From the NCBI GenBank assembly GCA_027923505.1, contig BROI01000001.1, positions 1,674,001-1,738,000 of the forward strand: a stretch of DNA of 64,000 bases, given 5' to 3'. This stretch comes from Mayamaea pseudoterrestris (lineage: Eukaryota). The position numbers were made by a program, and so were the translations under genes. Under the pieces are notes generated by a model. That model did not search any database. It was not told the DNA's origin and saw only the letters and a list, made by a program, of their open reading frames with translations. Positions 1 to 64,000 of this stretch are shown piece by piece (positions within the stretch are counted from its first letter, which is position 1; the number at the start of each line of letters is the position of its first letter).

Positions 1-181
1 CCCGCACCACACTGTGGTCGTCGGTGTACAGTATTGTACACTTTATTTGACAGTACTACACTACATTGCGTCCATGAACTGCATGCATTTTCGCCACCAT
101 GCTTGGAACTGCACATGGGTTCATGACCATGGCCAATTGATGATATACCAGACTCTGTATTCACGTCATGACTAAATAGAT

Positions 182-1392
182 ATGTTCGAAGACAAATTTG
201 TTAATGCAACTATTTCCATTCTCGGCGTGGCCGAAATGGTCCGGATTGTGCAAACAGCGTCGGAGACGGTAGGTGATTGTTGCGTGATTCTTTGCATTCG
301 TTTCACAGCTTGAACGAGCTGTAAAGTACATTCATTGCTAAAAATATTATCATCCTTAACACAGACGTCGGAAACATCCAATTCACATCTGACCGCTCCA
401 GAGTTTGCAGAACGGTGGTGTGGCACCTTCATTGGTCAAGAGCCCAAGCAGCGAGAAAAGGCCGAGCAGCTGAGCAAGGCCTTCCATTGCATAAACCCTT
501 TAAACGAGATGTGGAACGGCCTGACCACGGTTTCGGACAACAAAAATCCTTTTCGAAAAGTAAAAGTGTAATGCTGTATACTATTATTCCGAAAGAGGAG
601 TCGTGATGGAATTGGAAAAGGTTTCATGATCGCTACCAAGGATATGGTTGATGGCAAACGATGGCTTGATTGACACTGGGCTCTTGCCGGAAAGCCAAAA
701 GGACTTCAGCAAGCTTCTTTGCATTTGATGTTTCCACTTGACTTTCCAGCTGTCGAAGGTCATCACGTCAACCTCCAGCCAGCAAGTGGCGCTCGCGTCA
801 CTTTCTTTGAAGGCAACAAGGAGTTGGAGATTGGTAAGCACAATGAACTACCTGCGAGTTTTGATGGTTTGTATCTAATACCTTTTCTACTGCAGCTGCT
901 AACTTATCAATTGTGGGTTGGGTGGTTATGGACAAACTACTTGATGAGATGGACCTGGAATCCGAGGTATGAATTGTTATTACGCTTACCAAGTTCTTGT
1001 TTGGATCTTAACATTTATATCTGCCTCTCCATTCTCATCTTTAGACTAATTTGCGAAGTTGGCACGCACCTTGGATGAATGCTGTCCTTGCCAAGAGCGA
1101 TGGGTTTGAAGCAACAGTCGATGGGCATCCATGGAATCTCTTTCGGCAACCTTTTATTTCTTTTACGGCGTTCTGTTGCCTGTACTACGCAGTGAAACAT
1201 GTTCGCTGCGGCAGCGAAACTTCCCAAGTGCCAGACATTTTTGAATTTGGATATAACCTTGCTATTTTGGACCGAGCAGATGGCACCGCATGGCTTCGCA
1301 ATCATTTCAATTTGATCAGCAGGTTTGATGAACAAAAGCAATCACTTCGCAGCATCCTTCCTGTGCTTTTCAATGCTCAAGTTGATAATTAG
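182..1392 (+). pseudogene. Spliced gene of unknown function with premature stops
   Basis: One reading frame can be rebuilt across three GT-AG introns (269-364, 834-895, 967-1044), joining the ORF fragments at 335, 719 and 1051. In-frame TAA (569-571) and TGA (~671) interrupt it. No recognisable domain. Confidence 0.55.
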
Positions 1393-2146
1393 TGATTTTT
1401 ATTCAATTATTGCGATGGTATCGGTCAGTCAATGCAGCTCATTGCGCAGCATTGTTTGGTTTGGAAACGCTGCACGCCGATATATTTCGCACTGAAGTAG
1501 AGTATCCTTTCTTGAACATAATCTTGATCAATGGAAGCGCATGATTTACAATGTATGAATTGCTTAACAGTAAATCTACACTGCTAATTCGTCAATCATC
1601 TGTAGATCAAGGACCTGGATGCATGATTGAAAACTCAGTGCACGTGTCTTGTGAGACATGAGCTATGCATTGAACCAAAAATGTCTGTAGCATCACTTGT
1701 TTAAGTTTGATGGAAGCAAATGAATCTGCTTCCATCCTGTCAGTAGCTTTGATGTGTTTGGTATAGGAACACGTTTTGGGAACTTGTCCCATACATTCTA
1801 GTCATGTCAAGTGCCTGCTGGTACAGGCGGTAGAGCAGACTGTCAGTAACAATCATCGGGCAGTTTCAGCTGCACTGCGAGCAACAATAAAGCCACATAG
1901 ACTGCTGCGTAGATTGTTAACCACTATGCAGTACAACATTGAGCTATTAGTATTATAAGGTGTTGGCTGGATGTCGGAATTAACTTGATAGAAACAACTC
2001 TCAAGTGCTTGTACTTACTAGCATTGTTTCTGGCCATTGCGGTAACGAATGAGACAAAAGAACTAAAGTGAAGAAATCCTATATACAAAGTGGTTAAGCC
2101 CCATTTGTTGTCCAGTTATATATATAATTTACGTTACGCCTCCTCG

Positions 2147-3720
2147 TTATCGTGCCCGCGCCCTTGCTGGTAACATAGTGGGTGCTTTGACAGAATCGGG
2201 GTTGTCAATCAAGTCAACGAGATCATTCGCACCACTTCTGGCATTGGCAGCTGCTGTGGCTGCTGTTGAAGCCAATGCCGAAGCTCTTGCAACTGTCGCT
2301 GCTGCTCTTGCAACTGTTGTTGTGTCTGTCGCTCCCGCTCTTGCGCCAGTTGCTCCCACTCTTGCGCCCGTTGCCGTCATCATTTTGTATTTCCATAACC
2401 TTCATGACCATTCCAAGGACCTGGTTGGTCTTGTCATCATTTTCTTTCTGTTGAAGTCACATCTTATCAAGCTCGCGTTGCTGATAGTGGACCATCACTT
2501 GTTGGTCGGGGTGCGGAATCCCCTGAAGGCCACCTCTTGGTAAAAATTCGCTTCGCTGCGCTCTCAACACTTCTGTAAGCTCCTCCTCAGTTAATCGTAA
2601 ATTTCGTGGAGGAGGCGGAGAAGGAGTGAGGTTGAAGAATGTGTTTGGTCCAGAGTCTTCTGACTCATCATCAGCTTTGGCAGATAATAAGCAAAAGGAT
2701 TGAAAAGGTTTGAGTCTAATGAATCAATGCAACACGAACTGGCAATACTCAACTCGTACCTTCCGCTGCCTTCTCTTCCGGAGATGACTTTCTGCCATTG
2801 TCATCATTGCTGGCAGGTGCAGCAGCCGGAGCAGGAGAGGCAGTTGCCATGTCGCGTGGCACTGGTGGTGATTGGTACTGATGAGAGATGGTCAGCGAAG
2901 AAGCACTTGTATTATTGCGTTTTGGCGTTTCGTTGGCCAACACATTGTCAAGGATGCTGTCCGTCTCAAAAAAACGAAAAGGAACTTGGCAGAAGAATGC
3001 AACCAACTCCGACCGAGGTGTCAATCTTGGAAAGCAGTTCTGCTCGCTAGACTGGCTGGTTGGTGGTGCCCGTCTTGCGGTTCGCTTTGTCCAGACACCC
3101 CAAACCCACTGCGTCCAACATCCAATGATCTGCTGAATTCCAGTTTTCCAAATTTCATCTATTGTCTTTGTGCAACTGACGAGCCCATCCAACAAGCAGT
3201 TTTAGCTTATCCTTGGTGTATTCTTCATGGAGTACCTCCATCACAACATTGCTGGCCAAGTTGAATCGCTCTGCGTATGCGCCAATTTAATTTTCCCAAT
3301 CAACAATTGTGGCATCACGTCTAACCTGATTCTTTTGCTATAATGAGAAGGAGACGATTCGATCAGTGTGATGTTCATACCGAGAACATGCTTGCGTAGT
3401 GCAATTTGAGAATCCAGTTGCCTTGATCTGCGACTCACCTTGTCGAGGAAATCAAGAAGTTCAAAGCTAATTGGTCCCCATGCTGTCTTTACCACCAACT
3501 TGTCGTAAATCATATTGATTCCTTTTAGAGGAGCAAAGGGTGGGTTGCCTTTGTTCAATTTCAAATTTGTGTGCTGGCGTTTTGAATCTTCCTTCGCTAT
3601 CGTGCATGCATGCAGCTTTCACGGTTTCGCCGATGCGCCTGCCAAGGTGGATCACATTCTCTTGCCCTCTTGTTAAGCCTATAAACTTCCACAATCGTGG
3701 TGGGAGGTTTCATGCTTCTA
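2147..3720 (-). pseudogene. Degenerate minus-strand coding remnant of unknown function
   Basis: Chain of minus-strand ORF fragments (3467-3694, 3241-3564, 2749-3195, 2147-2383) and a plausible intron at ~2674-2759. Low-complexity Ala/Thr tail. Confidence 0.3.
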
Positions 3721-4099
3721 CTTGAACATGAATGGGAAAGATTCACCAGCTGGCGCAAGCAGCTTATGAATCAGATATTGACCAAGCGATCTTTGCATAT
3801 TCCCGCAGTAGGTAGATGCAAAAGAAACCAGTGAGAAAATTAGCTTGAAAGGTCAGAGTGACGTATCAGTGTAATTGCCCCCATGACTAAGGAGGCTATA
3901 AATACTCGATTCAGGCTTTTATTATTTTTATTCACGTTTACTTAAACCCTCCTAGGTTTATTGCATTCACGTGCATGTGCAGGAGCGCCGTCGGAACATC
4001 ATTGTTATTACCGAAAAGGATCTCACAATCTTTGGGAAGCAATCTTGACTCTTGGCAGATTCATCGAAGGTTCAGAAAGCAATCCATCACATCCATCGT

Positions 4100-4428
4100 T
4101 GACACGATAATATCAGACGAACCTTTATTCCAGCGACTACAATGGACTAGGAGCGATCAACCTCTTCGTCCAGCGTAAAGCAAACAAACAAACTCAATTG
4201 CTAGAATAGTGCATGTTACTCGCTACTCTACTCGTGCGCTTCTTTCTCGTTCTCACTGGGTTCACGGTCGAGGTTCACGCCTCGATCGTCAGCGATTTCA
4301 CTCATGTATGTGAGGATTCGGTCACAAGTGTGACTCAACCCTGCACAGGATTAAATGCATACAAAACACAGGTAGCTAACCGTCTTGTCATAAGACGCAG
4401 GTCAACTCAACTCAATAATATTGTGTCA
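4100..4428 (-). repeat. Family-1 3' LTR (329 bp, TGACAC...GTGTCA)
   Basis: Near-identical to 11346-11674, 15340-15668 and 58969-59297. Has 6-bp terminal inverted repeats and an adjacent polypurine tract GATCAAGGGGGA on the minus strand. Confidence 0.95.
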
Positions 4429-4439
4429 TCCCCCTTGAT

Positions 4440-5027
4440 CTAGGCTTGTGACAACGATCGGTTTGCCGTATCACCCTTCCAGAAAAGAATCGGAATGATC
4501 AGGGGTCGGAACGTGGCATGTGGCAAGAACTTGGTAAGAACGTCGGCGACGTTCTGCTTGCCGAAGATGTGCTCAAAGTACAGAACATTGCTTGCAATGG
4601 CCTCGCGAACTCGGTGGTAGGCGAGCGCATTGTGTCGCTTAGAAAGTGTGGAGTGTGGGATCGTTGACGACTTCTTGACACCTTCGTTGTCGCCGAACAT
4701 CCAGGCTGGTCCACTCAAAGGAACTCCCAACATCCGTAGGGAGTACCGGAAATCCATAATCTGTTCCGTCGCGGTCTTGGCGACGACGAACTCGGATCCA
4801 TACGTTGCAGTCTCAACAGTATTCTGACGCTTGCAGAACCATTCGACGGGCGTCTGGTTCAGGAAATGCAGGACTCCCATTGCGGAACGTCCAGTAGTGT
4901 AATCATGGTACAGGTTCGCGTCCATAAAGGTAGTTAGTTGCACAGGCTTGCCCTTCGGGATCGGCATGTTCCACGGAAGCTCTTCGCTTGAGTTGCCGTA
5001 GACCGATTGCAACCAATCATACTGCAC
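4440..5027 (-). CDS. Copia RNase H (C-terminus of Pol)
   Basis: Motifs FMDANLYHD..TGRS, ETATYGSEF, GDN, KRHNALAYHRVRE and NVADVLTK. The stop codon abuts the PPT. Confidence 0.92.
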   Translation of the reverse strand: MQYDWLQSVYGNSSEELPWNMPIPKGKPVQLTTFMDANLYHDYTTGRSAMGVLHFLNQTPVEWFCKRQNTVETATYGSEFVVAKTATEQIMDFRYSLRMLGVPLSGPAWMFGDNEGVKKSSTIPHSTLSKRHNALAYHRVREAIASNVLYFEHIFGKQNVADVLTKFLPHATFRPLIIPILFWKGDTANRSLSQA

Positions 5028-5441
5028 TGGCAGTTCGGTAGGTCAAGTTTGGGTTCCCCGTGCGGATCGACGAGCAGATGTCAAGGACACAAGTCTTCGC
5101 CATGGAGAACATGCTGTAATTGAAGGCGCGCGGTCAGGCCGAGTGAAGGCTTGTGGATCTTTGGGGTTGCTGGAAATGGCAACACTTGCAGCAGATGGCT
5201 CTTATGTGACTCATGTCCACACATGGCATTTAGCTACTGTAACCACTTGGATGGCTCATTTTGTATGTGTGCGGCAAACACATATGTGACAGCCTCCAAC
5301 TATAAATTTTTTATGGCAGTCGTATGAACCTTGGACACATTATATACTACAACCTTTTCATGCTTAATAAATAAATCCATTACATGGTCTGGAATACATT
5401 ATTTCCCATCCATTCACTCACCATTTGTGAAGCTTGCAGCA

Positions 5442-6394
5442 CTACATATTATTGTAATTTACATTAAACAAGGGCTCACCATTCTCAATTGCAAGCTGAG
5501 TGACTACGGCAACAGCACGGAACATTGAAGATTGCTTTGACGGATCATGCCGAAAGACTTGCTTCAAGCAGCCCCATTGCTTAAAACGCTTGTTCACGGT
5601 TTCATGCCTCGCCTGCACTCGCTTGATCAAGGAAACACGCGCAGCGCCTTCAGCAAACCGATGCGGTGCAACCACAAACTGAGGACACTCTCCAGCATAT
5701 CCATCATCAGCCTCCACCCGTTCACCTTGGCTCAGCATTCCCTTCAAAGCCTGGCGGAAAATCTTGATGTCGGGCCATTCACCACAAGGAAACGGTCCAG
5801 AAATCCACACAATATGACCTGTAAGAATGCAAAGCGCAACTTCCCAGCACAGGCCTGGCCCATTAAATTTATGGGAGTACCACCCTGTCCAAAATGGCTG
5901 AAACTGTTGAATGCGAAAGTCAGTGCCATCCACTGAAACAAGGCAATCATTTCCAACGTCATTTTGAAGGCGGTTTTCCCAAAGAATCTGTGGAGCAGCA
6001 TGGCAATAACAGCATGAGAATTGAAAGAAACAAGTAGACAAATTGGAGCTTTACCAGCCAAACGTACAACTTGATTCTCCAAGAATGAGATTTGATCAAT
6101 GAATAGCCAGCTCCACTTGGAGAAGGTTTTTTCATCGACTCCGCCAGCCAAGGAGACTATTGCACGCTCAGGGAGATAGAGTTTCATATGCATCAAGCCC
6201 CACAACAAATGCTTTGGTTTGGCTCTCTTGTTTATAAACCTTTCAGGTTCAAGTTTGGCCCAAAGGATGCTGCAAATTGCAGGCGTGGTTCCGAATGTTG
6301 AGCGGAAGCGTTGGTCAGTTTGGCCAGTGACGCGGTGGCCATGGCGCGTCATTATTTCATTGCCAATGCCAACAAAATGCTCTAAAGGAACCAT
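5442..6394 (-). CDS. Harbinger/IS5-family DDE transposase; two exons (6394-6068, 5987-5442), 290 aa
   Basis: An 80-nt intron GTACGT...CCACAG (6067-5988) joins the frames with no stops. Motifs VSVDGTDF, WYSHKFNGPG, GPFPCGEWPD, VEADDGY and ARHETVNKRFK. Confidence 0.9.
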
Positions 6395-7213
6395 TCAAGC
6401 TGCTGCACTAGTGACAAGTTAAAAGAAGCTTAGTAAAGTGTGTGGTGCCTCATCAATGGCATGATGGTCCGGACGATCAAGTCTTCGATGCGATGGCATC
6501 GTTCGCGACGGCAAGGAATCGAGCGTGCAAGGCATGCGCGTTGCTTCGCCACGCACTCTTGTGAACGAGCACTTCTCACGGACCACGACACAAATTGACA
6601 TTTTCTACATATGCCTGATACAGTGGCATATGTGCCAAATGACGTCATAAGTGACATATGTGACTCATGCTGACAGGTGTCGCATGTGAGGCATATGTCG
6701 ACATATGTCGCATGTGTCGCATATGTCACATATGCAATTTTTCAAGCAGCATAAAGTCTGCAACAATACAGCTACAACCAAAAAGTAAATAGGTGATTAT
6801 TTACCTCTACCATTGCTTTATCTGATGACATATTGCTGGTTGCAATCAGAGGTTTGTAGGTGACAAAATGCTTGATTGAAAATGGCTGTTTTTCATGCAT
6901 CGACATATGTCGCATGAGTGACACCTGTCGACACGTGTCACATATGTCACTCATGGCAGCAATTGCCCCTGGCGTCACAAGTGATGTCAATGGCGATGAA
7001 AGGCAGATCTAAACAAGATGTCAATTCACTTTCATTGTCCAGTGTGACACGTGTTGCACGGTCAAATGTGACGCGTCGACTGCTGCAGCAATCAAGACTG
7101 CGCGGCCGTGTCATCGCTTGTCACAACAGCGACACCATCAGTCGATCAAACACGAACAAGTTGCTTACTTTCGACCCATTCTCAACAACAACAGCACACA
7201 AAATTACTCAACA

Positions 7214-8376
7214 ATGCCTGCTGGGCGCTGGCAATCAAAGGTTGAAGGAGCTAATCTTTGTGCATTGTTTGATCGGAAGGAAGCTGACCCACACAAGGCA
7301 GACGACACAAACTACATCCACCAAGTCCAGCAGCTCAACAGTCGGCTCTTTGGTCACGTTGAACCCCGCAATTGGCTCAGCAACTACCGGCGCACGGCGC
7401 GAGATTATTTAACAAACAAGCAAGCTCAAGGAGGTCGTCGTCAATCTCTGCCGCCTCCAGTTCTGCCTCCCGGCCATCTTCAACCAAGTGCGCCAGGTAA
7501 GTCGCGACTTGCGAAACATCAAAGTGTCATTTTCAAGCACTCACTCATATTACTTTCTCCATTTCTGCAGACGAGTCAGAAGACGAGTTGTACACCTTGG
7601 CTAGCGACCCGACGGAAGAATTGACGCAGTTTGAAGAAATCGACAGCCAAGAAATCAACAGCATTCTTGGTAGTACCATCATGTCTCATTACAAGCCTTC
7701 CCACAAGCAAGCAGCATGCACCAATGGAACCTTCTACAAGCTCATTTGTGGCCCTTTCACTAATGAGAAAGGAGACGAAGAAATGACCGTTCGGCTGCTT
7801 GCCAACTCTGGCATTGAACCCAAGCATGTACAAGTTCAGCTTTCCAAGGATCATCGCTCATTGCTTGTTTTGCAGCGCGTGCCTAATGAGTTTTTTGACG
7901 CCCAACGCGTTGCAGATGAATCCTTTGGGCCTTGTGCATTGAGTTCCGCGGAGACGGCTGCTTTCCAGCGTGCTGTGCAACAAGTTCGGGCCACCGACAA
8001 GGAATCAGTCTATGTCGGCAGCAGCGACTACATTGACCTCGGACGCAAGGTGGAGCCATTGGCGGAAGGTGCCGTTGAGATTGTAGTTTTGCCAACCGAT
8101 AACGGAAGTGCTTTTCGCTGCATCAAAGTACGCCTCCAGCTGCCACGAACTGGGTACAAGACGCCAAGAGCTCCAACAGTGCGGGTTGTTCAACCGTATA
8201 ACCAGCCAATGCCACCGCTACCTCCAGTGCAAGGAGACGAAGCTGCGCAAGCAGCTCCAAGAGGAGTTGGTTTTGCAATTGAACAAGTGTTGAATTTGGC
8301 TGCTGCAGCTTTTATACTTGCTCTGTCATTTTATTTTGCGTTCTTGGGCAGCTCTGGTTGGCTGCGCTTACTGTAA
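7214..8376 (+). CDS. Harbinger accessory protein (ORF2); two exons (7214-7496, 7571-8376), 362 aa
   Basis: A 74-nt intron GTAAGT...CTGCAG (7497-7570, phase 1) joins the two ORFs in frame. The gene lies inside the TIRs, divergent from the transposase. It has a helical N-terminus, a beta-rich middle and a hydrophobic C-terminal tail. Confidence 0.82.
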
Positions 8377-8495
8377 AGATGTTTTTAATCTAAACACTGA
8401 TAGTTTGTATATGTTAACTATCCTCTTTACTTTAAAATATGCCAGCAGTAACTTAAGTTTATCTTGTGACACGTGATTCACTTTCCGGCAACCCC

Positions 8496-9340
8496 TTTCA
8501 TGGCCATAGCCAGATTGTCGACGAACACGCCGACGTACTCGTAGTGAGTGCCACAGTCTTTCATCCAGACGTCAGGATCCGCGTAGCTTGGGTAGAATCC
8601 AATGTCGCGGAGTGTGTCGGCAAAGTGCTCATGCCAACGCGCGCCAGAAGTGCGCAATCCGTAAAGTGCCTTGTAGATGACCAAGGTATGGCCTTCCAAT
8701 GGTCCAAACTCGGGACCGGCAACAATGTAGACCTTTTCCTTGGTCTTGGCCTCGAGGTAGGCGTTACCGACATCGGCAGCCCAAAACTTGAGGTCGTTCA
8801 GTTCAGCTAACAGTGCTATGGTTCGAATGCTTCGCATAGATACAACGCCGGAGTAGGCGGAGTCCTTGGGCGGAGCGGTCAGATGTCCCCCGGCGACGAG
8901 TCGGGCCTTACGTCGTAGATCGTTCTTGCAGTCGAAAACAAGATGCGCGTTGATGCGCTTCCAGTCACTTTCCATGAAGGCACCGATGCCCTTGTCGATG
9001 AAAGTGTCGTACTCGTGTAGCTGCTCCATCTCAGTCTTGACGGCGTCAGCCCACAGGGTGTTTCCATTAGCAGCGTCGAGGCGGTTCGCTTCCTTCCAGG
9101 TATTAGGAACTTGAACGCCAAACTTGAAACGCGCTTCTTGGACACGGTTCTTCTTTGCAGCCTTGCACATGCGGTTAAACAATTTAGTGCGTCCTGCCAT
9201 GCGCTTCAAGCGCTTCCATCCATCCTTGTCCAGCATGCCCTTGCGCTTGCCATACTTGGCGACGGTCACAGGGTCGGACTTGATGATCAATGCGAGTGGC
9301 TCCCAGGTCTTCTCGCCATTTGCCCATTGGATGAGCAAGT
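8496..9340 (-). pseudogene. Copia reverse transcriptase fragment (copy A)
   Basis: Motifs KARLVAGGH, ADVGNAYL and KALYGLRTSGARW. The catalytic motif reads FVDN here but FVDD in copy C. Confidence 0.9.
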
Positions 9341-11331
9341 TGTAGGATGAGCCGCGATACGTAGCGTCGGCTTGTGTCAGTGGACCTTCATGTCCGTCAA
9401 TGAAATCAAACTTGTAGTACTGGTCGTCATTGTCACGTCCCGCCGGTAGGTAATCTTGCCGCTCGCACAGGTCGGCTAGTTCGTTGTAGGTTATAAGCTC
9501 ATCGACGTCGCGTCAGCCGTGACTCAATCGAACTTGATGATCTTGTGGTTGACTTCATCGCGATCGTTGTTGCTCGAGTAACCTTTGTAACGTCGCGTGG
9601 CAGCCGTCTTCCTCGTCCAAGAAGGACCCAGTGCGCCTCCCATCAGTTCAGCCCGGAGGACGGCATGGGTCGTCGGGGATCCAGACCGCTCTTCGGCAGA
9701 AGCGCTTTCCATGATCGTCTTCATCCACGGTTCCCCCAGAATCGGGCGCTGGGGGTCGGTGTGGTCGTGTTCAAACACCGGAGCGGCTAGATCCTCGAAT
9801 GAAGTCTTCGAGCGCCTTGGGCATGTCACTCTCGGTTCTCAGTGGGTATCCCCTCGTCAGCAGACTCTTCTTGCCAACGAACAGTTGCATCATCTTGCAT
9901 CCGCCATGGCCGCGGATTCCGTCGTTAAAGGCGGCTTCCTTGGAAAACCAGGTATCTGTCGCCGTATCGTCATGGAAACGAACCACATTGGCGGCAGGGA
10001 ATCGCGACTTAAAGTGTTGGCGAAATGGGGTGTGTGCCGATGCACGGAAAAGCTGTGTCGTATTCTTAATGGTGCGCTTGACTCGTTCGAGTGGCGTGTA
10101 GCCAAGGTAGGGTCGAAGCGCTTGGTAGTCAGGTTCTTGTGGCATTATGCGTCGTGCATTGGCTTGGCGCGTCGTATCAGCCTGATTGCGATCGACATAC
10201 TGCACCACACGTTCCACTGAGTTCATTGTTGTTTCGGTAGGTGGCGTCGCCAGAAGTCATCCATGCGGCGTCGACGGCCGTGTTCTTCTTCCAATTCGTC
10301 GAGCGGCGATTAAACTCAAGTTCTTCTTCGTTCCATTCATTATCCGCTCCGCTCCGGATCCCAAGGGGTGTCCGCACAGAAAATGACCGTCGGATACATT
10401 TCAACTGCGTCCGTCGGCGGACATATCCATACGAGGCAAGCCGTCACGGATCGCCAAGGGGATGGACTGCCACAACTGGTGCAATGGCTTGTGCTCCATT
10501 CTGGGAGCGAGCTGGCGTATTCGTCCTCGTTAAGTCGGCCGAGTTGTTAAATGCGACATGTACGACCAAAGTTACAGCAACTGTTCAAAGTTCAGATAAT
10601 CACCAGGGATCGTTCCCGATGCCTTGCGTACCGGCTGCTGGGAGTGGCGGAAAGGCCTCGTCCTCCCGCTTGTATCTCGCTTCGTCTTGAGGTTCGCCGC
10701 CTTGTCTTCTCTTTTCGGCCTTCTCGGCCTTCATTCTCATTTTCAGTTCTTGCAGCTCGGCTTGCTTCTTCTTGGCTCGAGGACATAGTTCCTTCTTCCG
10801 CTTCGCGTTCTTTTCGCGCCAACTTGTATCGCTCCTTGCCTAAATCAAGCGCCCCCTTCGTGGGGTGTGCTGGTAAACCATTCGCTGCATCGAGGACAAG
10901 GTTCGCGTAACTGGTTGTGTGGGCGCCTCGCTTCCGCCTGTCGGTTGCGCGCCTTCGGGTTGTCCGCCAGCTTGCTTGCCCAGTAGGGGGCTTCAAGTTG
11001 CTCCTTGGTCAATCTCAACATCTGGGTAGTGGTGGTTACATTCCAAAACAAGAACGCTTCTTGGATGTCTCGTCCGAAAACGTTCGTGCAGAGAAGCTGC
11101 AAAGCTTCCGCAGTAATCGCAACCATGATAGTGAATACCTCGCTTTCCGCAAGTCCTTTCTTACACAACAACCGCTCTCAATGCAGTCGAGCTTTATACG
11201 ATCCTGTTCTACGCGCTCGTGCCAAGTATTCGGATTGACGACGCCGCAAGGAATCTGCTCTTTCTCTCTCAATTTCTCGATTCATTTACTCTCTCTCTTT
11301 CGCACAGCTCTCTCAGGTCAAGACAAGCTAG

Positions 11332-11345
11332 CAAGACTGTTAATC
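11332..11345 (-). promoter_or_regulatory. Primer-binding site GATTAACAGTCTTG (family 1)
   Basis: Immediately internal to the 5' LTR. The same 14-mer abuts the different family-2 LTR at 19709-19722. Confidence 0.8.
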
Positions 11346-11674
11346 TGACACGATAATATCAGACGAACCTTTATTCCAGCGACTACAATGGACTCGGAGC
11401 GATCAACCTCTTCGTCCAGCGTAAAGCAAACAAACAAACTCAATTGCTAGAATAGTGCATGTTACTCGCTACTCTACTCGTGCGCTTCTTTCTCGTTCTC
11501 ACTGGGTTCACGGTCGAGGTTCACGCCTCGATCGTCAGCGATTTTACTCATGTATGTGAGGATTCGGTCACAAGTGTGACTCAACCCTGCACAGGATTAA
11601 ATGCATACAAAACACAGGTAGCTAACCGTCTTGTCATGAGACGCAGGTCAACTCAACTCAATAATATTGTGTCA
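11346..11674 (-). repeat. Family-1 5' LTR
   Basis: 329-bp LTR copy with the PBS on its internal side and satellite on its external side. Confidence 0.95.
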
Positions 11675-14600
11675 CCATGTATACACCCAAATGACACCAG
11701 AATGGTGCCATGATCATTATTCAAATTGCGCTACAAGATGGTATGCCTAGCTATTGTCTCAGGGGACAGCAATGATATTGGTGACAACTTGTCACCAGTC
11801 TCAGCCTGCAGATGCCGTGACATTCAAACGCCCCTACAGCAGGCCATGTATACAACCAAATAACACCAGAATGGTGCCAACATCATTATTCAGGCTGCGC
11901 TACAAAATGGTATGCCTGGATATTGTCTCAGGGGATGGCAATGATATTGGTGACAACTTGTCACCAGTCTCAGCCCACAGATGCTGTGACATTCAAACGC
12001 CCCTACCGTACAGCAGGCCATGTATACACCCAAATGACACCAGAATGGTGCCATGATCATTATACAAACTGCGCCACAAGATGGTATGCCTAGCTATTGT
12101 CTCAGGGGACAGCAATGATATTGGTAACAACTTGTCACCAGTCTCAGCCCGCGGATGCCGTGACATTCAAACGCCCCTAGAACAGGCCATGAGTATACCC
12201 AAATGACACCAGAATGGTGCCAACATCATTATTCAGGCTGCGCTACAAGATAGTATGCCTGGCTAGTGTCTCAGGGGATGGCAATGATATTGGTGACAAC
12301 TTGTCACCAGTCTCAGCCTGCAGATGCCGTGACATTCAAACACCCCTACAGCAGGCCATGTATACACCCAAATGACACCAGAATGGCGCCAACATCATTA
12401 TTGAAATTGCGCTACAAGATGGTATGCCTGGCTAGTGTCTCAGGGGACGGCAATGATATTGGTGACAACTTGTCACCAGTCTCAGCCTGCAGATGCCGTG
12501 ACATTCAAACGCCCCTACAGCAGGCCATGTATACACCCAAATGACACCAGAATGGTGCCAACATCATTATTCAGGCTGCGCAACAAGATGGTATGCATGG
12601 CTAGTGTCTCAGGGGACGGCAATGATATTGGTGACAACTTGTCACCAGTCTCAGCCTGCAGATGCCGTGACATTCAAACGCCCCTACAGCAGGCCCTGTA
12701 GGTGCCCAAAATACACCAGAATGGTGCCAACATCATTATTCAGGCTGCGCTACAAGATTATATGCCTGGCTAGTGTCTCAGGGGATGGCAATGATATTGG
12801 CGACAACTTGTCACCAGTCTCAGCCCGCAGATGCCGTGACATTCAAACGCCCCTACAGCAAGCCCTGTAGGTGCCCAAAATAAACCAGAATGGTGCCAAC
12901 ATCATTATTCAGGCTGCGCTACAAGATGGTATGCCTGGCTAGTGTCTCAGGGGACGGATGATTGGTGACAACTTGTCACCAGTCTCAGCCTGCAGATGCC
13001 GTGACATTCAAATGCCCCTACAGCAGGCCATGTATACACCCAAATGACACCAGAATGGTGCCAACATCATTATTCAGGCTGCGCTACAAGATGGTATGCC
13101 TGGCTAGTGTCTCAGGGGATGGCAATGATATTGGTGACAACTTGTCACCAGTCTCAGCCCGCAGATGCCATGACAATCAAATGCCCCTACAGCAGGCCAT
13201 GTATACACCCAAATGACACCAGAATGGTGCCAACATCATTATTCAGGCTGCGCAACAAGATGGTATGCCTGGCTAGTGTCTCAGGGGACGGCAATGATAT
13301 TGGTGACAACTTGTCACCAGTCTCAGCCTGCAGATGCCAAACATTCAAACGCCCCTACCGTACAGCAGGCCATGTATACACCCAAATGACACCAGAATGG
13401 TGCCATGATCATTATACAAACTGCGCCACAAGATGGTATGCCTAGCTATTGTCTCAGGGGACAGCAATGATATTGGTAACAACTTGTCACCAGTCTCAGC
13501 CCGCGGATGCCGTGACATTCAAACGCCCCTAGAACAGGCCATGAGTATACCCAAATGACACCAGAATGGTGCCAACATCATTATTCAGGCTGCGCTACAA
13601 GATAGTATGCCTGGCTAGTGTCTCAGGGGATGGCAATGATATTGGTGACAACTTGTCACCAGTCTCAGCCTGCAGATGCCGTGACATTCAAACACCCCTA
13701 CAGCAGGCCATGTATACACCCAAATGACACCAGAATGGCGCCAACATCATTATTGAAATTGCGCTACAAGATGGTATGCCTGGCTAGTGTCTCAGGGGAC
13801 GGCAATGATATTGGTGACAACTTGTCACCAGTCTCAGCCTGCAGATGCCGTGACATTCAAACGCCCCTACAGCAGGCCATGTATACACCCAAATGACACC
13901 AGAATGGTGCCAACATCATTATTCAGGCTGCGCAACAAGATGGTATGCATGGCTAGTGTCTCAGGGGACGGCAATGATATTGGTGACAACTTGTCACCAG
14001 TCTCAGCCTGCAGATGCCGTGACATTCAAACGCCCCTACAGCAGGCCCTGTAGGTGCCCAAAATACACCAGAATGGTGCCAACATCATTATTCAGGCTGC
14101 GCTACAAGATTATATGCCTGGCTAGTGTCTCAGGGGATGGCAATGATATTGGCGACAACTTGTCACCAGTCTCAGCCCGCAGATGCCGTGACATTCAAAC
14201 GCCCCTACAGCAAGCCCTGTAGGTGCCCAAAATAAACCAGAATGGTGCCAACATCATTATTCAGGCTGCGCTACAAGATGGTATGCCTGGCTAGTGTCTC
14301 AGGGGACGGTAATGATATTGGTGACAACTTGTCACCAGTCTCAGCCTGCAGATGCCGTGACATTCAAATGCCCCTACAGCAGGCCATGTATACACCCAAA
14401 TGACACCAGAATGGTGCCAACATCATTATTCAGGCTGCGCTACAAGATGGTATGCCTGGCTAGTGTCTCAGGGGATGGCAATGATATTGGTGACAACTTG
14501 TCACCAGTCTCAGCCCGCAGATGCCATGACAATCAAATGCCCCTACAGCAGGCCATGTATACACCCAAATGACACCAGAATGGTGCCAACATCATTATTC

Positions 14601-15339
14601 AGGCTGCGCAACAAGATGGTATGCCTGGCTAGTGTCTCAGGGGACGGCAATGATATTGGTGACAACTTGTCACCAGTCTCAGCCTGCAGCTGCCGTGACA
14701 TTCAAACGCCCCTACAGCAGGCCATGTATACACCCAAATGACACCAGAATGGTGCCAACATCATTATTCAGGCTGCGCAACAAGATGGTATGCCTGGCTA
14801 GTGTCTCAGGGGACAGCAATGATATTGGTGACAACTTGTCACCAGTCTCAGCCCGCAGATGCCGTGACATTCAAACGCCCCTACAGTAAGCCCTGTAGGT
14901 GCTCGAAATACATCAGAATGGTGCCAACATCATTATTCAGGCTGCGCTACAAGATGGTATACCTGGCTAGTGTCTCAGGGGATGGCAATGATATTGGTGA
15001 CAACTTGTCACCAGTCTCAGCCTGCAGATGCCGTGACATTTAAACGCCCCTACAGCAGGCCAGGTATATACCCAAATGTCACCAGAATATTGCCAATATC
15101 ATTATTCAAGCTGCCCTACAAGATGCAGAATGGTGCCAACATCATTATTCAGGCTGCGCTACAAGATGGTATACCTGGCTAGTGTCTCAGGGGATGGCAA
15201 TGATATTGGTGACAACTTGTCACCAGTCTCAGCCTGCAGATGCCGTGACATTTAAACGCCCCTACAGCAGGCCAGGTATATACCCAAATGTCACCAGAAT
15301 ATTGCCAATATCATTATTCAAGCTGCCCTACAAGATGGT
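11675..15339 (+). repeat. 169-bp tandem satellite array (~21-22 monomers) with an 8-mer higher-order repeat
   Basis: Period 169 (e.g. 12266 to 12435). Variant patterns recur at +1352/+1356 (12266 to 13618, 13044 to 14400). Each monomer carries the dyad TGGTGACAA-C-TTGTCACCA. Confidence 0.97.
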
Positions 15340-15668
15340 TGACACGATAATATCAGACGAACCTTTATTCCAGCGACTACAATGGACTAGGAGCGATCAA
15401 CCTCTTCGTCCAGCGTAAAGCAAACAAACAAACTCAATTGCTAGAATAGTGCATGTTACTTGCTACTCTACTTGTGCGCTTCTTTCTCGTTCTCACTGGG
15501 TTCACGGTCGAGGTTCACGCCTCGATCGTCAGCAATTTCACTCATGTATGTGAGGATTCGGTCACAAGTGTGACTCAACCCTGCACAGGATTAAATGCAT
15601 ACAAAACACAGGTAGCTAACCGTCTTGTCATGAGACGCAGGTCAACTCAACTCAATAATATTGTGTCA
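15340..15668 (-). repeat. Family-1 3' LTR
   Basis: 329-bp LTR copy followed by the PPT complement TCCCCCTTGATC. Confidence 0.95.
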
Positions 15669-16991
15669 TCCCCCTTGATCTAGGCTTGTGACAACGATCG
15701 GTTTGCCGTATCACCCTTCCAGAAAAGAATCGGAATGATCAGGGGTCGGAACGTGGCATGCGGCAAGAACTTGGTAAGAACGTCGGCGACGTTCTGCTTG
15801 CCGAAGATGTGCTCAAAGTACAGAACATTGCTTGCAATGGCCTCGCGAACTCGGTGGTAGGCGAGCGCATTGTGTCGCTTAGAAAGTGTGGAGTGCGGGA
15901 TCGTTGACGACTTCTTGACACTTTCGTTGTCACCGAACATCCAGGCTGGTCCTCTCAAAGGAACTCCCAACATGCGTAGGGAGTATCGGAAATCCATAAT
16001 CTGTTCCGTCGCGGTCTTGGCGACGATGAACTCGGATCCGTATGTTGCAGTCTCGACAGTATTCTGACGCTTGCAGAACCATTCGACGGGCGTCTGGTTC
16101 AGGAAATGCAGGACTCCCATTGCTCCAGTGTGTATCATGGTACGGTTCGCGTCCATAAAGGAGTTGCACAGGCTCTCTGGGCTCGGCTGTATTGGTGACA
16201 ATTGGTCCAGTCGTCAGCTTGCGCTTGCGCGTGGTTTCTCATAAACATGGTTTCGTATTCTTGAGCATCGGCCGACGTGAGTCTTCCGCTCATGCAGGGT
16301 TCCATCGGGATCATGATAGAAGTCGCCGGTGGTCTTGTCCCGGCCGCCCTTCACTTGTACTTGTACTTGTCCTTGAGGAGGTGGAAGGCTTTGGATCTTT
16401 CTGCACTAGCAGCCAGCGTGGACCGGTACTCCCGGTTCCTCCGGGTCTGCCTTGTGGGTGCAGTCGGCCGCCCGCCAGAGTGCGCCAATCAAAAATCCTT
16501 GTAGATGACCAAGGTATGGCCTTCCAATGGTCCAAACTTCGGGACCGGCAACAATGTAGACCTTTTCCTTGGTCTTGGCCTCGGGTAGGCGTCCGGCATC
16601 GGCGGCCCAAACTTGGGTCGTTCGTTCAGCTACATTCCAGTTCGCACGGCTGCAATCACCCTCTGTAGCTTCGGTTTCCGCGGGAGATCAGTCTTACCTT
16701 GGTTTATCCTACAGGGTCTTATCCTACAAAACGCTAGTTGATTAAGCAGTTCTCTAGAAAGTGAGTTGATTTACGATCGGCCTAAGAAAGAGCGCATTGA
16801 TCAGATGGCTCTTTTCAAGACCATTCACGTATAGTGAATACTAATCTTATTTAATCGTGCCTGCGGCTGGTGATTTCAATGACAGTTGTGAGCAGATGTC
16901 TTTTTCTGTACCGCAACGGAGGTTCGAGTACTATGTGTGCCCCCCGGCGACGCTAGGCTCACTGCGACTGGACTAGATCGTCATTGTGACA

Positions 16992-18385
16992 CCATCCCCT
17001 GAGACACCAGCCAAGCCTAACATTTCGTAACGCAGCCTGATTTATGATGTTGGCGCCATTCTGGTGTATTTTGGGCACCTACAGGGCTGTTGGGGTTTAA
17101 CGTTTCGTATTGAGACTGGAGTGTCACCAAATACATTGCCATCCCCTGAGACACCAGAAGTCACGAGCGCAGCTGTGATGTTGGCACCATTCTGGTTGGA
17201 CTACAGGGCCGCTGTAGGGTGTTTGAATGCTCACATTCTTGGGCTGAGACGCGAGTTGTCACCACAACACATTGCCATCCACTGACACACAGCCAAGCTA
17301 CCATCTTGTGCGCAGCTGAAAATGGGCACCATTCTGGTTTTGGAGCTACAGGGTTGCTGTAGGACATTTGAATGTCACGGCATCTGGGGGCTGGAGGTGA
17401 AGTTGTCACCAAATGCATTGCATAGAACTCCATGCCAATCATCTTGTAGCGCAGCTGATTTGTTGGCATTGTGTTGGGCATCTATAGGGCTTGCTCTAGG
17501 GATTTGAAAACGAATCTGGCGGCTGAGAGGTGACAAGTTGTCACAATAATTGCATCTGAGACACCAGCTTCTACCATCTTGTAGCGCAGCCCGAATAAGC
17601 GAGATGTTGGCACCGTTCTGAGTATTTTGGCACCACAGGGTTGCTGTAGGGCGTTTGAATGTCATGGCATCTGCGGCTGAGACTGGTGACGTTGTCACAA
17701 CACATTGCTATCCTGAGACACCAGCCAAGCTACCATCTTGTAGCGCAGCCTAAACAAAAGATGTTGGCACCATTCTGAGTTTCCGGACCTACAGGGCTTG
17801 CTGTAGGGTGTTTGAATGTCACGCACGGTGAGACTGGTGACAAGTTGTCACCAAATACATTGCCATCCCCTGAGACACCAGTCAAGCCTTACCATCTTGT
17901 AGCGCAGCCTGATCAATGATGACACCATTCTAGAATATTTCGGGCACCTAGGGATTTGAATGTCACGATAGTGGGGCTGACACAAGTTGTCACAAAATAC
18001 ATTGCCATCCCCCCTGAGACACCAGCCAAGATTACCATCTTGTAGCGAGTGAAAAGATGTTGGCACCAATGCGTATTTTGGGCACCTACAGGGTTGCTGT
18101 AGGGTGTTTCTGGAATGTCACGGCATAGATAGATCAGTGACAAATTGTCACCAAATACATTGCCATCCCTGAGACACCAGCCAAGCCTACCATCGGCAGC
18201 TGAACAATGATGTGCTGGATATTCTGGTGTATTTTGGGCACTTACAGGGCTTCTGCTGTAGGGCGTTTGAAACGTCATGGCATCTATGGTTGAGACTGGT
18301 GATGTTGTCACCAAATACATTGCCATCCCCTGAGACACCAGCCAAGCCTACCATCTCAGTAGCGCAGCTTGAATAATGATGTGGA
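16992..18385 (-). repeat. Inverted, divergent array of the 169-bp satellite (~8-9 indel-rich monomers)
   Basis: Reverse-complement monomer motifs such as TTGCCATCCCCTGAGACAC, GGTGACAAGTTGTCACC and CCATCTTGTAGCGCAGC. Confidence 0.9.
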
Positions 18386-18601
18386 TTGGTGGATCTTCAT
18401 TTGGCGTTGCGTGCCGCTTTGCGTCGTCGGTATAGCGGCGGAGCGATGAGCTGCTTGCGACTCTTTCGAAGCTTTGGTTTATTGGCGCGTTGAGGATACC
18501 TCGCCGAACTGATTTCTTGGCAAGCGTCGTTCCACGCGAACGATTCGGACAACCACTTTCTTGCAGCGGTCGCGTCGGGGACTGTTTCGCCGGTTATAAT
18601 C

Positions 18602-19474
18602 TTAGACAAGCGTTCTCCCATTGAGAACCACGCAGTTTGTGCTGCCGTGGTCGTTCGTCAGTTTCATGTCGCGAACTCTCGACTCGGCTCGCTGCGCTGC
18701 GCGCTCGGCGTTCTTGCCCGTCAAGTACATCTTGTGCATTTCCTTGAAGCACTCGTGGGCCGACCCGTCCTTGTGGCAACGAATGATCGGGATGCAGTTG
18801 GCGACTTTGCAGTATGAAGTGATGATGTCGAATGCTGTGGCTTCTTGCGCTTTGAATACCTCGAGATCTTCGTGCGAAAGCGTTGTCGGGTTGAAATCCG
18901 GATCGAAGACTCGCTCGATGCCTTGGTTCTTGGCCGTTGCGAACGTCTTGAGCCACCATTGACGGAATTTGTACTCGTCTTTGAACTCGGTGTATGCCTT
19001 GGTGTCGACTCGGATGCGAGCTTTGTACTTCTCGGCCTCAGACTTCTCTGGAACGTCCGTGGAGTTGACTCGTTGAATCCGACTCATGTGGCTTTGGAAT
19101 AGAGACTCTTCGGGCGATTCGGTCGCTTTGATGAGCGCTGCGAATGTGAGCGTCACCCATTCCTTGAGTTTGCGCTCCTCCGATGCCCATTGACGAAGGC
19201 GGGTAATGGTTCGAATAACCGTGATGTGCGTTTTGGATTCCTTCAGTACCGACTCGATGTCCTTGATGGTCAGCATTAGGAATGGCTCCGTGAGTAGGCG
19301 TCCGTCCGGGAGGAGTGACTTGATGGCGACGATGACTGGAAGCTTCATGAACTTGTCGTTGTTGACGGTCTTCAGCTTGTAAATGCTTTTCAATCCGACG
19401 GCGAGCGAGTTGTCTTCCGCGTCATCTTGCGTGACATTGGGTCCGTCGGGAGGATCATCTTCGACGACGGTCAT
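18602..19474 (-). CDS. Family-2 Gag (N-terminal part, frameshifted downstream)
   Basis: RVDTKAYTEFKD..FRQW..TFATAKNQGIERVFDPDFNP aligns with family-1 Gag KRDYKDYKTF..WLSW..TKAIAKLHGCSNVLDSKYVP. It lies just inside the PBS/LTR. Confidence 0.8.
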   Translation of the reverse strand: MTVVEDDPPDGPNVTQDDAEDNSLAVGLKSIYKLKTVNNDKFMKLPVIVAIKSLLPDGRLLTEPFLMLTIKDIESVLKESKTHITVIRTITRLRQWASEERKLKEWVTLTFAALIKATESPEESLFQSHMSRIQRVNSTDVPEKSEAEKYKARIRVDTKAYTEFKDEYKFRQWWLKTFATAKNQGIERVFDPDFNPTTLSHEDLEVFKAQEATAFDIITSYCKVANCIPIIRCHKDGSAHECFKEMHKMYLTGKNAERAAQRAESRVRDMKLTNDHGSTNCVVLNGRTLV

Positions 19475-19722
19475 GTTGTTGATTGATTGGTACGGGATGA
19501 ATATATACCGCGAGAATAATCGAGGAAGTCGATTCTATCCGAGCGATGTTTGCAATTCGACTCGGTCTTCAATCCCTCCGTCTGCCGGACTAGTGTAGAT
19601 TGAAGCCTCGGACAGGAAATGAACGAGGGATGTCCGCTGCCAATGTAGTGTGCAACGAAACGACGGGAGTGGTCATCACCAGCGCCCGAGAGAGTTGATT
19701 GTAAAGACCAAGACTGTTAATC

Positions 19723-20123
19723 TGACACGATGCAGTTCCAGTTTGTACGGCTGCAACGATTCCTCACCCTCTGTAGTCGGTTTCCAAGTGAGCGGGATGA
19801 TCAGTCCTTTACCTTGGTTTATCCTACAGGGGTCTTATCCTACAAAACGCTAGTTGATTAAGCAGTTCTCTAGAAAGTGAGTTGATTTACGATCGGTCGA
19901 GAAAGAGCGATTGATCAGATGGCTCTTTCAAGACCATTCACGATAGTGAATACTAATCTTGTTTAATCGTGCCTGCGGCTGGCACACATGCAATATTTCA
20001 ATGACGTAGTTGTGAGTAGATGTCTTTTCTGGTACCGCAACGGAGGTTCGAGTACTATGCTCATGCGCCCCCGACGACGTCTAGGTTCGCATCAAGCGAC
20101 TGGACTAGATCGTCATTGTGACA
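19723..20123 (-). repeat. Family-2 5' LTR (401 bp)
   Basis: TG...CA ends, adjacent PBS, and a second copy at ~16633-16991. Confidence 0.88.
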
Positions 20124-22085
20124 AGCTAACAGTGCTATGGTTCGAATGCTTCGCATAGAGACAACACCGGAGTAGGCGGAGTCCTTGGGCGGAGCGGTCA
20201 AATGTCCCCCGGCGACGAGTCGGGCCTTACGTCGTAGATCGTTCTTGCAGTCGAAAACAAGATGCGCGTTGATGCGCTTCCAGTCACTTTCCATGAAGGC
20301 ACCGATGCCCTTGTCGATGAAAGTGTCGTACTCGTGTAGCTGCTCCATCTCAGTCTTGACGGCGTCAGCCCACAGGGTGTTTCCATTAGCAGCGTCGAGG
20401 CGGTTCGCTTCCTTCCAGGTATTAGGAACTTGAACGCCAAACTTGAAACGTGCTTCTTGGACACGGTTCTTCTTTGCAGCCTTGCACATGCGGTTAAACA
20501 GTTTAGTGCGTCCTGCCATGCGCCTCAAGCGCTTCCATCCATCCTTGTCCAGCATACCCTTGCGCTTGCCGTACTCGGCAACGGTAACAGGGTCGGACTT
20601 GATAATCAATGCGAGTGGCTCCCAGGTCTTCTCGCCATTTGCCCATTGGATGAGCAAGTTGTAGGATGAGCCGCGATACGTAGCGTCGGCTTGTGTCAGT
20701 GGACCTTCATGTCCGTCAATGAAATCAAATTTGATAATCTTGTGGTTGGCATCGTTGCAATCATTTAATTATTTGACAACCTTGTAACGTTGCGTTGAGC
20801 CATCTTCCTCATCAAGAAGGACAGTGCGTCCCATCAGTTCAGCCAGAGTAAAGGACGGCATGGGTCCGTCAGGATCCAGACCGGCTAACTTGGCAGCGCC
20901 TTCCAACAAAATGTGTCTTCATCCACGGTTCCCCCAGAATCAGGCGCTGGGGTCAGTGTCTGATTGTGCTTGAACACCAGACCGGCAAGGTCGTACTCAT
21001 CATCAAACTCATTTACAGTTTCCACTTTTACTCGTTCACGCGCAGGGCGTGCATCGAAGACAGGTTCAGCAAACAGTGGTCGCTCGGACTCAGGTTCAGG
21101 GGTGCATTCGGCCTTGGCACGTAAGTTACGTCCTTTGGAGAAGGGACAAACATTGGATCGGATGTCAACCAGTCCAGTTTGATTGGATTGGACTTGATAT
21201 GTGAGGATGTCACCCTTGTTCTCTGCAATGCCAACCCAGCGTCCTGCTGCTTCCTTTGTATGAGGAAATGTCGGCGTCTTGTTGGCTCCAGCCTTGTACA
21301 GGACTTGTTCCCAGACCTTGAACTGTAGGAACAGCGAAATGTTGGTTACTCGGTTAAATGCGGCTTCAGTTGGAGTCTTCCAGTTGAGGGACTTGGTCAC
21401 CAGATGGTTGAATAAGGCAATCACGTACAACGCGCACAGGAGCCAGGCTCCGGCGGGTGGACCCATATGGTTCATGATGTTCTGGATAGATGACTTGACT
21501 TCTTGGATGCGACGCTTGGCAGGGTTCTGGTTCTGGTATCTGGGCTTGTTCTGTTGGTCACGAATCATGTAGAATTGCAACAAGGTTTCAACTTGCTTCC
21601 CAAGCTGCACTTGCGAGTTATTGCTAATGAGCAAGTTGGGAGCGCCAATGTCTCGAATGAAGTCTTCAAGCGCCATGGGCATGTCACTCTTGGTTCTCAG
21701 TGGTATCCCTTCGTCAGCAAACTCTTCTTGCCGACAAACAATTGCATCATCTTGCATCCGCCATGGCCGCGGATTCCGTCATTAAAGGCGGCTTCCTTGG
21801 AAAACCAGGTGTCTGTCAGCGTATCGTCATGGAAACGAATCACGTTGGCAGTGGCAGCAGGGAATCATGACTTAAAGTGCTGGCAAAACGGGGTGTGTGT
21901 CAATGCACAAAAGTTCTGTGTCGTGTTCTTCAATGTGCGCTTGACTCGTTTGATTGGCATGTAGCCAAGGTATGGTCGGAGCGCTTGGTAGTCAGGCTCT
22001 TGCGGCATAATGCGTTGTGCATGGACTTGGTGCGTTGACTCTTCCTTATTGCGATCGACATACTGCACCACACGTTCCACTGAGT
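20124..22085 (-). pseudogene. Family-1 pol (RT N-terminus and integrase), disrupted
   Basis: Homologous to 60675-62770. It has a deletion near 20730, frameshifts and many CG>TG/CA changes (LLISNNS vs LLISDNS; NPAKRR vs NPAERR). Confidence 0.88.
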
Positions 22086-24167
22086 TCATGTTGTTCCGGT
22101 AGGTGGCGTTGCCGAAGTCATCCATGCGGGCGTCGACGAAACCATGTTCCTCTGCCAAGTCGTCAAAGCGATGATTAAACTCAAGTTCTTCTTCGTTCCA
22201 TTCATTATCCAACTCCGCCGGATCCCAAAGGGTGTCCGCAGAGAAAATGACCGTGACATTTCAACTCTATCGTCCGTGGGGACGTATGCCATACGAGGCA
22301 AGCCGTCACGGATCGCCAAGGGGATGGTCTTGCCACAACTGGTGACAATGGCTTGTGCTCCATTCTGGGAGTGAGCGACGTCGTCGATCAGATGGCCGAA
22401 CGAACGAAGCTGCGATGGAGCATGAATGGATTCAGCACCGTCGTACAAAGCATACTGGTTGAACTGACCAATAATGGGTCCAGTCCGAGTCTCAATCAAT
22501 GCGACGCCAGTTCCGACTTGGAGGTCGCGAACCGTGTGGTCGCTCAAACCTGTCACGTTACACGTGTGGTTGGTAGTACTCAAGATTCTCATATCGCTTC
22601 CAGCGAGTCCACCGTTCGCACCGCCGTCAATCAGCGATCCTTGGCGGGTCTCGTTGCTGCGAGCTCGATTCACAGTGTAGCGCACCGATACCATTGCGCG
22701 GTACCGACGGCCGTCGCTTCCCATAAACTCTTGCTGGGTGTTATTCGCAGCTTGAGTGCGAGACGACGCGGCGTTCGCAAGGAAAGATCTAATCATGTCA
22801 TCCGGTGCACCTTGAGTGGCTGTCGTCGGGGCGATCGAGACAGCGTCATTCTGATACAAGATTGTACCAGGCACCGAGGCAGCCGCTTGTGACTGCTGGT
22901 TATTCGCACGGTTGCCATTGTTCGCGCGTCTTGTAGTGGCGGGTCTTGGGACGGCTTCGCGTCGAGCCATGAGCTGAGCGTATTCGTCCTCGTTAAGTCG
23001 GCCGAGTCGTTCATACGACATGTACGACCAGGGGTTCTGCAACAACTGTTCAAAGTTCAGATAATCGCCAGGGAATCGTTCCCGATGCGCTTGCGTACCG
23101 GCTGCTGGTAGTGGCGCGGAAGAGCCTCGTCCTCCGGAACCGCGGCTCACTTGGGAACCGCGTCCACCGTCTCGTCCACCGCCGCGTCCGCCTTGGCCGC
23201 CGCGTCCTCCGCCGCGACCGGAACCGCGTCCATTACCACGTCCTTGCCCGGAAGTGTTCGCGTTGTTCGCTTGGCGGTCGGCGTTCTTCTTGCCCTTGTT
23301 CAGCTTGGCGTTCTTGTTGTCGACGCGCAGAGCCTGCTGCGACAACATGTCGAAAAGATAGTCATAATCTTCCGTTAAGACGGCATCTGGGTCACCGTTT
23401 GCGTTGATGATGCGTCGTCGTTCAAATAACAAGTGCTGGTCGAACGTCGTGCACGTGGGGCCGAATTCTTCGTCACCCTCCACTGCAGCTCGGAGCCAGT
23501 AGTACTTCTTCTTGTCATCCGTCACTCCAGGACGGAACTCTTCGAGATTCTTCATGAGCTGTTCGATGTAGTTTAGGAACTTGTAGTGCCCTTTCGTCCA
23601 GGTCGAATCTAGGCGAATCGTCGCAAGCTTGGCTTGCAGTTCGTTCGCTTGGATGGTAGCTAACTCGCCGGAACCAAACTTGGTCGCGAGTTCGCGATAG
23701 ACGCTCTGAGCGTCAGACTTGTCGCCGTACTTCATTAGGAGCGACTGGTATCCAGGGACTTCGAGACAATTGCGAAACGCAGTGTACATGAAGATTTGCT
23801 GATTCTCGAACTCTTCCTTCTCTTGTTCCGTGACTGGTACGTACTTGCTGTCGAGCACGTTAGAACAGCCATGGAGCTTGGCGATTGCCTTGGTAGACGC
23901 GCTCCAACTCAACCACGCGTGGGGATGTTGGAACGTTTTGTAGTCCTTGTAGTCTCGCTTCGTCTTGAGGTTCGAGAAACGACCCTTGGCATCTTCTTCC
24001 TTTTCGGCCTTCTCAGCCTTGATGGTCTCATTTTCGAGTTGCTTGGCAAGTAGCTCGGCTTGCTTCTTCTTGGACTCGAGGACGTAGCGTCCTTCTTCAC
24101 GCTTTCGACCGACTTCTTGTTCGGCGAGTTTCTCTTGGAATCGCTCGAGCTTGCCTAAATCAAGCAA
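22086..24167 (-). CDS. Family-1 Gag-protease portion of the polyprotein (5'-truncated)
   Basis: 693-aa ORF with a capsid-like helical region, an RGG-rich tract and the aspartic protease motif LIDGGANGG. Confidence 0.88.
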   Translation of the reverse strand: MLDLGKLERFQEKLAEQEVGRKREEGRYVLESKKKQAELLAKQLENETIKAEKAEKEEDAKGRFSNLKTKRDYKDYKTFQHPHAWLSWSASTKAIAKLHGCSNVLDSKYVPVTEQEKEEFENQQIFMYTAFRNCLEVPGYQSLLMKYGDKSDAQSVYRELATKFGSGELATIQANELQAKLATIRLDSTWTKGHYKFLNYIEQLMKNLEEFRPGVTDDKKKYYWLRAAVEGDEEFGPTCTTFDQHLLFERRRIINANGDPDAVLTEDYDYLFDMLSQQALRVDNKNAKLNKGKKNADRQANNANTSGQGRGNGRGSGRGGGRGGQGGRGGGRDGGRGSQVSRGSGGRGSSAPLPAAGTQAHRERFPGDYLNFEQLLQNPWSYMSYERLGRLNEDEYAQLMARREAVPRPATTRRANNGNRANNQQSQAAASVPGTILYQNDAVSIAPTTATQGAPDDMIRSFLANAASSRTQAANNTQQEFMGSDGRRYRAMVSVRYTVNRARSNETRQGSLIDGGANGGLAGSDMRILSTTNHTCNVTGLSDHTVRDLQVGTGVALIETRTGPIIGQFNQYALYDGAESIHAPSQLRSFGHLIDDVAHSQNGAQAIVTSCGKTIPLAIRDGLPRMAYVPTDDRVEMSRSFSLRTPFGIRRSWIMNGTKKNLSLIIALTTWQRNMVSSTPAWMTSATPPTGTT

Positions 24168-24168
24168 C

Positions 24169-26516
24169 GCGACAGAGGTTGTGACAGAGGACTGTTTGCA
24201 TACTCCGGTTTAGCTATGGACTCCAAACCATCTCAAGGATTAGACAATCCTCCCTTCTAAGCTCTCTACAACTCCAAGGGATACTTGAGAGCTGTAGCTC
24301 AGGTTTAGTAGCATAGCTGGCCTTGGGTAAATCTTCATATAAATATTCTTCTTTACCACCGTTCATCATCTCAATCTCTCACTCTGAATTCAGAAACTCA
24401 AGTGTTGGGTTGGAGAACGACAAGCACAAGAGGATCTCTTCACACAGTGCTAACAACAAAGCGGCTGATAGCCATTGTATTAATCAAATCATCCGTCCAA
24501 AAAAGGACAGGAAAGGACAAGCTCCTCAATCAACGAACGCCAACATGCGAAGCCCCCCATTTCACATACGAACATCATACAAAATGAATCACTAAACGAA
24601 CCAACCATGGCGAGGCCATCGCACAAAAGCAAACAAACTATTGAACAACAATGAACGGTGACACCATCGTACACAACTGACAATGGTGAGGCCATTGCAC
24701 ATCATACAACAACAATAGCAATTGAACAATCGCGACAAAAACCAACGACCAACGACTGATGGCGACGCCATCATACAAGAGCAAACGAACAACCAACAAT
24801 GGCGTTGCCATTGTACAAACGAAGAACAATCAAACGCGAATGGTGATACCATCACATGAACGAACAATGGCGACGCCATCATTGATCAGAACAACAATGA
24901 ATTACCTGTCGACTGGCGACGCCATCGAACAGCAACAACAACCGAAATGGCGATGCCATCATTACATCAACAATCAACAGCGCCATTGAACATGGAACAA
25001 GAAAAGAACTCAATTTGCTCTGATGAGCAGCAAAACTGAAACGACAAAGGCTGAAACGCCTCGACGTCAAATGAAATTGAATGCGCGATTGGAGACTCGC
25101 AGCGCTCACTGCGACGCCGTTGCAAAGCAACTAACAATAATTGCATAGCAGATGCTACACCCATAACAATAAACTGAACGGCGAGTTTTGACAGCATACC
25201 ACCACTGCAAGAAGCAGAAGAACAAACAAACGAATGATGCGCTGCATCCAATACACAACACTGTGAAGGGTCGCACACGACAAACATATAGAATACACAA
25301 GCAACGAGGTTCGCCACACAACAGCACACACACCACAAAGATATGTCGCCATTACAACAACAAACAAAGCTCAAACCAGCAGAAAGCAGGCACCTAAACC
25401 GAACCACAAACAATCATGACCAACCAGTGCATCAGATGAACTCTCCTGCATCGTCTCCGCCCTTCTTCTCTCGTGGAGGTGGAAGCCGTGGTTTCTTTGA
25501 CTCTAGGGGAAACAGATGAGTCAGAGGTTGCGCTCTATGAATTGGAATAACCGTATTACAGCATCTCCAGGTGAGAGATCAAATACATGAAGCAACACAC
25601 ATATCCAGCCAGCAAACCGCTCATCTCGTGCGAAGCATTGAATAAGACAAAGGTACAACTTGCAAAAGCAAGGCATAGCCATCAGCATGCACTGTAAGAG
25701 CTGAGGACGTATATAAAAGGCAAATCCAAACATAACAGCATGCTACGGCACAAATTCGCGAAACAAAACAAACCAGAAGGTACCGATACACCGCTCGAGC
25801 AGTACAGCCTATGCATTGCTACACAAGACATTTATTGCGCCGCAAACAACGCATCCCTTTGCCTTCCAACTGATATGTTGGCGAACAACATACATGAGTG
25901 AGGCTCTACCAATGGTCTACTGCCACAAAAGAGGCACACAAGCAGCTCTGCTTATAAAGGTTCACAGTCACAACAAGCACCACGTCATGCCATGGCATCT
26001 TAAACAATCATGCGCTCCTGCTTGGGAGTAAGGGGTTTCTGACTTTCCCTAGAATCTTCCTAAATACGGTTGTCAACCGTCGGCATTTTTTTTCCTTTTT
26101 TTACCCTCCTTGAGAAGGACATACCGCGTCTCCACATTCGAGATTACGGCCAATTTTTTTACCAAACTCTTTGAATCCAAGAATAACAGCGTGTCTGTCC
26201 CCAGGCAGTCTGCCACCTTTAGATTACAAAGATTTAAGGCTTGTTGAGCAAGAGAACCACAAGCGCTTCCTCTGTTGGGGGAGAGTGTTAGAACCGTACC
26301 GTTGCGACAGAGGTTGTGACAGAGGACTGTTCGCATACTCCGGTTTAGCTATGGACTCCAAACCATCTCCAGGATTAGACAATCCTCCCTTCAAAGCTCT
26401 CTACAACTCCAAGTGATACTTGAGAGCTGTAGCTCAGGTTTAGTAGCATAGCTGGCCTTGGGTAAATCATCATATAAATATTCTTCTTTACCACCATTCA
26501 TCATCTCGATCTCTCA
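24169..26516 (+). mobile_element. Non-coding LTR-like (TRIM/LARD-like) element with a truncated left repeat
   Basis: A 213-bp direct repeat at 24169-24381 and 26304-26516 ends in ...TCTCA and contains TATAAATA. The right copy may extend left to ~26040-26070, after a purine run GGGAGTAAGGGG. The interior is A/C-rich with no credible ORF. Confidence 0.6.
24600..24995 (+). repeat. Array of ~10 degenerate ATGGCG-A-CGCCAT palindromes in AAC-rich spacers
   Basis: Examples: ATGGCGAGGCCAT (~24607), ATGGCGACGCCAT (24759, ~24867), ATGGCGTTGCCAT (~24799), ATGGTGATACCAT (~24840), ATGGCGATGCCAT (~24947). Confidence 0.75.
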
Positions 26517-26846
26517 GCCGCATCTGTGTCGCTCTGGGACTGATTCTCACCACATCGACAATGCAGGTGCGACGAAAACGCCAATTTTCGGACGACCACA
26601 CACAGGCCATCACCTACATCACTACATCACCTTGTGACTACTATGGTATGCCTACCTGTGTACTTTTGTTCCATCAAGACTTGTTGCTGCATAACATAAC
26701 ACCTTCAAACACTTTATTTGTTATTTATTCCATAGAACTCTGACAAATCGAAAGCCCCATTTGGTGGAACAGGCAACGAATCCAGTGGCGATGGACAAGC
26801 TGCTCAAGACCAGGTCTTTTGGAGCTCAAGTCTGCAATGCACAGAT

Positions 26847-28930
26847 ATGCGCTCTCGCTCAGTGCTCATTTACAAAAAGTCCATTTGTCCTTTTGCGCCA
26901 AGACCCACCAAAAATGCCTCCACACTATTTATCGACTGCTTCAAGCTGCAGAAAAAGAAAGCCAAAACTGAAGTTATGTGCGGAAACTCCCATTCCCCAT
27001 TGAGCAACAAAAGTTTATGTCGGTATGTTGAGAAAATGGCAGCACCCAAACCATCAACAGTGAATGCCCCAGAATCAGGTGACAAGCTTTTCTGTCATCA
27101 TCACCAATCCACATCACGGAATGGCACTCAAATCATGAATCAGAAAGGAAATCATTTGCCCAAGATTTGGACAAAAGGAGACTTTGCTGTGGAGGATGCA
27201 GTATTCGAAGACAAAAAATATGCGCCTGGTTATGTCCAGTGCATTGGCTGCCAACGCATGGTGTGCTCTCTTTGCTGGAAGCGCATCCTGGCAGTAATGC
27301 GATCCTATCCAGCACTGGCCAAACTTATGGAGAATCACCCCGAGACTGCTGCCATGGACTCCTTTATACTACACACTCCATGTCAAGGCAACCCTGGTAT
27401 GACCGTCGTCAAATTCACGAAAGTGGACTCACTTTGTTGTATGTCATGTGAACACAAGGAAGTATTGAAGCTACTGCCTGACAACTCACAAGTTAAGAAG
27501 ATAAGACTCAAGCTTGTGTGTGGGCCCAACACACTGTGAGCAATCATATTTAACCCATTGCTTGTTACTATTCTTCAGAAGCAAGCCCGCGAACGTATAC
27601 CCTCAACAGTTAGGTTGGATGGAACTATGGGCATTATCCATTGTAATGTTGCTGTGGGGTCGGCCTGCGATCCAATGATTATTGACATCATTGGCCTTGC
27701 CAGGGACTTTGATGACAAGCTGGAGGCTCCATATCATTGTGTAACCTCGCCAGAGGATGCCAGAGTTCTGGAGGATGACAATGTTGTGTCAAATTCTCAT
27801 CAACTTGAAGGGGTAATATGTGACATGGAAATAGAAAATATCTGCAATCCAGTTGGTCCAAAAAACAAGTCAAGGCCATGGTGTTTGTTGTGCAACCAAA
27901 CGCTCACTATGATTGCCTACCAGTGGGGTCTGGTTTGTGCTATCTAAAGGATCGAGAAGTTATGAGTCAGACTACTATATGGCCATCGCTGGAGATTGTT
28001 GGCCAGGCAGTCGCGTGGAACGTTGATGTACTCATACCTCATACTCTTGTATGAAGGCAAGGCTGGAATGCATTCCCTCTACACCATGCGTTTCATTGAT
28101 AAACGTTGGAGGATACCATTACCCAAAGATAAAGATGAAAGTGACACCCTTCTCCGAGAGCTGCATGAATCATCCTTAAGCTGTATCTCAAAAGCCGGCT
28201 GAAAAGCTCATTGACTAGGAGGTAGTGGTGGTAAGGCTGACATGAGTCATGATATTATCCGTTTTCATTTGTCATACTTGTCATCGACACCAAGGCAAAC
28301 ATCATGCATGAGAATTGTGCCAATTCCAGATAGTTGTCTGTTTGTGGATATCTACTCGTCACCATACAGCCCTGATGGAAAAGAAGTTGGTTTTGAACAT
28401 GGGACTCCTCACAAAGGAGGCCAGATAGATATGACTTCTCAAAAAGCTCAGAAGTTGTTGGATAAGTTTGAACCAATATTTCTGGCACCAATGGAGGCTA
28501 AAATTGATGCGCACATATCATTGATGCCATCTCTCAGACTTGGAAAATCACCCCACAGGCTAATCAAGCCCAGCTTGAGCACTATGAACAAGCCATTGAG
28601 TCGGCGACGAAAATAGGTGCTACAGTTGGATCTGAAGCATACCGTGGTGTAATTCTTAGACACTGTGTAGAGCGCTGTGCCACATCGATAGTTTGTCATG
28701 CAATGGGTTTGCATGCAGATACTTCAAAGTCAAACACTGAGAGTCCATCATTCCTCGAATGTAAATGCATGTTTCCTGTATACTCATATGCTACAGAAAA
28801 AGGGTTTACAGCTGTTGGTCGCGGTGGCTATGGTTATGGTGTATGTTTTTGGAATGGTTGATCACATGGCTTCTGCTGGGTCCATTGTTTGTCATGTTCA
28901 ACCCCGCAATCGAGGACAACACCTCTAGTA
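26847..28930 (+). pseudogene. Fragmented gene with a Cys-rich (possibly Zn-binding) region, function unknown
   Basis: Successive plus-strand ORFs. CIGC..VCSLC and CCMSCEH motifs occur in 26847-27539. Scattered stops; CpG-poor. Confidence 0.4.
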
Positions 28931-28989
28931 CCTTATCCTATACAACATACTAACTTGATCATTTGATAGCTACTTCCTCAATCAAACAA

Positions 28990-30600
28990 TACTCATTGTG
29001 GCTGTATTCACTGCACACCAGCCTGCTTTTTGGCCCTGTCACTCCACTTCAAACCACTTTAGCTTTGCCTGGCTGTAGTGAATGCTGCCTCCCTGGAGGA
29101 GGAAAATATTGCCCAGCCACAGGCACTGGCGGAGCGGAAGGAGCATAATGGGCACCAAACGTACGCGCTGAGGGAGCCGGCGAAGGGCTAGTCAGTGGGT
29201 CATTCATATGCATCTGTTCATTGTTTTGCTTCTTCTTTTTCTTGTTGACTGCTCCATTAACATTACTCATTGTTGCTGTATTCGCCTCCGCTCTCGTGCT
29301 GTTTGGCTGGCTAGCAGCAACATTCTGCACAACAGCCTGCTTTGTAGTGGCACTCGCCAAAGACGACCCGTTCAATCCACCCCAAGCTGATTTAGCTTTG
29401 CCAGGCTGTATTGCACTTGCTGGGGGAGCCAACGAAGGGCTAGCGGCAAAGCTTCGCATTGCAGCCAAGGGACTACCAGTAGGTGTGCGCAGCTTCAGTG
29501 TTCAAGGAAACATTCCTCATCCTTTTCAAATGATCCATATAGCTTAATGCCTTTGCAGATGCATAATGATCTGGACAAGACTGGACGAGCCCCGGAATGA
29601 AGCTCCAAAAGTAATTGTCTGCCTATCCATTGTCAAACCGTGAGGCCACATGATCGACGAAAGCCTCTGACTCCAGCTCCCCAGTGACAAACTCTCGCGT
29701 GAACTTTTTGAGTAGTTTAAACTTAATTGCACCCATGGCGGCCTTCATATCTTTGATGGTAGCAACATCACTCGCTGTCGGTGCGTTTGCCATATGCATC
29801 TTAGCCTTGGGGTGTGGCTGTGATGACACTGGTGGCGCTGCAAAGTCTTGCTCACTGCTGAATGACGGTGGAGCCTTTTTGGTCAATGGCTGCAGGTTTG
29901 TTTGGTTCACTGAGGATGCGTATGGCGGCGCGGGGTTACCACCCAAAGATGGAAACATGTCCACTGACAATGACAATGGCATTGAATTCATCTTTTTCAT
30001 CAAGGCATTTGCCGATGAGTAGCTAGGTTGTGGCGGTCCCATGCTGGGCCAAGCGAGGAAAATTATTGGATGAAAAACTTGATACGTTAACACCTCGAGA
30101 TGTTGATTGTCCTGATACCAGAGAAGAAGCTACAGGAGTAACCTGGCCGTGGTGTTTGCTGCCACTGCATTGTATCCATTACTACCTGTGCCAACCATAC
30201 TCCTTCCAGCCCCAATGCGATTGACCCTGACCCCAGCCTGTAGCTTGGCTGCCTTGGGTTTAGCAGCTGCTGGTAACGTCGGAAAGTCCTCCACCATCAC
30301 TGCTCCAGCTTGCTTGACTCTAGCCGCCAGGTTAATTGAAGTGCCATTGGTCCATCCCATGCGTAACTGCTGTGACGACTGCGCAGTTGCTGCAGCCGCT
30401 TCTTCGTTGCTTGCTTGCAGCATTGGAAAGGCTTCATCCTCTCAATGCGACAAATCCATATTGTCCCGCATGGCAGCTGCCAATACTCGTAGCTCTGCAG
30501 TTCGTTCAATGTGCCGCGGGTGCAAGGCCAATTCACCCTGCAAGGCTGGAAGTGCCGCCGGCACAAAGGCTTCTCCATCCAGTCCATAGTCAAAATCACT
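28990..30600 (-). pseudogene. ZNF598/Hel2-like C-terminal fragment with premature stops
   Basis: Low-complexity region with repeated acidic-FPxL motifs (EAFPML, EDFPTL, DMFPSL), then a helical block KFKLLKKFTREFVTGELESEAFVDHV...FIPGLVQSCPD. In-frame stops; no RING region seen. Confidence 0.45.
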
Positions 30601-31319
30601 GTTATCAGGAACGTGTTGATTGTTTGGACAAAGTCATTATTTGCAAATGCCGCACTCGAAACTGACGTGTCGACTGCTGCAGCAATCTAATAATATGGCA
30701 AATGATGGACACATATTCCCGCAGGTTTGCGCAACAGCAATCACTGCCGACAACTTCTATAGTTCCCACCAGCCTAGCAATGGCTGTCTTGGGTGGGTGG
30801 TGATGCAGCGTGAGTGTCATGTGGCAAATGCTGTGCTGGTAGCAAAATTATGAGGGAAACACTGGTAAGCGAGGCGAGCATGGTCAATCACCTGCCGGTA
30901 GCTTATCGAACATGATTGCATGCTTGCAATGCGCTTCGCTCCCGTAAAAACTCAATACATCAAAAGTACCTGCTAGGCATCTCGCCTCTGCAGCGACGAT
31001 GCGACGACCTTTCCAGCTGCTTGTGTCGGGCATTATAAATTCGAAGCACAAATGTAAATCATATACCGTTTGAAGTTACACAGCATGTCATGATATACTT
31101 AATAACAAATTTTGTTGCGTTGAAGGGATACGTTGTCGCGTGGATTCATTCCATTGAAATGAAAGCATCTACTAGACTGATCTACATTTAGTAAAAAATG
31201 TGACACATACCCATCAACTATTTACATTCATGCATGAAACATATAAAAACTATTATTCTCAGATTCACTTTCTCGTTGCTCCAGCTCAGATTCCAGCTCC
31301 AGTCGAAAATAAATAACGC

Positions 31320-32270
31320 TCAACGCGGCGGCACCGTCACGAACGTAGTCAACCCCGTTGACTCGCTCGCTGTAATCTTCAAATCACCAAATCCCTTGAT
31401 CAGCTTGACTATTCCGTGATTGGCTTCCGTCAGTGACTTTGCCTTGGCCACTTTCGTCGCAGCCTCGTATCGAAAGAGTGAATCGCAAGTGAGCGCCTTT
31501 TTGAAGCGATTGCCTTGGGCGTCTTGACACTTGATCAAAACACAATCCTCCGACGCCACCACCTTTAAGACTCCGTTTCCAAGCTGCTGAATTTCCAGTG
31601 TTGGTGGCGTTGGTTTCTTGGGAGTAATGTGGATTGTTTGCTTGCTGCCTTGCTTGGACGTAAATGTGACTGTCAGCTTGCCCTTGCCGTAAAAATTGTA
31701 AACGGCGCCGAGTCGCGAATTCTTCTTCTTTTCCACCCAGGAAGCTCCCAATTGGTCGGATTCTCGGTATCGAAACAATGTTCCAGCTGTGACGGGCTTG
31801 AACTTGTGGTGTCGCTCGTCGACCGCCGTCACCTTGATGCTTGAATGTGACGTTGCGGCATCGGCCATGTCGGGTATTTGGTAGAGACCAGGTTCCGCCT
31901 CGAGCTCCTCCATGGACAGCGGCTGCAATTCTTCCTTCTTCTTTTTGATGCGCAGCAGCTCCGACAGTTTTCTTCCATCAGGAAGTATATCGAAATACTT
32001 CTTTTTTGTATGCATACTCACATCCAAATCCTTACTCTTGTTGCACACTCCGACATGTTCCGCATACGCACTCTTCATGCACGCATGACTGCAGTACCAG
32101 ACCATTTTGCATCGGGCGCACTGCATGGGCATGGGGTACTCGTCGTCCTCCTTGGCGCAGTTGTGACAAATGTAGCTGCGGCCGTCGTTGCCGCCTTCGG
32201 AAACCTCCTTGACGGCGTCGAGCTCGCGAATGGAGGCGACGGCGTCCATCAAGCGGCGACTTGATGACAT
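31320..32270 (-). CDS. MYND zinc-finger protein, 316 aa, single exon
   Basis: CHNC-x12-CARC-x3-WYCSHAC-x7-H-x3-C fits the MYND consensus. The ORF is intact with an A-rich start context. Confidence 0.8.
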   Translation of the reverse strand: MSSSRRLMDAVASIRELDAVKEVSEGGNDGRSYICHNCAKEDDEYPMPMQCARCKMVWYCSHACMKSAYAEHVGVCNKSKDLDVSMHTKKKYFDILPDGRKLSELLRIKKKKEELQPLSMEELEAEPGLYQIPDMADAATSHSSIKVTAVDERHHKFKPVTAGTLFRYRESDQLGASWVEKKKNSRLGAVYNFYGKGKLTVTFTSKQGSKQTIHITPKKPTPPTLEIQQLGNGVLKVVASEDCVLIKCQDAQGNRFKKALTCDSLFRYEAATKVAKAKSLTEANHGIVKLIKGFGDLKITASESTGLTTFVTVPPR

Positions 32271-33602
32271 TGTGATATTATTGTTTTATTGTATATAGAG
32301 GCAGTTGAAATGTTGGCGATAATATTGTTCTTGCTGCTACGAGCCGAGTGTTTTGTCTGCCTGCAGACATTTTGGAACTCGAGGTCGAGTCTTGGGTGCG
32401 AGAAGGCTCTCGCTGTTCCGGCGCGGCGCAGCGTTGACACGTCATCGAGTAAGTACCGGACCGACAATTCACGGTTTCGATTGGCGAGCGTCACCATGGC
32501 GCGCCGTGCTGGAAGAAATCCGTCGGCTGTCATACGGCGAGTTCAAAGCAGCTGCAGTTGTCAGAAGTTGGCATTCTCGTCCATTCTTGTTTCTGCTTCC
32601 ACTTCTTCAATTTTAATAGCGACCTTGTTCACGGCCAAACGATCAAACGATGCGATGATGTTTCTTCCAGCGCGCATGTCGAACGAAGGGCTTCTACCCT
32701 TTTGCAAGTCATTGTTTACTGGTGAATACGGCTGGCATTGCATCGGAACGTAGCATGCCAATGACGAATCTCTTTGCTTGATCATCATTTCGGCTTGTTC
32801 TATTTTTGGTCTGGCCGTCTCGATTCGACGCTGGCACACGGTGATGCCAAGGTCGTCTGCATTCTGCATGCATTACCTGGCTCGCAACGACAGTCCTTTT
32901 GCTTGTCCAAACCCTCATGCAGCAGCTTACACTCGGCACGACTAGCCCATTGCATCCTGAGCAAGTAATATCATAGGAACGATCCTATCTTGTGCTCGAT
33001 AGTGTGCTCGCGCGCCCTATCCATTGGCAACTGGTGCAGTGCATTGCTGGCGACGGTATTGATAAAGTTGCTGCGATGGAATGAAGAAACGATCACTCTG
33101 GACTGCCTATTCTGCAATGTACTGGAATCCACGAGGCTTGCTTGCGACAGGCGCACCTTTCGGATTGTTTACGAATTTGCGGAAGACACGTCGGATGCTT
33201 TTTGGACAATGCATATTGCTCTCGAAGCCTTCTTGTTGCGACACACTCGCACTATCAAAACCATGCAGGCGCGCAAGCACTGCCCGCGTATGTGGCATGA
33301 ACGAATGGTGTTACAGAATTACATCAGGCTGAGAGCCTCGGGGAGCAATGAATACGAGTGTCAGAGCTTCGGCTAGTTGTTGTCGCTTGACCGCACACGG
33401 CCTTGCCCACGGCGAGCTGCTGCTTTCTCGTTTTGCATCTTGGTGGAAATGCTCATTGGCATGCATATGCGCAATGATTGCAGTAGACATGTCAAGATGA
33501 AGGCTTGTTGATGGTTTGCGACTCGCAACAATGAGCAACTGTCCAGGTTGCCATGCACTTGCTGTTTGGCGATTTCTCGTTGACGCATGCCTTCCTACAA
33601 TA

Positions 33603-33626
33603 ACGACGACGACGACGACGACGACG
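33603..33626 (+). repeat. (ACG)8 microsatellite
   Basis: Read directly from the sequence. Confidence 0.9.
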
Positions 33627-59958: not shown

Positions 59959-62900
59959 CTAGGTAACCGCGGACTCGCTGGCTCGGTCCAGGTGTCCCGG
60001 CGGGGCGCAGCGGAATCGGCCAAGTGTCATTACGGCACAATGAATGTCAAGTCGACATAGGGTCACTGCCCACTGGAGGGCACCAATAAGAGACTGGTAC
60101 TGTTGAATGCCACGGGCATCCAGCTCTTCGGTAAGGTCAAGTTCGGGGTGGTCCCCGTCGTCAAGCGGTGACTTGCGCTTGCGTGGCTTCTCGCCAAACA
60201 TGGTTTCGTAGTTCTTGAGCATGCGACCGACGTAGGTCTTCGCGCTCATGCAGAGGGTTCCATCGGGATCACGATAGAAGTCGGCTCCAAGGTGGTACTT
60301 GATGTCACCGACGCCCTTCAACTTGTACTTGTACTTGTCCTTGAGGAGGTCTGTGAAGGCTTGTGGATCTTTCATGGCCATAGCCAGATCGTCGACGAAC
60401 ACGCCGACGTACTCGTAGTGAGTGCCACAGTCTTTCATCCAGACGTCAGGGTCCGCGTAGCTTGGGTAGAATCCAATGTCGCGGAGTGTGTCGGCAAAGT
60501 GCTCATGCCAACGCGCGCCAGAAGTGCGCAATCCGTAAAGTGCCTTGTAGATGACCAAGGTATGGCCTTCCAATGGTCCAAACTCGGGACCGGCAACAAT
60601 GTAGACCTTTTCCTTGGTCTTGGCCTCGAGGTAGGCGTTACCGACATCGGCAGCCCAAAACTTGAGGTCGTTCAGTTCAGCTAACAGTGCTATGGTTCGA
60701 ATGCTTCGCATAGATACAACGCCGGAGTAGGCGGAGTCCTTGGGCGGAGCGGTCAAATGTCCCCCGGCGACGAGTCGGGCCTTACGTCGTAGATCGTTCT
60801 TGCAGTCGAAAACAAGATGCGCGTTGATGCGCTTCCAGTCACTTTCCATGAAGGCACCGATGCCCTTGTCGATGAAAGTGTCGTACTCGTGTAGCTGCTC
60901 CATCTCAGTCTTGACGGCGTCAGCCCACAGTGTGTTTCCATTAGCAGCGTCGAGGCGGTTCGCTTCCTTCCAGGTATTAGGAACTTGAACGCCAAACTTG
61001 AAACGCGCTTCTTGGACACGGTTCTTCTTTGCAGCCTTGCACATGCGGTTAAACATTTTAGTGCGTCCTGCCATGCGCCTCAAGCGCTTCCATCCATCCT
61101 TGTCCAGCATGCCCTTGCGCTTGCCATACTCGGCAACGGTCACAGGGTCGGACTTGATGATCAATGCGAGTGGCTCCCAGGTCTTCTCGCCATTTGCCCA
61201 TTGGATGAGCAAGTTGTAGGATGAGCCGCGATACGTAGCGTCGGCTTGTGTCAGTGGACCTTCATGTCCGTCAATGAAATCAAACTTGTAGTACTGGTCG
61301 TCGTTGTCATCGTCCCCCAGTCGTAAAGAATCTTGCCGTTCGCAAAGGTCGGCTAGTTCGTTGTAGGTAATAAGCTCGTCGACGTCGCCGTCGCCGAGAC
61401 TCAATCGAAACTTGATAATCTTGTGGTTGGCTTCATCGCGATCGTTCAGTTGCTCGATAACCTTGTAACGTCGCGTGGAGCCGTCTTCCTCGTCAAGAAG
61501 GACAGTGCGTCCCATCAGTTCAGCCGGAGTAAAGGACGGCATGGGTCCGTCGGGATCCAAACCGGCTAACTCGGCAGCGCTTTCCAACGTGAATGCGTCT
61601 TCATCCACGGTTCCCCCAGAATCAGGCGCTGGGGTCGGTGTAAGGTCGTGTTCAAACACCGGACCGACTAGGTCATACTCATCGTCAAAATCGTTGACAG
61701 TTTCGACTTGGACTCGTTCGCGCGCGGGGCGTGCGTCGAAGACAGGTTCCGCGAACAATGGTCGTTCGGACTCAGGTTCAGGAGCGCTTTCAGCTTCAGC
61801 GCGTAGGTTACGCCCTTCGGAGAAGGGACGAACGTTGGATCGGACGACAACCATTCCAGTCCGATCGGATCGAACTTGGTACGTGAGGATGTCACCCTTG
61901 TTCTCTGCAATGCCGACCCAGCGTCCTGCTGCTTCCTTGGTGTGAGGAAATGTCGGCGGCTCGTCGGCTCCAGCTTCGTACAGGACTCGTTCCCAGAACT
62001 TGAACTGCAGGAACGGCGAAATGTCGGGTACTCGGTTGAAGGCGGCTTCAGTAGGAGTCTTCCAGTTGAGGGACTCGGTTGCCAGATTGTTAAATAAGGC
62101 GATTACGTACAGCGCGCATAGGAGCCAGGCTCCAGCCGGTGCGCCCGTACGGTTCATGATGTTCTGGACTGATGACTTGACTTCTTGGATGCGACGCTCG
62201 GCAGGGTTCTGGTTCTGGTATCCGGGCTCGCTCTGTTGGTCACGAATCGCGTAGAATCGCAACAAAGTTTCAACTTGCTTCCCGAGCTGCACTCGCGAGT
62301 TATCGCTAATGAGCAAGTCGGGAGCGCCAATGTCTCGAATGAAGTCTTCGAGCGCCATGGGCATGTCACTCTCGGTTCTCAGTGGGTATCCCCTCGTCAG
62401 CAGACTCTTCTTGCCGACGAACAGTTGCATCATCTTGCATCCGCCATGGCCGCGGATTCCGTCGTTAAAGGCGGCTTCCTTGGAAAACCAGGTATCTGTC
62501 GCCGTATCGTCATGGAAACGAACCACATTGGCGGCAGGGAATCGCGACTTAAAGTGTTGGCGAAATGGGGTGTGTGCCGATGCACGGAAAAGCTGTGTCG
62601 TATTCTTAATGGTGCGCTTGACTCGTTCAAGTGGCGTGTAGCCAAGGTAGGGTCGAAGCGCTTGGTAGTCAGGTTCTTGTGGCATTATGCGTCGTGCATT
62701 GGCTTGGCGCGTCGTATCAGCCTGATTGCGATCGACATACTGCACCACACGTTCCACTGAGTTCATGTTGTTCCGGTAGGTGGCGTCGCCGAAGTCATCC
62801 ATGCGGGCGTCGACGAAACCGTGGGCTTCTTCCAATTCGTCGAAGCGACGATTAAACTCAAGTTCTTCTTCGTTCCATTCATTGTCCAAGTCCGCCGGAT

Positions 62901-64000
62901 CCCAAAGGGTGTCCGCAGAGAAAATGACCGTCGGATACATTTCCAACTCTGCGTCCGTCGGCGGACGCATATCCATTCGAGGCAAACCGTCGCGGATCGC
63001 CAAGGGGATGGTCTTGCCACAACTGGTGACAATGGCTTGTGCTCCATTCTGGGAGCGAGCGACGTCGTCGATCAGATGGCCGAACGAACGAAGCTGCGAC
63101 GGAGCATGAATGGATTCAGCACCGTCGTACAAAGCATACTGGTTGAACTGCCCGATAATGGGTCCAGTCCGAGTCTCAATCAATGCGACGCCAGTTCCGA
63201 CTTGAAGGTCGCGAACCGTGTGGTCGCTCAAACCTGTCACGTTACACGTGTGGTTGGTAGTACTCAAGATTCTCATATCGCTTCCAGCGAGTCCACCGTT
63301 CGCACCGCCGTCAATCAGCGATCCTTGGCGGGTCTCGTTGCTGCGAGCTCGATTCACAGTGTAGCGCACCGATACCATTGCGCGGTACCGACGGCCGTCG
63401 CTTCCCATAAACTCTTGCTGGGTGTTATTCGCAGCTTGAGTGCGAGACGACGCGGCGTTCGCAAGGAAAGATCTAATCATGTCATCCGGTGCACCTTGAG
63501 TGGCTGTCGTCGGGGCGATCGAGACAGCGTCATTCTGATACAAGATTGTACCAGGCACCGAGGCAGCCGCTTGTGACTGCTGGTTATTCGCGCGGTTGCC
63601 ATTGTTCGCGCGTCTTGTCGTGGCGGGTCTTGGGACGGCTTCGCGTCGAGCCATGAGCTGAGCGTATTCGTCCTCGTTAAGTCGTCCGAGTCGTTCGTAC
63701 GACATGTACGACCAGGGGTTCTGTAACAACTGTTCAAAGTTCAGGTAATCGCCAGGGAATCGTTCCCGATGCGCTTGCGTACCGGCTGCTGGTAGTGGCG
63801 CGGAAGAGCCTCGTCCTCCGGAACCGCGGCTCACTTGGGAACCGCGTCCACCGTCTCGTCCACCGCCGCGTCCGCCTTGGCCGCCACGTCCTCCGCCACG
63901 ACCGGAACCGCGTCCATTACCACGTCCTTGCCCGGAAGTGTTCGCGTTGTTCGCTTGGCGGTCGGCGTTCTTCTTGCCCTTATTCAGCTTGGCGTTCTTG
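59959..64000 (-). CDS. Copia Gag-Pol polyprotein (partial): RGG tract, protease, integrase, Tudor/chromo-like region, RT
   Basis: Open frame of more than 1290 aa in PR-INT-RT order: LIDGGANGG; TATDT / ISDNS / NPAERR (DDE); YNLLIQW...TWEPL; KARLVAGGH; FVDD. Disrupted near 59880-60020. Confidence 0.95.
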   Translation of the reverse strand, partial: KNAKLNKGKKNADRQANNANTSGQGRGNGRGSGRGGGRGGQGGRGGGRDGGRGSQVSRGSGGRGSSAPLPAAGTQAHRERFPGDYLNFEQLLQNPWSYMSYERLGRLNEDEYAQLMARREAVPRPATTRRANNGNRANNQQSQAAASVPGTILYQNDAVSIAPTTATQGAPDDMIRSFLANAASSRTQAANNTQQEFMGSDGRRYRAMVSVRYTVNRARSNETRQGSLIDGGANGGLAGSDMRILSTTNHTCNVTGLSDHTVRDLQVGTGVALIETRTGPIIGQFNQYALYDGAESIHAPSQLRSFGHLIDDVARSQNGAQAIVTSCGKTIPLAIRDGLPRMDMRPPTDAELEMYPTVIFSADTLWDPADLDNEWNEEELEFNRRFDELEEAHGFVDARMDDFGDATYRNNMNSVERVVQYVDRNQADTTRQANARRIMPQEPDYQALRPYLGYTPLERVKRTIKNTTQLFRASAHTPFRQHFKSRFPAANVVRFHDDTATDTWFSKEAAFNDGIRGHGGCKMMQLFVGKKSLLTRGYPLRTESDMPMALEDFIRDIGAPDLLISDNSRVQLGKQVETLLRFYAIRDQQSEPGYQNQNPAERRIQEVKSSVQNIMNRTGAPAGAWLLCALYVIALFNNLATESLNWKTPTEAAFNRVPDISPFLQFKFWERVLYEAGADEPPTFPHTKEAAGRWVGIAENKGDILTYQVRSDRTGMVVVRSNVRPFSEGRNLRAEAESAPEPESERPLFAEPVFDARPARERVQVETVNDFDDEYDLVGPVFEHDLTPTPAPDSGGTVDEDAFTLESAAELAGLDPDGPMPSFTPAELMGRTVLLDEEDGSTRRYKVIEQLNDRDEANHKIIKFRLSLGDGDVDELITYNELADLCERQDSLRLGDDDNDDQYYKFDFIDGHEGPLTQADATYRGSSYNLLIQWANGEKTWEPLALIIKSDPVTVAEYGKRKGMLDKDGWKRLRRMAGRTKMFNRMCKAAKKNRVQEARFKFGVQVPNTWKEANRLDAANGNTLWADAVKTEMEQLHEYDTFIDKGIGAFMESDWKRINAHLVFDCKNDLRRKARLVAGGHLTAPPKDSAYSGVVSMRSIRTIALLAELNDLKFWAADVGNAYLEAKTKEKVYIVAGPEFGPLEGHTLVIYKALYGLRTSGARWHEHFADTLRDIGFYPSYADPDVWMKDCGTHYEYVGVFVDDLAMAMKDPQAFTDLLKDKYKYKLKGVGDIKYHLGADFYRDPDGTLCMSAKTYVGRMLKNYETMFGEKPRKRKSPLDDGDHPELDLTEELDARGIQQYQSLIGALQWAVTLCRLDIHCAVMTLGRFRCAPPGHLDRASESAVT

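Follow-up and report, generated by a model that had tools for sequence, protein, structure and literature searches.

Half-tRNA priming of LTR retrotransposons has been known since the 1980s. In Drosophila copia and yeast Ty5, which belong to the ICTV genus Hemivirus together with Osser and 1731, the start of DNA synthesis is placed at nucleotide 40 of tRNA-iMet, in the anticodon stem-loop, whose 3'-OH serves as the primer end (PMC1181622), and for Ty5 the cut in the primer tRNA has been attributed to RNase P (PMC5371799). The primer-binding sites (PBS) of these Ty1/copia-type elements stand flush with the 5' LTR, have no TGG start and are complementary to an anticodon stem-loop (PMC1181622, PMC5371799). 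The elements that we describe here are the same in type, in the place of the site and in its start, and their site would likewise be complementary to an anticodon stem-loop of the host. The difference lies in the primer, which is the initiator Met in copia and Ty5 and would be Asn(GUU) in ours, known from sequence alone and from a host that is probably a diatom. The anticodon read from our site is GTT, not CAT, so that we consider these elements mechanistic relatives of copia and Ty5 and not members of the genus Hemivirus.

The primers of such systems need not be Met. In a survey of plant elements, half-tRNA-Met was inferred for Osser, Bryco and part of Gymco-II, and half-tRNA-Ile for Bianca (PMC6317226). 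These are, like ours, computationally inferred and lineage-typical half-tRNA sites; they differ in the tRNA and in the host kingdom, and tRNA-Asn enters that survey only via its 3' end, in 2% of the elements (PMC6317226). In fungi, the FunCo1 site ATTAAGAGTCT has been matched to an internal stretch of tRNA-Lys (PMC5445492). Ten of its 11 bases equal ATTAACAGTCT, and both sites target one portion of an anticodon arm of the AGACUNUUAAU type, but the fungal site has a G opposite anticodon position 34 where our site, which is 14 nt long, has a C, giving Lys(CUU) in one case and Asn(GUU) in the other. The Tf1/Sushi and plant TAR elements likewise have no site for a tRNA 3' end; they need a complementarity to the 5' end of the transcript that we did not find here. 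The first-pass annotation of this DNA had named copia and Ty5 with tRNA-iMet as the precedent. This stands but is too narrow, since non-Met half-tRNA sites (Ile, Lys) are already in print, which lowers the novelty of a tRNA-Asn case. A paper on diatom transposons contains no mention of tRNA (PMC2806351), and our search of the non-subscription literature found no half-tRNA-Asn primer site.

The stretch of DNA analysed here (64,000 nt in all, hereafter the window) contains two families of LTR elements in which one and the same 14-mer, CAAGACTGTTAATC, touches the LTR. We think it likely that this 14-mer is a PBS for half-tRNA priming by tRNA-Asn(GUU) in a Ty1/copia-type lineage, probably of a diatom.

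The two LTR families

The features of both families are collected in Table 1. Their orientation is fixed because the RVT_2 match is on the minus strand, because the purine tracts lie beside the 3' LTRs and because family 2 has a 5-bp target site duplication (TSD) with empty sites available for comparison. Family 1 is a Ty1/copia-type LTR retrotransposon, represented by elements A, B and C. The structural marks of this type are present, with TG...CA LTR ends and purine tracts in both families and the 5-bp TSD in family 2. Element A runs, along the plus strand, from its 3' LTR through the internal part to the PBS and the 5' LTR. Its two LTRs are 99.1% identical, so that the site has been in use recently. 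A second, weaker RVT_2 match was found at 20061-20768(-). The Atlas clusters nearest to the element A reverse transcriptase (RT) occur most often in Bacillariophyta, which we take as a lead only, and the RT had no related locus in viral_contigs. The copies are decayed, and a Pfam search for integrase (rve) gave no match with the E limit raised to 5; in copy B, inspection by eye alone pointed to an integrase-like stretch that precedes the RT. A homology search with the 707-aa gag-protease ORF gave no homologue. Besides, none of the eight primers published for the Phaeodactylum elements Blackbeard, Surcouf and PtC34 (PMC2806351) has a place in the window at up to three mismatches, a result that is silent on the species.

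Table 1. Coordinates and strand of the family 1 and family 2 features in the window.
Feature	Position	Strand	Remarks
3' LTR of element A	4100..4428	-	
Polypurine tract AAGGGGGA	4429..4436	-	Directly upstream of the element A 3' LTR; same in copies B and C
End of pol, element A	4440..5042	-	RNase H C-terminal part judged by eye; no Pfam match
Ty1/copia-type RT fragment, element A	8478..9512	-	RVT_2, E=1.5e-17, 64.5 bits vs cut-off 31.6
PBS of element A	11332..11345	-	Directly after 5' LTR end ...ATCGTGTCA; reads GATTAACAGTCTTG; + strand reads as tRNA positions 27-40
5' LTR of element A (LTR1, 329 bp, TGACACAAT...ATCGTGTCA)	11346..11674	-	99.1% identical to 4100-4428
3' LTR of copy B	15340..15668	-	5' end of copy B missing from window
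TSD AGCTA of family 2 element, left copy	16628..16632	.	
3' LTR of family 2 element	16633..16991	-	87.5% identical to 5' LTR (367 aligned columns)
PPT-like AGGGGATGG	16992..17000	-	Adjoins family 2 3' LTR
Gag-like ORF, family 2 (310 aa)	18602..19534	-	24% identity over 153 aa to family 1 gag region, E=4e-6 (pairwise)
PBS of family 2 element	19709..19722	-	Identical 14-mer
5' LTR of family 2 element (TGTCACAAT...CATCGTGTCA)	19723..20123	-	
TSD AGCTA of family 2 element, right copy	20124..20128	.	
3' LTR of copy C	58969..59297	-	Copy C runs off window end

Element A is a deletion derivative relative to copies B and C. Between 5024 and 8494 it has ca. 3.5 kb unrelated to both, in place of ca. 470 bp of pol. 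This foreign segment has plus-strand ORFs, among them 7501-8376 (291 aa, no Pfam match), several TGACACG motifs and a weak, sub-threshold DDE_Tnp_1 match at 5442-6050(-) with E=0.027. The flanks of element A, ATCGT and CCATG, do not form a matching TSD. The homology of copy B to A stops at 24165, at the start of another small LTR element.

The family 2 element is 3.5 kb long (16633-20123) and is inserted in the RT of copy B of family 1. Copy B reads ...gttcagcta, then the insertion, then agcta acagtgc, whereas in A (8805-8809) and in C the unoccupied target has the sequence ...gttcagcta/acagtgc. The interior of the element consists of the 310-aa ORF and an array of ca. 169-bp repeats; the ORF has no Pfam match, and the resemblance of its product to the gag region of family 1 was detected pairwise. 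The copy has no RT and hence is non-autonomous. Of the "two copia families" originally proposed, family 1 stands with its RVT_2 domain, whereas family 2, at 24% identity in the gag-like ORF and without RT in this copy, is better called a non-autonomous relative. The family 2 3' LTR is short of its last ca. 10 nt (CATCGTGTCA), a loss that is flush with an intact target duplication and is odd for being so exactly terminal.

The shared LTR-PBS junction

The 14-mer has exactly two perfect matches in the 64-kb window, both on the plus strand and each abutting an LTR, one of family 1 and the other of family 2, as the first-pass annotation had stated; no third copy was found on either strand with up to two mismatches allowed. 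Shuffled sequences gave, at up to two mismatches, a mean of 0.37 matches, and 4 of 100 shuffles had two or more, a control that is weak if taken alone. Direct reading of the sequence extends the identity common to both places to 23 nt, CAAGACTGTTAATC followed by TGACACGAT, and by our own arithmetic an exact pair of 23-mers would be expected by chance about 3e-5 times in 64 kb. The second part, TGACACGAT, is the 9-nt LTR terminus, which opens the family 1 LTR (plus strand) at 4100, 11346, 15340 and 58969. At three of these four starts the left flanks are unrelated, which means that the repeat ends exactly at TGACACGAT and that the 14-mer lies outside the LTR and touches it; at its other end the family 1 LTR identity stops at ...TTGTGTCA. 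We had also considered the 14-mer as a part of U5, which was ruled out by the three 3' LTR copies that stop exactly at TGACACGAT with unrelated flanks. Both elements are on the minus strand, so that the LTRs abutting the 14-mer are 5' LTRs. In element orientation the site therefore reads GATTAACAGTCTTG immediately after ...ATCGTGTCA in both families, and beyond it, on the internal side, the two sequences differ. Only two LTR-PBS junctions are open to inspection, as the 5' end of copy B is gone and copy C extends beyond the window. In both families GTCTT(G), with which the site closes, is repeated just past the PBS (11290-11331; 19700-19708), as GTCTTG, 7 nt and GTCTTG in family 1 and as GTCTTG with GTCTT at once after it in family 2. 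This recurrence could be a second contact with a tRNA stem strand or a trace of slippage.

The 14-mer is a real feature and probably a functional one. Apart from their 9-nt termini the LTRs of the two families cannot be aligned, and the gag regions are only 24% identical, whereas the 14-mer and these termini are identical; an island of 23 bases made of the U5 end and the adjoining site is what a shared integrase and shared priming would conserve. The same island could have come from a recent exchange of the U5-PBS region between the families, by template switching or gene conversion and not by long-term selection, as a perfect identity of 23 nt with an abrupt drop on either side might suggest and as co-packaged autonomous and non-autonomous elements can recombine. 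We find this quite improbable: the family 2 LTRs are only 87.5% identical, which marks an old copy, yet its site is intact, and the other LTR ends (TGTCACAAT vs TGACACAAT) and the purine tracts are also alike, as fits a shared machinery. Such an event would in any case leave the function of the site unchanged.

In both families the site, directly after the 5' LTR, does not begin with TGG, as had been noted at the outset. A site for a tRNA 3' end placed a few bases downstream was tried and rejected, as a TGG is found there in family 2 only, overlapping the end of the 14-mer, and is absent from family 1. A site with no TGG start is also what self-priming would leave, as in Tf1 and the plant TAR elements, in which the site anneals to the start of the RNA of the element itself, and self-priming is known in some Ty1/copia lineages (PMC6317226). 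Here, however, uninterrupted Watson-Crick pairing of the site with an LTR extends over 6 nt at best for either family, a length equalled in 154 of 300 shuffles for the family 1 LTR and in 163 of 300 for that of family 2, and with G-U pairs allowed the best runs of 8 and 7 nt are matched in 102 and 224 of 300 shuffles. No start of a transcript was found that could pair with the site over 10 nt or more, and the window has no additional copy of the 14-mer, on either strand and at up to two mismatches, to set beside the PBS. Self-priming, which had been put forward as the alternative that would overturn the tRNA reading, thus finds no support, and we give it next to no credence.

Correspondence with tRNA-Asn

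Read on the plus strand as tRNA positions 27-40, the 14-mer opens with five stem nucleotides (27-31), continues through the loop C-U-GUU-A-A (32-38) and ends two bases into the 3' strand of the stem (39-40). We completed it to an arm of 17 nt, which was scanned in metagenome contigs and found at 120 loci at least, and ARAGORN was run on the loci listed. Among the matches listed, the 17-mer is the anticodon arm of a called tRNA in 61 of 120 loci, 59 of them called as tRNA-Asn(gtt) and two being miscalled variants. Another four listed loci look tRNA-like by eye, and the remainder are scattered matches in other sequence. The listed tRNA-Asn genes with this arm are diverse, some having an encoded CCA and a bacterial or phage-like look and some having G1-C72 without CCA. 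The 17-nt arm is a real and recurrent arm of tRNA-Asn, and the PBS is a perfect complement to positions 27-40 of a natural tRNA-Asn(gtt) in 59 of the 120 listed loci, which agrees with the reading first given to it. In the contigs L011, L019, L020 and L068 the tRNA-Asn(gtt) lies at about 274-348 and has the T loop ATCGAAA, a form known from eukaryotic initiator tRNAs, and then a run of T.

The window itself has no tRNA gene detectable by ARAGORN. For the host we turned to sequencing runs, of which three (X1-X3) contain 78-95% of the words sampled from one part of the window, and aligned the contigs of X1-X4 to a metagenomic tRNA-Asn (L071:250-364) at 80% likeness. X1, X2 and X3 each gave a contig of a first type (418, 418 and 458 nt) that covers L071 281-337, that is, tRNA positions 7-63 with the whole arm included, and agrees with it at 54 of 57 positions without gaps. 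One of the three differences is demanded by T-stem pairing and the other two could fall in the arm. Beyond the aligned part, the six 5' bases together with position 7 complete a perfect 7-bp acceptor stem from G1-C72, the discriminator is G and the trailer is TTTT. This contig is a bona fide nuclear-type tRNA gene. For comparison, among the 46 non-Asn tRNAs of the listed loci no match to the L071 core exceeds 38/57, and the best other Asn reaches 53/57; with 54/57 set against 38/57, the gene is most simply the host tRNA-Asn, as far as sequence likeness can tell. The host gene thus comes close to the expected tRNA-Asn, with 54/57 over a core that spans the arm, but two of the differences could lie within the arm, so that a letter-perfect host arm is likely at most.

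A contig of a second type, also present in X1-X3 (86, 86 and 333 nt), matches positions 8-48 (D arm, anticodon arm and variable loop) at 37/41 and has the discriminator A. Its acceptor stem, T arm and discriminator differ, making it another host tRNA. Two or more tRNAs of the host are therefore much alike around the anticodon arm; run X4 had no contig matching the tRNA-Asn of L071. The 37/41 match means that such anticodon arms may be common to several host tRNAs, so that a primer other than Asn is possible, for example a fragment of tRNA-Lys(CUU), which would have a single mismatch at position 34. Along these lines, the FunCo1 site ATTAAGAGTCT and the corresponding 11 nt of ours, ATTAACAGTCT, are just one base apart (PMC5445492). 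However, the C of our site pairs Watson-Crick with G34 of tRNA-Asn, whereas C34 of tRNA-Lys would give a C-C mismatch; this C is kept in both families, and the better host match, the one with discriminator G, is to tRNA-Asn. We therefore judge a primer of this other kind very improbable.

It could also be that the likeness to tRNA-Asn is partial or due to chance, the stem of the host tRNA-Asn being different and the 14-mer binding another primer or serving packaging or dimerisation. A 14-mer alone carries few tRNA-specific constraints, the shuffle control is weak and two of the three differences in the host contig could lie in the arm. We nevertheless hold this to be unlikely, given that 59 of 120 listed loci have the completed arm in an actual tRNA-Asn, that a host tRNA gene matches such a tRNA-Asn at 54/57 across the arm and that the site is flush with U5, the usual place of a primer site, and stops opposite nucleotide 40, just like the sites already described.

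In the mechanism that we favour, half-tRNA priming by tRNA-Asn(GUU), the 14-mer would pair with the host tRNA along the 5' side of the anticodon stem, through all of the loop and two bases into the 3' side, and the predicted tRNA-Asn stretch at positions 27-40 would be CAAGACUGUUAAUC. Since priming requires a 3'-OH, the expected primer is the 5' portion of a tRNA-Asn that has been cleaved behind nucleotide 40. This 40-nt fragment would anneal to the 14-nt site and, by analogy with the described systems, prime minus-strand strong-stop DNA; the cleavage, the enzyme and the use of the fragment in particles are also taken over from that analogy and remain conditional on it. G26 is usually dimethylated in eukaryotic tRNAs, and m1A58 stops the copying of full-length primers. 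If plus-strand copying of the primer halted at a modified G26, this may be why the pairing begins at 27, and the length of the site would be set at 14 nt. As tRNA-Asn normally carries modifications at positions 34 and 37, the pairing could be hindered, and the same applies to the known iMet cases. The other end of the site is opposite nucleotide 40, the position of the published 3'-OH of half-tRNA primers (PMC1181622).

If this is correct, asparagine tRNA would join Met, Ile and the internal Lys site among the few tRNAs used as half-molecule primers, and half-tRNA priming would take in a lineage that is probably of diatoms. The advance is modest and no surprise, the mechanism being long known. 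It has a practical side, because the standard LTR annotation tools seek complements of tRNA 3' ends and would report these elements without a primer site, while with a known site intact copies are easier to find, and non-autonomous elements can be grouped with the autonomous ones on which they rely. The reading also suggests a concrete small RNA, the 40-nt 5' fragment of tRNA-Asn. In Phaeodactylum, fragments of ca. 19 nt match the "D loop and anticodon" of nine tRNAs, among which Asn is not named in the text (PMC4247016). The tie between retrotransposition and tRNA-fragment production that the first-pass annotation proposed would be a speculative further step. One might go further and suppose that a whole diatom copia clade, autonomous and dependent non-autonomous elements alike, is primed by a tRNA-Asn 5' fragment cut after nucleotide 40, and that the supply of this fragment, varying with stress-dependent tRNA cleavage or with tRNA modification state, gates bursts of retrotransposition. 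We regard this extension as rather unlikely; if true, it would tie genome change in diatoms to nutrient stress and to tRNA fragments.

Other repeats in the window

Several other repeats accompany these elements. The ca. 169-bp unit forms a tandem array of about 21 copies that fills 11675-15339, between the 5' LTR of element A and the 3' LTR of copy B, and a diverged array of the same unit (about 74-78% identical) is found inverted inside family 2 at 16992-18382, between the gag-like ORF and the 3' LTR. This satellite may have been spread or seeded by the family 2 element. A segment of 9.57 kb with few long ORFs is present twice in direct tandem (37046-46612 and 46609-56175) at 99.96% identity, and the pair could be a very recent duplication or an artefact of assembly.

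A third, small LTR element at 24167-26516, with LTRs of ca. 215 bp (24167-24381 and 26302-26516, 96.7% identical), truncates copy B on its 5' side. At a distance of two bases from one of the LTR ends of this element there is a 12-nt palindrome, TCTGAATTCAGA, which recalls the "conserved hairpin site" described as replacing the primer site in the fungal GalEa elements (PMC5445492).
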